NCBI GenBank assembly: GCA_050013255.1 | Contig: JBEKFP010000002.1 | Span: 192,001 to 256,000 of the forward strand | Origin: Candidatus Bathyarchaeia archaeon | GTDB lineage: Archaea; Thermoproteota; Bathyarchaeia; 40CM-2-53-6 | Direction of reading: 5' to 3' | Length of the DNA stretch: 64,000 nt | Shown: piece by piece, positions 1 to 64,000 of the stretch | Position numbering within the stretch: position 1 is the first letter of the stretch | How the letters are laid out: every line of letters starts with the position of its first letter | Notes under the pieces: model-generated | The model's input: the letters and a program-made list of their open reading frames with translations, nothing else | Told to the model about the DNA's origin: nothing | The model's database searches: none | Translations under genes and position numbers: made by a program

Positions 1-215
1 AATCCGCGCTGAGGGTACATATGCCTATCAGCTCAGATACCCCAGGTATTATGCACAAGAATGACGGATACCTTTTGACTGCTTGCATCAGCATATCCAC
101 CTCCCAAGAAAAAACACGAACGGTTGACGGTTTGGCGATTCGCGGTTTTGCTGTTAGGTGGTTAGTTTAGTAGTGGTTTGGTGGTTAGTGGTCCGCGCAT
201 ACACACGCCTGACAC

Positions 216-1061
216 CTAGGTGACGTCTCCCCTCGCTTGACTCTCATCCTGCAGTTTGGCAAGAATCGTTGCAGCGAGATCAAGTGCAACCCTAGCATCT
301 CGTGAGGAGACGTCACCTGAACCGTGTGCGACCATGTTTCTGATTCGCCAGACAAAAGCTAGCGAATCCGCTGTCATGGGGTCTATAATTGTCTTTGACT
401 CTAGAAAGCGGTCTAGGTCAAGCACACTGACCCTTTGTTGTGAGTACCCATGCCTCATGGCTAAATCACGCAGGGTTTGTTCCAAATCAATCATCACTCG
501 CAGGAAAGCCATTTTGGGGTCATCGAGCGACAGAGCCGATTCAACTATGGAATCTACCTTGGCTCGGTTCGCAGGTATTTCCTTAATTTCCTTGGAGAGT
601 TTGCCTATGTTTATTCTTGATTTCTGGACAATCACAACTGTAAAGAGAAAGCCAATGAGACCCATGACCCAAGAAAACACTGTCTGAATATCCAGACTTG
701 GAAAATTCGGGATTTTGAATTTCAGAATTTGAGTACCCCAGGCGAAGCCTAACAGGAGAAGACACAAGAACAATCCCGCAGAAACCCACCCCATCATATA
801 GAGAAACTGTGCAGCTTTGAAAATTCCTCGACTATGTCGTAAAGAAGCAACGCATGTTACAAAAGCTGCTCCGACGAATAATATTACGATTGACAGCAAT
901 CCCAACGAAAGTGTTCGCAATACATCTGAGACTCCTGCAACAGTTGCAGATAGTCCTATTGCTGCTGCGACGAAACCTATGAGCGTCGCGACTGGTGTTA
1001 AAATGTCACGTGGATGTATCCAGGGGTCTGAATCTGATCCAATGTCTTCTTCGTTACTCAA
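216..1061 (-). CDS. Membrane protein (about 4 TM) with C-terminal HEPN/DUF4145-like domain
   Basis: Hydrophobic N-terminal helices; C-terminal helical domain with intact RxxxxH-type motif (WRIRNMVAHG). Confidence 0.65.
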   Translation of the reverse strand: MSNEEDIGSDSDPWIHPRDILTPVATLIGFVAAAIGLSATVAGVSDVLRTLSLGLLSIVILFVGAAFVTCVASLRHSRGIFKAAQFLYMMGWVSAGLFLCLLLLGFAWGTQILKFKIPNFPSLDIQTVFSWVMGLIGFLFTVVIVQKSRINIGKLSKEIKEIPANRAKVDSIVESALSLDDPKMAFLRVMIDLEQTLRDLAMRHGYSQQRVSVLDLDRFLESKTIIDPMTADSLAFVWRIRNMVAHGSGDVSSRDARVALDLAATILAKLQDESQARGDVT

Positions 1062-1342
1062 TTCACTCCCCCAAAACCCCTCTCTACTGGACGTCGATTT
1101 CGAAGTCGCAGCAGAAGCTGCAATCCGGAAATGAAGAGGCTTTCCCGCGTTGAAAGCGTTGAATGCGAGGGGGCCCTCCCGCTATCCTTTGCTATGCGCG
1201 GCGTCAATAGCCTAAACATCACAAATCGGCGATAGCCCAATCCTAAGCTTTGAAGCTTGAGCGCGTGTTGTATTTCGTGGACTGACCTGCCAACTCTATT
1301 AGCAAGTTCCTCAAGGTCCTTGTCAAGCACGCTTCGCTTCAT
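1058..1342 (-). CDS. Small hypothetical protein, possibly a truncated gene remnant
   Basis: 94-aa ORF overlapping both neighbours in the same orientation; function not recognised. Confidence 0.35.
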   Translation of the reverse strand: MKRSVLDKDLEELANRVGRSVHEIQHALKLQSLGLGYRRFVMFRLLTPRIAKDSGRAPSHSTLSTRESLFISGLQLLLRLRNRRPVERGFGGVN

Positions 1343-2621
1343 CTGAACTTGTCTCCATAAGACAGTACACCATTTCTAAGAGAAGCTGTCGTCCTATTGC
1401 GAACGTAGATAGCACTCGGGCTCTAGTATTGATATTCTTCCAATCTTCATCACTTGGGAAGTTGCCGTGCGATGCAATATTGGCAAAAGAAGTGAACGCT
1501 TCAAACCACGCGCGAAGTCGATTGTCGAGGACTTTTTCGTCACAAAGCTTCTTGGCTATATTGTTGATATTTGGTTTCTCAAGCCTTGTAAGGTCAATTG
1601 ACCGTGCTTTCGCTACAACTACCAGGGAATCCTGCACAACAGCACGCAGATCTCTAAGCGCTCCAGCGTAGTCTCTATTCCAAAAAGATTGTTCGGACTT
1701 ACCAAATGAGTCTGATACCTTCGGACCGAAAATTTCGCCAAGGGAGGTCAGCTCTAATCGGTGTAATGCTTCCAAGCCGAAATTATCATCATCTGTATTG
1801 AAGTTTCTAGCCTTTCGAAGCAAGAAACTCTCCAAGGCAGCGTATTCTACGTCATAAGTCTTGACAGTGGTCTTCTCGCCAAGATCGACAATCAATTGCT
1901 CGATGCGTCTATAGTGTTTGTAAGCTCCACCACTGTCTAACCCCGATGAATCGCAAAAGAATATCCATAATCCCTGGGACGCTATACTATCCGCAAGGAT
2001 TGCATAACTATATGATCTATCCCAGAAGTCATCGCTTACGTGTCTGAGCTTTAGAATCGTGACTGGCCCTGAATTTTGAAGACCTCTCATCAGTAATTTG
2101 AACTCGCTCATAGTGGGCCAAGGTTCGAGAGGCGCTCCCCAAACGCGGATGTAATCGTCTCCAAACAAATTCTCAAGGTTTATTGGCTTATGCCGCAGAT
2201 GGAATGTGTAAACAGCCCACGCCGCCCACCGCTCCAAGAATTTCGGGTGCCCACACATCGACGCGATATCTTGCTCAAAATGAAATGGTGGTGCATACTC
2301 TTCGTATGTGATTTCCAGATACGCATGAACCTCTGGATTGATCCTTGCTGCCGAGCCTTCATATTCTAAATCAACGTTGAAGATGAAGCTTGGCCCTGAA
2401 GGGGAGGTTCCAGAAGCTCTAAAGAAGAAGTCTGCTTGACCTTCATACTCTTTCTTAGCGAGTTCTAACGTTTCGGTGTCGATTCCTAGATCTAGAGCTA
2501 TCTGTCGCGCTGCAGGGTCGAACTGTGACTTTAGTCCTTCAACATTGAGACGGACCCTCATTCCAACGTCGCGAAGACTCGTAGTAAACACCTTGGCGAC
2601 ACGAGCATGAACAAGTTCCAC
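1323..2621 (-). CDS. Hypothetical protein with C-terminal HEPN-like (Abi_C/DUF4145-like) domain
   Basis: C-terminal DYAGALRDLRAVVQ...FANIASHG pattern typical of HEPN-fold domains; the Arg of the motif is degenerate. Confidence 0.55.
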   Translation of the reverse strand: MELVHARVAKVFTTSLRDVGMRVRLNVEGLKSQFDPAARQIALDLGIDTETLELAKKEYEGQADFFFRASGTSPSGPSFIFNVDLEYEGSAARINPEVHAYLEITYEEYAPPFHFEQDIASMCGHPKFLERWAAWAVYTFHLRHKPINLENLFGDDYIRVWGAPLEPWPTMSEFKLLMRGLQNSGPVTILKLRHVSDDFWDRSYSYAILADSIASQGLWIFFCDSSGLDSGGAYKHYRRIEQLIVDLGEKTTVKTYDVEYAALESFLLRKARNFNTDDDNFGLEALHRLELTSLGEIFGPKVSDSFGKSEQSFWNRDYAGALRDLRAVVQDSLVVVAKARSIDLTRLEKPNINNIAKKLCDEKVLDNRLRAWFEAFTSFANIASHGNFPSDEDWKNINTRARVLSTFAIGRQLLLEMVYCLMETSSDEAKRA

Positions 2622-2652
2622 AACTAGTATTTTACCCCAACTAGTATTTTAC
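2621..2652. repeat. 15-bp direct repeat CAACTAGTATTTTAC x2 (17-bp period) at the start of the HEPN-like cassette
   Basis: Exact copies at 2621-2635 and 2638-2652, each with an ACTAGT palindrome. Confidence 0.85.
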
Positions 2653-2795
2653 TTTCTTTGAGCTCTCGGAGTGGCTGGTTTTCGTCTGCGTGGTTTTATG
2701 GTTGCATTGGATGTGTGAATTTCTTGTGTGGTTTGAGTTTGAGGCCTGATGAGGATACTGTGTTGGATTCTATGTTGACGGTTGCTGGGAAGTTG

Positions 2796-3098
2796 CTACT
2801 CCTGGTTGAAGCGGCGCCCGGATGCAAGTGTGGTGGTAACTGCGGGTTTTGCTGTTTCAGGTTCGTTCCGTTCGTAGGCTCTCACCTTGGCCTCTAGGGC
2901 GAGCTTGGTGATCGTCCAATCTTCCACCTGCTCCTGCGTCGACTTCAACTGATCCTTAAAGCGAATCGCATCCTCAGCATTGCCCGGCAGCGATCGCCTC
3001 ATCCTCTTCCGCGCCAAATTTGCAAGTTCCGAGTTAGCGTTCCTGATCTTCAACTTCGCATCATCCAGGCGCCTCTGACATTCTTGTCTTACAGGCAT
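2796..3098 (-). CDS. Hypothetical coiled-coil protein
   Basis: 100-aa ATG-started ORF with charged heptad-like composition. Confidence 0.45.
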   Translation of the reverse strand: MPVRQECQRRLDDAKLKIRNANSELANLARKRMRRSLPGNAEDAIRFKDQLKSTQEQVEDWTITKLALEAKVRAYERNEPETAKPAVTTTLASGRRFNQE

Positions 3099-3263
3099 GG
3101 TTCACAAACAATGGTATGGGGATGTCACGCGTGACAGGAGGGCGATCACACGCAGGTGCATTCGAAGTGTTCCACGTTCAACTCGTTGCAGAGGTCAACG
3201 ACCATGTAGTTGGTCCCCGGCGACTAACTACATGGTCAGGAGGCATGACGGCCGGGAGGCCCT

Positions 3264-3310
3264 ACCCCCCCAGGGGGGGTGTCAGACATCCAAATATTAG
3301 GTGTCGGACA
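3264..3310. repeat. A-C7-A-G7-T palindrome plus two GGTGTC(A/G)GACA boxes
   Basis: Palindrome 3264-3280; boxes at 3278-3288 and 3300-3310, 22 bp apart. Confidence 0.7.
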
Positions 3311-3547
3311 GGCAGCTCCCTGGGCGTAACCCGCTCCCACCCCTGCTGTTTATGCTGCCACCACATTCACCGGTTGAAGTGGGACCGGTTCACCTTCCGC
3401 GTATCAATATCCAAACGACCAAGCCAAAACCCCACAGGATCCTCAGGAACCCGCCCCCCACACGCCGCACAAGACGCAACGAAGCAGGCTGGGACATGTT
3501 CGTTATCCCACGCGGGTAACCAAGTCCAAGTAATTAACAAGGACCGT

Positions 3548-3707
3548 TGGTAGCCCGGGGGAGATTCGAATTCGGGGTTGTGTCCACCTCTCCCGTCGGC
3601 AGGTCTCTCCTCTGGTGGAGGGATCCAGAGCCTTCTATTGGCTGATATCTGGCGCCAATGCTATGCATAGTCCCACGTGTGTGGATTGACCACTACACCA
3701 CCGGGCT
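3548..3707 (-). tRNA. tRNA-Gln(CUG) with four BHB introns at 21/22 (3667-3685), 29/30 (3633-3658), 37/38 (3605-3624), 53/54 (3571-3589); CCA encoded
   Basis: Removing the four segments gives the 76-nt cloverleaf AGCCCGG-TG-GTGT-AGTGGTCAA-GCAT-A-GCAGG-CT-CTG-GA-CCTGC-CGAC-GGGAG-TTCGAAT-CTCCC-CCGGGCT-A-CCA; all junctions fit BHB or relaxed BHB geometry. Confidence 0.92.
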
Positions 3708-3814
3708 ACCGGGTGCCACCCAGCTGAATTGGCTTATCTTAAGATTTCGTTGGATTAAGCAAAGCGTAGCATGTCCAAACTGCATTGAAGATAACTTAGA
3801 ATAGGTAGACCTGT

Positions 3815-4618
3815 TTGAATGAAGAGAGAGTAACCTTGAGCCGTAAGGGGTCCCCAATGTCCCTTCAGCTTGTAATGACCGCCATGAACGCGGCCGTTTA
3901 CGCTGGCATTGGAGCCCTATGGACCGCTTTCCCCCTGCTAATCTTCGGAGTGAGATTCTGGCCCCAAGTGTTCGTGCCCGCCACTTTCAGCGTGCTCTTT
4001 GGCCCTTGGGTAGGCGGGGTCGGCGCGGCAATCGGTATTTTCCTCGCAGACGTGATCTATGGTCATCACGACGCCCTCCTAAGTTTCCTAGTTGGGGTTC
4101 CATCAAATTTCATTGGATTTTTCGTCATCGGTTGGTTAACTCGGAGGAGTTATCGAGGAATAGCAAAACGCCTTCTCATCACCGCCAGTCTGGTCGTTCA
4201 ACCAGTCTATGCATTGGCGTTAGCTTATGGCCTATACGTGCTCCTTGGAGCCGCCAGTCTTGGCTCACCCAACTCTTACCTGGGATTAGCGGGATTATTC
4301 GTCGTATTTGTCTTACTTGCCTTATTCCTCCTTCGCAACAAGTGGGCTGATTTTGAAGTTGCAGCGTCGATCGGCCTTGCGATTGGGACTGGGATTATTG
4401 GAGTAGGAATTGTTGTGTACAGCGCGATTTTCGGTCTGCCTTTAGCCGTTGGGCTTGGCACGAAACCGCTGAGTAACATTTTCGTCTACGTCGTGGCGTC
4501 ATCAAATTATTTTTCGGAGATTCCTTTCATGGTCATACTTACTCCACCTGTTGTGGCGGCATGTCGGGCAGCCTTTCCGAGTTTGCGCGGCCTCGTTCCT
4601 AACCCGCCAAAGAAATAA
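3815..4618 (+). CDS. ECF transporter S component (QueT/PanT-like)
   Basis: Multi-TM protein with VLFGPWVGGVGAAIG S-component motif; adjacent to CoA genes; true start may be near 3836-3857. Confidence 0.7.
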   Translation: MNEERVTLSRKGSPMSLQLVMTAMNAAVYAGIGALWTAFPLLIFGVRFWPQVFVPATFSVLFGPWVGGVGAAIGIFLADVIYGHHDALLSFLVGVPSNFIGFFVIGWLTRRSYRGIAKRLLITASLVVQPVYALALAYGLYVLLGAASLGSPNSYLGLAGLFVVFVLLALFLLRNKWADFEVAASIGLAIGTGIIGVGIVVYSAIFGLPLAVGLGTKPLSNIFVYVVASSNYFSEIPFMVILTPPVVAACRAAFPSLRGLVPNPPKK

Positions 4619-4631
4619 CGGGCTCTAATCA

Positions 4632-5579
4632 TTGCCAGCCTCCGAAGCAACATGCCCGGCTGGCATTTCGAGTTTCTTCGAAGTATGTGAAACGGACCAC
4701 GCCGGAAACTCGATCATCGATCCCGCTCGAATCGGTGCCAGGGGCGGAGGCTTCGCAATCGCCAACGGAGTAACATCAAAGGTAACAACTAGAAAGGCAT
4801 CGAAGTCCCGGGTCAACATCCGTATCAATTCAAAACCTGCACCAGAGGCACAAACCACTCGATGGGCCATTAATAAAATCCTGAGAACAGGAGGAGCCGT
4901 CGTGGAGGTTCATGTGGATTTGAGGCTCAGAGTACCAATCGGAGCCGGTTTCGGAACTAGTGCCGCAGGCACTTTAGCAAGCTGCTTAGCCTTGGCGGAC
5001 GCGCTTAATTTTCCGATGACCCTGAACGATTTGGGGCGGATAACGCATATCGCTGAAGTTGTAAACAAGACGGGCCTGGGAACTGCGTCGGCGATGTTGA
5101 CCGGCGGTTTTGTTCTAGTTACAGAACCTGGGGCGCCCGGCATCGGTTCAGTGGATCGGTTGTTGTACCCTGAAGACCATGTGGTACTGTGTGCTTACCT
5201 AGGCCCTATCTCAACCCGCGATGTCCTCTCTCGGTCGGACTTGGCCAACAGGGTCAATCCTGCGGCGCGCAGAGCGATGGCCAGTATCCGCCAGAAACCG
5301 GAATTGCACACGTTTCTGAGCGAGGCACGGCAATTCGGTGAAACGGTCGGTTTCCAATCCCCCAATGTTGCACGTCTGATTGAAGCAACGGTCTCGGCAG
5401 GGGCTGTTGGCGCAGCACAGAATATGATCGGCGAAGCAGTCCACGGGGTGATTCATAGTGACAAAGCTAACCGGGCGCTCGTCAAACTTCGAAAAGAATT
5501 CCCCTCAGCTACGATATTTGTTAGCAATCTAGATACGAGGGGCGTTCGCCTGGTAGAGCGAGCCAATCCAAAGCACTAA
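4632..5579 (+). CDS. Pantoate kinase (GHMP family)
   Basis: PIGAGFGTSAAG GHMP motif, AHIAE-like THIAEV, AAQNMIGEAV; next to PPAT. Confidence 0.85.
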   Translation: MPASEATCPAGISSFFEVCETDHAGNSIIDPARIGARGGGFAIANGVTSKVTTRKASKSRVNIRINSKPAPEAQTTRWAINKILRTGGAVVEVHVDLRLRVPIGAGFGTSAAGTLASCLALADALNFPMTLNDLGRITHIAEVVNKTGLGTASAMLTGGFVLVTEPGAPGIGSVDRLLYPEDHVVLCAYLGPISTRDVLSRSDLANRVNPAARRAMASIRQKPELHTFLSEARQFGETVGFQSPNVARLIEATVSAGAVGAAQNMIGEAVHGVIHSDKANRALVKLRKEFPSATIFVSNLDTRGVRLVERANPKH

Positions 5580-5617
5580 ATGCGTTCTACCACCAGCACC
5601 GAGAGCGTTGCATTGCG

Positions 5618-6136
5618 ATGGTGCGGCAGGTAAGTCAAAAGCGTAAGCAAGTCGGATCAAAGCCGCAGGAGAGATACCGCGTCGTCGCTATGGGCGGTAC
5701 CTTTGATGTCCTGCACAGAGGTCACAGGAGGCTCCTAAAGCAAGCCTTCAGTATCGGGCGGAGGGTTATGATCGGAATCACTAGCGATGAGTTTGCGAGG
5801 ACACTGCATAAGCCTCACAGATTTGACGCCTACGCGAAAAGGAAGAGAGACGTTGAGCGTCTACTCTCGCGGTGGGGCGTGTTGTCAAGAGCGGAAATTG
5901 TTCCGTTAACCGATCGTTATGGGCCTACGGTTCGTGAATCAAAAATCCAAGCGCTTGTTGTGAGTCGACGTACGCTCCAAACAGCGTACGAGATAAATGC
6001 TCGAAGGAAAGCCCACGGCCTGAAACCACTAATCCTCGATCCGATCGATTTGATTATGGCGGAGGACAGGCGCCCGATATCATCGACGCGAATTCGTCGT
6101 GGGCGTATAGACCGCGAGGGCCGTCTGCTCCAATAA
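5618..6136 (+). CDS. coaD: Phosphopantetheine adenylyltransferase (archaeal type)
   Basis: GGTFDVLHRGH (HxGH), DRYGP and ISSTRIRRG motifs. Confidence 0.9.
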   Translation: MVRQVSQKRKQVGSKPQERYRVVAMGGTFDVLHRGHRRLLKQAFSIGRRVMIGITSDEFARTLHKPHRFDAYAKRKRDVERLLSRWGVLSRAEIVPLTDRYGPTVRESKIQALVVSRRTLQTAYEINARRKAHGLKPLILDPIDLIMAEDRRPISSTRIRRGRIDREGRLLQ

Positions 6137-6255
6137 GCCCCTCAAAGAGAATTCAAAATTCTTTGAACAAACGAGCTAGTTCAGAAAACTCACTGCCGCA
6201 GAAACCCTGCCTAGAACTTCACATAATACACGCTTTGGTGGGCAGAAAGTCCCTA

Positions 6256-6675
6256 CTACACATACGCCCATAGCTTGTACGCAGGTGACTGCTTGCAGAT
6301 CCGGGTGCAAGTGCAGACTGGTTTCGGGGCAAATTCGGCGGGGACCCACGTTTCTAACGAGAACAGGACTTCCTGCTGCCCGCACTTTAGGCAGAAAACG
6401 CCCTCCATGGTCCATGCGAAGTGGTCGCTCCCGCAGGTGCATATAGGTTCGGCGTACTCGAAGTCAGCGCTCGAAAGGCGACGGCTATGGGCAATCAGTT
6501 GGAGGTTCGAATATCGGCGTCTCTTCCATTCCAAGTAGCAAGATTTGTTTCCACAAAGCTTGCGAGGCCTTCCGAAGAGATACTGCATCTGCTGGCCACA
6601 GATGATGCAGCGGCTGGTTTGCTCCAAGAATCCTGACTCCGGTCTTATTCTCTCGTCAGTTTTTTCATCTGTCAC
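6256..6675 (-). CDS. Cys-rich zinc-finger protein
   Basis: CIIC...CGNKSC, CTCG...CLKC, CTCTRIC clusters. Confidence 0.5.
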   Translation of the reverse strand: MTDEKTDERIRPESGFLEQTSRCIICGQQMQYLFGRPRKLCGNKSCYLEWKRRRYSNLQLIAHSRRLSSADFEYAEPICTCGSDHFAWTMEGVFCLKCGQQEVLFSLETWVPAEFAPKPVCTCTRICKQSPAYKLWAYV

Positions 6676-6773
6676 TCTTGCTAAGCGACTTCTTCAAGCT
6701 TACTGCCGCCCAACGTAATATTCCTTGCCCGCTTTTCCTAGCAGCTAGCTCTCACCCCTAAATCCCTTAGAGG

Positions 6774-7010
6774 CTTTCAGTAGGCACACTGGGGACTGAA
6801 AGGTGCCCCTCCTGGGCACCGACGGCCAACCGGCCGTTTGGCTCTCCAAGCGGCTCTTCCAAGGCTCTTTCGCCATTCCTTCTCGGCGGACGCTTTTCAG
6901 CCGCCGCCCATCATTTCGTCTTCTTTTCCTAATTTCTCAAATTTCTCAAATTTCATGCCGTGCAAATTCAATTCCGTCCCAATTTCCAAAGGAATTTGAA
7001 CCCGAATTTA
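6774..7010. other. Structured non-coding region: four GC-rich hairpins, GGCTCT tandem repeats, phased AATT tracts
   Basis: Stems 6774-6802, 6802-6820, 6822-6837, 6884-6906; GGCTCT x3 at 6840-6870; AATT repeated through 6931-7009. Confidence 0.55.
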
Positions 7011-7504
7011 CGTCACCATAGATTTCTCGCAACTGAACCAAGTGATTTGGACATTCACCTCTATGTGGCAACTCTACATCCTTCGATTTATTGGAGAGTA
7101 ACCTGACGAAGAACACCTTCGATACTTCTTGGATGAATAATGTGAAGAGAATTCACGCGGCCCGAAATCAAAGAAGTCTGAGCGACCTCGCATTTTTCAC
7201 TGGGGCCAACGCATATGGCGCACCAAGATCTCTACGAAGTTTTTAGGCAGGAATTGTGGCAAAGGGAACTGGCAATCCCACATGAGTGTTGTAGCAAGAG
7301 CGCCTCTGTCCGGTGGTAATTACCGCGGTTATTGTACCCTTTTCTGAGTTTTCTTTTCCTGTTGAACCTCCCAGACTGTTTCGCGGTGCGATTTTCTTTC
7401 ATCAAGAAGAGCTGACGATTCGTACAGAACCTATACTGGTTGCTTATTTTCGGGCCACGTCTGCAACAGGTCATAATTTGCAATTATGCTAACTTCATTC
7501 CGAG

Positions 7505-7692
7505 ATGCGTTTGTATTGTGCCCATCCATTTGCTGCTGCCTTGAACCTCGATTCCTGCGGCTTCTGCTGGACTTGCTCAGAGCCTTGTGCGTTTTACAAA
7601 GTATTGGTAGATTTGAACACCAATTCGGATTGGGCTATCCTTTCGTTTTAGTCCTCGCATTACCCCTCCTCGATCACGGATTTCGTCGCTGA
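7505..7692 (-). pseudogene. C-terminal relic of a DDE (IS6-like) transposase/integrase
   Basis: Frameshifted translation DEIRDRGGVMRGLKRKDSPIRIGVQIYQYFV.../SPAEAAGIEVQGSSKWMGTIQ resembles the EIRDREKVMRGLK...H...TPAEAAGI...KW tail of archaeal DDE transposases. Confidence 0.7.
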
Positions 7693-8188
7693 TTGGCATG
7701 AGAAGGTTGGTTCTTTATTCGTCGGCATGTTCGACATGCTGGGTTTAGGTTTCTTGTTGTGTAAGTCACGCCACTGTATACCGTGTTGGTGGGGGCAACG
7801 GTCTCATACTTTTGTTCATCATCTACGCCGTTGTTTTCCCTCATCTCCTACCTTGGAGTGGTTTGCGAAAAGGCGTCTAGGGAAAACCAACAGGACGAAA
7901 ATCCGTTTCAATGAATCGTAGAGGCGAATTTTCTCCTAATTCTTATGCTATGTAGAATTCAGCTCTTGTCAAAGCTATTCCGTGCGCAACCTTGATTCTT
8001 TACCGCAGGGAGGTGCCAATTCTGAGAGGGTTCAGAGATTGGTTAGGGCGGCGAGAAATTCGCCTAACCCAATATGTATCAGAATTGAGCCGTTTGAGCG
8101 AATTCCATAGATCAATCATCCTGCTTCTGCCACGCTTTGTGTTCTGAACTGCTTTCTTCTCCGGGGGACGTGGGCACTTTGATTTCCC

Positions 8189-8647
8189 ATGGCCAATCGC
8201 CTAAAACAATTCGATGTTCTCGAGCGCCCGCGAATTGGAAGAATCGCTAGGGAGGATTACTATGCTGAACGGCAAAAGCGTTGGGTATGGATCTTCCCCA
8301 AGATCGATAAGCATTCTACGTTAAACCAAATTGTCGACCTCGACAGCTTCTGCACAATACTCTTCCCCCACAGCATCAAAAAGCAAGGCGTTGCAAAAGC
8401 GATAATTCAGATCCTAATTGAAGAGAAAAGGGCGATGTACCTGAGAGATCTGCACCATAAAGTATTGGAACGAATCAAGATCAGCGCTCAGACGCTTAGC
8501 GACACCTACAAGGCGATGCTCAGAAGCGGTCTCCTTGAGAAGAAATACCGGAATGAACCGACAAAACTCAGTGTGCAATTCGCAAATCGACTACGGGACC
8601 TTGCCTCATACTGGGACAATTACTTGGTCGCGAAACAAGCGAACTAG
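8189..8647 (+). CDS. Putative winged-helix DNA-binding protein
   Basis: ISAQTLSDTYKAMLRSGLLEK wHTH-like signature. Confidence 0.6.
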   Translation: MANRLKQFDVLERPRIGRIAREDYYAERQKRWVWIFPKIDKHSTLNQIVDLDSFCTILFPHSIKKQGVAKAIIQILIEEKRAMYLRDLHHKVLERIKISAQTLSDTYKAMLRSGLLEKKYRNEPTKLSVQFANRLRDLASYWDNYLVAKQAN

Positions 8648-8693
8648 GCCCTCCAGTTTTCTGGAGGGTCTCGTGATGCTCCAATTTTTTGGA

Positions 8694-9122
8694 TTACGCT
8701 GTGTACCTCGTGTCTCCCTTGCTCGGTTGAGGGGGCGCAACTTGTGGCTGCGGAATCGGCGGTAACGGCGGTGGAATATTCAGGCTCCTCGAAATCAGAA
8801 TTGCATCCGCAATTGCTGCGTTTGAAACTGCTTGTACTAATTGAACGGGAGGCGGTTTCTGCGCCTTATGATCCTCAATGATCTTCTTCGTATCCTCGGT
8901 GCCACCCGAAATTCTCGCTTTTCCCTTGATGCTGATTTGCGCGATTGAAGGGGTGAAACTTATGGTAAAAAGGAAAGGGGCATCAAGTGTGCCATCGGGG
9001 CGTTGGTCAATGTCTAGCATGTTTATGTTGACCCCAATCTGGACCTGAGGGGGCATTGGTCTATCAATCTCCCAGAAACGTTCCGCCGACATACTCGTCA
9101 CAAAAATGGTAACATGTATCAA
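8694..9122 (-). CDS. Conserved archaeal protein, SecB-like
   Basis: Beta-rich N-half, C-terminal helix ending LNIPPPLP. Confidence 0.55.
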   Translation of the reverse strand: MIHVTIFVTSMSAERFWEIDRPMPPQVQIGVNINMLDIDQRPDGTLDAPFLFTISFTPSIAQISIKGKARISGGTEDTKKIIEDHKAQKPPPVQLVQAVSNAAIADAILISRSLNIPPPLPPIPQPQVAPPQPSKGDTRYTA

Positions 9123-9223
9123 GGTTCGAGCACGACAAATTTCATTCGGACTGTCATTTCCTCTTTAAACATTGTCACCAGAAGGCCGTAGAACGTGTCA
9201 CACGCGCGGCCAAAATTGACTGG

Positions 9224-9556
9224 TTGATGCCTGTAACTACTATAGGTACTTTCCGTCAGAAAACACATCCGAATTTGAACCCGAAGTGGTCGCAAGTGAA
9301 AGAAGCTGTAGCAAGTTTCGTCGTAACGAAAAAAAGGATGCAGAATGGGCGAATTTACGAGTCGCCGCGAATTTACCTGCCCACGAAGCTGACAACGGAC
9401 TCGAACTTTCCGTTCGCGAAGGGTTCATTGAAGCTGTACGTGAGAGTCGCCGGTAAGAGGCTAGTACTCGAACGGGCGCCTACTGCAGTTCTAAGGCGGT
9501 TTGGGCGATTCCCCGTTCGTCATCGCCGCGCCAAATTACGTAAACGTAGACACTAG
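9224..9556 (+). CDS. Small basic AbrB/MazE-like protein
   Basis: RIYLPTKLTTDSNFPF...LYVRVAGKRLVLE swapped-hairpin pattern. Confidence 0.5.
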   Translation: MMPVTTIGTFRQKTHPNLNPKWSQVKEAVASFVVTKKRMQNGRIYESPRIYLPTKLTTDSNFPFAKGSLKLYVRVAGKRLVLERAPTAVLRRFGRFPVRHRRAKLRKRRH

Positions 9557-10314
9557 ACTGAAAAGTGTAAGCGGAAAGTGAGGCTTGGCATCGGTTCCGC
9601 CCGAATTATCGAAATTCTGCCAATCTGTGCGATGTCCGCGACGTGCGTGCCACCACATGGGATTGGGGCACACCCTCTTATCGTCACCGTCCTGATCTCA
9701 TCGAGTTCAGGAAGTCTTTCAAAATTCGGCGCCTCTTGAAGAAGCGCTCTTCCTTGTTCTGCTGTTAGGTAATCGATTCTCACTTCGCCTCCGAGCGAAA
9801 CCATCCTATTTGCGTGAGTCTCAACCCGGCGCAGGGTGTCTTCGTTGGGGGCATTTCCGCCGTAACCAACGTAACAGGGTTCGTCCAGCCAAGAGTCTGT
9901 GGTTTCAACTCGGCTCGAGGTTTCTAATGCCAAGCAGTGGTCGAGCAAATGAGCTGCAGTATGCCTCCGCATAACCAGCTGCCTGAACGGCCAGTCTATC
10001 TCGCAGGTGACTGGTCCGATCAAGGGTTCTCCGCTAATGATCTTCGCCCAATGGACAACGACACCCTGGTAGTAGAGCGCTTTCTTTACGTTTAGTTCAA
10101 AACTGTCGGAGCGAATGGTGCCGCGGTCTGACGGCTGTCCACCACCTTTAGGGTGAAAAATAGTTCGGTCGAGAATCAGATACACGTGGGTGCCTTTTTC
10201 GGGGACAATCTTAATCATCTGAGCGTCGTCGCGACCCTTATCCATCTCCCTCAAGTAGGTGAGCTCGGTCCTCTCGAGTCCCGAAGCTATTTCCTTTAGG
10301 TTCAAGTTGGGCAC
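9553..10314 (-). CDS. alaX: Alanyl-tRNA editing protein AlaX-M
   Basis: FHPKGGGQPSD, HTAAH and CGGTH zinc motifs. Confidence 0.9.
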   Translation of the reverse strand: MPNLNLKEIASGLERTELTYLREMDKGRDDAQMIKIVPEKGTHVYLILDRTIFHPKGGGQPSDRGTIRSDSFELNVKKALYYQGVVVHWAKIISGEPLIGPVTCEIDWPFRQLVMRRHTAAHLLDHCLALETSSRVETTDSWLDEPCYVGYGGNAPNEDTLRRVETHANRMVSLGGEVRIDYLTAEQGRALLQEAPNFERLPELDEIRTVTIRGCAPIPCGGTHVADIAQIGRISIIRAEPMPSLTFRLHFSV

Positions 10315-10391
10315 CTAAAATGGCAATATACTTTCCCTTCAGTCATGAGGCTTTTAAGGAAACGTTGGGTATAGCGCGGCGCTGATAGGCT

Positions 10392-10901
10392 GTGAATTCG
10401 AAACAGGTCGTTGCCGCGCTTTCTGTGGTTCTCTTATTGGTCATTCTGATCTATCCTGCGGTCGCAAGTGGAAATATTTCAGTAACTATGGGTGGGCTAA
10501 AGATCGATAAGGCAGATCATGTCTACGTTACAGTTGGCGGAGTATGGGTTCACGAGAGAGGCCAGTCAAATGCGACCGGATGGGAGTCAGTGTCCAACCA
10601 GTCACAAACCGTCGACCTAATCTCCCTTGAGAATTTAACAAAGCCACTGGCAACAAGTCAGATTTCCGTAGCACGTTATGATTCTGTCCGCCTCAGCCTA
10701 TCGAACGTTACCTGGGTGTTCAACAAGACAACTACCAGCTTGCTAATCGCTTCGTCTAACTTGGATGCGAACCTCGAATTCACGCTGGTGGCCGGCAGAC
10801 AGCTAACGATCACCATCCTTCTTGGGGGTCACCAAGAAGTGATTGGGGCATCGAAGTTTTTCCAAGCCACCATGACCGTAACAGTAACCGAAGTCTCCTA
10901 A
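10392..10901 (+). CDS. Exported DUF4382-like protein
   Basis: Signal/anchor helix; HVYVTV...VH...W...TVDL pattern. Confidence 0.6.
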   Translation: MNSKQVVAALSVVLLLVILIYPAVASGNISVTMGGLKIDKADHVYVTVGGVWVHERGQSNATGWESVSNQSQTVDLISLENLTKPLATSQISVARYDSVRLSLSNVTWVFNKTTTSLLIASSNLDANLEFTLVAGRQLTITILLGGHQEVIGASKFFQATMTVTVTEVS

Positions 10902-10959
10902 CCATAGGAATGCCAACTCAAAAATAGTGAGCGTAGCGTTAGAGTGTTGGGATTGAATA

Positions 10960-11484
10960 TTGGCAGTCGCTGGAAGAGATCAAATCACCAAATTGATCTC
11001 CGCTTACAAATGCATACATCCATTTGATTACGCATTTCTGGACGGTGATGGCTACGTCCTTACTGTGCGGGATGAAACGACTCTCCATTATCTTGAGCAT
11101 CGAAACGTCGTATCATACGAAGTAGTGTTCACGCCTCCAAACTACGTTTCACATCTGACCGCGAAGAGTAAGTATGGGAGAATGGGCCTATCTTTTCTGA
11201 ACGCTGCTAAGGTCCACAGCGGCTTTGTGGGGCGGCTTGCGTTGGAACTTGTCAACTTGAACAACACACGGCAGACTATAACCATCAAACGCGGGGACCC
11301 CTTGATGCACATCGAATACATAACAAGGGAAGGCGAAGCGTCTCCCTATCGCGGCGACTACATGTTCCAATACATGAGTGACGATGAAGTTGCGTTATAT
11401 TCAGGAATACTGAAAGAACATTTCAAGGGGATTTTTGATTCCGCTGAACTAGAGAAGATGGCGAAGGAAAGAATTCGAGGTTGA
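10960..11484 (+). CDS. dcd: dCTP deaminase/dUTPase family protein
   Basis: KSKYGRMGL, VHSGFVGRLALELVN and PYRGDY motifs. Confidence 0.8.
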   Translation: MAVAGRDQITKLISAYKCIHPFDYAFLDGDGYVLTVRDETTLHYLEHRNVVSYEVVFTPPNYVSHLTAKSKYGRMGLSFLNAAKVHSGFVGRLALELVNLNNTRQTITIKRGDPLMHIEYITREGEASPYRGDYMFQYMSDDEVALYSGILKEHFKGIFDSAELEKMAKERIRG

Positions 11485-11487
11485 AGA

Positions 11488-12411
11488 CTACCATCGCCCT
11501 AACTTGACGCTCTTCTTCTTTGCTCTAAACGACAATTGCGTAACAATGGCGAGAACGATTGTTAAGGCAATTAGGCCCGCCATAACCCATTCCTTTTGGC
11601 CTGTGCCTACGTCCAGAAGCAGAGTATCCCCGTGGGCTCGTGCTATCCCTTGAACAGTAATTTCAGCATCGTACCCATAACGTGCGAAAAAGTTCGTGGT
11701 CACATTCAACCGCTGAACGCCGATTGAAATGTCTAGGAGCTGAGGCGGGGTATATTGCCATGTTGTCGTGTTGTTGTTCAATGTATATGTACGTGTCCAA
11801 TCTTCAATGGGGACGCTTAGAGCCCTGAAATCGAAAACTGTAAAGTTCCCCAGATAGTTTTCCGCCACTGGTCCGCTGACGCTTGTATTGTTAACGAGAA
11901 AATTCACGCCAGTAATTGTTGAGTTTGGTCGACCCACGAACCTGCTGGCGTTTGAGTAGATTGCTGCAACGGGCCTGAGGTACTGGTTTCCTACAGCGTT
12001 GTAGCTGAGGTTGCCAGCGCGCAGGTTTGAAGAGATGTCGAAATCTTTCCATGTCATATTGGCCGACAATACGTCCCCTTTTCGCACTGAAACGCCTGAG
12101 ACTGTCATTGTTGCGCTAATGTTTAACCACATTCCAGCTGAGTTAAGGTTCAGCGTCAGGCCGGCTGGGGCGGCACCTGGAAAGGCGTCCGTCAAAGCTT
12201 TTGTGAAGGCAGATGACAGCTCGTCGTTCGAGCCCGTGCTCAATGTGTTTGACTGGACGGGTAGCTGCGTAATGTTCTGCTGAAGTGAAAGTGAGAGCCT
12301 TGCCTGCACTTGTTGGTTCTCGATGGTTATCGTAACATCAGACGCATAGGCTGGGACAACGAACAGGGAAGCCATTATTACGAATAAGATTAGGATTGCC
12401 GCGGGCCGCAA
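11488..12411 (-). CDS. Secreted, C-terminally anchored hypothetical glycoprotein
   Basis: Signal peptide, many N-x-S/T sites, C-terminal TM with basic tail. Confidence 0.7.
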   Translation of the reverse strand: MRPAAILILFVIMASLFVVPAYASDVTITIENQQVQARLSLSLQQNITQLPVQSNTLSTGSNDELSSAFTKALTDAFPGAAPAGLTLNLNSAGMWLNISATMTVSGVSVRKGDVLSANMTWKDFDISSNLRAGNLSYNAVGNQYLRPVAAIYSNASRFVGRPNSTITGVNFLVNNTSVSGPVAENYLGNFTVFDFRALSVPIEDWTRTYTLNNNTTTWQYTPPQLLDISIGVQRLNVTTNFFARYGYDAEITVQGIARAHGDTLLLDVGTGQKEWVMAGLIALTIVLAIVTQLSFRAKKKSVKLGRW

Positions 12412-12548
12412 TATTCAGCACTGCTCGTCTCATTATTACGCGTTGGCGAAACCAGAACTACCCTCACTATTTAAGTCTCCAGAATTACTGACATAATGCT
12501 GGTGACTAAGCTACACAATTCAGGAAGGCAAAAGCCTAGAAGAAACGA

Positions 12549-12902
12549 CTGAGACCTGATTGGATCAGGGGGTTTCTCGAAGGCGAAGGTTCTTTTTGTG
12601 TTTCACGTAATGATGGCGGTTACCCTAGATTTGTAGCCGTGCAAAAGTCTCCGAAAATCTTGTTTACGATTCGTGATCAGCTACAAATAGGAGCAGTGTA
12701 TCCGAACAATAATCCAAAATACCCTTGCTGGATATGGCAAGTCGCTAATCTTGATGACCTCGTCACCCTGATAGATTTCTTCGACTACAAAATTGAAGAA
12801 CCGACAAAAAGAAAGCAATTCGAGAAGTGGTTGAAGGCCTTTAGCGTTTATCGAAACGGCTCCGAATCATCTCAAAGAAAGGTAAGACGCCTTCGCAAAT
12901 AG
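12549..12902 (+). CDS. Free-standing single-motif LAGLIDADG homing endonuclease-like protein (start uncertain or frameshifted)
   Basis: In-frame extension upstream of track ORF 12639 reads WIRGFLEGEGSF; downstream VQKSPKILFTIRDQLQIG...WQV...LIDFFD; in-frame TAG at 12537-12539. Confidence 0.75.
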   Translation: MRPDWIRGFLEGEGSFCVSRNDGGYPRFVAVQKSPKILFTIRDQLQIGAVYPNNNPKYPCWIWQVANLDDLVTLIDFFDYKIEEPTKRKQFEKWLKAFSVYRNGSESSQRKVRRLRK

Positions 12903-12920
12903 ATTTGGCGCGCGGGAGCA

Positions 12921-14129
12921 TTAGTGGTGGGCTATGAAGTCCTTCCCTAGCAATTCTCGTGCAACGATGATCTTCATTATTTCAGTAGATCCTTCTGCCA
13001 GCATATATGAGCGCACGCCGCGTAGGCCCATTTCGATCGGGCAATCTAAGGTGTAGCCGAAGGCTCCAAACCATTGTAATACGTCATTTATTGTTTCGAA
13101 TGCAACCACTGGTGCCAGCATTTTTGCTTCTGCAATTGTTCTACTAACTTCAAATCGATTGATTGCGTGGTTTCGTTGCTCCTGTTCGTACATCCAAAGT
13201 GCCTTGTAAGACAATAACCGGACCGCGTCAACTCGTGCGTAATCTTCTGCGAGTTTGAATTGCACCCCCTCGTATCGGCCGATTGGTTGGGTGAACGCTT
13301 TGCGTTGCTTTATGTACTCAATGCCTGTTTCGAGCGATGCTTGGGCTGCTCCCATGCAGACCACGGCGATTATTGCACGAGCATAATCAAACCCTTCCAT
13401 CGCGTAGTAGAATCCCTTGTTCTCTTCCCCTAGCAAATACTCAGCAGGGACGTGAACATCCTTCATTAGGAAGCCGCCAGCTGACATGCCTCTCCTCCCC
13501 ATTTCCTCCAAGTAGCTCGGTGTGAGACCTTTTGTGTTATTGAACGGCACATAGAAGAACGACATTCCCCTAGTTCCCTTTGCAGGATCCGTTTTAGCCA
13601 GCACCAAGTATCCGCTCTTGTCCGGCATCTGTTCTGCAGCCTCGCGAATGCCGCTAATGTACATCTTCTCGCCGTTCAAAACATAATCGTTACCCACCCG
13701 CTTCGCGGTGGTAGTCATGTTGGCTAGGTCTGACCCCACTCCGGCTTCAGTTGTGGCGATGCCGAGAAAGCCTTGTCCTGCAGCAATCCGTGGTAGCGTC
13801 TCTTTCTTCAAACTTGTTGAACCGTACTTTGTTAAGACGTGGCTCCAGGAAACCGGAACCAAGTACAACACGGCTGTCGCGCAACTTAGGTCAGCGCGGC
13901 CTATTTCTTCCCCTGCGATACCTGCTGAAACAGCATCCGCATCGGAACCACCGTACTCAAGAGGAATCGAGAGCCCAAACAGACCCATCTTACCCAGGCC
14001 TTGAATTATGGAATCTGGCATGTGGGCTTTACGTTCCATCTCTCTGGAGTATGGCGCAATTTCTCTGCGACAAAATTCCCTGACGGTTTTCCGGAATAAC
14101 TCGTGCTCCGGGCTGAAGTTAAAGTCCAC
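12921..14129 (-). CDS. Acyl-CoA dehydrogenase
   Basis: TEAGVGSD, LNGEKMYIS, FGAFGY and EGSTEIMK motifs. Confidence 0.95.
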   Translation of the reverse strand: MDFNFSPEHELFRKTVREFCRREIAPYSREMERKAHMPDSIIQGLGKMGLFGLSIPLEYGGSDADAVSAGIAGEEIGRADLSCATAVLYLVPVSWSHVLTKYGSTSLKKETLPRIAAGQGFLGIATTEAGVGSDLANMTTTAKRVGNDYVLNGEKMYISGIREAAEQMPDKSGYLVLAKTDPAKGTRGMSFFYVPFNNTKGLTPSYLEEMGRRGMSAGGFLMKDVHVPAEYLLGEENKGFYYAMEGFDYARAIIAVVCMGAAQASLETGIEYIKQRKAFTQPIGRYEGVQFKLAEDYARVDAVRLLSYKALWMYEQEQRNHAINRFEVSRTIAEAKMLAPVVAFETINDVLQWFGAFGYTLDCPIEMGLRGVRSYMLAEGSTEIMKIIVARELLGKDFIAHH

Positions 14130-14277
14130 CTATGGTACCTCTGTGGCCAAAGGGCGGACGAGGGGAATATGGAGCCTTAGTTCATAGAGTAGCGAGATTA
14201 ATGTGTGCCCTTCTTGTGAGGCAAAGAAGATTCTCTCAGGTAATGAGAGTTCTGGCCGCGAGAAATAGGACTAGTTC

Positions 14278-14628
14278 TTAGCGAACTTTTGTTCCAGCCG
14301 GAACATCGGCCTCCACCGTCGCCCAAATTGGTTTGCCTTGCAAATCTGCTGCTAGTAACATGACCTCGGATTTTATACCGGCTATAGTCTTTGGCTCCAT
14401 GTTGGTTAGAACGATGACTCGCTTTCCGATGAAGCTGCTTGGTTCGTAGAACTCGGCTCCGCCTGCAATTGCCTGTGCAACGCTATCACCTATGTCCACC
14501 TGCACTTTGAGAATTTTCCTCATTCCAGGGATTCTTTCCGCGGCGGTAATCTTTCCGACTTTCAAGGCAAGTTTCTCGAAGTCTTTGAATGATACGCTCA
14601 TATGACTGGGCCTTTGTGCAGCTTCCAT
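14278..14628 (-). CDS. tRNA-binding OB-fold protein (Trbp111/CsaA/MetG-C like)
   Basis: LKVGKITAAE...NMEPKTIAGIKSEVMLLAA. Confidence 0.85.
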   Translation of the reverse strand: MEAAQRPSHMSVSFKDFEKLALKVGKITAAERIPGMRKILKVQVDIGDSVAQAIAGGAEFYEPSSFIGKRVIVLTNMEPKTIAGIKSEVMLLAADLQGKPIWATVEADVPAGTKVR

Positions 14629-14638
14629 TTAGAAGTCG

Positions 14639-15604
14639 TTACTTGCCTCTGAATGTACGTATTAGTTCTTCAGCGACGATGGTGCTCTCCAGTCGTTGAG
14701 TTTCCACTGTCTGAGCACCTACATGCGATGTGCAAACGACATTCGGTAGTCGGACTAATTCCTTCTCCCAATCATCAACCGGGGGCTCCTTGTGAAACAC
14801 ATCTAATCCAGCACCTCCAAGATTTCCTGATTTCAGGGCTGCAAGCAGAGACTGCCCATCGACAATATCTCCTCGAGAAGTGTTGATCAGTATGGAGCCT
14901 TTCTTCATGCTGCTGATTGCCTTTTGGTCAATCAGATGATGCGTCGATGGTAGGTATGGGACGTGGATGGAGACAATGTCGGATTGCGAGAGAAGCTCTG
15001 ACAGTTGACCGACCGCGCGAAACCCCACTTGACGAGCTTTCTCGGTAACATCGATCACATCGTAACCGATCGCTTTGGCGCCGAACCCTTCCACTACAAT
15101 CCGGGCCACTTCTAGGCCGATGCGCCCGGCTGCGCCGACCACTCCGACCGTTTGCGATTTCAACTCGGAGCCGATCAACTCCGCTTTAGCCCACCGTCCT
15201 TCTTTCATCGCTCGGTCAGCAAATGATATCTTCCGAAGCACCGCCAGCATAAGAGCAATTGCTAATTCCGTCACGCTCGTTGTAGGTGCTGCCGGTGTCG
15301 AGATCACTTGGATCGATTTCTTTTTGGCCGTCTCCAAGTCTATATTATCCAATCCCACTCCGGAGCGCGCAACGGCTTTCAGCTTGACGCCGGCATTCAG
15401 AACTGCACTCGTAATCTTGGTTCGGCCGCGCACAATCACAGCATCAAATTCGACTATTCTCTTCTCCAATTGATCATTCGTCAGGTTAGGGTTCTCCTCA
15501 ACAGTAAAACCAGCCTTCTTCAGCATGGCAAGACCGTCTTGAGCAATGGGGTCGCAGACGAGTACTCTTGGCATCGGAAATCGAAAGGGCTTCGTGTTGA
15601 ACAC
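14639..15604 (-). CDS. D-2-hydroxyacid dehydrogenase (3-phosphoglycerate dehydrogenase-like, no ACT domain)
   Basis: RSGVGLDNID, INTSRG, GLDVF.KEP and HVGAQT motifs. Confidence 0.9.
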   Translation of the reverse strand: MFNTKPFRFPMPRVLVCDPIAQDGLAMLKKAGFTVEENPNLTNDQLEKRIVEFDAVIVRGRTKITSAVLNAGVKLKAVARSGVGLDNIDLETAKKKSIQVISTPAAPTTSVTELAIALMLAVLRKISFADRAMKEGRWAKAELIGSELKSQTVGVVGAAGRIGLEVARIVVEGFGAKAIGYDVIDVTEKARQVGFRAVGQLSELLSQSDIVSIHVPYLPSTHHLIDQKAISSMKKGSILINTSRGDIVDGQSLLAALKSGNLGGAGLDVFHKEPPVDDWEKELVRLPNVVCTSHVGAQTVETQRLESTIVAEELIRTFRGK

Positions 15605-15618
15605 TAATATGAACTTCT

Positions 15619-16161
15619 ATGAAGGCGCTAGGATATTCAGTACCACAAGTTTCCTCACTCGTCAGTCGGTTCAACGATGAATTAATCAGTCAGGTCTCAC
15701 CCTTGCCCCAGGGGCCCATGTCACCCGAAACCGTCGGACTAATCGCTAAGATTCTGAAATTGAAGACAATCGCTGTTGTAGGCCTATCGAAAGACCCATC
15801 GAGGCCAAGCCACGACGTTGCCAGCTACTTGAAGTCTCATGGTTACAGGATTGTGCCTGTCAATCCTATGGTGAACGAGGTCCTTGGCGAAAGATCGTAC
15901 AAGTCCTTACTCGACCTTCCAGAGCAACTGAAACTCGAGATTGATATTGTCGACATCTTTAGGCGCACGGAAGATGTGCCACCGATAGTGGATGAGGCGA
16001 TTCAGCTCTACAAGAGCTTAGGCAGACCAAGCGCTGTGTGGATGCAGCTCGGGATTGTGAACGAGGAGGCCGCCTCAAAGGCGAAAGAGGCAGGCCTGAG
16101 TGTGGTCATGGATCGCTGTATGAAGATCGAGCACGCACGGCTCGCTGAGTTGCCCTCCTAA
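15619..16161 (+). CDS. CoA-binding protein (YccU-like)
   Basis: IAVVGLS...PVNP, VDIFR, VWMQLG, DRCMKIEH. Confidence 0.9.
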   Translation: MKALGYSVPQVSSLVSRFNDELISQVSPLPQGPMSPETVGLIAKILKLKTIAVVGLSKDPSRPSHDVASYLKSHGYRIVPVNPMVNEVLGERSYKSLLDLPEQLKLEIDIVDIFRRTEDVPPIVDEAIQLYKSLGRPSAVWMQLGIVNEEAASKAKEAGLSVVMDRCMKIEHARLAELPS

Positions 16162-16356
16162 GCGGATGCGGTTACACCCGCTTCCTACTTGATATCGTTC
16201 TTGATCCACGCCGCTAGTTACACAAAGATCCAAGAAGTTTTGTGAGGTAGGCATCGGAGCCGAAGGCCTTTACCCACGCAGTTTTGTGAATCAAAAATCG
16301 GTTTAAGGTAATTTGAAGGGAAGTTTTTATTCAAAGGCATGAGATGAATTCGTTGA

Positions 16357-17148
16357 TTGCAGATGAAGCCTTCAATGCTGCCTTTCTTACGGAAGGGAAA
16401 AGGCATCCTACTAGCTTATGACCAAGGTTTGGAGCACGGGCCATCCAAAGACTTCAACGAGAAAAGTGTCGATCCCGCTTACATTCTAGAGATTGCTGAG
16501 AAGGGAAAGTTCACGGGCATCATCTTCCAGAAAGGAGTCGCTGAGAAATACTACGATGGAAAGGTACCGCTCGTTATCAAGGTCAACGGCAAAACAAGTC
16601 TACCGAAAGGAGAACCTATGGCAAGTCAGATTTGTAGTGTCAAGCAGGCAAGAGCTCTAGGAGCCAAAGCCGTAGGGTACACGATTTACTTGGGAAGTGC
16701 CCACGAGAATCTCATGTTAAGTGAGTTTGGAAGGATTCAACAGGAAGCGCACGAATTGGGCTTGGCTGCAATTGCATGGATCTACCCAAGAGGCGAAGCG
16801 GTGACTAACGACACAGCACCTGAAATAGTTGCATACGCGGCTAGAGCTGGCCTAGAGGCCGGCGCCGACGCGGTGAAGATCAAATACACAGGCGATTCCG
16901 ATAGCTTCAGGTGGGCCGTGAGATCGGCTGGCGCGGCTAGAGTCTTCATGTCGGGGGGACCAAAAGCTCCAACTGATGAAGCGTTCCTGAGGCAAGTGAA
17001 GGGTGCTGTCGATGCAGGTGCCTCCGGTCTGGCAGTTGGGAGAAATGTTTGGCAACACGAACGTCCTCTAGAAATGGCGGCAGCATTGAGAGAGATAATA
17101 TTCAACGGCCAAAGCGTTGAGACAGCACTTGGGAAACTTGCCCGGTAG
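16357..17148 (+). CDS. Class I fructose-bisphosphate aldolase (DhnA family)
   Basis: AYDQGLEHGP, WIYPRG, GADAVKIKY, GLAVGRNVWQ. Confidence 0.9.
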   Translation: MQMKPSMLPFLRKGKGILLAYDQGLEHGPSKDFNEKSVDPAYILEIAEKGKFTGIIFQKGVAEKYYDGKVPLVIKVNGKTSLPKGEPMASQICSVKQARALGAKAVGYTIYLGSAHENLMLSEFGRIQQEAHELGLAAIAWIYPRGEAVTNDTAPEIVAYAARAGLEAGADAVKIKYTGDSDSFRWAVRSAGAARVFMSGGPKAPTDEAFLRQVKGAVDAGASGLAVGRNVWQHERPLEMAAALREIIFNGQSVETALGKLAR

Positions 17149-18061
17149 CGAACCAATGCCCCAAACGAGCATGCTCGAACTACTGCAGAAGGAGGACCGA
17201 AGCCTTCGCAAACTTGTCCTTCTTCTTGCTGAGCTCAGCCTGTCGATTGCAGCACAAATCCCAAAGAGCTTAGGCGGGACCAATCAATACAATGTATACG
17301 GTGAGAAACAAGCAGAAATGGACGTCCGGACTAACGACCTAGTTACCAAGAAACTAGCCAAAAGCCACTTAGTGAGACAGGTCGCATCAGAAGAAACCCC
17401 GGAGCCACTAAATTTCAAACAAGGCGAGTTCTCCGTAACGCTAGATCCTCTGGATGGTTCCTCAAATATAACAAGCAACAACCTGATGGGAACTATAGTC
17501 GGTATTTACCGCGAGACCAGTCTTCCAGCGAAGGGTAGAGATCAAATCGCGGCAATGTACTTCCTCTATGGACCATACACGCAGGCAGTCGTCGCACTCA
17601 AAGACGGAGTCTACATCTTCGTGCCTTCCGGAAAAGCATCCGCATCTAGGCGATACGTTTCCAACGGGACACCCCATATACTTCCTGAGAAGGGAAGCGT
17701 CTACGGAATCGGAGGCCTAAAGCAGAAATGGACGCCCAAAGTTCAGGATTTCGTTCATTCGCTCGAAAAGCGGGCACTGAAACTCCGGTACGGCGGGTCG
17801 TTCGTGGGTGATTTCAATCAGGTACTCTACTACGGAGGAGTCTTTGCTTATCCTGAGCTCGTCGACGCACCTAATGGTAAACTTAGGCTGCAGTTCGAAT
17901 CGAATCCAGTTGCTTTCATAACTGAAAAGGCCGGCGGCAAAGGAAGCACTGGCAGAGCATCTATCCTTGATGTTGAACCAACAAGCAATGACGAGAGAGT
18001 CCCAACATACGTAGGCAATCGTGATCTAATTAACGAATTCGAACAGTCAATGAAAACTTAG
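17117..18061 (+). CDS. fbp: Fructose-1,6-bisphosphatase class 1
   Basis: SEE, DPLDGSSN, LRYGGSFVGD, GKLRLQFE. Confidence 0.9.
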   Translation: MRQHLGNLPGSEPMPQTSMLELLQKEDRSLRKLVLLLAELSLSIAAQIPKSLGGTNQYNVYGEKQAEMDVRTNDLVTKKLAKSHLVRQVASEETPEPLNFKQGEFSVTLDPLDGSSNITSNNLMGTIVGIYRETSLPAKGRDQIAAMYFLYGPYTQAVVALKDGVYIFVPSGKASASRRYVSNGTPHILPEKGSVYGIGGLKQKWTPKVQDFVHSLEKRALKLRYGGSFVGDFNQVLYYGGVFAYPELVDAPNGKLRLQFESNPVAFITEKAGGKGSTGRASILDVEPTSNDERVPTYVGNRDLINEFEQSMKT

Positions 18062-18233
18062 AGATTAATCGCCCTCTCTCAACTAGGCTGAACCAAGTGA
18101 ATAAGGCACCTCATCAGGCCATTATTCAACTATGCCGCAGCAATACCCTCGTGCTCTTCATCTCGTGCCACCCTCTCCAGGTTGACTCCCAAAGTTTCTT
18201 ACATGTGCCTTACCATTAGACAAGCGACACAGC

Positions 18234-18923
18234 ATGACAACTCGGATCGAACCTTTCTTGCTCGTCAACTTCAAGACCTATCTTGAGGCGACCGGGAAGA
18301 AGGCGATTGAACTCGCCCTCAAATTGGAGAAAGTCGGAGCAGAGACGGGCGTCAAAGTAGGAGTGGCCCCTCAATTTTGTGACATCGAGCAGGTTGCAGC
18401 CAATGTTGAGATGCCTGTCTTCGCGCAGCACATAGACCCAGTCCCCCCTGGCGCTTTCACCGGCCACGTACTCGCAGAGTCTGTTAGTGCGGCAGGAGCG
18501 TCAGGAACGCTCATCAATCATTCTGAAAGAAACTTGAAACTTCCGGAAATCGAGAAATCAGTTGAACACGCTCGAGAAGTTGGGTTGACAACAGTGGTCT
18601 GTGCTGGAACTGCTAGGTTGGGTGCTGCAGTCGCACTTTTGGAACCGGATATGGTGGCCATCGAACCACCCGAACTGATCGGTTCAGGACGTGCTGTTTC
18701 AAAAGAGAGACCTGAGATCATCATCGAATCCGTGAGGAGAATCCGCACCGTGAATGGCAAAGTCAAGATCTTGTGCGGTGCTGGAATAACGACGGGGGAA
18801 GACGTTCACGCGGCGTTGAAGCTTGGGACACAGGGCGTTCTAGTTGCGAGTGGCATAGTTAAGGCACCTGCGCCAGAACGTGTGTTGCGTGATTTCTGCG
18901 AGGCCGTTCAGAAGTACCTTTAG
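18234..18923 (+). CDS. tpiA: Triosephosphate isomerase (archaeal type)
   Basis: NFKTY, NHSE, EPPELIG, GVLVASG. Confidence 0.95.
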   Translation: MTTRIEPFLLVNFKTYLEATGKKAIELALKLEKVGAETGVKVGVAPQFCDIEQVAANVEMPVFAQHIDPVPPGAFTGHVLAESVSAAGASGTLINHSERNLKLPEIEKSVEHAREVGLTTVVCAGTARLGAAVALLEPDMVAIEPPELIGSGRAVSKERPEIIIESVRRIRTVNGKVKILCGAGITTGEDVHAALKLGTQGVLVASGIVKAPAPERVLRDFCEAVQKYL

Positions 18924-19023
18924 AGGTCGCACTCCAAGGTGTTTGATCCTTAGCTAGCATTCATAGCTAGCATTTATAACGGGTACCGCACTCTCTCGCG
19001 CAAAAACAGACTCGTGGAGCCGG

Positions 19024-19944
19024 ATGAACGACTTCCAAAGACTGCTCGATGAAAAGCGGGCTGTCGTCAACAAGCGACTCGACGAGCTGCTCTCAACTGG
19101 TTTTGAGCAAAGCGAAGCAAATGAGCTTGTGAAGTATACCTTTAGAACCGGCGGCAAAAGGCTCCGACCAATATTGGTCTTATTGGCTTCCGAGAGTGTT
19201 GGCGGAAAGACGGAACATGCTCTCGACGCCGCTGTCGCGATGGAATTTCTCCATGCGGCATCGTTGATTTTTGATGACCTTATCGATAAGCACAGGTTAC
19301 GGCGGAGTCTTCCCACGACCCAGCATGCCTTCGCTGATGATAAGGCGATTAGCTCTGGGCTGTTTCTCGCATCCAAAGGCGTGCAAATTCTCTCCGAGTA
19401 CAAGGAACCTAAGATAACTCGGCTCGTGGGTTGGGGGCTTGTTGACCTTAGCAAGGGAGAAATCTTGGATACCCTAACGGAGCTTGCAATTGACATCGAC
19501 CATTACCTAAACATCGCTGACCTCAAGACAGGTTCACTATTCAGCGCTGCTGCTGGAATTGGCGGAGTGCTTGGCGGTGCGAATGCGGATGAGGTTAACT
19601 GTTTGTATAATTACGGTAGAGCTGTGGGAATAGCCTTCCAAATCAAAGATGACATCCTAGACCAGTCGGGCGATCCCGAGAGGCAGGAGCGCGTAAACCT
19701 AGTAGTCATGCACTATCTGGACGAAGCGATGAAGCGGGAGCGAGTAAGCAACCTTCTAGACGACAAGGATAAGTCCGACAAAGTTGCGATTGCAGCACTG
19801 TACGAAAAGGCTATGCAGTTTGCTCTAAAGAAATCACGTGAACAAGTCGAGAAAGCAAAAAAAGAATTAAAGGGACTTCGCGATCCGGGCAAGAGCAAGC
19901 TACTGGAAGATTTCGCTGACTACTCGCTTGAGAGGTCTTTCTAG
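19024..19944 (+). CDS. Polyprenyl diphosphate synthase
   Basis: GGKRLRP, DDLID and DDILD aspartate-rich motifs, KTG. Confidence 0.9.
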   Translation: MNDFQRLLDEKRAVVNKRLDELLSTGFEQSEANELVKYTFRTGGKRLRPILVLLASESVGGKTEHALDAAVAMEFLHAASLIFDDLIDKHRLRRSLPTTQHAFADDKAISSGLFLASKGVQILSEYKEPKITRLVGWGLVDLSKGEILDTLTELAIDIDHYLNIADLKTGSLFSAAAGIGGVLGGANADEVNCLYNYGRAVGIAFQIKDDILDQSGDPERQERVNLVVMHYLDEAMKRERVSNLLDDKDKSDKVAIAALYEKAMQFALKKSREQVEKAKKELKGLRDPGKSKLLEDFADYSLERSF

Positions 19945-20307
19945 CCTTAGCTTATGCTTCAGTCAGGTAGTCGGTCCCGCATGAACTGCATTTCCATTTC
20001 CACAAAACTTTCCCTTCTTTGAAGACCAATTCAGACTGTGCGGGAACCTGTTTCATGCATTTGGCACACCAGAAATGAGTAGTTCCTGCAGAATGCCAAG
20101 CCATTTTTCAATTCCTTCGTGTCGTTGCGTTTCAGGCGGGTCTCTTATGGTCGAAGATTCGAGACGCCGAGTAATATTTCTGGTTGCTTAAGAAAATACC
20201 TACGCTGAAATTAGCTGAGCGAGCGCGATTCCGCGCGAAGTATTAGCATTATTTATATTCGGTTGGTTTAGTCAGGAACCCGTTCACCTCTCGTGCGGGT
20301 ACCAACA

Positions 20308-20670
20308 ATGGCGCTAAACCCCTGGCTGGCAATTATCATCTGGGCCGTCCTCATCGTTCTCCTCACCGGCCCGTTGTTGACATTGCCAATGTTTTGGTCC
20401 CGTCGAAAGCCTGACCCTTTTCGAGACATGCCGTTCGAATCAGGACAGGTTCCGCAAGGCGAGGCGAGAACTCGATTGGTCATGCAATACTATCCATACT
20501 TGCTAATGTTTGTTGTTTTTGACGTCGTCGGGATGTTCCTGTTTGCATGGGGAATAAGCTACAGGACGATCCCTCTGAATGCTTCGTTTCTGGTGTTACT
20601 CTTTCTGTTTCTGCTAGCGGCGCCCTTAGGCTATGCGCTCCATCTGGCGCTTCACAGGGAGAATTGGTAG
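20308..20670 (+). CDS. nuoA: Complex I subunit A
   Basis: PFESG, YYPYLLMFVVFDV; likely ATG at 20308. Confidence 0.9.
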   Translation: MALNPWLAIIIWAVLIVLLTGPLLTLPMFWSRRKPDPFRDMPFESGQVPQGEARTRLVMQYYPYLLMFVVFDVVGMFLFAWGISYRTIPLNASFLVLLFLFLLAAPLGYALHLALHRENW

Positions 20671-20671
20671 T

Positions 20672-21703
20672 TTGGTAAATCTCCCCGCTACACCTGCCGA
20701 CCTAATCCCCTTCATTATCGCCGTAATCACATCGCATACTTTCATCACAATCGTCTTCTTTCCAGGCTTCATACACCTGATGTTAGTTGTCATGTTCCTG
20801 ACTTGGTATGAGCGAAAAGTCTTGGCGAGAATTCAGCTCAGGATCGGCCCGCTATACGCCGGCGGGCCAGGAGGAATACTGCAGCCGATTGCAGACGGCG
20901 TGAAGTTGATCTTCAAAGAAGTCATGATCCCGTACAAAGCGAACAAGCCTCTTTTCATTTGGATGCCACTTGCGATGGTCTTCTCTGCCGCTGTACCGTT
21001 CGCAGTGATCCCCTTTGGGCAACATTGGGTAATCGCGAACTTGGATGTAGGATTGGTGTTTGTCTTCGCGATGACCTCGCTATTTCCTAGCATGATTCTG
21101 ATTTTTGCGTGGGCGAGCAATAGCAAGTACCCATTCTTGGGGGGCTTGCGTTCACTATTTCAGCAGGTCGCCTATGAGATTCCGATGTGGATCTCCGCCC
21201 TTAGCGTTGTCATGTTAGCGGGTTCACTTAGCTTGGTTGACATAGTCAACGCTCAACAGAAGATCTGGTTCATCGTTCCCGCGTTTCTGTCCTTTGTCGT
21301 TTTCTTCATAGCTGTCATGGCTGAGCTCGAAAGGCTTCCATTCGATTTGCCGGAAGCCGAGCCTGAACTCGTTGCGGGGTGGTACACAGAATCGAGCGGA
21401 GCAATTTTCATGGTGTTATTCTTGGCGCTCTACATGAAACTGTATTTGATGTCTTCTCTCATCACTGTCCTTTTTCTTGGTGGTTGGTATGGGCCTGCGT
21501 TCCTTCCCCAACCGGTCTGGTTCATAATGAAGACCTTACTCGTTGCAACGTTCATAATCATGCCTCGTGGAGTCTACCCGAGGATTAGGGTTGACATGCT
21601 CATCAGAATTGGGTGGACGCGGTTGCTCATCATCGCCATAGCTAACGTCTTCCTGACCGTCCTTATGCTTAGCTCAGGAATACTCTCTACGTGGGGGCTT
21701 TGA
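20672..21703 (+). CDS. nuoH: Complex I subunit H
   Basis: ERKVLARIQLRIGP, GILQPIADGVKL, PFDLPEAEPELVAG; likely TTG start just after the nuoA stop. Confidence 0.95.
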   Translation: MVNLPATPADLIPFIIAVITSHTFITIVFFPGFIHLMLVVMFLTWYERKVLARIQLRIGPLYAGGPGGILQPIADGVKLIFKEVMIPYKANKPLFIWMPLAMVFSAAVPFAVIPFGQHWVIANLDVGLVFVFAMTSLFPSMILIFAWASNSKYPFLGGLRSLFQQVAYEIPMWISALSVVMLAGSLSLVDIVNAQQKIWFIVPAFLSFVVFFIAVMAELERLPFDLPEAEPELVAGWYTESSGAIFMVLFLALYMKLYLMSSLITVLFLGGWYGPAFLPQPVWFIMKTLLVATFIIMPRGVYPRIRVDMLIRIGWTRLLIIAIANVFLTVLMLSSGILSTWGL

Positions 21704-21707
21704 ACTA

Positions 21708-22226
21708 GTGGACTTGGGCATTCCACCTGACGTTCCGTTTATCATACTTGCCACAGTAACCGTCGTTGCTGCGATTATGGCTCTTCAAGCAAAGGAGCTC
21801 ATCTATGGAGCCATCTCACTCGCGATCAGTTTCATCGGGGTTGCAGGCTTCTTCGTTTTTCTGGACGCACCTTATCTCGCGATGCTTCAAATCGCGGTTT
21901 ACGTTGGCGCTGTCGTAGTCCTAATTCTCTTTACGATCATGCTTGTACGACGCGAAGTTGTGGGAGAGATAGCAGAGCGTGAAGAAGGCGGCGAGGGTTC
22001 AATGGGCCTGTGGATCGCAGGCCTACTCGCGGTCTCAATCGCTGGCGTCGCGGCCCTAGCAGGTTCTAACCTCCCGGAAACGGCTCCACCTGCTAATTTG
22101 CCGGTTTCCGAATTGGGGCCTGTGCTTGCCATAAGCTACCCCGTTCCGCTCGTCATACTTGCGTTACTCCTGTCCGCCGCACTTCTCGGAGCACTGGTCT
22201 TAGCGAAACTGGAGAGGGAACAGTAA
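21708..22226 (+). CDS. nuoJ: Complex I subunit J
   Basis: LDAPYLAMLQIAVYVGAVVVL. Confidence 0.9.
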   Translation: MDLGIPPDVPFIILATVTVVAAIMALQAKELIYGAISLAISFIGVAGFFVFLDAPYLAMLQIAVYVGAVVVLILFTIMLVRREVVGEIAEREEGGEGSMGLWIAGLLAVSIAGVAALAGSNLPETAPPANLPVSELGPVLAISYPVPLVILALLLSAALLGALVLAKLEREQ

Positions 22227-22535
22227 ATGGTCGCCTTAACCAGTTACATCATAGTCTCAGCTGCGCTACTCGGAATTGGTGTCTATGGGCTTAGCGTGAA
22301 GAAAAATGCGATGCGCCTCCTGTTCGCTATTGAAATCATCGTTAACGCAGCTAACCTGAACTTCGCAGCATTCACACGGTACATGAGTCCCCCCCAGGTA
22401 TCCGGACAGGTTATCGTATTCTACTCTATCGCAGCTGCTGCCATGGAGGCGGCGGTCGGTTTAGCCCTCATTCTCGTCGCTTTCAGACTTAACGGCAGCA
22501 TAGACGTTAGGAAACTGAACAAACTGAAGGGATGA
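22227..22535 (+). CDS. nuoK: Complex I subunit K
   Basis: IEIIVNAANL, AAMEAAVGLA, LKG end. Confidence 0.95.
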   Translation: MVALTSYIIVSAALLGIGVYGLSVKKNAMRLLFAIEIIVNAANLNFAAFTRYMSPPQVSGQVIVFYSIAAAAMEAAVGLALILVAFRLNGSIDVRKLNKLKG

Positions 22536-22541
22536 ACCACA

Positions 22542-24014
22542 TTGTACATGCAGCTCCTCCAAATTCTTCTAGTCCCACTTCTCTTCGTTTTCATCACTTA
22601 TGCAGCTGGCATTAGATGGGGAGCGAAAGCGGGTTGGCTCGCCTTCGCAGCGCTCGCCTACTCGACTTTCTTGACTCTTCTCGCGGGCTCGCAGGGTGGG
22701 GTTCAAGAATACTATAACTGGAGCCCCATCGGGCTATTCGGCTTCAACGCCGACGGATTGAGTGTCCCAATTCTCTTCACAATCGCACTACTGTGCACCT
22801 TGATGTCCATCTACTCAATACCCTACATGCAGCACATCATTGGCGACGATAAGAAACAGTTCGGCCTCTTCTACGTCCTCTTCATGCTGTATTCAGTGGG
22901 AATGATGGGAGCAGTACTGGCAACGAACCTCATAGAATTCTACTTGTTCTTCGAGCTTATGCTCATACCATCTTATTTCTTGATAGCAAAATGGGGGTAC
23001 GGCGACAGGGATAGAATCTCTTTCATGTACTTCATGTGGACGCATATCGGCGCATTGTCTTTCCTTGCTGGAATCCTCTCGGTCGGCTATCTGAGTGGAT
23101 TTCAATTCGACCTAGCAAAAATCGTGGCCTCAGCTATCCCAGCGAACCTTCGGATTTGGATTGTCAGCTTAATGGTTGTGGGACTCTTGGTCAAGATGGC
23201 TGCATTTGGGTTGCACATTTGGTTGCCCCACGCCCACGCAGAAGCACCGACACCTATCAGCGCTCTCCTATCACCGGCAATGATCGGGATAGGCGGTTAC
23301 GCGATCGTACGGCTAGTCATGACAATTCTTCCTACCGCATTCTTTGAAATTTCCACAGCCCTCGCCATCTGGGCTGTAGTTACGATGTTTTACGGCGGAG
23401 CCATGGCGCTGGTGCAAGACGACATCAAGCGTCTCCTGGCCTATTCGAGTGTAAGTCAGATGGGATACATTCTGCTCGGCATTTCATCGGTTCAAGTTCT
23501 AGGAGTATCTGGTAGCATGTTTCAATATGTCACCCATGGGCTTGGAAAGGGGATTCTCTTCATGGTGGCCGGGGCGATAATCCTGCAGGCTCACGGCCTG
23601 CGAAGCATCGGTAAAATGGGCGGGCTCGCCTCCAAGATGCCCATCACAACTACCGCTGCGATAATTGGTTTCCTCACGATAATGGGCATCCCGCCAACAA
23701 CTGGCTTTATTTCTGAATTCCTGATCTTTGCGGGGAGCTTCAACGAAGCATTCGCGTTAAACTCAATGTTGCGGATTGGGCTTTCGTTCTTGGGTGTGGT
23801 CTCAACAGCGCTAACTGCAGGCTACTCACTTTGGGCTGTGAAGCGCATTTTCTTTGGCAAATTGCCTGATGAGCTGAGCAATGTTACCGAGGCTCCCTGG
23901 ACCGTTACCGGGCCGCTCCTTGTACTCGCCGCAATATCACTTGTCCTCGGCATATACCCAGACCTCGTTGAGAAACTGCTCTTACCCGTCGTGAAAATGA
24001 TCTTGGGAGGTTAG
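22542..24014 (+). CDS. nuoM: Complex I antiporter-like subunit M (copy 1)
   Basis: FYLFFELMLIP, HIWLPHAHAEAPTPIS, KRLLAYSSVSQMG, GFISEF. Confidence 0.85.
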   Translation: MYMQLLQILLVPLLFVFITYAAGIRWGAKAGWLAFAALAYSTFLTLLAGSQGGVQEYYNWSPIGLFGFNADGLSVPILFTIALLCTLMSIYSIPYMQHIIGDDKKQFGLFYVLFMLYSVGMMGAVLATNLIEFYLFFELMLIPSYFLIAKWGYGDRDRISFMYFMWTHIGALSFLAGILSVGYLSGFQFDLAKIVASAIPANLRIWIVSLMVVGLLVKMAAFGLHIWLPHAHAEAPTPISALLSPAMIGIGGYAIVRLVMTILPTAFFEISTALAIWAVVTMFYGGAMALVQDDIKRLLAYSSVSQMGYILLGISSVQVLGVSGSMFQYVTHGLGKGILFMVAGAIILQAHGLRSIGKMGGLASKMPITTTAAIIGFLTIMGIPPTTGFISEFLIFAGSFNEAFALNSMLRIGLSFLGVVSTALTAGYSLWAVKRIFFGKLPDELSNVTEAPWTVTGPLLVLAAISLVLGIYPDLVEKLLLPVVKMILGG

Positions 24015-24017
24015 AAC

Positions 24018-26114
24018 GTGAACGAAATCTTTGGTTGGCTAACTTGGATACTGCCATTCGTTGGCGCGCTCTTAACCCCAGTAATGGCTCGCATACATCC
24101 CAAGGTCAGAGACTTCAATTCGGTCGCATTCGCATTACTTGGAGCAATCTCGGCGGCACTATTGATTCCCTCAGTCATGTCCGGGTCGGTGCAAGATGTT
24201 CAAGTTAATTGGATAACGAGCTTGAACATCAAAGCAGGAGTCCTTCTTGACCCACTTAGCATAATCCTAGCGAACGTTGTCTCGTGGGTTAGCTTTCTCA
24301 TAATGGTCTACAGCCTCGCCTACATGAAAGGCGACGACGGCTTAACCCGATATTGGTTCTTCATGAACTTCTTCATAGGCAGCATGTTACTCCTAGTAAT
24401 GTCCGACAACCTTCTCCAGCTCTTCTTCGGGTGGGAAGGGGTAGGCCTCTGCTCGTACGCGCTCATAGGACACTGGTACAAGGATCCACTTGACAAATGG
24501 GTCGGAACCATAGGGGACAAATCGCTTAACGTACCGATGGCCTACTCACCAAGCCATGCAGGCATGAAGGCCCTTATTGTAACAAGAATCGGGGACATTG
24601 GCCTTCTAATTGCAATTTTCATGATCTATAGCTACTCGGGCACTTTGAACTTCGTCGACCTATCCCAGAATGTCTCTTGGGCGCTACCACTCAGCCGAGT
24701 AGGTTTGCTGATTCCCGTGGCCCTGCTCTTCTTCTGGGGGCCAATCGGTAAGTCGGCGCAGTTCCCACTTCATGAATGGCTTCCGGACGCGATGGCAGGC
24801 CCAACCTCAGTTTCAGCACTCATTCATGCGGCAACCATGGTCACGGCAGGTGTCTATTTGGCTGGAAGGGCGGGTCCCATGTTCTACAACTCAGTTTTGC
24901 AATACGCTCAGCCCACGTTCTTCTTTGAGGCAGTTGCCTGGGTTGGCGCCTTCACATGTTTCATGGCGGCAACTCAAGCATTGGTATCGAAGGAATTGAA
25001 GAAGCTCCTCGCATACTCCACAATCTCCCAAATCGGCTATATGATGCTCGGCATTGGAGCGGGAGGCCTGGCATCAGAATTTGTCACAGGGCTAACGGCC
25101 GGAATCTTCCACCTTATGACCCACGCGCTCTTCAAAGCCGCCGCATTTCTCGCAGCGGGAGCAATACTTCACGCCGTGGAATCAAGGTACATGTATGATA
25201 TGGGCGGGCTACGGAAATCGATGAAAATCACCTTTGCTTCAATGCTGATTGCCTTGCTTGCACTTTCGGGAGTGCCCCCGCTGAGCGGATTCTGGAGCAA
25301 AGACGCAGTAATCGCAGTAACCGTCTTGACCGGGCAATTGCCACTCATGCTACTGGCCTGGGGTACCGTAGCGCTGACTTTCCTTTATAGCCTGAAAGTA
25401 ATCGGGTTAGTCTTCATGGCGCCAAAGAGTGAGAATGTCAAAAAGTTGGAGGAAGAGGGGCATCAGATTCATGAGGCGCCGAAGTTAATGTGGGTGCCAT
25501 ACCTAATTCTAGCGCTCGCAACTGTCGCCATCGGTTTGGCTGGGCCTTTTGTGGAATCCGCATTTACCCACGCCCTGGACTTAACGACGACCCCCTTGGC
25601 GGCGTCGGGCCCTGAGCTTAACCCTGCTGTTGAACAGACTGCCGCATTAACAGCAACGATCGGGTCCCTGATCATGCTCGCCATAGGTGGGACGTTGGGT
25701 TACCTAATCTATATTTCAGGCCGGCTGAAGCCCGCAGCGATTGTGGGTGAGACGGGTTTCGGGCGCACGGTCTATAACTTTCTCTGGAACCGCTGGTACA
25801 TCAACCCGTTATACTACCGCGCATTCGTTTACGGAACCATATCAGCTGCAACGGCCGTGAAGGATACGATTGAGACCGGGTTCTTCGACAAGATCAGCGG
25901 CGTTGTGGCCCTAGCTTCCATCGACGTATCCAGAGGCGGACAAGGAATTGACCTGCGTTTTATTGACGGTTATATCAACGGAATTGCTTTAACAGGCCGG
26001 AAGTTCTCCTCCGCACTGAGAAGACTCCAAACCGGAATACCGCAAGAGTACGTAGCAGTCTTCGCCCTCGGATTATTCGCTTTAGTTGTGGCGATCCTGT
26101 TCTTCTTAACATGA
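24018..26114 (+). CDS. nuoL: Complex I subunit L with elongated transverse helix
   Basis: GWEGVGLCSY, KSAQFPLHEWLPDAMAGPT, HALFKA, C-terminal RRLQTG; about 26-aa extra helix segment. Confidence 0.95.
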   Translation: MNEIFGWLTWILPFVGALLTPVMARIHPKVRDFNSVAFALLGAISAALLIPSVMSGSVQDVQVNWITSLNIKAGVLLDPLSIILANVVSWVSFLIMVYSLAYMKGDDGLTRYWFFMNFFIGSMLLLVMSDNLLQLFFGWEGVGLCSYALIGHWYKDPLDKWVGTIGDKSLNVPMAYSPSHAGMKALIVTRIGDIGLLIAIFMIYSYSGTLNFVDLSQNVSWALPLSRVGLLIPVALLFFWGPIGKSAQFPLHEWLPDAMAGPTSVSALIHAATMVTAGVYLAGRAGPMFYNSVLQYAQPTFFFEAVAWVGAFTCFMAATQALVSKELKKLLAYSTISQIGYMMLGIGAGGLASEFVTGLTAGIFHLMTHALFKAAAFLAAGAILHAVESRYMYDMGGLRKSMKITFASMLIALLALSGVPPLSGFWSKDAVIAVTVLTGQLPLMLLAWGTVALTFLYSLKVIGLVFMAPKSENVKKLEEEGHQIHEAPKLMWVPYLILALATVAIGLAGPFVESAFTHALDLTTTPLAASGPELNPAVEQTAALTATIGSLIMLAIGGTLGYLIYISGRLKPAAIVGETGFGRTVYNFLWNRWYINPLYYRAFVYGTISAATAVKDTIETGFFDKISGVVALASIDVSRGGQGIDLRFIDGYINGIALTGRKFSSALRRLQTGIPQEYVAVFALGLFALVVAILFFLT

Positions 26115-26124
26115 GGGCGAAAAC

Positions 26125-27567
26125 TTGTACTTACTCTCCCTACTAATCTTCATGCCCTTCATCGGCGCAATTGTCGTATACCTAGCGGGATATATAGGGG
26201 ATAAAGTCTCCAAAGCCCTGACGATTCTGATTTCCGCTACCACGATTGCAGTAGTGCTATTCATCTACTTTGCATTCAATTGGAGCAAGCCAGGGTTCCA
26301 ACTTGTCGAAACCTACGATTGGGCGCAGAGTTTCGGCCTGACCTACGTTGTAGGAATAGACGGCATCAGCCTACCCCTCCTGATTATCTCAACACTCCTG
26401 ACGACCTTGTCCGCTGCCGGGTCGTGGGAGCAGATCACTTCAAAGGTGAAAGAGTACAACGCATTACTCCTTCTCTTTCAAGGCGCAATAATCGGGGTGT
26501 TTACGTCCCTGAATCTTGTGGCCTTCTACGTATTCTGGGAACTTGTTCTAATCCCGATGTTCTTCTTCATCGGCGTGTGGGGTGGGCCACGCAAGAAATA
26601 TGCCGCAATGAAATTCCTCATAATGACACATGTGGGAAGCATTTTGCTACTCCTGAGCTTCATAGCACTCTATGTTGTCTCAACCCCCCACACTTTCAAC
26701 TTCATGGATCTCATGAATCTGCATCTTCCTCTACCTATGCAAATCCTGATTTCGCTTGGCTTTTTCATTGGGTTCGGCGTCAAGCTCCCCATAGTTCCGT
26801 TTCACACTTGGTTACCTGACGCCCACGTCGAAGCCCCTGCCCCCATTAGTGTCCTACTCGCAGGTTTGCTCCTGAAAATGGGAGCGTATGGTTTCATCCG
26901 GATGAATCTCTTCCTTATGCCCGAAGCCTCCAAGTTCCTCGCCCCGGTATTCATCGGTTTCGCACTTCTCACGATGTTCTATGGGGCTATCGTAGCGCTG
27001 GTTCAGCAGGACTTCAAGCGAATGGTCGCTTTGACGAGCATAAATCACATGGGCTACGTCCTCCTCGGAGCTTTCACGCTGACCACGGCGGGAATTAGCG
27101 GCGCTGTCTTCCAAATGTTCAACCATGCCTTGGCGATCGGAGCATTGTTCCTGATGTCGGGAGTAATTCACGAACACATGGGAACACGTACTATCAAGGA
27201 ATTGGGTGGCCTCGGAAGCGCGATGCCTAAGACGAGTTTTCTGCTTGTACTCGCTTCCCTAGGTGCTATGGGCTTTCCGAGCTTCAGCAACTTCATCAGT
27301 GAATACACAATAATCATGGCTGGCATTTCCGTTAACCCCTTTTACGCGATAGCAGTGCTTGTTCCAGGAATTACGGCAGGTTACTTTGTGTGGATGCTGC
27401 GGCGGGTTCTGTTTGCGCCGCTAGCCAAGCCTATGGGATCAAGGGAGGCTCCGTACTATACTCTGATAACCCTAGCCGCATTCCTCATTCCCTTGATATT
27501 TCTTGGACTCTACCCGGCACCGCTGCTTGGTGTAATTCTTCCCGCCATCCAGTCCATACCGCATTAG
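26125..27567 (+). CDS. nuoM: Complex I subunit M (copy 2)
   Basis: GIDGISL, FYVFWELVLIP, HTWLPDAHVEAP, LLKMGAYG, FISEY. Confidence 0.9.
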   Translation: MYLLSLLIFMPFIGAIVVYLAGYIGDKVSKALTILISATTIAVVLFIYFAFNWSKPGFQLVETYDWAQSFGLTYVVGIDGISLPLLIISTLLTTLSAAGSWEQITSKVKEYNALLLLFQGAIIGVFTSLNLVAFYVFWELVLIPMFFFIGVWGGPRKKYAAMKFLIMTHVGSILLLLSFIALYVVSTPHTFNFMDLMNLHLPLPMQILISLGFFIGFGVKLPIVPFHTWLPDAHVEAPAPISVLLAGLLLKMGAYGFIRMNLFLMPEASKFLAPVFIGFALLTMFYGAIVALVQQDFKRMVALTSINHMGYVLLGAFTLTTAGISGAVFQMFNHALAIGALFLMSGVIHEHMGTRTIKELGGLGSAMPKTSFLLVLASLGAMGFPSFSNFISEYTIIMAGISVNPFYAIAVLVPGITAGYFVWMLRRVLFAPLAKPMGSREAPYYTLITLAAFLIPLIFLGLYPAPLLGVILPAIQSIPH

Positions 27568-27568
27568 A

Positions 27569-28024
27569 CTACATCCTTTGCAACTGCTGAACGAATCGGT
27601 CAACGTCGATATCGGCGAGCACTTTCGACGGGACTTCCAGGTTCTTCGCGACTTCCTGGCTCACGGTTATGGTCGGGCCAATCCACTTGGAACCGTATGC
27701 GTGAACTCTGAAGGATTCCACCATCCCAGCGTAGAAAAGTTCGTCGGATGGCGGTGTGGGAGTATCTGATAGGGCGTCTCCACCGAACTGGATTATGAAA
27801 AGGAGACCCCCCACTTGGCTTGCGAGGCTGTAATGGAGATACAGTTTCGCACGGAAGTGGACGCTGAAACGACCGGACTGTTCCCTCGCTCTGAAATCAA
27901 GGATTTCAGTGTAAGGTGGCTTCAGCTGGTAAGCCAGTTGGTCCGCAATATCCCTTAGAGCCGTAGTTAAGGCTGTAAGAGATTTGCTTTCCAGGGCTTC
28001 CTTGAATTCCGTGACGCCCTGCAT
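27569..28024 (-). CDS. Hypothetical protein, downstream of atpK
   Basis: 151-aa ATG ORF starting 11 bp after the atpK stop. Confidence 0.6.
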   Translation of the reverse strand: MQGVTEFKEALESKSLTALTTALRDIADQLAYQLKPPYTEILDFRAREQSGRFSVHFRAKLYLHYSLASQVGGLLFIIQFGGDALSDTPTPPSDELFYAGMVESFRVHAYGSKWIGPTITVSQEVAKNLEVPSKVLADIDVDRFVQQLQRM

Positions 28025-28035
28025 AACGTCGAGGC

Positions 28036-28374
28036 CTAGATCCTCGAATAGATGATGAAGAACATCGCGAGGCCGTATATCGCGATTGCTTCAATCAAGA
28101 CGACGAACAATAGGGTTCTGCCGAGCATTTCCGGTTTCTCTGCTATGGCTCCAATAGCTGCTGCGCTTGCGGTACCTAGGCCAATTCCTGCACCGCAGGA
28201 CGCTAAGCCAGCAGCAATCCCCGCGCCGACTAGGAATAGTCCTTTCTCGCTCGCGAGTGCTTGGTCAGTCTGTGCGGGGCTTTGGGAGAATGCTACAACT
28301 ACCATCGAGGAAATCGCAATTACACCCACTAACATCAACAGGAAGCTCAACATAAGTTGGCGTTTGGGCTTCAC
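28036..28374 (-). CDS. atpK: A/V-type ATP synthase subunit K (c), single hairpin, probably H+-type
   Basis: GAGIGLG...AEKPE...LIEAIAIYG; N-terminal signal-like helix; lacks the Q...E-S/T Na+ signature. Confidence 0.9.
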   Translation of the reverse strand: MKPKRQLMLSFLLMLVGVIAISSMVVVAFSQSPAQTDQALASEKGLFLVGAGIAAGLASCGAGIGLGTASAAAIGAIAEKPEMLGRTLLFVVLIEAIAIYGLAMFFIIYSRI

Positions 28375-28436
28375 TACTGCTCAGCACCTATCGATTCCGC
28401 TAAGAACTTGCATCGCATTATAATCCTTTGCTTAAC

Positions 28437-29462
28437 TCAACCAGTACGTAGAATCAAGGATTCCAACACTCGATCCGCGGGCACATTGTTTGCTTTGCCG
28501 TTTAGTATGCTAAAGAAGTCGTGCAGCTCGTAATTTTTGAGAAAGAGAAAGGCCAATGCTAGTCCAACGTTGAAAGGTGACCCCGCGAAAGCGTTTAGGC
28601 AGGTATTTGCGTGGCTTCGATTAAGTGCGCGTTCAACACCCACAGCAGCACCATCCATGGGCCCTAGCCCCTGTGCGGAATGGGCGTACGGCGTCTTGTC
28701 AAGCACCCGGATCAAGTTCTGTGCATTCGTGGCCTCGCTAAGTTCGGCATATGCGTGGCCCAGTCCGTAGTTCACAGGGATCATCATATCTAAAGTGGAC
28801 CTCGCATCGAGACCTATCAATCGAGCCCGAAAGGACAGGAGAATGTTCAGATGGTCAATCACTTCTCCCACCAATCCTCTCGCAGATTGGGCGTCCAATG
28901 GGTCGGGTAGATTTGATGCCGCCCACAATCTGCTGTAGTAATATTGGTCCACTGTCGCTACTGCGAGCATTCCTCCCCTTTCGCCTGTTAGCTTTGGGAT
29001 TATGAAGCGTTTGAGGCCTTCGTCATCAAGAGTTTCGATGACCCTGCTTGGGTTATGTGATTCGATGAGCTCTTTGCACTTATCAAGTGTGAACTTTCCC
29101 GCAGGCACAATATGTCGAATTGCCTCTTCAGGGTCAATTTGATCAGCAATCGACTTGAGTATGTCCTTGACGCAAGTTAATTCGTGTGAAGCCGCGAATA
29201 ATTTGATTAGGCCGCGCGAGTCGTGAGGGGCGTACGCCGTCAACCTATGCGTAATTTCGATGATGTTCTGAATTAGGTAAGACTCTATTGAGGTTAGGTC
29301 AGAGGTGTCGGCACTCGTCACATTCCCGCGGGTAAGCACGTTAACGGTTTCGGAAAGGGAACCAGCTTCCATAAGCCGATCGATTTGGCTTGGACGTATG
29401 AGTTCAGCTTTGAAGGAACGGACAGCGGCCGCTAGCTCGGCGTACCTTCCAGCTGCTGTCAT
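28437..29462 (-). CDS. atpC: A/V-type ATP synthase subunit C (d)
   Basis: Size, position, DQYYY, KTPY and FLFLKNYEL patterns. Confidence 0.8.
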   Translation of the reverse strand: MTAAGRYAELAAAVRSFKAELIRPSQIDRLMEAGSLSETVNVLTRGNVTSADTSDLTSIESYLIQNIIEITHRLTAYAPHDSRGLIKLFAASHELTCVKDILKSIADQIDPEEAIRHIVPAGKFTLDKCKELIESHNPSRVIETLDDEGLKRFIIPKLTGERGGMLAVATVDQYYYSRLWAASNLPDPLDAQSARGLVGEVIDHLNILLSFRARLIGLDARSTLDMMIPVNYGLGHAYAELSEATNAQNLIRVLDKTPYAHSAQGLGPMDGAAVGVERALNRSHANTCLNAFAGSPFNVGLALAFLFLKNYELHDFFSILNGKANNVPADRVLESLILRTG

Positions 29463-29489
29463 GTCTACTTTTAGCTCGCTGGGGCGCGC

Positions 29490-30107
29490 TCATTCCCCGA
29501 AGAGTAGCTTTCCTGCTTCCATAAGGAGCTTCGACTCCAAAGCCTCAAAGCGTTCGTCAAAAGTGTTTACTATTCGCGTTTTACCGTCGTTGCTGGAAAT
29601 GACCGCACCGCCCAGGGCTTCAATTGGCTCTTTTGACCATTCAATTCGGACTGGCTTTTGCATCCGTTTGGCGAGCTCACGTTCAAGCTTGCTAGCATCA
29701 ATTCGCTTCAGGTCAGCGGCATTCAGGTGCACGGTGACGTTCTCAAGGCCGAGTTCACGAATCCCAATTTCAACGTAACCTGCCAAGTAGGGCAAGTACT
29801 TGCCCTCATCGTTCACAACCTCAGTAACGCGTTTCCTTGTCGACTCAAGGACCTCTGACAATATCTTACTTTTTTCCACTTGCTCCTGAAGATTCAATCG
29901 ATGCCGTACTTCACTCATCTCTCGCCGTCTGACCGCCTCCGCCTCCGTTTGCGCATTATGAATTATGTCGTCAGCTTCCCTCGACATGTGGGATTTGGCT
30001 TCCTCGAAGGCATGTTGCGTCTCGGTCTCTGCTTCCTTGACTACCTGGTCTGACCTTTCCTTGGCGACTGTTAGAATGTCCTCTGTGAACTTTCTGGTCT
30101 CGGACAC
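29490..30107 (-). CDS. atpE: A/V-type ATP synthase subunit E
   Basis: Coiled-coil N-term; LGGAVISSNDGKTRIVNTFDERFE. Confidence 0.9.
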   Translation of the reverse strand: MSETRKFTEDILTVAKERSDQVVKEAETETQHAFEEAKSHMSREADDIIHNAQTEAEAVRRREMSEVRHRLNLQEQVEKSKILSEVLESTRKRVTEVVNDEGKYLPYLAGYVEIGIRELGLENVTVHLNAADLKRIDASKLERELAKRMQKPVRIEWSKEPIEALGGAVISSNDGKTRIVNTFDERFEALESKLLMEAGKLLFGE

Positions 30108-30430
30108 TATGTCTGACCCTCCAAAACCAAACTAACGAGTTTGTCGACAGCAGGGCCCTTCTTTGCCGAAGCTTTCGAAACGACCTGCCTTGTTTTCTGT
30201 CCTGCTTCTTTTTCATAAACCGCCGCCTGGAGTTTCCCATCATGCTGTGCATGTTCAATAATGGCCGCGGCCTCCTTCCTAGCTGACTTCAGAATCTCCT
30301 CCCTCTCCCGCTTGATACGCGTATCCAGCTCCTTGCGTATCTCCGTCGCCTTCGCATGGGCTTTCTGTAGCATTTCCGCCGCTTCTTTCTCGGCGTTGAC
30401 TATTATTTTGACCGTCTCGATCCCTGACAT
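30107..30430 (-). CDS. atpH: A/V-type ATP synthase subunit H/G
   Basis: IVNAEKEAAEML...charged helix...AVDKLVSLVL. Confidence 0.8.
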   Translation of the reverse strand: MSGIETVKIIVNAEKEAAEMLQKAHAKATEIRKELDTRIKREREEILKSARKEAAAIIEHAQHDGKLQAAVYEKEAGQKTRQVVSKASAKKGPAVDKLVSLVLEGQT

Positions 30431-30560
30431 CGATTATTCACGCGTTTCTGGAAGTCGCCATGAAACACGGAGTCAATAAGAAAAACGTTTGCTATCTCAC
30501 TGCGAAACGTTATTTACGTGAAGGAAATTCACCTATGACGTTCTTGGAAAGGCGAAACTG

Positions 30561-32009
30561 ATGCAGCTGACGACGGCCCTCCTACTCTTTACACTCCCCT
30601 TCTTCAGCATCCTTGTCCCGCTAATCCAGGGGCTGTCGAACAAAATTCATGTCCGCTCTCTTGTTCCCTACTGGTCAATCGCAGGGTTGCTCCTAACCCT
30701 TGGTGCAATAGCAGTCATCCTCACACAAGGCTTCCCGCAGGCTCAGTTAATTCTTAACGTTCTCTCCATAGACGGGTTTTCTGTTTACTTCTCTGCCATC
30801 TTTGTCGGTATCACGTTGCTCATTGGGGTCGCTTCAATCTACTACATGCGTGGAAACAAGAACCTCGACACATACTTTGCGCTGCTCCTACTCGCCACCT
30901 TTGGCATGATTTTAGTCTCCCTCTCGGTTGATCTGATCGCCTTGTTTCTTGCTTGGGAGTTAATGAACATCCCAAGCTACGTGCTAACAGGAATCCAGAA
31001 AGATGACCCGATTTCGAACGAAGCCGCCCTGAAGTTCTTCATACTCAGCGCGTTATCATCAGCGCTAATCGTATACGCGATTTCCTTAACCTTTGGTATA
31101 ACCGGCACCACGAACATGTACCTTGTTGCACAGGGTATGGGGACCGCCCTTCCGAAGCTTGACCCCCTGGCGCTTCTCGCGATGGTCTTGTTCGTGGCAG
31201 GATTTGGTATGAAGGTCGCAGCTGTGCCCTTCCACATGTGGATTCCTGACGCTTACGAAGGAGCACCGATTACTATCGGTGCGTTCCTTGCCGCGGGAAC
31301 GAAGAACGGCGGTTTCGCGGCTCTCATCAGGGTTTTCACAGTTGCATTATTTGTGCTGCGCTTGGATTGGTCAGGTACGTTTGCGATAATAGCGATCTTG
31401 ACAATGACCCTCGGCAACGTCGCAGCCCTAATGCAGAAGAGTTTCACGAGAATGCTAGCGTACTCAAGCATTGCCCAGGCCGGTTACATACTCATAGGCT
31501 TAGCTGCGCCCAACCCGATCGGGATTGCGGGAGCGTTGTTTCATGTTTTGAACCATGGTGTAATGAAAACGGCTGCATTCATTGCGGCGGCCTCGGTCTA
31601 CAGCCGCCTCTCGACTACCTCACTTGATTCATACTCTGGTTTAGGAAAGAGGATGCCGATCACAGCCTTCACGCTTACGATTTCACTATTTGCCCTAGCC
31701 GGGGTTCCACCCCTAAGTGGTTTCATGAGTAAACTCGTCCTGTTCACAGCGGCTGTAGACGGCCAGCTGTGGTGGCTAGCTTTGGCCGGCGTCCTGAATA
31801 GCGCATTCTCAATGGCCTATTATGGCTGGGTGGTGAAGCGCATGTACTTCGACGAACCCACTGCAAGTAGTAGGTTGAAAGAGCCAACTTTGCTCGTCGC
31901 TGTGCTTGTTGTGTGTGTCATAATTATTGTCGCAGTGGGCGTGTACCCGGGCCCCATTCTGAACTACCTGTTCCAAGTGGCAAAGTACCTTGTGCCCACC
32001 GCTACCTAG
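30561..32009 (+). CDS. nuoN: Complex I subunit N
   Basis: SNEAALKFF, KVAAVPFHMWIPDAYEGAP, RMLAYSSIAQAGY. Confidence 0.95.
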   Translation: MQLTTALLLFTLPFFSILVPLIQGLSNKIHVRSLVPYWSIAGLLLTLGAIAVILTQGFPQAQLILNVLSIDGFSVYFSAIFVGITLLIGVASIYYMRGNKNLDTYFALLLLATFGMILVSLSVDLIALFLAWELMNIPSYVLTGIQKDDPISNEAALKFFILSALSSALIVYAISLTFGITGTTNMYLVAQGMGTALPKLDPLALLAMVLFVAGFGMKVAAVPFHMWIPDAYEGAPITIGAFLAAGTKNGGFAALIRVFTVALFVLRLDWSGTFAIIAILTMTLGNVAALMQKSFTRMLAYSSIAQAGYILIGLAAPNPIGIAGALFHVLNHGVMKTAAFIAAASVYSRLSTTSLDSYSGLGKRMPITAFTLTISLFALAGVPPLSGFMSKLVLFTAAVDGQLWWLALAGVLNSAFSMAYYGWVVKRMYFDEPTASSRLKEPTLLVAVLVVCVIIIVAVGVYPGPILNYLFQVAKYLVPTAT

Positions 32010-32081
32010 CACACACAGACCGAACCGTTTTATTCACGCCTCTATCCGTTCAAAAGAAGTAAGCTGCGTGCGGCGAAAAAC

Positions 32082-33248
32082 TTGCCAAAAGAGGTAGATC
32101 TCGTTGTTGCTGGGGCCGGGCCGGGTGGCCTCTATGCCGCAGTGCAGGCTCTCAATCGAGGTCTAACGGTTCACGTCTTTGACAAGAAGACGGTTGTCGG
32201 GATACCTGTGAAGTGCGGTGAATATTTCCCAGTTCGAAAGGAGATGGCGTACTTGCTCCCGAGCGCAGGTGACTACATGCATGTCTTTGATGTCCCGCAG
32301 GAGGCAGTCGACAATGTATGCAAGACTATTCGCGTCATATCGCCCAAAGGAAAAGAGTTCGAATTCGATTTCGAAGCTTACATTCTCGACAGAACCAAAC
32401 TGGAGCAGAGCGTGGCGAAACAGGTCGAGAAATTAGGGGGGACCGTTCAGCTACAAACACCCGTCGACTTATACTCTGAAAACGGCAACCTAACGGTTGG
32501 CAGGAACAGGGGCGATGGCGTCAAAGCAAAGGTAGTCATCGCTGCGGACGGGTTCCCATCGAAAGTCGCGAAATCGGCGGGTATTCTTACTGACGACTAC
32601 ATGACACCTAACAATGTGGCAATTAATTATGAATATCTAATGAGCGATTTGTCCGTCGACCAGAGCGTGACAGAGATGTATATGGGAACTGAGTTTGCGC
32701 CAGGCGGCTATGGTTGGATCATACCTAAAGGCAATCGTTCCGCAAACGTCGGAATTGGAATAAGGACCCCGTATTCAAAGAAGAACGATGGCAGGGGTTA
32801 CCTTCACTTCTTCCTCGACAAGTGTTCTTTAACGAAATTGAAACTTGAAAATGGCAAATCGGGGCCGATGATCGCCGATGTTCTTCCAGTCGATGGACCA
32901 TTGCCGCGGACCTGTTCCGAACATGTGATGGCTGTCGGGGACGCCGGTGGAATGGTAATGCCGACGAATGGGGGTGGGATTTCGACGGCGATGATTACTG
33001 GCGAGATCGCTGGGCAAGTTGCCGCAGACCACGTGCAGAAAGGCGTGCCACTTTCCGAGTACGAAAAGAGGTGGAAGCAGGCGTTGGGCAAGGAGTTGGT
33101 TGTCTCAACCAAATTGAGAAGACTCGCGGACCACTTCATGGGAAACGACCTAGTCTTTCACATGTTACTGCAAGTTCTTGGGACTCAGGGAATCAAGGAC
33201 GTAATTACCTGTAGGGCACCGAGAGGCTTAGGGCCTTTTGTCTCCTAG
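32082..33248 (+). CDS. Geranylgeranyl reductase family (digeranylgeranylglycerophospholipid reductase-like)
   Basis: GAGPGG, PVKCGE, PGGYGWIIPK, GDAGG...GGGI. Confidence 0.9.
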   Translation: MPKEVDLVVAGAGPGGLYAAVQALNRGLTVHVFDKKTVVGIPVKCGEYFPVRKEMAYLLPSAGDYMHVFDVPQEAVDNVCKTIRVISPKGKEFEFDFEAYILDRTKLEQSVAKQVEKLGGTVQLQTPVDLYSENGNLTVGRNRGDGVKAKVVIAADGFPSKVAKSAGILTDDYMTPNNVAINYEYLMSDLSVDQSVTEMYMGTEFAPGGYGWIIPKGNRSANVGIGIRTPYSKKNDGRGYLHFFLDKCSLTKLKLENGKSGPMIADVLPVDGPLPRTCSEHVMAVGDAGGMVMPTNGGGISTAMITGEIAGQVAADHVQKGVPLSEYEKRWKQALGKELVVSTKLRRLADHFMGNDLVFHMLLQVLGTQGIKDVITCRAPRGLGPFVS

Positions 33249-33250
33249 AT

Positions 33251-34138
33251 CTATACGGCATGGATCAAGCTGTCAATTATCATTGCAAGGAATAGGGTAA
33301 ACAGGTAAGGACTGGAAACTTTGAAAGCCTTGTAAGCCATTTTATTGTTTGGATGAAGAAACAACTGGGCATTGATGTAGAGCACCCAGAGCCCAAATGC
33401 CGTTGCAACGGCCAAGTAGAGCCAGCCAAACCGCCCGACAACCCAAATCCACAGTGAGAAGGGAATCATTAGCACAACGGTTGACACGATACATCTCAAC
33501 GCGGTCCGAAGCTTTGTGACTACCGGCAGCATGGGAATGCGGGCACGTTTGTAATCGGCCTTCGTGAATATCGCTAAGCTCCAAATATGGCCTGGAATCC
33601 ATAGAACTACCAAGGCCGCTAGCAGAACCGGAAGTAGTTCCGTCCCATTGGTGACGGCGCTCCAGCCAAACATTACGGGCAATCCCCCGCTCACGCCCCC
33701 CAGAATGATGTTCAGAGGATTTCTGCGTTTCAATAACAAACTGTAGACGACTACGTTGTCGAGCACCCCCAGCGCGATCCAAAGGAAGGATAACGGATTG
33801 ATCGAGTAAGCCAATACGAGCCCGATTGCTGCTAAAAATAAGCCCCAAAGAAGGGCGTTCCTTGGAGAGATTCGACCACTCGGAATCGGGCGATGCCTCG
33901 TGCGGTGCATTATGGCATCAATATCCCTGTCAAGATATGAGGTAAGTGTGTCGCAACCCGCACTCGCGGCGGCTATCGCAACGGTGGCCACGATGAGCAG
34001 GGTAGGGGTCAGGGGTTGGAGAGTCTGCTTCCAAGCAATGATCATTGTGGCGATGGAGGTGAAGACGAGCAGGAAGACTATGGGCGGTTTTGTAACTTCA
34101 AAGTAATTTCTGACTTTCTGTGTTATGGCTACTTGCAA
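33251..34138 (-). CDS. cyoE: Protoheme IX farnesyltransferase (heme O synthase)
   Basis: DRDIDAIMHRTRHRPIPSG, LKRRNP, DYKRARIPMLP. Confidence 0.95.
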   Translation of the reverse strand: MQVAITQKVRNYFEVTKPPIVFLLVFTSIATMIIAWKQTLQPLTPTLLIVATVAIAAASAGCDTLTSYLDRDIDAIMHRTRHRPIPSGRISPRNALLWGLFLAAIGLVLAYSINPLSFLWIALGVLDNVVVYSLLLKRRNPLNIILGGVSGGLPVMFGWSAVTNGTELLPVLLAALVVLWIPGHIWSLAIFTKADYKRARIPMLPVVTKLRTALRCIVSTVVLMIPFSLWIWVVGRFGWLYLAVATAFGLWVLYINAQLFLHPNNKMAYKAFKVSSPYLFTLFLAMIIDSLIHAV

Positions 34139-34150
34139 TCCTTCGTGCTC

Positions 34151-34633
34151 CTAGGGAAGAACTTCCAGGAGCCCATGCATATCTCCATGACCTGCACCGC
34201 AGAAGATTGTGCAAATAATCGTATATTCTCCCGGTTGCGTCGGAACGATTGTGACCGTAATGTCGTGGTCTTTAGCCACCGTCAACGGAGTATCCATAAT
34301 GCCCTGAATGAAGAATCCATGTTCGCTAAACGAAGGGTCCTGTTGCCATATGCCATGGACATGGAATGTGACGTTATCTCCGACGTGGACAACTATTGGA
34401 ACAGTGCGAGTGTCGATTGTGCCGTTTACCATGAAGGCCCATTGTTGGGCAACAATGTTGATTGTGATATTCTGGGGTACGTGAGGCGGACCCACCTCTG
34501 CTGGTAAAACGTAGTACTGGTAGTAGAACATGCCAGTGCCCATGAGCAGCAGTAGGAGTACCGCTGTGGCTCCTACCCAAGGCCCATGAACAGTTTGCGC
34601 CTGAGACATTTGAGACAAGCTTCCCGCCGTCAT
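34151..34633 (-). CDS. Membrane-anchored CuA cupredoxin (heme-copper oxidase subunit II/SoxH-like)
   Basis: One TM, AQQWAF, HGF and CTIFCGAGHGDM CuA motif. Confidence 0.9.
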   Translation of the reverse strand: MTAGSLSQMSQAQTVHGPWVGATAVLLLLLMGTGMFYYQYYVLPAEVGPPHVPQNITINIVAQQWAFMVNGTIDTRTVPIVVHVGDNVTFHVHGIWQQDPSFSEHGFFIQGIMDTPLTVAKDHDITVTIVPTQPGEYTIICTIFCGAGHGDMHGLLEVLP

Positions 34634-36018
34634 TCCGCTCCAATTCGGTAAAGATGGATCAGTATTCCAAATGCAATTAACCCTAGGCCGATCTGCAAAA
34701 GAACCACGTTCTTGAAACTTGCTAGAAATGCTTGGAACGAGTATATGTCAAAGAGTACTTGGAACCCAAGCAGGGAGAGCACAACGGCCCGCCACTCGTT
34801 CTGAGTGAGTTTGTAGATTGGGAACTGCTTGCGTGCGTGCATGGGTCGCGCGCCAGGCGGTGGTGCTGTGGCCCTCAACCACAAGTAGATCAATGCGTAT
34901 GCGGCGGCACCGATGAAAATAACTGACCCGAAGAAAACGAAGGGGTCGATCTCGAGTTGGGGAATGCTGTTGAGGGGTAAGAAGATATTGTTCGCCCTAA
35001 AACCCCAAACAGTTGTGAGAGCGAGTTGACAGAGCCCAGCGACACCCATCGCGGTATAGAAGGGACGGTCACGGACAAACAGTTTCCTACTCGTGTCAAT
35101 GAATGGAACAACCAAGAAGACGACGACAAAAATCATTGGAATGACAACGCCCGCGGTGAACCGATCTATTCCAGTCCGTATGATTGCATACATGCCCGTA
35201 AGGTACCATTCAGGCATCGTAATGCCCGCTTCAGCTGTGGGAATGAACTTCGCTCCCAATTCAACCGGAAACAGACCTCCAATGACCATTATGGCCCCGG
35301 CAACCATGGAAACAACTGGAATGTCAAGGACCATGTACCGTGGGAAGTGAACCATCATTATCAGAATCATTATCATTGGGAAGATGAACACGTGAACAGC
35401 GTAGAACCTCAGGATTAGGTCGGCAAGTCCGGTGCCAGCCATGAGTCGAAAGGCCATGGGTCCCATGAATGGGGTGCTCCGGGCTAGTGCTCTGCCAATG
35501 TTGATGGCAAGCATGCCACGTACGTTTAACAGAAGGTCATAGCCAGTGTAGGCTTCAATTATTGTGAGTATGCCGATGATGATTCCGGTCACCCATAGCA
35601 CTTCATATCGCAGCTTGTATCGGCCTGAGAAATACTGGTAGAACATATGGGCGACAGCTAGAAGCACCATGGCGTTTGAGGCGTGGTAGTGAATGTTACG
35701 TAGCGCTGAGCCGAATGGTACAATGTTGTTGATGTTTTGTACGCTGTCGAAGGGTGATGTGACCGCGCCCGTTGCTGTGTTGAAGATGACAGTTGGGCTG
35801 TAGTATAGCATGAGTAATGCTCCAGAAATGCCGAGCAAGGCAAAGGTTGTGAAAGTCAAGAAGCCTAAGAATCCCAGAGGGCTTACGAATTTTCTGGGAA
35901 GTGTGAACTTAAGCCCCATGAATATTGTTCGCTCAAGTCGCTGGTTCAACCAGTCGATCAGGAGCTGGATGGGGTTCTTCTCTTCACTGGGAGGGGGGCG
36001 TGTTGCTGCCATATCCAA
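34630..36018 (-). CDS. petB: Cytochrome b of a bc-type complex
   Basis: Heme-ligand His pairs (RNIHYH...AHM; AVHVF...VHF), TGY, PEWY. Confidence 0.92.
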   Translation of the reverse strand: MDMAATRPPPSEEKNPIQLLIDWLNQRLERTIFMGLKFTLPRKFVSPLGFLGFLTFTTFALLGISGALLMLYYSPTVIFNTATGAVTSPFDSVQNINNIVPFGSALRNIHYHASNAMVLLAVAHMFYQYFSGRYKLRYEVLWVTGIIIGILTIIEAYTGYDLLLNVRGMLAINIGRALARSTPFMGPMAFRLMAGTGLADLILRFYAVHVFIFPMIMILIMMVHFPRYMVLDIPVVSMVAGAIMVIGGLFPVELGAKFIPTAEAGITMPEWYLTGMYAIIRTGIDRFTAGVVIPMIFVVVFLVVPFIDTSRKLFVRDRPFYTAMGVAGLCQLALTTVWGFRANNIFLPLNSIPQLEIDPFVFFGSVIFIGAAAYALIYLWLRATAPPPGARPMHARKQFPIYKLTQNEWRAVVLSLLGFQVLFDIYSFQAFLASFKNVVLLQIGLGLIAFGILIHLYRIGAE

Positions 36019-36673
36019 TCAAATCCAAGTCTACGGATTCGGCGTAAATACTGTCGCCATCTATTCGTAATTTCACGCTGGGCAAGTAGCGACCGATTTG
36101 TGCAGCTGGGCCTGCAACTGGCCAGCCGTCTGTGGGCCTATACTCGCTTCCGTGGCATGGGCACCCAATGATTTCGGAATTTGAAAGATAAGAGACGAGA
36201 CATTGGAGGTGTATGCAAGTTCGATTGTAAGCGACGAACTCTTGCCCCGCTTTCGAGGCCAGGTCCGGTGGAAGATGTATCAACATGTTTGTGTAGGTTG
36301 GGTCTGTTGTGAACGGAAACCAAAAAATCGTTGAACCATTAACAGGCACATCCTCCTTTTTCGCGATTAGGACTGGGTTGAATTTTGTGGACACTGTGGG
36401 GATAAGGTATGAACCCCCAGCTGCGAAGGGTGCCAGCGCGAGGGCCGCTGAAACGCCGCCCATAATTTTCAGGGCGTCACGCCTCGAAAGGCCTTTCTTC
36501 TTTGTAGGTGAAGCCCCATCGAATTCAGTTTCAAACCCGGTAGAAGGTGTGCTTCCACAGCATTTCGCAAAATCAGAGCAGGAGAGGCAAGCACTCGTGT
36601 AATTTTGATGCATGTGCGAGATTACTCTTCGCGTTAAAGCGAATCCCTGAATCCTTGGGGTCATTAATCTCAC
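35984..36673 (-). CDS. Rieske [2Fe-2S] protein with Tat signal
   Basis: SRRDALK, CIHLQC, CPCHGSEY, GPA. Confidence 0.92.
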   Translation of the reverse strand: MRLMTPRIQGFALTRRVISHMHQNYTSACLSCSDFAKCCGSTPSTGFETEFDGASPTKKKGLSRRDALKIMGGVSAALALAPFAAGGSYLIPTVSTKFNPVLIAKKEDVPVNGSTIFWFPFTTDPTYTNMLIHLPPDLASKAGQEFVAYNRTCIHLQCLVSYLSNSEIIGCPCHGSEYRPTDGWPVAGPAAQIGRYLPSVKLRIDGDSIYAESVDLDLIGYGSNTPPSQ

Positions 36674-36774
36674 CGATGCTTTTCTTCGCTCTCAAACATT
36701 TGTGCGAGTAACAAAAGACGATTCAATTTAAGGTTTCTTTCAAGGTTTTCAGGAAAAGACAGGTTACACGAAAC

Positions 36775-38199
36775 CTAGGCCAATGCTTTGTTTGCGTTGT
36801 TCCACAAAGACTCGCTTAGTTTCTCGAGCTTCTGGCTCAGTTTTACCGGAGCTTCCGCGGAAGTTCGAAGGTCCTTGTACTTTACCGGTAGGCGGGCAAC
36901 TTCCTTAATTGTTCTGTCACGGATTCTATCGATCCTCGGAAGCCTGTAAACTAATTTCCCATGGTGAATTATTCTCGTCAAGAGTGGCTCAGCCCCGATG
37001 GGGGGAGGTTCATCGTCGAGCGCTATGCTGTCACCTTCGATTTCCCCCGCTTTTGAATATGTTCTGTATACTTGTTTCACTCCAGGTATCGTTCGCTTAT
37101 CGTCACTTGTCTTGACGCGATAACTCATCTTTCCATTCCTTTCCGTCGCAACAATCTTGTATATTCCCGGCAGGGCGGGATCGTCGCGGGATGTCACGAG
37201 CTCAGTTCCTACCCCGAAACCGTCAATCGGTGCCCCTTTGGAAGTTAACTCGTCTAAGACGAATTCGTTGAGGTCGCCGCTGACGAATATCTTGGTTTTC
37301 TTGAGGCCGGCCTCGTCCAGGATTCTTCGAACTCTTGAGCTTAGATCGTAGCGGTCACCACTATCGAGCCTAACCAGGGACGGGGCAACCTTCATGGAAG
37401 CAACCAATTTCGCTCCTTCAATCGTATCATATGTATCAAGCAGAAGAGCGGGATTGGACGGAAAGACCTGGCAGAACTTCTCAAAGGCCTCCTGCTCGGA
37501 ATCATAGTTCATGACAAATGAATGAGCCATCGTACCATAAGTGGGGATGCCGTACAAATATCCCGCTAAGACGTTGGATGTGCCTATACAGCCTCCAATG
37601 TAACTAGCTCTGGCCGCCAATAGCGCAGCCTCTGGGCCATGGGCGCGCCGGCCCCCAAATTCGACAACCCCCTTGCCTCTTGCGCTCTGAACAACTCTCG
37701 AGGCTTTGGTCGCAATCAAAGTTTGGAAGTTGATGGTGGACAGCAGGTATGTCTCTACGATTTGGGCTTCAATGATTGGCGCAGTAACCCGCAAAATCGG
37801 TTCATTGGTGAAAAACACTGTTCCTTCTGGAATCGCCCACACGTCCCCGGTGAATCTCAGCTCCTTAAGATATCGGAAGAAACGGCTGCTCACGTTCTTG
37901 AAATTGGGGTCTTTTTTCAGATACTTGATATGTTCGTCTCTAAATCGAAATCGTCTCAGATACTCTACGGCTTGTTCTAGCCCCGCTGCAATAAGGTATG
38001 AGCGGTTCTTCGGGAAGCTCCTCACGAATAGTTCGAAGGTCGCTTTAGCGTCTTCATGAGTTTCAAAATAGGCGGCTGCCATGGTCAGCTCATATAGATC
38101 AGTTGCAAGCGCATTATCCTCTGGAAACAATTGTTGATCGCCTTCGGGAATCGTTTCCCAATGGTTTGTTGAGCAATAAGAACCGTACTGACTTCGCAA
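36775..38199 (-). CDS. pncB: Nicotinate phosphoribosyltransferase
   Basis: TDLYELTM, EFGGRRAH, GTMAHS, LLDTYD, RLDSGD. Confidence 0.95.
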   Translation of the reverse strand: MRSQYGSYCSTNHWETIPEGDQQLFPEDNALATDLYELTMAAAYFETHEDAKATFELFVRSFPKNRSYLIAAGLEQAVEYLRRFRFRDEHIKYLKKDPNFKNVSSRFFRYLKELRFTGDVWAIPEGTVFFTNEPILRVTAPIIEAQIVETYLLSTINFQTLIATKASRVVQSARGKGVVEFGGRRAHGPEAALLAARASYIGGCIGTSNVLAGYLYGIPTYGTMAHSFVMNYDSEQEAFEKFCQVFPSNPALLLDTYDTIEGAKLVASMKVAPSLVRLDSGDRYDLSSRVRRILDEAGLKKTKIFVSGDLNEFVLDELTSKGAPIDGFGVGTELVTSRDDPALPGIYKIVATERNGKMSYRVKTSDDKRTIPGVKQVYRTYSKAGEIEGDSIALDDEPPPIGAEPLLTRIIHHGKLVYRLPRIDRIRDRTIKEVARLPVKYKDLRTSAEAPVKLSQKLEKLSESLWNNANKALA

Positions 38200-38288
38200 A
38201 TGTCCGGTTTTGTCGGATGTCGGAAAGGGTTATTTACAGGCTGGTTTCATCGCTACCAAAATCTGTTGCAAGGTCGAGAAGTGGGTCT

Positions 38289-38414
38289 TTGAAGCGCACT
38301 GCTGCCGCATTTACTGTGCTATTGGGATTGACGGCTGTGATGATTGGAATTTACATTAATGAATTCAAGGTGCTTGCAGATATTTTGCAAGGGTTTGTTT
38401 TCCTTTTCCCATGA
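38289..38414 (+). CDS. Small single-TM peptide upstream of the Fe-S membrane protein
   Basis: MKRTAAAFTVLLGLTAVMIGIY... from TTG 38289 within track ORF 38103. Confidence 0.4.
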   Translation: MKRTAAAFTVLLGLTAVMIGIYINEFKVLADILQGFVFLFP

Positions 38415-38424
38415 GGCTTCATTC

Positions 38425-39393
38425 TTGTCGCAAACGGAACCCGAGCAAGACCTGAGAAGGTTCAAATTCAAATGGACCCTCCCACGCATGATTGTTCAGC
38501 TACTTTCTCTAATCCTGGTCAACGCAATTGCTTTCACTGAAATTTTCCCAAGCCTGAAATTTCACCCTATTCCCTTCGGCCTGCCAATCTTGGCTAGTGT
38601 CAACTCTCCCTTCTCGGCGGTGTACAGTTCATTCGACCTCATCCAGGTTGAGCTGGCACAACCCGAATTTCCTTGGCTAGTTCTAGGAACCGTGTTTTTG
38701 ATAGGCGCAGTCGTGGGCCGTGCATTTTGCGGTTGGGTTTGCCCAGTTGGGTTCGTTCAGGATATCATAACGAACTTGAAGGGACGGCTTGATTTCATTT
38801 CGCCGCGAACCCATAATAGCGCAAAGAAACTGAAGTACCTACTATTCTTCGGAACCCTCTTGATCAGTGGTACTTTGGGGCTTTCGCTTTACCTCGGAGT
38901 TGGAGCCAACTACAAAACTGCACTTGGCGCACTTGCTTCAGGTCCGTTCATCGCAATATCTCCGGACGGCACGCTGTTCGGAGTAATTCCGGCATTGGTT
39001 GGTTTGGCTCGCGATAACTTCGCATCCCTCTTGACGAGGCCGCCGACGATTCAGCAGGTCTGGTCCTATTTGACTCAAGTTCCGCCATTGCTTGCACTTC
39101 GAATAATAATCTTGGTGGCATTCTTCGGCGCGGCATGGAAAGTTCCCAGGTTCTGGTGCCGCTACGCCTGCCCGACAGGAGCAATGATGGCAATCTTTCA
39201 GAAATACAGCTTAGCAGGAATCAAGAGAGACCCAGTAAAATGTATGAAATGCCCCCACTGCGAAGTCAAATGCCCAATGCAAATCAACATACTTGATTTG
39301 CCGTGGGAGAAATTCAACAACCCCGAATGCATCATGTGCATGGAATGCATCGACGCCTGCCCGCACGGATCGCTGAGTCCAAAGTTCCCATAA
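38425..39393 (+). CDS. NapH/MauN-like membrane 4Fe-4S protein
   Basis: FCGWVCPVG, WCRYACPTG and two CxxCxxCxxxCP motifs; start estimated. Confidence 0.85.
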   Translation: MSQTEPEQDLRRFKFKWTLPRMIVQLLSLILVNAIAFTEIFPSLKFHPIPFGLPILASVNSPFSAVYSSFDLIQVELAQPEFPWLVLGTVFLIGAVVGRAFCGWVCPVGFVQDIITNLKGRLDFISPRTHNSAKKLKYLLFFGTLLISGTLGLSLYLGVGANYKTALGALASGPFIAISPDGTLFGVIPALVGLARDNFASLLTRPPTIQQVWSYLTQVPPLLALRIIILVAFFGAAWKVPRFWCRYACPTGAMMAIFQKYSLAGIKRDPVKCMKCPHCEVKCPMQINILDLPWEKFNNPECIMCMECIDACPHGSLSPKFP

Positions 39394-39549
39394 CGCTGTT
39401 CTGCCAGCTCTCTGGCAAATCCGGCAACAGTCCATCTAGGGCGTTACCATGGAATGGGGAAACATACCGGCATGGCTGGCGGGTACCTCATCGAACAAGA
39501 GATACAGCAGCTTTCCTTCACGATTAATGTGGGGGATGCGTGAATGAAC

Positions 39550-39693
39550 TTAGGTGGCATATTTCGCTGGGTTCTTGTCGAACTCGTTCTTGCAATTTGG
39601 CGAGCAGAAGTGGTAGGTTTTGCTTGAATACGAGCTTGAACCCGCCGCTTTCTTCTCGTCAACGTTCATTCCGCAAACAGGATCCTTAGCCAA
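39550..39693 (-). CDS. TRASH/YHS-domain copper chaperone (47 aa; not in the ORF track)
   Basis: MAKDPVCGMNV...YHFCSPNCKNEFDKNPAKY; GGAGGTGA RBS upstream of TTG. Confidence 0.9.
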   Translation of the reverse strand: MAKDPVCGMNVDEKKAAGSSSYSSKTYHFCSPNCKNEFDKNPAKYAT

Positions 39694-39709
39694 TTCGACC
39701 TCACCTCCA

Positions 39710-41788
39710 TCATGGTTTGAACCGGTTTAGTAGAAGGGCGTTGCTGACGACGGTAACTGAACTTGAAGCCATCGCTCCAGCAGCTAGGAATGGAAGGAAA
39801 TTGTACACGCCAGGTCCGAGGAATGGCACGAGTGCACCTGCCGCGATGGGGATGAGTGCAACGTTGTAGCAGAATGCCCAGAACAGGTTCTGCTTGATTT
39901 TGCGGACGGTTGCCTTACTGAGTTTGATGGCGGTTACCACGTCTCGTAGGCTGTTCCTGATCAGAACAATACCGCCTGTCTCGACCGCGACGTCTGTTCC
40001 GCTTCCGATGGCAATTCCAATGTTGGCCGCGGCAAGAGCTGGGGCATCATTAATTCCGTCTCCAACCATACCCACAATCTTACCTTCTTTTTGCAAGTCT
40101 CTGATGATCTTCTCCTTCTGCTCTGGCAGAACGTCTGCCACAACCCTGTCTATGCCCAATTTATCAGCGACGGCTTTGGCCGTTCGGACGTTGTCACCTG
40201 TCAACATTACGACTTCAATCTTCATTCGCTGCAATTCTCGGACCGTGTCTAAAGAGTCATCTTTGAGGGTGTCTGCGAGGCCGATGACACCGAGGAGCTC
40301 CTTGCCGTCTGATAGAACCATGACCGTTTTACCTTCTTGCTCAAGCGCAGATAGGTCTGCTTCGACTGGAGCGAGGTTCATGTCGAATTTTGCCATCAGC
40401 TTTCTGTTTCCCAGCAATATGGTTCTGCCATTGTGCTCTGCAACAACGCCCGCGCCTGGTACAGCTTTGAATGAGGTCGCGTCAGGTATGCTTATCCCCT
40501 TTTTCTCAACAGCTTCTATGACCGCTCGGCCGAGGGGATGCTCTGAGCCTTTCTCGGCTGAAGCGGCCAGCTGAAGTACTTCTTGTTCCGTGTGCGTTCC
40601 ACTGACTATGACATCCGTTACCGACGGTTTGCCCTTGGTCAGAGTGCCGGTCTTGTCAAAGACAATGGTCTGCAGCTTGTGTGCTGTCTCTAAGTATTCG
40701 CCGCCTTTGATGAGAATCCCATTCTGAGCGCCTTTGGCTGTTCCGACAAGAATGGCGGCTGGAGTAGCGATGCCAAGTGCACACGGGCATGCGATGACGA
40801 TTACTGAGACAAACGCCAATAAAGCGAAGTTGAGCGCCAATCCACCGAAGAAATACCAACCTAGCGCCGCCCCTGTGGCGATTAAGATAACTGCAGGCAC
40901 GAAGTACGCTGAGACCTGGTCGGCAAGGCGTTGAATCGGCGCATGCGCCATCTGGGCTTCTTCGACGAGTTGAACGATCTTTGATAGGACCGTATCTGCT
41001 CCGACCTTCGATGCGCGAACCCTGAGAAGACCCGATGTGTTGATTGTTGCTCCGATTACTTCATCGCCAGCAGTTTTTTCAACGGGGATACTTTCTCCGG
41101 TGATAGCGGATTGGTCAACAGCAGAGTTGCCCTCAGTCACCACTCCATCAACCGGTATCCTTTCCCCGGGGCGGATGACGAGAACATCGCCTACTTTGAC
41201 CGACTCTACTGGAACTTCCTCCTCAGCCCCATTGCGGACTACGTGTGCCATCCTAGGCTGTAGATCTAGGAGTTTGCGAACTGCCTCGGAAGCCCTTCCC
41301 TTACTGATATGCTCCAACAAGTTCCCGAGAAGGACCAGGGTGATGATCACTGCAGCGGTATCGAAGTATGCCCCGCTAGCAGGGATGACTGACGGAAGGA
41401 AAGTGACGACTGTACTGTACGCCCAAGCGGCAGTTGTGCCAATGGCAATTAGAAGGTCCATGTTACCCATTCGGTTTCTTAGAGCGTCGTACGCGCCCCT
41501 GTAGAAGCGCCAGCCCACGATGAACTGTATTGGCGTTTCCAAGATGAAGAGCAGATAATTGTTTACATTAGATGGAAGAAGCATAACGTATGTGAACAAA
41601 CCTGTTGGTACTGTGAGCGCAATGCCAATTATCACCAAGAGCTTGAGACGTCTGATTTCAGCCTCTGGTTTCTCGAATGTCTTGGCGCAGGTTTCGCTGC
41701 AGAAATACCATTTTGTTCCCCGAATTGTTCGGGTAATGGTCGCCGTTTTCTCATCCACAAACATGCCGCAAATCGGGTCCTTGGCCAT
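39710..41788 (-). CDS. copA: Cu(I)-exporting P1B-1 ATPase with N-terminal TRASH/YHS domain
   Basis: DPICGM...[30 protein letters not shown] and MASSS. Confidence 0.95.
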
Positions 41789-41815
41789 TCTACTTCCTCC
41801 CGCGTTTCGAAAGAC

Positions 41816-42049
41816 TCAAGCTAGGAGGGGCCGCTTGATGACCGCCCTTACCTCTTCGATCGTGATTTTGGTTAGATCATAGTCGACAGTTATTGTGTTA
41901 GCAGCATAATTGAGATCTACATGCTTTATGCCAAGTGTCTTTTTCAGCGTACGCTGAAGGATTTGAGCTGGTGCGTCGCCTTCATAGTTGGATAGTGATA
42001 AGATTGCCCGCTCGATCCGTTTTTGTTCGGTCACTGGAGTTGCCTTCAC
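41816..42049 (-). CDS. HMA-fold-like protein lacking CxxC
   Basis: GIKHVDLNYAANTITVDYD...ITIEEVRAVI matches the HMA pattern; no Cys. Confidence 0.65.
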   Translation of the reverse strand: MKATPVTEQKRIERAILSLSNYEGDAPAQILQRTLKKTLGIKHVDLNYAANTITVDYDLTKITIEEVRAVIKRPLLA

Positions 42050-42053
42050 CGCT

Positions 42054-42938
42054 TTAGTCCCCCTCGATTCTAGCGGGTTCCAGGGGTTTTCGGATGTGAT
42101 TTTTCAGAGCATAGACGCTAGTGAGGATTAGTGCTACGCCAAGAACTCCAACTAACTCTAGTCCAGAGGAATTCGCGAAGTAAGCCGTTAGAAGATGCGC
42201 GAGCTGGGCCTGCAAGACTCCTATTTGCGCAGAGCCGGGTGCTGGAATCATTTGCCCCAGTAGGCCCAATGCAACGGTGACGATTCCCATCGTGACGAAC
42301 ATCAGGCCGGAAATGAGCTTTGATGAGTGTATCGTAACTTCGTGGCCGAATGTATTGAAGTGTAGAAGTCGTCCCTTCAATGGATTTTCTGCGCTAGGCA
42401 CATATCTGTCCCAAGCGAGGCCGATTACGAAGAGTGGAAAGACCATCCCAAGCACGTACGTGAACCCAATTAGCAATCCCTCTAAGATTCCGGCTGATAA
42501 TGCGGATAATACGAGGACTCCAGCTAGTACGGGGGCGCAACATGATGTGGCAGCCCCTGAGAACACACCCAACGTGTATACTGAGAGAACGTCGTTCTTG
42601 TTCAGGTTCACTGGCAATTGAAGTCGGGGGAGCATGCCTTGCCCCCAGAGGGTCCAGAATCCCAATATTATCATTAGGAATCCGCCGATCACGAAGACCA
42701 AACTGTGACTTGCTCTAATCGTCTGTGCGAGGGCGACAACTCCTAGGGCTAGAGGCAACATAATGGTTGCGATTCCGGATGAGAAGACGACGGTCATGCC
42801 AATGAGCCTTGCCTTCTGTTTGAAGCTTTGCGCAAAGTAGGATGGGAGGAGGACGCTGAAACAGCAGGGCATAGCGAGAGCAACTATCCCCGCCACAAAG
42901 GCGATGATCATGTAGGCAAGAAGTAGTAAGGACATCAA
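42054..42938 (-). CDS. CcdA/DsbD-family membrane disulfide reductase
   Basis: PCCFSVLLPSY and TSCCAPVLAG motifs, multi-TM. Confidence 0.85.
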   Translation of the reverse strand: MMSLLLLAYMIIAFVAGIVALAMPCCFSVLLPSYFAQSFKQKARLIGMTVVFSSGIATIMLPLALGVVALAQTIRASHSLVFVIGGFLMIILGFWTLWGQGMLPRLQLPVNLNKNDVLSVYTLGVFSGAATSCCAPVLAGVLVLSALSAGILEGLLIGFTYVLGMVFPLFVIGLAWDRYVPSAENPLKGRLLHFNTFGHEVTIHSSKLISGLMFVTMGIVTVALGLLGQMIPAPGSAQIGVLQAQLAHLLTAYFANSSGLELVGVLGVALILTSVYALKNHIRKPLEPARIEGD

Positions 42939-43201
42939 GTTCCAATCTCGTTTGATTTACGAATTTCCATAACCATTGCGTTGGCATCGATCTTGCCTTT
43001 CGCGATCATGGCGCCGTTGAGGAAGACAGCCGGTGGGTAGAGAATTCCATTTTCCATTGCCAGTTTGGTTCCAACTGGGGACGTGAACTCTACTTCCTCA
43101 ATCGTGAGATTCGGCATATCCGCCTGCAGTTCGCTGAGGATGCGTTTGATGCGTAGGCACGGGGTGCATCCGAGACTTGAAACGAAACGTATCTTTGGCA
43201 T
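42935..43201 (-). CDS. Thioredoxin/glutaredoxin-like protein
   Basis: CTPC; YPPAVFLNG. Confidence 0.8.
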   Translation of the reverse strand: MPKIRFVSSLGCTPCLRIKRILSELQADMPNLTIEEVEFTSPVGTKLAMENGILYPPAVFLNGAMIAKGKIDANAMVMEIRKSNEIGT

Positions 43202-43208
43202 TACGCAA

Positions 43209-43940
43209 TTACGTCCCTAGTGCTTTCGTCACCGCGGCCAAGAGGTCGGTGTTCTGGACATACATGCTGTTGGGTCCGTAGTCCTGTCTCCAGATCACCA
43301 TGCCGGCCTTGTTGATCAGGATGAAGGTGTGCGTCATCATGCTGCCGCCGGTACCAACCGGGTGATACAGGTTGAAGGCCACCTCCCCGGGGTCGGCGAG
43401 CACCTTACCATGCTGCGGGCCACCCGCTCCCATCCAACTGCGCAGCTGGTCAACACTATTCGGAGTCACGCTAACAACCAAAACGTTCATGCGACTAAAC
43501 TGAGCGTTTAATCCGTCAAGGTCATGCATCTGCTGCAGGCAGGGTTGGCAGCTTAGCCCTTCGTTGAACAATAAGAGGACGTTAGACTTTCCCTGATAAT
43601 CAGATAACGTGAATGTCCCCCCTGCTACGTCTTGAAGGGTAAAGTTCGGAGCAGTTGACCCAACACCAAGAATTGACCCGCCCGCTTCTCTTGGCGTAAG
43701 CGCAACATATCCGATGACGCCCGCGGCGATAATTAGAATGAGAAGGAATACTGCCAGCTTGGTCTTCGAAGGGCCCTGTGCGTAGTGAACCGTAGCCTTG
43801 TATGTGTCCAGTTCCTTCTCGGCTGCTAGCTGCCTCTCCAGCTCATGTGGCCTTTGCGCGTTGTGATGCTTTGTGTCGAAATGTTGCGAGAGTGCAGCAT
43901 AAGACACGAATTTTCTATGGCAACGTTCACATTCAACCAA
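43209..43940 (-). CDS. C2H2 zinc finger + TM + AhpC/TSA redoxin domain protein
   Basis: CERC...HFDTKH; TM; APNFTL, CQPC, TFILINKAG. Confidence 0.8.
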   Translation of the reverse strand: MVECERCHRKFVSYAALSQHFDTKHHNAQRPHELERQLAAEKELDTYKATVHYAQGPSKTKLAVFLLILIIAAGVIGYVALTPREAGGSILGVGSTAPNFTLQDVAGGTFTLSDYQGKSNVLLLFNEGLSCQPCLQQMHDLDGLNAQFSRMNVLVVSVTPNSVDQLRSWMGAGGPQHGKVLADPGEVAFNLYHPVGTGGSMMTHTFILINKAGMVIWRQDYGPNSMYVQNTDLLAAVTKALGT

Positions 43941-44262
43941 CGTAGTTTGCTCCAGTTGGAGCTGATACGATTAGGGAGTTGTCTTAAACGGAGCGTCCAC
44001 AGTGAAATACAGAGTCTTGCTTATTTTCAGTTTCATTTTCCGTTTTCATTTTTTCTGGGGGATGGATCTTCGGTTTGATTTCACTGCAACCTAGGAACCA
44101 TCAAAAAATTGGAAGTTGACTCTCTGAACCGCTTCGGCCTGACACATTTTTCGAGGAACGCAACGTAACGCGGGGAGTAGTCGCATTGTAAATAATGTAA
44201 GGAAAACATGTACACGGGGCTTAAGTGAGGTTCTCAGTCATTACTACACGGAATTAAGAGCC

Positions 44263-44940
44263 ATGCAAAACAGAAGGGACATGGAATCGTCCAGAACTAA
44301 TCCTGTTTCACTTAGAGGTTGTGAGCTTATCATCATCATCCTAACCGCTGGTCTCGTTGGAGTTCTCTCGATTTATGTTGGTACGCATTACGCGACGGTC
44401 CCTGCCACTAATACGATTTCGCAGCAATCCGGTCCATTCAGGCTAACGCTCATGGAGATCATGGACACTGGTTGGAACTCCTCGATGGCCGCGCCTCAGT
44501 TCTCCATATTCGGGGTGAATGGGTTGGAGCCGGCGGGTAACATTCGTCTTCCCGTCCACACATTGATCCAGCTTACGATAATCTCCTACGATACGCCTAC
44601 CCCGGCCAGTACAGGCGAGCAGGGCAAAGTAACTGGAACGGTGGGGGGCACAGTTTACCTTGTCAACGGTACGACCGCTATGGGAACGAGCGTACCGCAA
44701 TCGTGGGGTCAAAATGTTACTTCAGTGTCCGGAAACATGCTTGCGCACACATTCACGATTCAGCAATTTGGAATCAATATTCCTGTGGTGGGGGGCGACA
44801 CGGAGGTAGCTTACCTATACCTCAACCAGACGGGCACGTTTCAGTGGATCTGCTTAACTCCTTGCGGCTTTGGCCCCACGGGAATGGGAGGGGCCATGTC
44901 AGCGTCGGGATGGATGGAGGGGCAGATCACAGTATACTGA
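44263..44940 (+). CDS. Membrane-anchored cupredoxin-like protein with variant Cu motif
   Basis: N-terminal TM; HTF...GTFQWICLTPCG...GGAM...GWMEGQITV. Confidence 0.65.
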   Translation: MQNRRDMESSRTNPVSLRGCELIIIILTAGLVGVLSIYVGTHYATVPATNTISQQSGPFRLTLMEIMDTGWNSSMAAPQFSIFGVNGLEPAGNIRLPVHTLIQLTIISYDTPTPASTGEQGKVTGTVGGTVYLVNGTTAMGTSVPQSWGQNVTSVSGNMLAHTFTIQQFGINIPVVGGDTEVAYLYLNQTGTFQWICLTPCGFGPTGMGGAMSASGWMEGQITVY

Positions 44941-44989
44941 ACGCTTGACGATGCAACACTTTGTGTTTCAGTGTAGACACTTCCTTTAA

Positions 44990-45775
44990 TTGCATCACGG
45001 CGAGCTCTCTGATGAAATGGCGTGGATTAAGATGAAGAACACGAATGCATTCGCTATCGTACTTCTGGCAGTCGGTCTTGGGAGTCTGGTGCTGGGGTTG
45101 GGTTACTCAGCGTATACGGCTACGTCATACTTGCGGTCCACGAATTGGATTAGCCGAAACGGGAACCAGTACATGATGGGACAGTGGCAGCAATGGTCTC
45201 AGCAACCTCAATCCTCCTCTAACACCGTTATCACGCTAGATCAGGCCAAGCAGATTGCACAGCAATATCTGACTGCAACAGGGAACTCCAACTTGGCGAT
45301 TAAGGAGATCATGGAGTTCCAAAACAACTTCTACATCATCGTCTACGAGAAAGACACTGGCCGAGGGGCCTTCGAGATGCTCATTTGGAAACAAGTTCCG
45401 ACTTCAGGTATGATGGGCGGAGGAATGATGAACGCACGAATTACGACTGGTATCATCATGCCTGAACCAGGTCCAAACATGATGTGGAACACGAAATACA
45501 GCTACATGGGCTCTGGGATGATGGGAACTAGAAACCAAGCGTCCTCAACCGTCACAGTTTCCGAAAGCCAAGCCCAGCAAATCGCCCAGGCGTACCTTAA
45601 CGCGAACTTTCAGAACGCCAAGACTGAGATGGCTACTCAGTTCTACGGCTACTACACCTTTGACTTCACAGTGGACGGGAAGATTGCTGGAATGCTAAGC
45701 GTAAACGGAAATACCGGTCAAGTTTGGTATCACTCTTGGCATGGCGACTTCATCCAAGAGGTCGAATTTGATTAA
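44990..45775 (+). CDS. Exported Met/Gly-rich protein with PepSY-like repeats
   Basis: Two QAxQIAQxYL repeats, GMMGGGMM, VNGNTGQVWYHSWHG. Confidence 0.65.
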   Translation: MHHGELSDEMAWIKMKNTNAFAIVLLAVGLGSLVLGLGYSAYTATSYLRSTNWISRNGNQYMMGQWQQWSQQPQSSSNTVITLDQAKQIAQQYLTATGNSNLAIKEIMEFQNNFYIIVYEKDTGRGAFEMLIWKQVPTSGMMGGGMMNARITTGIIMPEPGPNMMWNTKYSYMGSGMMGTRNQASSTVTVSESQAQQIAQAYLNANFQNAKTEMATQFYGYYTFDFTVDGKIAGMLSVNGNTGQVWYHSWHGDFIQEVEFD

Positions 45776-45798
45776 GCATGTGGAGGTGAAATCGCAAA

Positions 45799-46227
45799 AT
45801 GACAGAAGTGGAGAAGCCAGGCACCGCATTTGTTCTCTCGTTGATCGGCGGCATCTTCATCCTCTTAGGCGGAGGTGCGATGACTATGCTTGGTTCGTGG
45901 ATGGGAAATTACGGTTACGGGATGATGGGCGGCTATGGTGGATGGGGCGGTAGGATGGGACCGGGTTTCGGAATGATGGGAGGTCTTGGCTACGGCTTCG
46001 GTTTCCTTGGGGTACTGGGCCTGATTTTCGGACTCATAGTAATCATCAGCGCTCTTATGTTGAACAACAAACCTGAACAACACTCGACCTGGGGCACATT
46101 GATCATTGTCTTCTCGGTGCTGAGCATCTTCGGGAGCGCAATGGGCGGCTTCGGAATAGGACTGATTCTCGGCCTTATCGGCGGAATACTGGGAGTAACT
46201 TGGAAGCCACCGCAGTCCAAGGCATAG
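45799..46227 (+). CDS. Gly/Met-rich membrane protein
   Basis: KPGTAFVLSLIGG, GMMGG repeats, 3-4 TM; GGAGGTGA RBS. Confidence 0.7.
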   Translation: MTEVEKPGTAFVLSLIGGIFILLGGGAMTMLGSWMGNYGYGMMGGYGGWGGRMGPGFGMMGGLGYGFGFLGVLGLIFGLIVIISALMLNNKPEQHSTWGTLIIVFSVLSIFGSAMGGFGIGLILGLIGGILGVTWKPPQSKA

Positions 46228-46246
46228 CCAGTTTCGTCCTGCGGGC

Positions 46247-46786
46247 CTACATGTTGGGGATCGTCACGGACACCGATCTGTCGCTCATCTCTATTTTCGG
46301 TGTTACTCCTATCAATCCGAACATTGCGGTCAGGTAGTGTACCAAGAAAATTGACCAGTTGAGGCCAAAATCATGGATTAGGGATACGTTTTGTCCTTGT
46401 GAGTCGACCGTTTCGCTCATCTCGCAGAGGTGAGCATAGGTAGCAAGATAACGCATATGGTCAAGCAGGGCTTTCATGTCAACCCGCCCGCTCTTGGCCG
46501 TAGCCAACGCCTGCGGGACTCCACTGCCGGACGCCTTGGCTACTTCAATCACCCTTTCCGTGTCGAGAGATGAGAGTAGGCCGCGGAACGTGGAGCTGCT
46601 CAATTTTACAGTGTTTATCTTGCGAGCGAATCGGTCGTAGTCAGCGTACTGCTTGAAAATCTGATTGACAAGAGTGTTCAGGCTTACGTTTTGTGTTTCC
46701 GCATCTTTTTCTATGGCTTGAAGTGCCGCTTCGTCGACTCTGAAGGATTTCGGGACTGTCCTGGTCTTGCCAGCTTTGGGTGGCAT
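46247..46786 (-). CDS. Ribbon-helix-helix-containing hypothetical regulator
   Basis: KSFRVD...NVSLNTLVNQIF N-terminal RHH; IHDFGLNWSIF. Confidence 0.65.
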   Translation of the reverse strand: MPPKAGKTRTVPKSFRVDEAALQAIEKDAETQNVSLNTLVNQIFKQYADYDRFARKINTVKLSSSTFRGLLSSLDTERVIEVAKASGSGVPQALATAKSGRVDMKALLDHMRYLATYAHLCEMSETVDSQGQNVSLIHDFGLNWSIFLVHYLTAMFGLIGVTPKIEMSDRSVSVTIPNM

Positions 46787-46957
46787 GGACGTTCACATGA
46801 CGACAAAAGTTCTTTGGAATGTTAAGCTTGTGGCCCAACCTCGAGGACTAATCAGTTGCCAGCGAAAGGCCTGACAGTTTCGGTAATTCGTGGAATCGCG
46901 CGTTGGCAACAAGCTTACATACATTCAATTATCACAATATAGCACGAGGATGATTGT

Positions 46958-47098
46958 ATGGCAGTCGACCCAGTTTGTAAGATGAACGTCCAGGAATCCC
47001 AAGCGAAGTACACCAGTTCACAGAACGACAAGAAATACTATTTCTGCTCAGCTGCCTGCAAATCAGAGTTCGACCGAAACCCAACAAAATACATCTAA
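46958..47098 (+). CDS. TRASH/YHS-domain protein (46 aa; not in the ORF track)
   Basis: MAVDPVCKMNV...YYFCSAACKSEFDRNPTKYI. Confidence 0.9.
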   Translation: MAVDPVCKMNVQESQAKYTSSQNDKKYYFCSAACKSEFDRNPTKYI

Positions 47099-47392
47099 AA
47101 GACCTCACTGGCAGTATTCATTTTCGTACGATATGCTATTTTTCAGTTACAAAATACGCAAAACTCCGCAATTCACTGTGTACGCTCTGCTTAAGACGAA
47201 AGATTTCTGGAATGTTGAGCGTCAATGGTAGCGCTGGGCAGATCTGGGACCATTCTTGGCACGTTGACTTTCTCGAAAGTGTATCTCTGCGTCCTATTTC
47301 CCTTTGAACCATGTGATTTGTGTGGCCTATGGGTATCTCTTAAATCGACTATCCACAAACAATGCGGTGCGAAGACTTGAGTCAGGATTCGC

Positions 47393-48586
47393 ATGTATGA
47401 CCTTATCGTGGTGGGGGCCGGTCCGGCGGGAGCGTCGGCCGCGAGAGCTGCAGCCCAGCTGGGATTGAAAACCCTCTTACTCGAAAAGGAAAAGCTACCG
47501 CGAAGCAAGCTCTGTGGCGGAGGCGTAACGCCCAAGGTTCTCAAGCTATTCGACTTCAACCTGCCTAATGATCTCGTGGAATGCGCCCCCAAATCGACTA
47601 GGATACACGTGGGCGAGAACTGCTTCAAATTCGAGACAGACCGCACACTGGTATACATGACCTCTCGCATTCGATTCGATGCTTTCCTAACGGAGAAAGC
47701 TGTGGAAGCAGGCGCTGAGCTCAGGGACGGAACCTGCGTGAATCGAATTGAAAATGCGGGCACCCACGTGCAAGTGAAGACCGCGAACTCCGGGTTTCAA
47801 TCCAAGATGATAATCGGCGCCGATGGGATGGGCGGTCCAACAGCGAGTTACGGCGGTTTCTACGACCGGTGGAAACCCTACGAAGTCGCGTATGCCATCG
47901 AGAGTGAGGTTCCTGTTGGGGAGAGGGGCGTACAGGATTTCGTTGGCTCAGAATCCTACTTCGACATATACTTTGGCGTGTCCTCCGCCGGGTACGGCTG
48001 GGTTTTCCCAAAGGACGACCACCTTACAGTGGGAGTGGGTTGCCGTTTGAGCAAACTCCGCGACGCCCACGCGTTGTTCAACGGGTTTGTAAAACAAGTC
48101 CCTCAGCTTACGGGGCGAGAAATCCCAAAGCCGCAGGCTCACTTGATTCCGCTTGGAGGTGTGGCGAAGGTCCCATCGGCTACTGACGGAATTTTGCTTG
48201 CCGGAGATTCTGCGGGTTTCGCCGAACCCCTACTTGGCGAGGGAATTTACTTCTCGATCTTGGGTGCACAAATTGCCGCACAAACGGCCGCCGAAGCATG
48301 CCAGAACAACCGGTTCGACAAAGATTTTCTCAACCGCTACGAGCAACGATGCAGAAAAGCCTTCGGAACTGATTTTGATGTTGCCTATCGTGTAGCTTGT
48401 TTCAGCTACCTGGAACAATATGATATGGACCGAGTGGCCAAGTTCTTTTTCTCCGAGAGGAAGGTGCAGGAGTGCATGGTAGGATTAATGGACGGGTCGT
48501 TACGATATCGGGATGTGGAACTGAAGTTGGCGTGGCCTTACTTCAAATACCGCCTCGCCAAGTTGGGGCTACCCTTCTCCTCCTGA
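47393..48586 (+). CDS. Geranylgeranyl reductase family FAD oxidoreductase
   Basis: GAGPAG, KLCGGG, YGWVFPK, GDSAGFAEPLLGEGI. Confidence 0.9.
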   Translation: MYDLIVVGAGPAGASAARAAAQLGLKTLLLEKEKLPRSKLCGGGVTPKVLKLFDFNLPNDLVECAPKSTRIHVGENCFKFETDRTLVYMTSRIRFDAFLTEKAVEAGAELRDGTCVNRIENAGTHVQVKTANSGFQSKMIIGADGMGGPTASYGGFYDRWKPYEVAYAIESEVPVGERGVQDFVGSESYFDIYFGVSSAGYGWVFPKDDHLTVGVGCRLSKLRDAHALFNGFVKQVPQLTGREIPKPQAHLIPLGGVAKVPSATDGILLAGDSAGFAEPLLGEGIYFSILGAQIAAQTAAEACQNNRFDKDFLNRYEQRCRKAFGTDFDVAYRVACFSYLEQYDMDRVAKFFFSERKVQECMVGLMDGSLRYRDVELKLAWPYFKYRLAKLGLPFSS

Positions 48587-48638
48587 AGCAGCCCATATAC
48601 TGAAAACCCGCGGTCACTACCATGGGTATGAGTGCAGA

Positions 48639-49673
48639 ATGAAAGCAAGTTTCGATCGAAACGAGTTTTACAGTCGACAAATAGTGCTAAGCGAGCTGGG
48701 TGTAAGCGGCCAAAAGAAACTCAGGGACTCAAAAGTCGCCGTCGTAGGTTTGGGCGGCCTAGGAAGTGTTTCAGCACTTTACCTTGCCTTAGCCGGCCTC
48801 GGTAGACTGACACTTGTGGACCAGGACACCGTTGAAATGAACAATTTACACCGACAGGTCCTGTATTCTCTCGAAGACATCAGGTACCCCAAGGTCGAAG
48901 CAGCCGCACGAAGGATTAACATGATCAACCCGGAAGTTGAAGTCAACCCCGTCCCAGAGAATTTGGAAGCCGAGAATGTTTCAGCAATTTTGGAGGGAGC
49001 GGATTGCGTAGTCGATGGGCTTGACAACATGCAGACAAGGTACACAATCAACCAATATTGCGTAGAGAGGAAGATACCATTCGTTTTTGGTGGCGCAATC
49101 GGAATGGAAGGAAACGTAGCGTTACTCAAGAGCCCCGAAACCCCCTGCCTCCAATGCGTCTTACCAGGCTTGAAAGACGTAGACCTTCCAACCTGCGATA
49201 CTCGCGGGGTCCTGGGCGCGACAACGGGGATTGTCGGCGCCATTCAAGCGTTGGAGGCTATCAAAGCCCTTGCGGGAATTGAACCACAATCCAAAGGCAA
49301 ATTGTTGATCTTCGACTTCGCACAGTCAGAATATAGAACGGTGAACCTGAGCATCCGACCAGATTGTGAAATCTGCCAAGTAAAACCAACCAGTACCGCT
49401 ACCTACGCACGTCGGCTCGCGTGGCTGTGCGGGTCTGATACTGCCAATGTCAACCCGGAGAAACCTCTTTCGCTCGATTTAGAAAAACTGACCCGAACCG
49501 TTAGTCGAAACTACAAAGTGCTTTTGGCGACCTCGATGGTTATTGTCTTCGACTTCAATGGACATGAAATAAGCCTATTTAGGAAAGGACGAATGCTCAT
49601 CAAGAACGTCCGAGATGAGAGAGAGGCCATTTCAGTTTCGAGTGAAGTTACCAAGTTTCTTGATGCGGGTTGA
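48639..49673 (+). CDS. ThiF/MoeB (E1-like) adenylyltransferase with C-terminal extension
   Basis: YSRQI, GLGGLG, NLHRQ, CLQC, TCDTRGVLG, CEIC. Confidence 0.9.
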   Translation: MKASFDRNEFYSRQIVLSELGVSGQKKLRDSKVAVVGLGGLGSVSALYLALAGLGRLTLVDQDTVEMNNLHRQVLYSLEDIRYPKVEAAARRINMINPEVEVNPVPENLEAENVSAILEGADCVVDGLDNMQTRYTINQYCVERKIPFVFGGAIGMEGNVALLKSPETPCLQCVLPGLKDVDLPTCDTRGVLGATTGIVGAIQALEAIKALAGIEPQSKGKLLIFDFAQSEYRTVNLSIRPDCEICQVKPTSTATYARRLAWLCGSDTANVNPEKPLSLDLEKLTRTVSRNYKVLLATSMVIVFDFNGHEISLFRKGRMLIKNVRDEREAISVSSEVTKFLDAG

Positions 49674-50365
49674 CAGAAGTGACACTTCAGACGTTGGCTC
49701 CAAAATGGCCGAGCCTAAAGTTGTCCGGGCGGTCGGTCTTTCTCATTTCAGGTGGCATTGATTCTCCCGTAGCAGCGTGGCTGCTGATTCGGAAGGGTGT
49801 TGAACCCGTCTTCGCCTATTTCGACAATTATCCGTTATGCGACCAGGCAGCTGAGGGCATAGCCTTAGAGACCATTCGTAAAGTCTGCGAGCGGACGAAG
49901 GTTCAAAATTCACACGTATTCATTGTATCACATTCACCGGACCTCCAGGAGATATTGTCAAAATGCCCTACCAAGTTTGCATGTATGCTTTCTCGGCGTG
50001 TGATGTTCAGGGTTGCCGAACGAATAGCTGAGCGTGAGAAATGTTCTGCGATCGTTACGGGTGACGCTGTTGGACAGAAGGCAAGCCAGACGCTTCAGAA
50101 TATTGTAGCGGCAGACTGCGTTCTCAGCAAGGTGCGTGTGCTCAGGCCCCTCGTGGGTATGAATAAGCAGCAAATTGTGACGTATGCTAAAGAGATTGGA
50201 ACCTACGAGATTTCGATACGCCCAGGGGTCGCCAGCTGTGGGGTTCCAACAAACAACCCCAGCACCTCTGCAAAGAAGAATCAACTCGCGGATGTCGAGG
50301 CGGCGTTGGACATGGAAGGGATGGTTAGCAGAGATGTTGAGAACGCCCGCGTCATTTCCATTTAG
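49670..50365 (+). CDS. ThiI-like PP-loop ATPase lacking THUMP domain
   Basis: SGGIDSPVA, TGDAVGQKASQTL, RPLVGMNK, IGTYEIS; only 231 aa. Confidence 0.8.
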   Translation: MTEVTLQTLAPKWPSLKLSGRSVFLISGGIDSPVAAWLLIRKGVEPVFAYFDNYPLCDQAAEGIALETIRKVCERTKVQNSHVFIVSHSPDLQEILSKCPTKFACMLSRRVMFRVAERIAEREKCSAIVTGDAVGQKASQTLQNIVAADCVLSKVRVLRPLVGMNKQQIVTYAKEIGTYEISIRPGVASCGVPTNNPSTSAKKNQLADVEAALDMEGMVSRDVENARVISI

Positions 50366-50368
50366 AGT

Positions 50369-50713
50369 TTAGTTGTGGAAATCTTTCATTACTAGGCTCA
50401 TAACATCTGTGGCGGCAGCATGCGCAACCTGCTCGGAGCTAGCTTTCCGAACTATCATCCGTCCATCCCTTCTAAGGGTGATTTCCGTTCCAGTCTTGTT
50501 CCTCAGGATAACGAAATGCGGTGTCCACATCATCAATTCGTGTTTGTGGATTGGCTGACCTTTCATGCCCTCAATATCGACCGCTAGAGGCTTCCTTGGA
50601 ATAGCTTCGACGGAAAGGTGATCCGAACACAACTTGAAAAAAAACGGCATCATTTCCCGCTGAGAATCAGTCACCCAGATCACCATGAGTTGAGAACTGT
50701 CATCGAATTGCAA
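50369..50713 (-). CDS. Hypothetical protein resembling the C-terminal domain of the neighbouring ThiF/MoeB
   Basis: FKLCSD...EITLRRDGRMIVRK versus WLCGSD...EISLFRKGRMLIKN. Confidence 0.55.
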   Translation of the reverse strand: MQFDDSSQLMVIWVTDSQREMMPFFFKLCSDHLSVEAIPRKPLAVDIEGMKGQPIHKHELMMWTPHFVILRNKTGTEITLRRDGRMIVRKASSEQVAHAAATDVMSLVMKDFHN

Positions 50714-50771
50714 CTACACGTGCAGGTTTATTAGAGCTATGTGCCCCAACGATTCGATTGCCGGGGAGAAT

Positions 50772-50921
50772 GCCGGGGTTGGTCTTTGGCTCTATAGCCT
50801 ATGGCCACCGAAGGCCGAACGGTCCAGGCGGCGGGCTGCAGTAGACTAAAGCTTGCCGCAACCCGCAGTATAGAAAGCGAAAAAATCGCTGAGGTGGGTT
50901 CAATTCCCATCCCCGGCTCCA
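50772..50921 (+). tRNA. tRNA-Cys(GCA) with three BHB introns at 8/9 (50780-50812), 37/38 (50842-50860), 48/49 (50872-50893); CCA encoded
   Basis: Spliced 76-nt cloverleaf GCCGGGG-TG-GCC-GAACGGTCCA-GGC-G-GCGGG-CT-GCA-GA-CCCGC-AGTAT-GTGGG-TTCAATT-CCCAT-CCCCGGC-T-CCA; U73 discriminator; TATA-like TTTATTA at 50727. Confidence 0.9.
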
Positions 50922-51205
50922 AAATCTTCTGCGATTTAGGTCATGAAGCCAAGATTGGAGTTCTGAGAGAAAACTATTCTCTATATTGCGAGCGATGACT
51001 CATAAGTCTTATCCAAATTAAGCATTCGAAAGGTTCTGACAACGAGATTTGGTGCGGCCGCCAAGATTCAGCATTTGAAAGACTAAATCTCCTCAGCCTT
51101 CGACCTTACTTCTTCAGAACCCTAGAACCCTATCGCGCCTAATTAGCGAAAACAATAAACAGGCAGGTGGCGGGTTGAGTTTGGATTGAGGTTTGGTTTC
51201 ACTCA

Positions 51206-51400
51206 ATGAGCCACTATTGTCAGCTGTGTCAACCAACTAAGATATTTCGATCAAACGACCAACTGCATGAACATCATTGGACGGCTCATCGAGAATCGTG
51301 CTGTGATGTTTGTCATCATTTGCGTCGATTTCACTCAGGATTTCATGGCTGTGCAGTCTGCGGTTGCCGATACACGAAGAAGCATCCGGAACTAAACTAG
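51206..51400 (+). CDS. Small Cys/His-rich zinc-finger protein
   Basis: CQLC...HHWTAH, CDVC...H...H..CAVCGC. Confidence 0.55.
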   Translation: MSHYCQLCQPTKIFRSNDQLHEHHWTAHRESCCDVCHHLRRFHSGFHGCAVCGCRYTKKHPELN

Positions 51401-51582
51401 CCTAGCGTGAGATCAACGACTTAATTCGTGCCAACGTTCTCTCCCGGCGCCATTTCCGCACTCTTTGTTCAGTGCTCGCCCGAAGATCCAAACGCGCACT
51501 CGTGTTCCATCTCAAGCTCCTGAAGCAATGGAAACGGTCTAGTATCCGGCTTGTTATTGTGGATGAAAGTGGCAGGGGCAGC

Positions 51583-52176
51583 TTGAGAAGACTATTCATG
51601 TTCATGACGATAAGCGTCGACGGGTTCTTTGAGGGGCGGAATCACGACATATCTTGGCACAATGTCGATGAAGAGTTTAACAAGTTTGCCATAGAACAGT
51701 TGCGCGAAACTGATGCCATTCTATTCGGGCGACGAACCTACGAGCTCTTCGAGGATACTTGGCCAAAAGCAGCCGACGACCCGAGAATGTCGAAGGATAA
51801 TCTCGAAATCGCCCGCCTGATCAATAACATGAACAAAATCGTCTTCTCGAAGACACTGAAAAAGGTCGAGGAAAAAGAGAGTTGGAGAAATGTCAAACTC
51901 ATTCGTGAAGTGAATCCGGAGGAAATCAAACGCTGGAAACAGGAACCGGGCAAAGACTTGGGTATTGGGGGCAACAACTTGGCTGTAAGTTTCGCTCAGG
52001 TAGGCTTGATCGACGAAATTCGAATTATGGTTGACCCGGTTGTCCTAGGGAAAGGCACTCCCCTCTTCGAAGGCATCAAGGACAAGCTGAATCTGAGACT
52101 TCTGAAAACTCGGACGTTCAAGTCAGGAAACGTCCTGCTTTACTACCAGCCCGTGAAGTACGGGAAGGAATCATAA
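51583..52176 (+). CDS. Dihydrofolate reductase/RibD C-terminal family protein
   Basis: MTISVDGFF, LFGRRTYE, KIVFSKTL, GLIDEIRI...PVVLGKG; likely TTG start at 51583. Confidence 0.9.
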   Translation: MRRLFMFMTISVDGFFEGRNHDISWHNVDEEFNKFAIEQLRETDAILFGRRTYELFEDTWPKAADDPRMSKDNLEIARLINNMNKIVFSKTLKKVEEKESWRNVKLIREVNPEEIKRWKQEPGKDLGIGGNNLAVSFAQVGLIDEIRIMVDPVVLGKGTPLFEGIKDKLNLRLLKTRTFKSGNVLLYYQPVKYGKES

Positions 52177-52461
52177 TGATCTTGAGACGGGAAAAATTGT
52201 GCGGTCACGGGACCGACGAGCACCATCTTTCTTGAGTAAAATGGGAGTCGAACTTTATTTTCTCTTCCCATCCCCGGCTCCAAAATTTCCTTTCGGTTCC
52301 CGTTTAAATACGAACCTCAATTAGAATTGACCGAACAAACTTGCAGTTAGACGTTTGGTGAAGAAGAGGCAGGAGATAGATGTGCAAATCGCGGAGACTG
52401 TCAAATCATTGGAGAAGCAGCGAATGATGACTGAGCTTCTCAAGAAGCTAAAGGCCAGTGT

Positions 52462-52953
52462 TTGAACGTGGCCGCAACGGCGCCGCCGGTCAAGCGATAT
52501 CGGCGTTGGTCGATTAGAGTTCCAAGAATGCTTCTCTTCCACGTGAAGAGCGTCGCCCAGAAGGAGAGATGGGCGTTCAGCGATCTCATGCGGATGCTGA
52601 TAGTTCTAGGTGCAACTGTGAGTTGGCTGAGATTACGGAAGCAAGAGAACCTGGACAGGCTAGGGAAAATAGCTCACGCGAGCCGCGTGGCGGACATGTT
52701 GAATGAGGCTGTTTCACATAAGCGCCGAACGAGAATCTACCCTGTCGTGAGAGATGACGCGGGTCGAGCCACCGACGTGGTCACGTTGATCCTTCCGGCC
52801 GGCTACGCTAGACTAATCGAAGCCTATGCGGCCACAAATCGGATATCGAAGAGTGACGCCTGCGAAAGGCTACTGACCTTTGGGCTGATCGCGTATTCGA
52901 CGGCAGAGAACGCCCTGCTCCAAGCCATTCAACGAGTACGCAGACAAAGCTGA
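52462..52953 (+). CDS. Tandem ribbon-helix-helix protein
   Basis: WSIRVP...SDLMRMLI and VTLILP...ISKSDACERLL. Confidence 0.6.
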   Translation: MNVAATAPPVKRYRRWSIRVPRMLLFHVKSVAQKERWAFSDLMRMLIVLGATVSWLRLRKQENLDRLGKIAHASRVADMLNEAVSHKRRTRIYPVVRDDAGRATDVVTLILPAGYARLIEAYAATNRISKSDACERLLTFGLIAYSTAENALLQAIQRVRRQS

Positions 52954-52977
52954 AACCCAGGTAGCACCACAAACTCC

Positions 52978-53001
52978 AATGTAGTACTAGGGTACTACAT
53001 T
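52978..53001. promoter_or_regulatory. Perfect 10-bp inverted repeat (operator or terminator-like)
   Basis: AATGTAGTAC-TAGG-GTACTACATT. Confidence 0.55.
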
Positions 53002-53342
53002 CGCATTAGCTGGTCTCTTTCAGTTTCCAGCGTTCCATTGATCGCGAATCCATTGTTGTCCTCTGGGCGTTCTGCTTCGTCGTGCCAGGAATAGCGACAA
53101 CAATGTCCTCTCATGCGCCGGCGGTACCGAGCTCGCGGCAATTTGCATGCTGATTTGCAGGAATGAGCATGCAATTCCAGTCTCGCATCCGGGTGTTCTT
53201 TGCAGTTTTCTTCGTCTCACAGTCCCGTGTTTCTGCTGGGGAACTTCGACCCTGTAGATGGTCGCCGGCGACCAGCTACGTGGTCAGGAAGGGTAACTGC
53301 TGGATTTAGAATTATTTTCCTGTTGCCGCAAGGGTTTTACGC

Positions 53343-53660
53343 ATGGGTGGGAATGGGAACCTTATGAAAGTTGACGAATCTCAACTGGCTTCGCTGAAGA
53401 TTGAAGACAAGTCGAAGTATGAAGATGCAATCACCTACATGTATGCCGGAACGGACCCGGCCGCAGTACATAAGCCCATAACGATATACAAAGAGAAGAA
53501 TGCCAATGCATACCTAGTCGCAGGTCGTTACGCGAGCGCAACCGAGACCGAGCTAAAGTACAAGCCCCTAAACGAAGAAGAACAGAAGATAGTCGTTGGG
53601 AAGCTCGGTTCTGGCAAGGTCATCAAGTTCCTATCGAAAGAAACCGTTCTACTGCCGTAA
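53343..53660 (+). CDS. Hypothetical protein
   Basis: 105-aa ORF with protein-like composition. Confidence 0.6.
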   Translation: MGGNGNLMKVDESQLASLKIEDKSKYEDAITYMYAGTDPAAVHKPITIYKEKNANAYLVAGRYASATETELKYKPLNEEEQKIVVGKLGSGKVIKFLSKETVLLP

Positions 53661-53711
53661 CCCCGGATTTGACCGGTAAAAACAGTTTCTCTTCAGAAAT
53701 GATGTATTGAG

Positions 53712-54593
53712 TTGAATTTTCGTACCTTCGTTGAAACCGTAGTCGCCTTGGCAGTCTTCGCTTCTGCATATGCCTTGATACGAATCGCCCTGACAGAATT
53801 ACCACCGGTAACCCTGGCAGCCCTTCGATTCATTTTGGCATCATCCCTGATCGTGCCCTTAACTGTGTTTCATTATCGCGGGGGCGCTTCGGGCATCAGT
53901 AGAAGAGACTTGCCAATCTTGTTTGGCCTAGCGATTGCTCAAATATTCATGCCCAATCTTCTCCAGAACATTGGGCTTGAGTACACCACCGCCTCGGTAA
54001 GCAGCGTCCTTCAGTCAACAACGCCCGTTTTCACTTTGCTGCTTTCCTTCATCTTGCTTAAGGAGAATGTTGGGCTGAGGGAATTGGCAGGTGTAACGGT
54101 TGCAATGCTCGGTGTAATCCTCCTGTCAACAGGAGGGAACGTCACGAATCTTGCTGGATCGGTGTTTCTCGGTAACTTACTCCAAGTCGGAGTCGCAGCT
54201 TCCTACGCCGTATCTGGAATCGTTGGGAAGCACTTGTTGAAGAAATATCAACCGATGTTCATAGTAACACTGACGTTTGTATTCGGCGGTGCATTGCTAA
54301 CACTTTTCGCGGTAGTCTTCGAGAGGAATTTGTGGCCGGCGGCGCTCTCGAATGAGGTCATAATGGCGCTGTTGCTGCTCTCTTTCATGTACTGCGTTGG
54401 TCTTGTGTGCTGGTATGATGTGCTTCAACGTACTGGCGTATTCCGTCTCTATGTTCTTCTTTTCACTATGCCTGTTCTAGCCGTTCTAATTTCAGTCATC
54501 GTCTTGAGGGAAAGTTTCACAGCGCTCGACATCGTTTTCTCCGGGCTAACGCTTCTGGGAGTGGGTATAACACAATTCGGCAAGCCCCATTGA
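53712..54593 (+). CDS. DMT/EamA family transporter
   Basis: About 10 TM; PPVTLAALRF, GLEYTTAS, LLKE. Confidence 0.9.
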   Translation: MNFRTFVETVVALAVFASAYALIRIALTELPPVTLAALRFILASSLIVPLTVFHYRGGASGISRRDLPILFGLAIAQIFMPNLLQNIGLEYTTASVSSVLQSTTPVFTLLLSFILLKENVGLRELAGVTVAMLGVILLSTGGNVTNLAGSVFLGNLLQVGVAASYAVSGIVGKHLLKKYQPMFIVTLTFVFGGALLTLFAVVFERNLWPAALSNEVIMALLLLSFMYCVGLVCWYDVLQRTGVFRLYVLLFTMPVLAVLISVIVLRESFTALDIVFSGLTLLGVGITQFGKPH

Positions 54594-54695
54594 CAAGTCT
54601 CCCTCTACCCAGCCCAACATCTAGTATCGCATTAACTGAATTCTAAACGAGTAGAGCTGGCCGGTTGAGGGAACCTGGGGAACGTTTCCTTCAGG

Positions 54696-54995
54696 TTAGC
54701 TGCGGCCGGTGGAGTACGTTACTGCTGTGACTGTGACACCCACTAGGAATAGGATAATTCCTACCAAAACCCAGGCCAACCAGGCAGGCATCAAGATCGC
54801 GAGCCACCTAACGGCCCCAACAGCCAGAAAAGCGATTCCGAGAACGGAGATAACAAGTCCTGCGAGAATAAGGCCGACAGCTCGAGCTACCCGTTTTGCC
54901 AATCTTTCCGCTGGCTTTGCGATACCGCCTAAGACTTCGCGCAGAACTAATCGCGCGAGCTTCTCAAACAAGTTGGAGGTTTCTTTTTCTGGCAA
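54696..54995 (-). CDS. YqjE/phage-holin-3_6-like membrane protein
   Basis: Two TM, PAWLAWVLVG; follows two DUF883-like genes. Confidence 0.55.
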   Translation of the reverse strand: MPEKETSNLFEKLARLVLREVLGGIAKPAERLAKRVARAVGLILAGLVISVLGIAFLAVGAVRWLAILMPAWLAWVLVGIILFLVGVTVTAVTYSTGRS

Positions 54996-55005
54996 TTTTG
55001 CTCCC

Positions 55006-55224
55006 CTACTCGCTGGACCTGGACAACGCTACTCCTAGCGCCATCCCTGCTACGAAAGCGACACCGAGGGCTAGGATAGGTTGGTCTGTTACTTTCTGTG
55101 CTGCTCGCTCTTGAAGGGCATCAATCTGCACCTTGAGTTCGCTAAGACGCTTGTCCATGTCCTTCTTAAGGTCGTTGACGTGTACCTCGACCTTCTCGGC
55201 TTCACGGCCTTCTTTTTTCGACAA
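55006..55224 (-). CDS. ElaB/YqjD (DUF883)-like tail-anchored protein
   Basis: Charged helix then VTDQPILALGVAFVAGMALG. Confidence 0.7.
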   Translation of the reverse strand: MSKKEGREAEKVEVHVNDLKKDMDKRLSELKVQIDALQERAAQKVTDQPILALGVAFVAGMALGVALSRSSE

Positions 55225-55251
55225 ACGATTACCACCTGAATAAGTGCCAGG

Positions 55252-55452
55252 TCAATGAGATCCTCTGTTCCTATTGCATAAGGAAACGCCGACAAGCAAA
55301 CCGAACGCGAAAGCCAATCCGGTCACAAGCAATGGGCTATCTTGCGCCGCTTTCCGGAATTCCCGCAATAAGTCCTTCGGGGCCTGCATGTCTAAAATGT
55401 TTTCAACTTCCTCGTCGGAATAGTCATCCTTTTTTTGTGTCGTCTTCGACAT
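55252..55452 (-). CDS. Second ElaB/YqjD-like tail-anchored protein
   Basis: AQDSPLLVTGLAFAFGLLVG. Confidence 0.6.
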   Translation of the reverse strand: MSKTTQKKDDYSDEEVENILDMQAPKDLLREFRKAAQDSPLLVTGLAFAFGLLVGVSLCNRNRGSH

Positions 55453-55571
55453 GTGTCTCTATTCTGCTAAAGATTGTCCCAGCAAATATGTATTTGCGTT
55501 CTGTGTCATACCTGCCATCAGCCTCGAAATGGCGGAGAGCTATAAGGTGGGAGCCTTGAAGAACAGGTGCA

Positions 55572-56075
55572 TTGGGATGGGCAATGTCAGGCGAGAAGAA
55601 ACAGACTAGCTATATCCTATCTAGACTCAGGGAGGCTAGAAGACTCCCTTCCTCTGACCTTACGTCGAGCGTGGAGGATTATCTTGAAGTCATCTACGAG
55701 TTGATGAAAGAGAGAGGTTACGCAAGGTCAGTTGACATTTCTGAATACTTAGGGGTCAAGTCTCCAAGCGTTACGAGCATGCTGCAAAGGCTGCATGGCA
55801 TGGGGCTCGTCGTCTATGAGCGCTATCGGGGAATTACACTAACTGAAAGAGGTAAACGTTTGGCACACTCCGTGGAACAACGCCACCTTGTCATAACTCG
55901 GTTCCTTCGCATTCTGGGCGTGAGCGAGAGCATTGCGAACTCAGATGCCGAGGGCATTGAGCACCACGTCCACGAGGCAACGATCGAGCGAATCAGTAAG
56001 TTTGTCGACTTTGTCGAGAAGAACAAAGCTTGGTTTGACGCCTTTGACCGTCCCGCAAAGAGGGGTGCACCTTAG
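55572..56075 (+). CDS. mntR: DtxR/MntR family metal-dependent repressor
   Basis: EDYLEVIY, SPSVTSML, RH, DAEGIEHH. Confidence 0.9.
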   Translation: MGWAMSGEKKQTSYILSRLREARRLPSSDLTSSVEDYLEVIYELMKERGYARSVDISEYLGVKSPSVTSMLQRLHGMGLVVYERYRGITLTERGKRLAHSVEQRHLVITRFLRILGVSESIANSDAEGIEHHVHEATIERISKFVDFVEKNKAWFDAFDRPAKRGAP

Positions 56076-56090
56076 GGTTAAGCGTCACAA

Positions 56091-56115
56091 CTCGGCTTGC
56101 CTAACTTTATTATAT
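56091..56115 (+). promoter_or_regulatory. Possible DtxR/MntR-type operator and TATA box of mntH
   Basis: Imperfect palindrome CTCGGC-TT-GCCTAA directly before TTTATTATAT. Confidence 0.35.
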
Positions 56116-56186
56116 CCACCTAACTCTGCATAGAGACCATTCTCCAAATGGAAAGTTGACCCACGACAGAAAATGGGGCACAGATA

Positions 56187-57479
56187 TTGGGCATCTCCAA
56201 GAAAGACACGTTGGGACCGCTGTCTAAATCGCAGCCAATGGTGCCTCCAGGTTTCTTGCGTGACTTGTGGAATTATTTCGGGCCCGCGTTGATCGTAAGC
56301 GTTGCGTACATGGATCCGGGCAATTATGGGACTGATATCAGCGGGGGTGCTTCCTACGGTTACAGCATGCTCTGGATTGTTTGGCTTGCTGGAATAATGG
56401 CGATGCTTTTGCAGTATCTCTCGGGAAAGCTTGGCATAGCTACCGGTCATTCTCTCGCGGAACTCATGCGCACCTATCTCAAGAAGCGTACCTACATCGT
56501 GCTATGTTGGTTGGCTGCGGAAACAGCGGCCGTTATGACGGACCTCGCAGAATTCCTTGGGACTGTCATTGCACTGAAATTACTTTTCGGGTTACCGCTT
56601 CTCTATGGAACCTTTCTCTCTGTTTTCGATGTCATTCTCATTATGGGAGTAACGGGCGGCAGGGTCCGCAGGACGGAGTATATCTTCATGGCCCTAGTAT
56701 CCACGATTGGCATTGGGTATGTGTTCGAGATTTTCATTACGGGGCCTAGTTTGGCCCCCTTGCTGTTAGGGTCGGTAATTCCGAACCTAGCTTCGACGGA
56801 TCGGGTTCTCATCGCGGTGGGTGTGATCGGTGCCACGGTCATGCCACATGCCGTTTTCGTTCATTCTGCTCTTGCGAACGATAAGATAACCGACCCGAGC
56901 ATTGAAACTAAAAATCGAGTGATGCGCCTCCATAAAGTTGAGAGCATCATCATGTTCACTTTCGCGGGCCTCGTGAATGCTGCCATCATGGTAATGGCTG
57001 CTGCAGCGTTTGGTTCACGTGGATTAGCTGTGGCCACGATTCAAGACGCATACTTGACCCTTGTCCCACTCTTTGGGCCCGCGGCCGCCATAGTGTTTGG
57101 AATCACGCTCCTCGCGTCGGGGCTTTCATCCTCAACAACGGGGACCATTGCTGGTCAAGCTATGATGGAAGGAATGCTCGGGCGAAAGATGAACCTCTGG
57201 GTTCGTAGAATTGTAACGAGGCTGATTAACACTGTCCCAACCACAATCGCCATCCTCCTAGGAATTGAACCGCTTTTGATTCTGGTCTACAGCCAAGTTG
57301 CCTTGAGCTTACTGCTTCCCCTCCCTCTTCTCCCTTTGTGGAAGTTCACGAGAGACAAGAACTTGATGGGTCCATTTGTCAACAAACGATCAACCAGTAT
57401 TCTCGCTGCAGTTTTCATTGTGATCATAATCGTGTTCAATGCCCTCTTGCTCTATCTCAGCTTCGGTGGAAGCATCTAG
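56187..57479 (+). CDS. mntH: Nramp Mn2+/Fe2+ transporter
   Basis: AYMDPGN, GATVMPH, SSTTGTIAGQ. Confidence 0.95.
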   Translation: MGISKKDTLGPLSKSQPMVPPGFLRDLWNYFGPALIVSVAYMDPGNYGTDISGGASYGYSMLWIVWLAGIMAMLLQYLSGKLGIATGHSLAELMRTYLKKRTYIVLCWLAAETAAVMTDLAEFLGTVIALKLLFGLPLLYGTFLSVFDVILIMGVTGGRVRRTEYIFMALVSTIGIGYVFEIFITGPSLAPLLLGSVIPNLASTDRVLIAVGVIGATVMPHAVFVHSALANDKITDPSIETKNRVMRLHKVESIIMFTFAGLVNAAIMVMAAAAFGSRGLAVATIQDAYLTLVPLFGPAAAIVFGITLLASGLSSSTTGTIAGQAMMEGMLGRKMNLWVRRIVTRLINTVPTTIAILLGIEPLLILVYSQVALSLLLPLPLLPLWKFTRDKNLMGPFVNKRSTSILAAVFIVIIIVFNALLLYLSFGGSI

Positions 57480-57500
57480 CGCAGATGCTGGTCTGAGTCT

Positions 57501-58526
57501 TCATAGGTTTCTTCGTGCACGTTCAGCTATGGCGTCGGCCATCTCTGAAAGGCGTGCGGTGCCACCCAGGTCATAAGTTACTTTCTTCCCTTCCGCGATG
57601 ACCTCCCGTGTTGCCTTGAAAATGGCTTCAGATTTCTTCTTCTCCCCTAGGTATTCAAGCATCCAGGCACCAGCGAGAACCGTTGCTGTGGGATTGACCT
57701 TATCCTGGCCCTTGTAAGCCGGGGCACTACCATGGGCCGGTTCGAACATTGCATAATTATCCCCGAAGTTAGCTGAATATATGCATCCGATACTCGCGAC
57801 CAACGCCGAGATCTCTTCGGAGATTATGTCCATAAAGAGGTTGGTTCCAAATATGATACTCTGGTTAAATCGTTGGGGATTCTTGATAAGTTGCTGTGCA
57901 AAATTGTCTATGAAATATTCCTCCATACTGATATCGGAATAATTCTTGTGGGCGGTTCTGGCCGCGTCCATGAAAAGGCCGTCTGTCTCTTTCAATATGT
58001 TCTGCTTCGTAATCGCGTAGGTTCTCTTCCACCCGCGCCGCTTCGCCTCTTCAAAGGCCCTCTTAGCGACCTTCTCGCTCGGCTCACGTGTAATCTTCCG
58101 AAAGGCTATTGCCACATCGTTCGATAGGCGATGCTCAAGTCCAGAATAGAGACCCTCGGTCGCCTCACGCACGCAAACTAGCTCTACATCCCCAAGCGGC
58201 CTCTTGGTTCCCTCGAATGTTTTCACAGGACGAATATTCGCGTAGAGACCCTTCCGCTGGCGAATACTGACCGCAACACTCCGCGGCGTGTTAGGCCCAG
58301 CAGGCGTTGTAGTTGGGCCTTTCAAGCATGCGTCCGCAGCCTCGATTATCTTCCAACTTTCATCGGGTACCAGCGTTGCTCCACCGTGGGTCTGCCACCA
58401 TTCAAACCCAGCATCGCACGAAAGGAATTCTATGTTTGTGCCGACGGCTTTCAGGACCTTCAAGGTCGCATCGGTGAGTTCGGGGCCCGTTCCATCGCCT
58501 TTGATCAAAGCAACGCTCTTCGTCAA
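57501..58526 (-). CDS. Isocitrate/isopropylmalate dehydrogenase family protein
   Basis: GDGTGPE, LYANIRP, REATEGLY, NLFMDIIS, FEPAHGSAP, TYDLGG. Confidence 0.92.
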   Translation of the reverse strand: MTKSVALIKGDGTGPELTDATLKVLKAVGTNIEFLSCDAGFEWWQTHGGATLVPDESWKIIEAADACLKGPTTTPAGPNTPRSVAVSIRQRKGLYANIRPVKTFEGTKRPLGDVELVCVREATEGLYSGLEHRLSNDVAIAFRKITREPSEKVAKRAFEEAKRRGWKRTYAITKQNILKETDGLFMDAARTAHKNYSDISMEEYFIDNFAQQLIKNPQRFNQSIIFGTNLFMDIISEEISALVASIGCIYSANFGDNYAMFEPAHGSAPAYKGQDKVNPTATVLAGAWMLEYLGEKKKSEAIFKATREVIAEGKKVTYDLGGTARLSEMADAIAERARRNL

Positions 58527-58592
58527 AACTCATCCGAGCGCAACGAGTGGCCTTGATAGTTAAGTTTTGTTTTGCAAACCGTGAAATTGTGA

Positions 58593-58620
58593 TGGCGGGC
58601 GGGGAGGGATTCGAACCCCC
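58593..58620 (-). mobile_element. Orphan tRNA 3' end (att-like remnant)
   Basis: GGGGG-TTCGAAT-CCCTC-CCCGCCC-G-CCA with no matching 5' half nearby. Confidence 0.7.
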
Positions 58621-58829
58621 GAGCTACGCAAAGCAAGCTTTGTTCCACTGCCTACGCCTTCGGCTCCGGCACCATCGGCTCCGGAGGTCATTTCCTTCTC
58701 GTTCTCGGTCATTGCACTTTCACTACCTAACCATTCTGTAAATAGTGTGGGCTAGGTTATGAAGTGTAGGGGTAAGTTGAACCCCCATGACGATTCCTCA
58801 GGGCAGCATTTTCACAACGCAAACCTCAA

Positions 58830-59747
58830 GTGTGTTTTCCTCTAACAGCAATCTGGGGCAATTTGACACAATCGGAATTTGAGGAAGAGTTGGACGAAAT
58901 AACCAGCAGCGTCAAAGACCTGGAAATCTACATTGGAATGGCCACTCGCCGATTCAAGGAACGGGACATCGCTGGACTAATCTCTATTCTAAACTCGCAG
59001 TTGCGTTTCGCCAGCCTGGTTCAGATGTTCATCGAGAAGTATGACAGATTCCTCGAAGTCGTGGAAAAAAAGTTCAACATACAACTGAGCAACCCTCCCA
59101 AAGTCCTAAGAACCAAGGTAATTGAGGTGAAAACAGCAATCGGTCAAATAAAACTGAACTTTGCTCAGAAGAAATTCGATATTGCAGGTAGAGCTTTGGA
59201 TGAGATAGAAGAAAAGGTGGCGAATCTAAAACTCGGGTTCGATGAACTTTCCGTTCTCCCCCAAGAATTAGACTACTCTCTATTGAGTAATCAGGATTGG
59301 AGGCTGATTGGAATAGCTGGTATTCACTACAAGGCTAAGGTATTCCTAAGCTACCCTTGGAGGGACAAAGACTCAAGAAAAGATGAAAATGAGATATTGA
59401 TTAGTAGTTATGTTAAACCAATATTCGAAACTTTGGGCATCATTGCGGTTACATTAAGGGACAAGCTACAGGCTCAGGATGATATGACTCAGAAGGCCAA
59501 GGAACTAATCCTTGATGCCGATGGGATAATGGGTTTCTATACCAAAGGGGATTCAATGGAAAATATCGAGTATGAGCTCTCCCTGAGTGACAACGTGGTT
59601 GCCATATTAACTGAACTCGGAGCCAAGTCTCCTTCAATGAGACGGTCAAAGTGGCAGCTCGAATTCAACCGAGATGAAACGGGAGACCTAGTTTTGAAGA
59701 TTATGAGAGCATTGAAGGACAAAGAAATGTTCAGGCTTATTGCCTAA
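58830..59747 (+). CDS. Coiled-coil protein with C-terminal TIR/NDT-like domain
   Basis: KVFLSY...ILDADGIMGFYT...NIEYEL flavodoxin-like pattern. Confidence 0.55.
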   Translation: MCFPLTAIWGNLTQSEFEEELDEITSSVKDLEIYIGMATRRFKERDIAGLISILNSQLRFASLVQMFIEKYDRFLEVVEKKFNIQLSNPPKVLRTKVIEVKTAIGQIKLNFAQKKFDIAGRALDEIEEKVANLKLGFDELSVLPQELDYSLLSNQDWRLIGIAGIHYKAKVFLSYPWRDKDSRKDENEILISSYVKPIFETLGIIAVTLRDKLQAQDDMTQKAKELILDADGIMGFYTKGDSMENIEYELSLSDNVVAILTELGAKSPSMRRSKWQLEFNRDETGDLVLKIMRALKDKEMFRLIA

Positions 59748-59994
59748 GGCACTCGCGCTTTACGAAAGTATGGTTGACCACGGAAAACGTTCAAGAAGGA
59801 TAAACGTCGGAAGGATCTGAAATTCCCCTATGATTCGGTTGGATAATGTGGCTTGGATAAGGTGGATTACGCATGGGCCTGCGGCCCAACGGACTGATTA
59901 TACGGCCTAAAGGCTTCGTGCTGTGCGTGGACGTTTCGCATGTTGGAAAGCTTCATTTCAAGCTAGTTCAGCAATAGTGTTCTGGTCATGAATT

Positions 59995-60417
59995 TTGCCC
60001 GAGAATAAATCTCGCTCAGTCGGACGGTTGAAATTTCGTTGGGTAATATGTGTTCTTGCTGCCGTTGAATTTTCTGAGCTGATGGCGATTTTATTTTACG
60101 TTTCCGTATTTTTTCCAAGCACGATTCCATTTGACCTTGCGAGGGCTGTCTCTGAGAAAATAGTGGATGTTGACACTGCGTTGTTGGGATTCACCGGGGT
60201 TATTGTTGCAGTTTCTATGCAGAACTGGAAGAAAAAATTCAAGCAAGCTCTCGCGGCTCTCGTACCAGTTATAGGACTTCTCCTTGTCTCAATGGCGACC
60301 TGTTTTGGAGCAATTGTAAGAGGTGCCCCGCTCCCCAACCTCGCCTTCTACCTCCCCCTGGCGTTTCTGATAATGGCCGTCACGTTGCTATTCTTCCTTT
60401 TAGCCATAATCTACTAA
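59995..60417 (+). CDS. Hypothetical membrane protein (about 4 TM)
   Basis: Hydrophobic 140-aa ORF. Confidence 0.55.
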   Translation: MPENKSRSVGRLKFRWVICVLAAVEFSELMAILFYVSVFFPSTIPFDLARAVSEKIVDVDTALLGFTGVIVAVSMQNWKKKFKQALAALVPVIGLLLVSMATCFGAIVRGAPLPNLAFYLPLAFLIMAVTLLFFLLAIIY

Positions 60418-60489
60418 ACCCTCGGTCGGAGAATCATGGCCAGCTGAATCGTCCATTCCTGAGTTTTCCGTAGGCGGTAGTTTGTATCA

Positions 60490-60921
60490 TCAAATGTTGA
60501 TGAGCCCAAATTGCTTGGATAGTTTCTTTCCTTGCAATAGGTAGCCGGCTAAGAGAATCGTCGTCATAGCGTCAAGGAATTCTCTGAGATGCATCGAGGT
60601 CCGCAGGCCCAACAGTAGTTGACGAAGTATCGTAACTAGGTAATTCGGTCTTGACACAGTCGCAGACACAACTTTTGTGAAGCCATCGAATAGCATAACG
60701 AACCAATGTTTGTGGCCATTTACGTCCATAATGTAGTATGAGGCTGGAGTGCCAACAGCGTTTGCCGGCATTGGAGGCAATGTAGACGGTTCAGGCGTCG
60801 AGGGCCGAATAACTTGAGTTGTGACCAGTTGATTCTCGTAAGGGATTAATGCTTCAGGCAGCGTGTGGACTGCTATCACAAGTAAGAGCCAAAGAAACAA
60901 TATGACAGCGGATTTGCGCAC
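60490..60921 (-). CDS. Hypothetical membrane/secreted protein
   Basis: Signal-like N-term, Pro-rich linker. Confidence 0.45.
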   Translation of the reverse strand: MRKSAVILFLWLLLVIAVHTLPEALIPYENQLVTTQVIRPSTPEPSTLPPMPANAVGTPASYYIMDVNGHKHWFVMLFDGFTKVVSATVSRPNYLVTILRQLLLGLRTSMHLREFLDAMTTILLAGYLLQGKKLSKQFGLINI

Positions 60922-61297
60922 TCATGGCCCTCCCTCAGAGAGAAACAAACACGGTATAAGCCAATCTCTGAACTGTTTAGGAGTAGATGGGCTTTCAGCT
61001 CTAGAGCCATCTTCCAGCCCTTCCCTTGAACTTCACCATCTATCGCCACATTGCCCAACTTTATCGAACGCATCTGAACCTGTAGTCCTTTCCTTCGGAA
61101 ATGCTTGGCTGTAGCCTACCTAAGCCAACGTAAGTTGGTCAAGAATCTTCCTTCAATATCGCTACGGGTAGCTAAATCCCATATATGCTACTTCGATTTG
61201 TGAGGGCGAATGCACGATGATTTCGGGGTCGCCATTGTATAATTGATTTGTCCCGGTTGTTCTGACTTTCTTGTTTAGGTAGAATGAAACACTGGGG

Positions 61298-62098
61298 CTA
61301 ACCAATCTTTCGTTCGCAGCAATAGCTTGATTGTTTCCTTGGCTGATGTCTTGCTAAAGGTCTTGCTATCACGCAGGCGATAAGGGAACTGACGAGAACG
61401 GCTAGGAAGCCTACTTCTGACGGCAGTTCCGGTATTGGTGTCATCGTAGGCTGCCATTCCATGTACGGTATTGAACTGGGCAGGGTGACAATATCCCCAT
61501 AAACTAACGGTGTTCCCTTAGCCACCAAGTACACGCCATACAAGTTAAGTGTCGAAGGATAAAGTGATGGAGGTTTTTCGCAAACTCGCTGCCTCGTTTC
61601 ATTCAATATTGCACACATTAGGTCAGGCGCGTAACGTGTGTGCGACAAACCTAAGGTATGTCCTAATTCATGCATTATTGCATATTCGAAGCCGAACCCC
61701 GTCGTCCAATTCCTGCTAAGCAGAATTGAGATTGAAGCAGCGTTGGAATCAGGCCGGACCGTGGTCACGCCTTTCCACCATTGGCCAGTGTCTGGAACGT
61801 ATGTTATGGTTATTTGTGATTTGCCAGTTCCATTCACTAGCGTATAGATGGCGCTTGAATCTTTAGGATACCAGCTAGCAACAAACCATTGTTGGGCTTC
61901 ATTCCAAACATTGAGGGCGAACAGCGTTTGGTTGTAGGCCCAAGCGGGTGACTTCGGTATGCTCACGAAAATTGTTTGACTACGCCAATTTGCCTCATTA
62001 AAGATTGGTTGAAAGTAAGTCTGCTGCGCCCCACTCACCAAGGGGATTGTCAGCACTAAGAAAAGGGATAGGGCTGCGAGTGTTTTGAAGGTTCTCAT
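61298..62098 (-). CDS. Secreted matrixin (M10-like) zinc metalloprotease with PEF-CTERM-like tail
   Basis: Signal peptide, HELGHTLGLSH, Met-turn DLM, PIPELP followed by TM. Confidence 0.85.
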   Translation of the reverse strand: MRTFKTLAALSLFLVLTIPLVSGAQQTYFQPIFNEANWRSQTIFVSIPKSPAWAYNQTLFALNVWNEAQQWFVASWYPKDSSAIYTLVNGTGKSQITITYVPDTGQWWKGVTTVRPDSNAASISILLSRNWTTGFGFEYAIMHELGHTLGLSHTRYAPDLMCAILNETRQRVCEKPPSLYPSTLNLYGVYLVAKGTPLVYGDIVTLPSSIPYMEWQPTMTPIPELPSEVGFLAVLVSSLIACVIARPLARHQPRKQSSYCCERKIG

Positions 62099-62135
62099 TC
62101 TCTCTGTTGCGCAGAGTTTCTTCTGAGGTTCTAAC

Positions 62136-62618
62136 TTACGGGCATGATGTGGGGAGGACGCAGTGCGGTCCCTTTGGGTTATCCTGCTGTGTCATGTTGT
62201 ACCCAATCGGATGAGTTACGGGGTCAAAGCTTAGAATTATGGTTTGTGAGGCGGCGGTTTCGCCGAAGGTTCCGTAGCCTACAATTGAGATGTGCGCTCC
62301 AACAATCCATTGGCCGCTTCGATTCGGTGCGGTTGCATAGGTTGTGAAGCTGCCGAATTGGTTTAGGTAGGTTCCAGTTCCAAGGACTTGACTACTTTGA
62401 GCGTCGACGATTTGGATTTGTACGCCCTGAAAGTTGATTGCTGAATCACAAGAGAAATGTGCTTGGGTTTGCGTGGTGAAAGTCTCGTTAGCGAAAGCGG
62501 TACTTGGGAAGAAAACACGGAGGCTGTCAACGTAGCAAGAACTTGCTTTAACCGGTACAACAGTCTGTAGCGGCAGGGTGAGGGCGAATAGAAGCAGGGC
62601 ACATGTGACATATTTCAT
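62136..62618 (-). CDS. Secreted beta-sandwich hypothetical protein
   Basis: Signal peptide ending VKA; beta-rich. Confidence 0.6.
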   Translation of the reverse strand: MKYVTCALLLFALTLPLQTVVPVKASSCYVDSLRVFFPSTAFANETFTTQTQAHFSCDSAINFQGVQIQIVDAQSSQVLGTGTYLNQFGSFTTYATAPNRSGQWIVGAHISIVGYGTFGETAASQTIILSFDPVTHPIGYNMTQQDNPKGPHCVLPTSCP

Positions 62619-62804
62619 GGTGAATTGCCTTGGTCACTTAACGGGTACTTGTCTGCTTTGAAGTTCTCGGACGATTTCCCAACCCTATTCTGTGTGCACT
62701 TTCCCTTCTCTCTTCATATTTCTCGGGGTTCTCCTCGAACATTGCTGTCGAGCCCGTTCTCTCAAGACGTGTCGGTCTTTCAGCGTTAGTTTCGGCGGTA
62801 CTTC

Positions 62805-63755
62805 TCATTTCCTTTTCCGTCTACGTAAGTAAAGGCCCAAGCCTGCTATTCCAGCAACCACTGCAGCGAATATTACACCAATGATTTCATACGCATTTGT
62901 TTTTGTCATTTCATTAGTTTGTAGCGATTTTTGAATTGAAGTTGTCGGTTGCGTTGTCTTTGTTGCTTGAGAGGTTTGAGTTGTCGATGTTGAAGTTGTC
63001 AGAATCGTTTCCGGCAGGAATGATAAATCCGCAAGCCGAGCCATTCTATCTGATTCATATGTTACCCAAGGATATACTAACCCGTCACGATATCCTTTGT
63101 ATTTGTCCAGCGTATTTGCAAATACCGCAAATCCTTTTGCATTTGTCTCAGTGTTGTTGTAGAAGTTTATGCTTTTCATAGAAATGGAAAATTCGTACTG
63201 CAGATTTGTAGATAAGTTATCATTTGGCGACTTGCTGATAGACGCAGCAAAAACTGCATCTTTGAAATATGGTGGGTTTGTAAAAGTTTCTGTAAGTACC
63301 TTTATTGGGTTACCTGGTTGGTTGCTTACTATATGGCCAACCCAGTCAAAATCATCTTTTTGAGGATTATGGTTTGGAAAACCATCTTGCAAAGTATCAA
63401 TATCGATTTCGACTACTATGTCTCTTACCGCAGTTTTTTGTGATATGAAATCAACACAACCATAGAGGCCATTGTCGCTGTATTTTAACATCAAATATCC
63501 TTTCCCAACATTCAAGTAATCTAAGTCGCCAATTCGGGTATACCTAGACATTTCCTTTTTTTCTGCACCCTTCCATTCATCGGCTTTGCAAACTCCATCA
63601 ATTCCTGGAGGATTCTTTGTATAGGGAACTTTCAAATCAACTCCAATCACATACCCAGGTGGACTCACAGTTGTTTGTCCTTGAACTGACGCGGCTCCAA
63701 GCAGACTCGCAAGTATCACTGCCATGCTAAGAATCTGTTTAGCCCACATTCGCAA
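62805..63755 (-). CDS. Surface protein: signal peptide, DOMON/CBM9-like domain, Thr-rich linker, C-terminal TM
   Basis: PGIDG...DEW motif, TTSTSTTQTS linker, TM with RRRKRK tail; visibly AT-rich DNA. Confidence 0.65.
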   Translation of the reverse strand: MRMWAKQILSMAVILASLLGAASVQGQTTVSPPGYVIGVDLKVPYTKNPPGIDGVCKADEWKGAEKKEMSRYTRIGDLDYLNVGKGYLMLKYSDNGLYGCVDFISQKTAVRDIVVEIDIDTLQDGFPNHNPQKDDFDWVGHIVSNQPGNPIKVLTETFTNPPYFKDAVFAASISKSPNDNLSTNLQYEFSISMKSINFYNNTETNAKGFAVFANTLDKYKGYRDGLVYPWVTYESDRMARLADLSFLPETILTTSTSTTQTSQATKTTQPTTSIQKSLQTNEMTKTNAYEIIGVIFAAVVAGIAGLGLYLRRRKRK

Positions 63756-64000
63756 GGTTCCGAACTCTTCCGCTCACATTGACGAGAGAGGCGAAGTTAC
63801 TTAGCATTTTGTCTTACAACTTGTGTAGCGTCGATTCAAAGCGTTTTGAAGGTCGCTAGGTTGTATGGCTTAGTTTCAGCGATTGCGTTATGTCCTTGCC
63901 GTTTCTCGATAATCTTGTCATCTATGAATTGGTACTGGCGTTTGCATGAGCCGCATGAGAAATTGAATTCATCAATCTCGCTCGCATGCTCCCACCGCTT

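What the first reader, a model, noticed from the sequence alone, without database searches (positions are those of the whole stretch)
3548..3707. A single tRNA-Gln(CUG) gene interrupted by four BHB introns
Seen: the 160-nt gene contains four inserts (19, 26, 20, 19 nt) whose removal gives a canonical 76-nt Gln cloverleaf. Intron 21/22 has central helix GGUC/GACU, bulges AA|U and AU|G, inner stem CCAC/GUGG. Intron 29/30 has inner stem UGGC/GCCA and a relaxed AUAG/AUAG helix (two G-A pairs); its outer helix gains a pair only after intron 1 is removed, hinting at ordered splicing. Intron 37/38 has CUCU/GGAG and intron 53/54 has CGGG/CCCG with outer CGA/UCG. Known: archaeal EndA cuts BHB motifs, and to my knowledge the best-known multi-intron tRNAs (Thermoproteales) carry up to three. 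Inference: over half the precursor is intron, implying a broad-specificity endonuclease and active intron proliferation in this lineage. Standard annotation would probably miss this gene.
Basis: partly seen in the sequence, partly recalled or inferred. Interest (0 to 1): 0.9.

Follow-up and report, generated by a model that had tools for sequence, protein, structure and literature searches.

The report
Four-intron glutamine tRNA gene, Bathyarchaeia
This is a real and apparently the only tRNA-Gln(CUG) gene of an uncultured peat/wetland archaeon (Bathyarchaeia), cut into five pieces by four short enzyme-spliced introns; it is well supported but is one more example of a kind of gene already reported in Asgard archaea.

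Summary
The gene lies on the minus strand, window 3707-3548. Removing inserts of 19, 26, 20 and 19 nt gives a 76-nt RNA that ARAGORN calls tRNA-Gln(CUG). ARAGORN and the Rfam tRNA model both miss the unspliced gene.

- **Conservation:** orthologues in 16 other species of the genus carry four inserts. In the 13 with all four at these positions, exons are 100% identical and introns 69-86% identical, with compensatory changes in intron stems.
- **Junctions:** relatives that lack single introns join the exons exactly at three of the four predicted junctions.
- **Motifs:** three introns have a full 4-bp bulge-helix-bulge core. Intron 2 is relaxed (2 of 4 pairs here, 3 of 4 in most relatives).
- **Enzymes:** the genome encodes a crenarchaeal-type alpha/beta splicing endonuclease with the broad-specificity loop, and RtcB ligase.
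- **Not shown:** no RNA evidence was obtained.

The gene is not a record. Four-intron tRNA genes were published for Asgard archaea in 2024, and up to five in a 2026 preprint. My own census of this genome finds 43 tRNA genes with a mean of 2.4 introns, seven with four and tRNA-Trp with five.

The scan had already noted this same stretch in another window, and other four- and five-intron tRNAs in this genome. The ordered-splicing hint (intron 1 before 2) is not conserved; a dependence of intron 3 on intron 2 fits better.

The parts
3745..3751 (-). BRE-like purine-rich element (AACGAAA), -44 to -38 from tRNA position 1
   Evidence: Part of a block (AACGAAA-nn-TTAAGATA) that is near-invariant upstream of the gene in the 17 genus members. 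Its promoter function is inferred from position and from knowledge of archaeal promoters.
3735..3742 (-). TATA-box-like element (TTAAGATA), -35 to -28
   Evidence: Invariant in 17 of 17 genus orthologues while the flanks vary. The spacing predicts a transcription start a few nt upstream of position 1 (inference).
3686..3707 (-). Exon 1: acceptor 5' strand, U8, D-stem 5' strand, D-loop to A21 (22 nt)
   Evidence: Invariant in 17 species.
3667..3685 (-). Intron 1, 19 nt, position 21/22 (D-loop), HBh' type: central helix 4/4, inner stem 4 bp, no outer helix
   Evidence: G039, G031, G023 and G024 orthologues lack it and read ...GGUCAA|GCAU... or the equivalent. The inner stem shows compensatory variants CCAC/GUGG, CCG/UGG, CCA/UGG and CUC/GAG.
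3659..3666 (-). Exon 2, 8 nt: D-stem 3' strand, position 26, positions 27-29
   Evidence: Invariant in 17 species.
3633..3658 (-). Intron 2, 26 nt, position 29/30, relaxed BHB: central helix 2/4 here, 3/4 in 10 of the 16 parsed genus genes and 4/4 in G039, G031, G033 and G038; inner stem 4-5 bp; outer helix 2-3 bp
   Evidence: G029, G032 and G040 Gln(CUG) genes have no insert here. The last intron base varies (A/C/U), as expected for a bulge.
3625..3632 (-). Exon 3, 8 nt: positions 30-37, including anticodon CUG
   Evidence: Invariant.
3605..3624 (-). Intron 3, 20 nt, canonical position 37/38, hBHBh': central helix 4/4 with one G-U; the outer helix is the anticodon stem, complete (5 bp) only after intron 2 is removed
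   Evidence: Present in all 27 Gln(CUG) genes examined.
3590..3604 (-). Exon 4, 15 nt: position 38, anticodon-stem 3' strand, 4-nt variable loop, T-stem 5' strand
   Evidence: Invariant except for a compensated G49-C65 to A49-U65 change in G022.
3571..3589 (-). Intron 4, 19 nt, position 53/54, hBH type: central helix 4/4, outer helix 3 bp, inner stem 0-4 bp
   Evidence: G038, G023 and G024 orthologues read GGGAG|UUCGAAU without it. Three genus members instead have an intron at 59/60.
3548..3570 (-). Exon 5, 23 nt: T-loop, T-stem 3' strand, acceptor 3' strand, A73 and genomically encoded CCA (3550-3548)
   Evidence: CCA is encoded in all 20 orthologues first examined.
3528..3542 (-). T-rich stretch just downstream, a possible terminator
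   Evidence: Sequence. A TTGTTAAT-like motif recurs in several orthologues. This is weak and inferred.

Best explanation
A functional, single-copy tRNA-Gln(CUG) gene of a peat/wetland Bathyarchaeia archaeon, transcribed from its own BRE/TATA promoter as a roughly 165-nt precursor. Four short introns (D-loop 21/22, anticodon stem 29/30, canonical 37/38, T-arm 53/54) are cut out at bulge-helix-bulge or relaxed BHB structures by the organism's crenarchaeal-type alpha2-beta2 splicing endonuclease, which carries the broad-specificity loop. The five exons (22, 8, 8, 15 and 23 nt) are joined by RtcB to give a normal 76-nt tRNA.

Exons 2 and 3 are only 8 nt long, so neighbouring motifs share nucleotides and cannot all form at once. 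Splicing must therefore pass through alternative conformers or a partial order; the best modelled dependence is intron 2 before intron 3.

Shown: gene anatomy, conservation, motif presence and enzyme genes. Inferred: transcription, cleavage, ligation and order.
For: 1. The spliced product is a canonical cloverleaf called tRNA-Gln(ctg).
2. A BHB-aware cloverleaf parser I wrote returns exactly these four introns and scores the gene 45.5. The true-gene range is 43-55. About 360 non-tRNA candidates, used as an internal null, reach at most about 38.
3. Orthologues in 16 other species of the genus carry four inserts. In the 13 that parse with all four at these positions, exons are 100% identical and introns 69-86% identical.
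4. Intron inner stems keep pairing through compensatory changes. The four intron bases that pair with the exon are conserved.
5. Relatives lacking single introns join the exons at the predicted junctions. G039, G031, G023 and G024 lack intron 1. G038, G023 and G024 lack intron 4. G029, G032 and G040 lack intron 2.
6. A BRE/TATA block at -44 to -28 is conserved in all 17 genus members.
7. No other Gln(CUG) gene was found by a regex scan for Gln-type acceptor ends or by my 43-gene census. The only other Gln gene found is Gln(UUG), with two introns.
8. EndA alpha has the Tyr/His/Lys triad, and K43/K45 align with the CSL residues K44/R46 of A. pernix EndA. A second paralogue lacks the catalytic His. 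RtcB is present.
9. Heavy interruption is the rule in this genome: 42 of 43 genes in my census have introns.
Against: There is no RNA evidence. The two metatranscriptome runs laid on the locus show no spliced product, which is uninformative rather than negative.

Intron 2 in this species has only 2 of 4 central pairs.

Nearest-neighbour folding of the naked precursor favours the BHB core only for intron 1. The strict motifs cost about +4.5 kcal/mol (introns 1 and 4) to +10 kcal/mol (introns 2 and 3) relative to the ensemble.

tRNA-Gln(UUG) could in principle read CAG by wobble, so the gene need not be essential.

The G013 orthologue has an aberrant T-loop region and scores only 33 with the parser.
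Confidence: 0.92

Rival explanations
1. A decaying or hypomorphic gene. Intron 2 can no longer be removed in this species because its central helix has degenerated to 2 of 4 pairs. CAG codons would then be read by tRNA-Gln(UUG).
For: Central helix 2/4 in G000 and six relatives. The modelled cost of the intron-2 motif is the highest, +10.7 kcal/mol. Gln(UUG) is present. No spliced RNA was seen.
Against: The seven species with the 2/4 variant still have exons identical to the rest of the genus, while their introns have diverged from one another. The promoter is conserved. Two other genes in the census, Gly(GCC) and Ser(UGA), also carry 2/4 introns. CSL-bearing EndA is known to cut relaxed motifs (PMC3241643).
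Confidence: 0.04
2. A different intron architecture: fewer or differently placed introns. For example, an expanded D-loop is retained in the mature RNA, or splice sites are shifted by a few bases.
For: A motif-free version of my parser placed two of the four boundaries a few bases away. The 29/30 junction is ambiguous by one A in this species.
Against: Relatives without intron 1, 2 or 4 show the exact junctions. In most species the last base of intron 2 is C, which fixes the 29/30 site. Only the stated boundaries give U54, a 7-nt anticodon loop with CUG, and cuts after the second bulge base at all eight sites.
Confidence: 0.03
3. Chance resemblance or assembly artefact: not a gene at all.
For: ARAGORN and Rfam report nothing here. 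The genome bin has 8.55% estimated contamination.
Against: The stretch is held in at least 22 independent peat/wetland DNA runs and is conserved in 16 other genomes. The joint occurrence of a perfect cloverleaf and BHB motifs is far beyond chance.
Confidence: 0.01

Closest known systems
Four- and five-intron tRNA genes of Asgard archaea (Freyarchaeia, Atabeyarchaeia, Jordiarchaeia): Valentin-Alvarado et al. 2024, Nat Commun (PMC11291895, Suppl. Data 4); Goswami et al. 2026 preprint (10.64898/2026.10.13.758758)
   Same: Short BHB-type introns at many non-canonical positions. Several per gene: four listed for Freyarchaeia Arg(TCT), Ile2(CAT) and Leu(GAG), and 'up to five' in the preprint. Most genes are interrupted, at about 2.2-2.4 per gene, and many are missed by standard software.
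   Different: A different phylum-level lineage (Bathyarchaeia, Thermoproteota). In those Asgard genomes Gln(CUG) has 0-2 introns. Here the endonuclease is the crenarchaeal alpha/beta type with the CSL.
Multiple-intron tRNA genes of Thermoproteales (Pyrobaculum, Thermofilum, Caldivirga), as summarised in the tRNAscan-SE 2.0 paper (PMC8450103) and PMC4090602
   Same: The same broad lineage (Thermoproteota), the same enzyme type (alpha2-beta2 EndA with CSL), non-canonical positions including the D-loop and T-arm, and introns so close together that one must be removed before the next motif can form.
   Different: Those genes are described with two or three introns and 0.84 introns per gene on average; 1.54 in P. 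calidifontis. This gene has four, and this genome averages 2.4. The organism lives in peat/wetland, not hot springs.
A. pernix alpha2-beta2 EndA with the Crenarchaea-specific loop (PDB 3P1Z/3AJV; Hirata et al. 2011, PMC3241643)
   Same: It is the best structural-database match of the alpha subunit (E 1.5e-38). The catalytic triad and both CSL basic residues are conserved, and there is a separate His-less paralogue.
   Different: Heterotetramer formation and substrate range are not tested for the Bathyarchaeia proteins. The second paralogue matches PDB endonucleases only weakly, none of the top hits being a beta-subunit chain.

Membership tests
Archaeal elongator tRNA-Gln | Spliced sequence folds into a 7/4/5/5-bp cloverleaf with anticodon CUG in a 7-nt loop | tested here: met
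   ARAGORN calls the spliced product tRNA-Gln(ctg), 76 nt. My parser scores it 45.5, within the true-gene range.
Archaeal elongator tRNA-Gln | Universal tRNA nucleotides (U8, A14, G18G19, U33, U54-U55-C56, A58, G53-C61) | tested here: met
   All are present in the spliced sequence printed.
Archaeal elongator tRNA-Gln | Same acceptor end (A1-U72 pair, A73) as the other Gln genes of the order | tested here: met
   The acceptor AGCCCGG...CCGGGCU-A is shared with Gln(UUG) in this genome and with an intronless Gln(UUG) in G039. That these are identity elements rests on my own knowledge.
Archaeal elongator tRNA-Gln | Expressed, spliced and charged | not testable with these tools
   The only RNA runs holding any part of the locus gave no spliced product.
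BHB (EndA-spliced) tRNA intron | [quoted passage not shown] | tested here: met
   Met by sequence for introns 1, 3 and 4 (4/4 pairs). For intron 2 see the next row.
BHB (EndA-spliced) tRNA intron | 4-bp central helix for intron 2 | tested here: not met
   2/4 pairs in this species, 3/4 in 10 of the 16 parsed genus genes, and 4/4 in G039, G031, G033 and G038. It qualifies only as a relaxed motif.
BHB (EndA-spliced) tRNA intron | At least one flanking helix (exon h or intron h') of 2 bp or more | tested here: met
   Intron 1: h' 4. Intron 2: h 2-3, h' 4. Intron 3: h 3-5, h' 2. Intron 4: h 3.
BHB (EndA-spliced) tRNA intron | The motif is a favoured fold of the precursor | tested here: inconclusive
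   Only the intron 1 core is probable in the naked RNA (0.86). The others cost +4.5 to +10.7 kcal/mol. The model ignores protein binding.
BHB (EndA-spliced) tRNA intron | Cleavage by EndA and ligation by RtcB | not testable with these tools
   The genes for both are present.
alpha2-beta2 EndA with Crenarchaea-specific loop | Two paralogous subunits, one catalytic and one structural | tested here: met
   Two genes each carry both EndA Pfam domains. Alpha keeps Tyr, His and Lys. The second protein lacks the His in the alignment to M. jannaschii EndA.
alpha2-beta2 EndA with Crenarchaea-specific loop | CSL with the two basic residues (K44 and R46 of A. pernix) | tested here: met
   K43 and K45 align with K44 and R46. 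The role of these residues is from PMC3241643.
alpha2-beta2 EndA with Crenarchaea-specific loop | Heterotetramer assembly and broad substrate range | not tested
   No complex prediction or assay was run.

The most novel reading that the evidence does not exclude
The gene would be a natural test case for obligatory, hierarchical EndA splicing and for the limit of substrate relaxation.

With two 8-nt exons, the motifs of introns 2 and 3 use the same nucleotides (G30, G31, C32), so intron 2 must leave before intron 3 is presented properly. Intron 2 is itself cut despite only two Watson-Crick pairs in its central helix.

The fourth intron has been exchanged between positions 53/54 and 59/60 within one genus, possibly by gene conversion from the tRNA-Gln(UUG) paralogue. 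That would be a concrete route of intron transfer between tRNA genes, which the 2026 Asgard study looked for and did not find as a general route.
Probability: 0.3. Interest if true: 0.6.

Novelty: new member of a known kind. Interest (0 to 1): 0.42.

Why it matters
It shows that extreme tRNA-gene fragmentation is not confined to Thermoproteales and two Asgard classes. It also occurs in a widespread soil and peat Bathyarchaeia genus, at a mean of about 2.4 introns per gene.

Routine annotation loses about half of the tRNA set in this genome. The Rfam model finds 19 genes against 43 in my census. That affects completeness scores and codon-usage inferences for such metagenome-assembled genomes.

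The gene itself offers a compact substrate, with four sites of graded motif quality in 160 nt, for testing how far a CSL-bearing endonuclease tolerates relaxed motifs and whether splicing is ordered. The 53/54 versus 59/60 polymorphism gives a dated, within-genus case of intron turnover.

Tried and rejected
**RNA evidence.** One search for runs and one laying of reads gave no spliced product. The apparent 115-nt 'skip' in Nanopore metatranscriptome X24 is a foreign, intronless tRNA-Gln(UUG) that shares only the terminal exons. It is not a splice product of this gene. A second X24 contig covers only the upstream region and the first 29 nt. No conclusion about expression can be drawn.

**Standard finders.** ARAGORN in default mode and with -i, Rfam at gathering thresholds, and Rfam at E<=10 on 461 nt all report nothing at the gene.

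**Another Gln(CUG)?** ARAGORN's 'tRNA-Gln(ctg)' at C1:1132371-1132501 is a mis-call of a two-intron gene with a GCGGCCG acceptor. My parser reads it as Gly(GCC).

**Motif-free parser.** It recovers four inserts in this gene but is too permissive genome-wide, because noise overlaps the four-intron genes. I replaced it with a BHB-restricted version.

**Folding.** Thermodynamic folding gave no support for a conserved 1-before-2 order. The cost of the intron 2 motif changes by -1.6, +0.1 and +1.3 kcal/mol in three species when intron 1 is removed.

**Gene conversion.** Intron-sequence identity between the 59/60 introns of Gln(CUG) and Gln(UUG) is only slightly higher within species (0.71-0.77) than between species, so it is not decisive.

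**Neighbouring ORFs.** They give no relevant Pfam hits.

**Literature.** One full-text search for Bathyarchaeia tRNA introns found no dedicated study in the held library.

Full report
**Where and what.** The 160 bases at window 3548-3707 encode, on the minus strand, an RNA that begins AGCCCGG and ends CCGGGCU-A-CCA. ARAGORN and the Rfam library at gathering thresholds report no RNA gene anywhere in the 64-kb window. A permissive Rfam scan (E<=10) of 461 nt around the site gives no tRNA hit either. ARAGORN with intron search on the whole genome also misses it.

**Spliced product.**
- Intron 1: 3685-3667, 19 nt.
- Intron 2: 3658-3633, 26 nt.
- Intron 3: 3624-3605, 20 nt.
- Intron 4: 3589-3571, 19 nt.

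That leaves exons of 22, 8, 8, 15 and 23 nt. The resulting 76-nt sequence is called tRNA-Gln(ctg) by ARAGORN and has all universal tRNA nucleotides and an encoded CCA. Introns make up 52.5% of the gene.

**Splicing motifs.**
- Intron 1 (D-loop, 21/22) has a 4/4 central helix GGUC/GACU, 3-nt bulges and a 4-bp inner stem, but no outer helix (HBh').
- Intron 2 (29/30) has a 4-bp inner stem and a 2-bp outer helix. Only the two middle pairs of AUAG/AUAG are Watson-Crick, so the motif is relaxed.
- Intron 3 (37/38) has CUCU/GGAG, with the anticodon stem as outer helix.
- Intron 4 (53/54) has CGGG/CCCG and the 3-bp outer helix CGA/UCG.

Only 21 of 4125 possible (start, length) pairs in the gene form a canonical-class BHB, and three of the four cloverleaf-dictated introns are among them.

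A BHB-restricted, intron-aware cloverleaf parser that I wrote returns exactly these four introns without being told them.

**Comparative evidence.** The organism is an uncultured Bathyarchaeia archaeon. Close relatives are MAGs from the SPRUCE peatland and Danish soils. The stretch itself is held in at least 22 peat or wetland DNA runs.
- A BLAST search of 40 related genomes found the orthologue in 16 other species of the same genus, each with four inserts.
- Across the 13 species that share all four positions, exons are 100% identical and introns 69-86% identical.
- The intron bases that pair with the exon are conserved, and the loops vary. The inner stems change by compensatory substitutions: CCAC/GUGG, CCG/UGG, CCA/UGG and CUC/GAG in intron 1, and UGGC/GCCA, UGGCG/CGCCA and UGGCG/UGUCA in intron 2.
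- G022 has a compensated A49-U65 pair across the T-arm intron.
- Relatives outside the genus supply motif-free proof of three junctions. G039, G031, G023 and G024 lack intron 1. G038, G023 and G024 lack intron 4. G029, G032 and G040 lack intron 2. All 27 Gln(CUG) genes examined carry an intron at 37/38.
- Upstream, a block AACGAAA-nn-TTAAGATA at -44 to -28 is conserved in all 17 genus members while its flanks vary. It fits an archaeal BRE/TATA promoter dedicated to this gene.

**Copy number.** A regex scan of the genome for Gln-type acceptor ends found only one other tRNA gene. It is tRNA-Gln(UUG) at C1:1380967-1381081, with two introns (D-loop and 59/60). ARAGORN's 'Gln(ctg)' at C1:1132371 is a mis-call. 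On these searches the gene is the only source of a CUG-anticodon tRNA-Gln, although Gln(UUG) might read CAG by wobble.

**Enzymes.** Two EndA paralogues are present.
- The 190-aa protein best matches the catalytic alpha subunits of the A. pernix, S. tokodaii and P. aerophilum enzymes (E 1e-38 to 1e-28).
- It keeps the Tyr/His/Lys triad. It has K43 and K45 at the positions of K44 and R46 of the Crenarchaea-specific loop.
- Hirata et al. showed that this loop confers cleavage of D-loop and relaxed motifs (PMC3241643).
- The 187-aa paralogue lacks the catalytic His. This fits a structural beta subunit.
- RtcB is present, with an in-frame insert of about 480 codons that looks like an intein.

**Folding and order.**
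- In the naked-RNA model, only the intron 1 core is favoured (probability 0.86).
- For intron 4 the T-stem competes. For intron 3 an intron-internal CUCC/GGAG hairpin competes. For intron 2 an extended inner hairpin competes.
- Forcing each strict motif costs +4.6 (intron 1), +10.7 (intron 2), +10.1 (intron 3) and +4.5 (intron 4) kcal/mol.
- The pair lists show that intron 2's outer helix (G22-C32, C23-G31) and 3' bulge (G30) use nucleotides that intron 3 needs for its central and outer helices. The two full motifs therefore cannot coexist.
- Removing intron 2 lowers the cost of the intron 3 motif in all three species tested: 10.1 to 7.5, 9.1 to 2.6, and 11.4 to 7.6.
- Removing intron 1 changes the cost of the intron 2 motif by -1.6, +0.1 and +1.3, which is not a conserved effect.
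- The tRNAscan-SE 2.0 paper already describes introns so close together that one must be removed before the next motif forms.

All of this is inference from a model that ignores the protein.

**RNA evidence.** None was obtained. The only RNA runs holding parts of the stretch gave a foreign intronless Gln(UUG) and an upstream fragment.

**Context in the genome.** The parser was applied to 10,559 candidates with an acceptor stem plus CCA. Of the 441 with a T-arm score of 9 or more, 407 were parsed. It yields 43 non-overlapping tRNA genes, 42 of them scoring 43 or more. The remaining ~360 candidates reach at most about 38.
- Intron numbers are 0 (1 gene), 1 (8), 2 (16), 3 (10), 4 (7) and 5 (1), a mean of 2.4.
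- The genes with four introns are Gln(CUG), Glu(CUC), Leu(CAG), Lys(UUU), a Met(CAU), Pro(CGG) and Pro(GGG). Trp(CCA) has five.
- Of the 103 introns, 68 have a 4/4 central helix, 32 have 3/4 and 3 have 2/4. The median length is 23 nt.
- The census is incomplete: no introns were allowed in acceptor stems, several isoacceptors are missing, and some anticodon calls are doubtful.
- Rfam's tRNA model finds only 19 genes in this genome.

Earlier notes of this scan had flagged several of these genes and this same stretch. My census reproduces them independently.

**Evolution of the gene.**
- Introns at 29/30 and 37/38 are shared with sister genera (G023 and G024, which have two introns) and with other families.
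- 53/54 occurs in the genus and in four other genomes of the order. 21/22 occurs in the genus and in G029, G032 and G040.
- G033 and G028 have a different four-intron set (10/11, 29/30, 37/38, 53/54).
- Within the genus, G015, G001 and G022 have the fourth intron at 59/60 with a perfect hBHBh' motif. That is the position and end motifs (AGG...CCCGAA) of the intron in their own Gln(UUG) genes. G022 also shares the A49-U65 T-stem variant between its two Gln genes.
- Gene conversion between isoacceptors is a plausible cause. Intron identities are not decisive.

**Novelty.** Four-intron tRNA genes are listed in Supplementary Data 4 of Valentin-Alvarado et al. 2024 for Freyarchaeia: Arg(TCT), Ile2(CAT) and Leu(GAG). 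A 2026 preprint reports up to five per gene and 2.2-2.4 per gene in two Asgard families. It gives 1.54 for P. calidifontis. The tRNAscan-SE 2.0 paper gives 0.84 for Thermoproteales.

My one literature search found no study of tRNA introns in Bathyarchaeia. So the gene is a new member of a known kind. What seems unreported is the lineage and its intron load.

Noticed in passing
L015:1504-1666, L016:1503-1666, L017:1503-1675 (G015, G001, G022) versus window 3571-3589: Within one genus the fourth intron of tRNA-Gln(CUG) sits at 53/54 in 13 species and at 59/60 in three. The 59/60 introns resemble those of the same species' tRNA-Gln(UUG) genes. G022 shares an A49-U65 T-stem variant between both Gln genes, which suggests gene conversion between isoacceptors.
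   Followed up: partly
L010:1503-1663 (G013): The G013 orthologue has an aberrant T-loop region: a duplicated CCCGAAU-like segment and 3 extra bases. It scores only 33 with the parser. It may be a recombinant between the 53/54 and 59/60 forms, a pseudogene or an assembly chimera. G013 also has two Gln(UUG) copies.
   Followed up: partly
window 3648-3658 (5' half of intron 2): The first 11 bases of intron 2 (UUGGCGCCAGA) are invariant in all 17 genus members except one (G011, a single U-to-A change), although the rest of the intron loop varies. CCAGA is complementary to anticodon-loop bases U33-G37 and also recurs in the intron 2 loop of sister genera (G023, G024). Its function is unknown.
   Followed up: partly
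G000 C1:110968-113778 (minus strand): The RtcB ligase gene is one open frame of 1039 codons in which the Pfam match is split by about 480 in-frame codons, probably an intein.
   Followed up: no
whole genome G000 (for example C2:632656-632881, C1:291271-291457, C3:122293-122469): My census finds 43 tRNA genes with a mean of 2.4 introns. Seven genes have four introns and tRNA-Trp(CCA) has five. Internal exons are as short as 6-7 nt. Only one gene, Arg(CCG) at C2:260003-260077, is uninterrupted.
   Followed up: yes
L018 (G033), L054 (G033), L056 (G031), L071 (G040), L073 (G032): 12-18 nt upstream of the tRNA-Gln 5' end: Several Gln genes outside the genus carry a near-copy of the acceptor 5' strand (AGCCCGG or AGCCUGG) in the leader. 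Most are genes with an intron at about 10/11. It may act as a stand-in pairing partner during processing.
   Followed up: no
window 50772-50918 (= C2:242772-242918): The census also recovers a three-intron tRNA-Cys(GCA) in this window, with introns after positions 8, 37 and 48.
   Followed up: partly
RNA run X24, contig laid on window 3548-3570 and 3686-3707: A wetland Nanopore metatranscriptome holds an intronless tRNA-Gln(UUG) from another organism. Its first 22 and last 23 bases match exons 1 and 5 of this gene (one mismatch in exon 1).
   Followed up: yes

Follow-up and report, generated by a model that had tools for sequence, protein, structure and literature searches.

The window analysed here is a 64,000-nucleotide stretch of the genome of a Bathyarchaeia archaeon. 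It contains what appears, from its sequence, to be a functional single-copy gene for tRNA-Cys(GCA), almost certainly interrupted by three BHB-type introns (Table 1). When the four exons are joined, ARAGORN recognizes a 76-nt tRNA-Cys(GCA) with 20/20 scored stem pairs; in the unspliced window, neither ARAGORN nor Rfam makes a call, and ARAGORN run at relaxed scores produces hundreds of false calls. The exons are contiguous and in order, and no further copies of Cys exons are seen except for a repeat of the 3' end (see below). A split or permuted tRNA was considered and rejected, as the four exons adjoin each other in the normal order. No second Cys gene was found in an intron-aware census of the genome.

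Table 1. Features of the tRNA-Cys(GCA) locus, in window positions.
Feature	Position	Strand	Basis or remark
TATA-like box, inferred promoter	50727..50734	+	45 nt before G1, 33 nt before leader copy
Leader copy GCCGGGG, proposed stand-in strand	50760..50766	+	Co-occurrence with 8/9 intron; predicted pairing
Variable spacer, 4-13 nt in orthologs	50767..50771	+	Cys ortholog comparison
Exon 1, tRNA positions 1-8	50772..50779	+	ARAGORN on spliced sequence, register scoring
Intron 8/9, 33 nt, relaxed BHB	50780..50812	+	3/4 central pairs with G.A; inner helix covaries
Exon 2, positions 9-37, anticodon GCA	50813..50841	+	ARAGORN on spliced sequence, register scoring
Intron 37/38, 19 nt, canonical position	50842..50860	+	3/4 central pairs
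Exon 3, positions 38-48	50861..50871	+	ARAGORN on spliced sequence, register scoring
Intron 48/49, 22 nt, strict BHB	50872..50893	+	4/4 central pairs, kept in 25/26 orthologs
Exon 4, positions 49-76, encoded CCA	50894..50921	+	ARAGORN on spliced sequence
att-like 22-nt direct repeat, tRNA-side copy	50904..50925	+	T-loop to CCA plus 4 nt
RibD C-terminal/DHFR-like ORF in 1.36-kb island	51472..52176	+	PF01872 E=7e-22
att-like 22-nt direct repeat, distal copy	52265..52286	+	Sequence identity, 1.36 kb downstream

On our own scoring scheme, the BHB motifs in the tabulated registers reach 8.9 (8/9), 8.2 (37/38) and 10.4 (48/49), and the best alternative register of each intron, with shifts of up to 5 nt, scores at most 1.6. 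Shuffled introns attained the real score in 0.85%, 0.96% and 0.005% of 20,000 trials, respectively. Shifted registers, including 9/10 and 47/48, are ruled out by BHB score together with the ortholog match. An earlier note on this DNA had placed a 33-nt intron directly after U8, and its coordinates, length and register are borne out; so is the 22-nt intron at 48/49 with a strict motif, the only one of the three with all four central pairs. The 19-nt intron that the same note called canonical deserves the name for its position, but its motif is relaxed, with a U33.C mismatch in the central helix; the 3' part of this intron can alternatively pair with exon positions 24-32. The central helix of the 8/9 intron contains a G6.A mismatch in 32/32 orthologs. 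Both relaxed motifs, 8/9 and 37/38, retain the helices on either side of the central one. The A15-U48 Levitt pair, which had been deduced from the register of the last intron, is present in 24 genes with the 48/49 intron and in 19 without it. Two Cys orthologs (L022 and L093) have G15 opposite A48, which is not a standard Levitt pair.

Orthologous genes provide a view of the introns that makes no use of the motif. A pattern covering exon 2 together with the last bases of the 8/9 intron matched 30 GTDB records, titled as Bathyarchaeia or Bathyarchaeota in 27 cases, as 'archaeon RBG_16_50_20' in one, and with bacterial names in two. The last two (L080 and L089, filed as Acidoferrum and Methylomirabilota) carry a Bathyarchaeia Cys gene identical in sequence to that of L016 and L018; probably the records are mislabelled or the contigs mis-binned. 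We compared 54 distinct Cys genes from the order and the class: the 8/9 insert is present in 32 and missing from 22. Orthologs without the 37/38 intron, and others without the 48/49 intron, exist too. Because the insert-free orthologs keep a matching mature sequence (identity at 65-71 of 73 positions), the introns are confirmed independently of the motif. The inner helix of the 8/9 intron shows compensating changes (G-C 19, A-U 10, G-U 3; U-A 11, U-G 9, C-G 8), and across orthologs the intron varies from 16 to 33 nt, with a variable loop and a covarying inner helix.

The Cys gene belongs to a genome in which nearly all tRNA genes are fragmented. For our census, we ran an insert-tolerant profile search seeded from a relative's tRNAs; it recovered 47 tRNA genes, i.e., the 46 usual anticodon classes and an atypical Ile-UAU. 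About 46 of the 47 are interrupted, Arg-CCG alone being intact, and they contain approximately 108 introns with 34 position labels and up to five introns per gene; about 10 genes have uncertain registers, so that the position count is inflated and the intron count is perhaps low. The proposal of genome-wide fragmentation, made from the window's two tRNA genes with their seven introns at six distinct positions, is thereby upheld, and that count is itself correct: the other gene, tRNA-Gln(CUG) (window 3548-3707, minus strand), has four introns at 21/22, 29/30, 37/38 and 53/54. The same source considered 8/9 and 48/49 to be rare positions. This agrees with the portions of published position lists that were compared (see below), but not with the order itself, where introns at 8/9 are common, occurring in about five genes of this genome and in 46/46 Asn orthologs examined. 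Intron transposition, which had also been raised, was not detected: the best pair among 101 introns scores 28, a value matched by 2 of 30 shuffled sets, so that similarity between introns is no greater than among shuffles, and no second copy of the Cys introns was found elsewhere in the genome. The tRNA-Ile(UAU)-like gene (G000 C1:12625-12752, minus strand) is a paralog of Ile2-CAU. Its T-arm is damaged, with changes at 52 and 56, and it has a 9/10 intron without a clear leader copy; it is possibly degenerate. Without provision for introns, ARAGORN finds 7 tRNAs in this genome, and Rfam finds 18 above cut-off. Since standard tools miss tRNA-Cys and most other tRNAs here, the tRNA sets of Bathyarchaeia are probably under-annotated.

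The genome encodes two EndA proteins of 190 and 187 amino acids, one of which exceeds the endA cut-off, whereas the other resembles a beta subunit. The alpha protein, the catalytic one, aligns best with the enzymes of Aeropyrum and Sulfolobus. In its Crenarchaea-specific loop, which confers broad specificity (PMC3241643), K-x-K occupies the K44/R46 positions. RtcB and RNase P RNA are both encoded as well. Judging by these genes, a presumably broad-specificity two-subunit EndA and a ligase are available for intron removal. The rtcB gene (L266/L267, G000 C1:110968-113778, minus strand) lies inside a 1039-aa open frame and has its Pfam match in two pieces, which suggests that it carries an intein.

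Upstream of the Cys gene there is an element that the earlier note did not mention. A second GCCGGGG, identical to the first seven bases of the tRNA, ends five bases before G1. This copy accompanies the 8/9 intron in 32/32 Cys genes and occurs in 0/22 that have no such intron; eight more intron-free Cys genes, three of them from the family of a genome having both, lack it on inspection by eye. Within this genome, the copy occurs at 7 of the 9 genes that have an intron at or before 10/11 and at none of the 35 others (Fisher p=9e-7). In tRNA-Asn, intron and copy are found together in 46/46 genes across the order, with divergent spacers of 5-15 nt. The first six or seven bases of the copy are invariant in these 32 Cys and 46 Asn genes, which represent several families, and the spacer and flanks diverge. 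Copies in Phe and Gly genes depart from the exon by G.U-compatible changes. A pattern search for orthologs of Glu-CUC recovered three Glu genes only, one with intron and copy and two with neither.

In most tRNA genes without a copy, a TATA-like box precedes G1 by 30-37 nt. The genes for Cys, Phe, Gly and Leu have the copy at the usual distance of G1, 30-35 nt after the TATA-like box, and the copy is therefore probably transcribed. A sigma-70 promoter scan, whose model is not applicable to archaea, found nothing.

The copy is neither strictly necessary nor always linked to an intron. Among Phe genes, a copy is carried by 3 of 9 that have the intron and by 9 of 21 that do not; the intron-bearing Phe genes lacking a copy have a leader complementary to the D-loop. 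The intron-free group (L181, L185, L188, L192, L194, L197 and L200-L202) has a copy of 6-7 nt and no 5'-near intron. Copies left behind after intron loss, or prior duplications permitting intron gain, would account for the Phe pattern. In Cys, intron and copy may have a single origin across the related orthologs. tRNA-Leu(GAG) (L205, G000 C1:1244030-1244168) has an 8/9 intron without an acceptor copy. Its leader, which pairs with the D-loop, reduces the motif's computed cost to 1.5 kcal/mol, compared with 9.0 for a poly-A leader. tRNA-Gly(CCC) (L204, G000 C2:304561-304710, minus strand), with introns at 3/4, 15/16 and 45/46, has a leader in which the mature 5' end is copied with wobble changes and which also contains a stretch complementary to the D-arm. 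In our literature searches we found no published description of a leader standing in for an acceptor strand, and no study of Bathyarchaeia tRNA introns. The leader copy is best regarded as a conserved, apparently unpublished candidate helper element.

Folding calculations indicate what such a helper might do. When the leader is left out, p is 0.98 for the native acceptor stem and 0 for the helix of the 8/9 motif; with the leader, the copy is predicted to pair with the 3' acceptor strand (p=0.998). The 8/9 helix is still a minor fold when the leader is present (p=0.09), under an energy model that treats BHB bulges poorly. The computed cost of forming the 8/9 motif drops with the leader from 17.2 to 9.1 kcal/mol in this gene, and from a mean of 15.0 to 9.3 kcal/mol among 31 orthologs, being lower in 31/31; shuffled G-rich leaders provide part of the gain (mean 12.7 versus 9.6 for the real ones). 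For Gly, Trp and Asn of this genome, the copy brings only a small gain by this calculation (0-1.3 kcal/mol). The D-loop-pairing leaders of Phe lower the motif cost by 6-11 kcal/mol relative to a poly-A leader.

Combining what the sequences offer, namely intron boundaries, enzyme genes, and the conservation and co-occurrence of the copy, with these folding models, we propose that the leader copy probably serves as a stand-in strand that frees the exon for the 8/9 splice motif. This motif draws on positions 1-8, bases that a 7-bp, all-GC acceptor stem would otherwise hold. In the scheme that follows, the start of transcription, the stand-in pairing, the strand exchange and the order of splicing are inferred. 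The transcript would begin just upstream of the spare GCCGGGG, which would pair with the 3' acceptor strand, while the true 5' strand would fold with the intron and be cut. A heterotetrameric EndA would cleave all three introns, and RtcB would join the exons. After ligation, the true strand would take the place of the spare copy through branch migration, and the leader would then be removed by RNase P. Since the two acceptor pairings are nearly equal in energy after splicing (-33.9 and -34.7), an exchange of strands with subsequent RNase P cleavage is plausible.

The two downstream introns would be spliced successively, because both motifs need positions 39-43 and their simultaneous formation is impossible. 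The 48/49 intron would probably be removed first, given that its motif is cheaper (computed cost 7.6, versus 14.4 for 37/38) and that strong pairing of the 37/38 intron with positions 24-32 would leave positions 39-46 free. In a cross-genome comparison bearing on the splicing order (-13.7 versus -4.3), GC content and kinship are confounders.

An apparent mirror case of the Cys leader copy, by analogy, is provided by tRNA-Asp(GUC) (L278, G000 C1:292741-292845, minus strand). This gene has a 29-nt intron with a strict BHB at 68/69, in the 3' acceptor strand, and a trailer directly after CCA is complementary to the 5' strand of the T-stem in 23/23 genus genomes. The trailer lowers the computed motif cost from 9.0 to 2.9. 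We lean towards a more general rule in archaea, whereby a flank of the precursor would supply a stand-in partner when a splice motif takes one strand of a tRNA stem; its forms would include the leader copy (introns from 3/4 to 10/11), the D-loop-pairing leader, the 68/69 trailer and, perhaps, a neighboring intron in the case of 48/49. BHB introns persist only where the surrounding tRNA permits the motif to form, and introns adjoining a GC-rich acceptor stem would be expected to be nearly uncuttable, a difficulty for which a conserved stand-in would explain the tolerance. If the general rule is true, it would have opened the acceptor stem and the junctions to introns, would help this lineage of Bathyarchaeia to bear a heavier intron load than the genomes compared, and would assign a role in splicing to tRNA leaders and trailers.

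The leader copy could be read in other ways. It might be a neutral scar of the event in which the intron was gained, through duplication or recombination at the 5' end, with EndA opening the stem unaided. Several observations fit such an origin: the copy stands where G1 normally would relative to the promoter, it is longer in L022 and L093, comprising 10 nt of the intron-free 5' end, copies without an intron are found in Phe (the 9 of 21 above), and a 5' tRNA fragment resulting from element-mediated intron gain has been described in Caldiarchaeum (PMC3293823). A neutral scar should decay, however, and the constancy of six or seven bases in the Cys and Asn genes next to diverging spacer and flanks, as well as the equally constant Asp trailer, make it unlikely that the copy is nothing else. 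A scar-like origin and present use as a helper are compatible.

It is also conceivable that the upstream copy is the real exon 1, so that positions 50767-50778 would form a fourth intron of 12 nt at 7/8, and U8 would be a one-base exon. The mature sequence would then be identical, introns of 11 nt are known in relatives, and the Cys register has a perfect central helix (4/4) with five outer pairs. The fit in Cys arises because CCGG is a palindrome, and the register fails in genes of the same layout (2/4 central pairs in each of Asn, Trp and Leu-CAG, and 0/4 in Glu). Where the two copies differ (Phe, Gly, Leu-CAG, and Cys in L027), it is the proximal one that pairs better or matches the intron-free orthologs, and an inner helix is impossible, all of which renders a fourth intron very unlikely. 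The reading of the copy as a stand-in strand is the one that we prefer.

The 3' end of tRNA-Cys is an integration site in use. Direct repeats of it measure 22 nt here, 17 nt in genome G020 and 23 nt in genome G002, and extra copies of the Cys 3' end occur in 6 of the 20 genus genomes that have a match. In the island of this genome, the only ORF of at least 80 aa is the RibD_C-like one, for which no counterpart was found in 59 ortholog loci, and an integrase is absent. G002 has an 11.4-kb element at the tRNA-Cys 3' end (L133, C56:4200-16100) despite the presence of all three introns, with a tyrosine integrase (PF00589, E=9e-24) adjoining the gene; the DNA past the far repeat of this element resembles window 50922-50990. 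The locus resembles pNOB8-type integration (PMC3293823) in the direct repeat of the tRNA 3' end and in the intact tyrosine integrase of G002, and differs from it in that the present genome keeps only a 1.36-kb remnant devoid of integrase. The earlier note suggested that introns protect tRNA genes against integrating elements, an idea credited to Randau and Soll in PMC3293823. Mobile elements clearly target this locus, so that the pressure exists, and the 48/49 intron cuts the uninterrupted 3' segment to 28 nt. Yet the att repeats of 17-23 nt are confined to the sequence 3' of the last intron, the site used is remote from the 8/9 intron, and the three-intron gene of G002 hosts a complete element with its integrase. 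Retention of the introns for protection is highly improbable and finds no support at this locus.

On the other side of the gene (window 48639-50713) there are a MoeB/ThiF-like gene, a short ThiI-like gene with the PP-loop domain only, and a 114-aa ORF without an assigned family; the latter two are each found in 39 of the 59 ortholog loci. ThiI enzymes modify U8, and the proximity of a ThiI-like gene to a tRNA gene whose first intron adjoins U8 is probably a coincidence.

Multi-intron tRNA genes with BHB motifs are established in Thermoproteales, ARMAN and Asgard archaea, and tRNA-Cys is a real three-intron gene of this known kind, with introns at unusual positions. The intron load of its genome, about 108 introns in 47 genes, is higher than that of Pyrobaculum calidifontis, with 71 introns in 46 tRNA genes (PMC8450103). 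The multi-intron genes of Thermoproteales were reported by Sugahara et al. 2008, as relayed in PMC4090602, PMC4033280 and PMC8450103. Positions 8/9 and 48/49 are absent from the published list in the part compared, and earlier reports of them may exist; the descriptions, to the same extent, contain no leader stand-in strand, and the present genome differs also in having no signal of intron transposition. The intron-rich tRNA sets of Asgard archaea (PMC11291895; bioRxiv 10.64898/2026.10.13.758758) belong to a different lineage. Three Asgard genomes have 228 tRNA introns in all (PMC11291895), and among 40 compared rows of one genome, the earliest intron starts 15 nt into the gene; the Asgard preprint (bioRxiv 10.64898/2026.10.13.758758) mentions neither Bathyarchaeia nor leaders. 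Related in principle are the split and permuted tRNAs of Nanoarchaeum, Caldivirga and Thermofilum (PMC3218864), in which, likewise, the BHB arises through pairing of sequence that is not part of the mature tRNA. There, however, the pairing is between the flanks, which themselves belong to the BHB, whereas in the contiguous tRNA-Cys gene studied here the copy would lie outside the BHB and would replace an exon strand in a competing helix.
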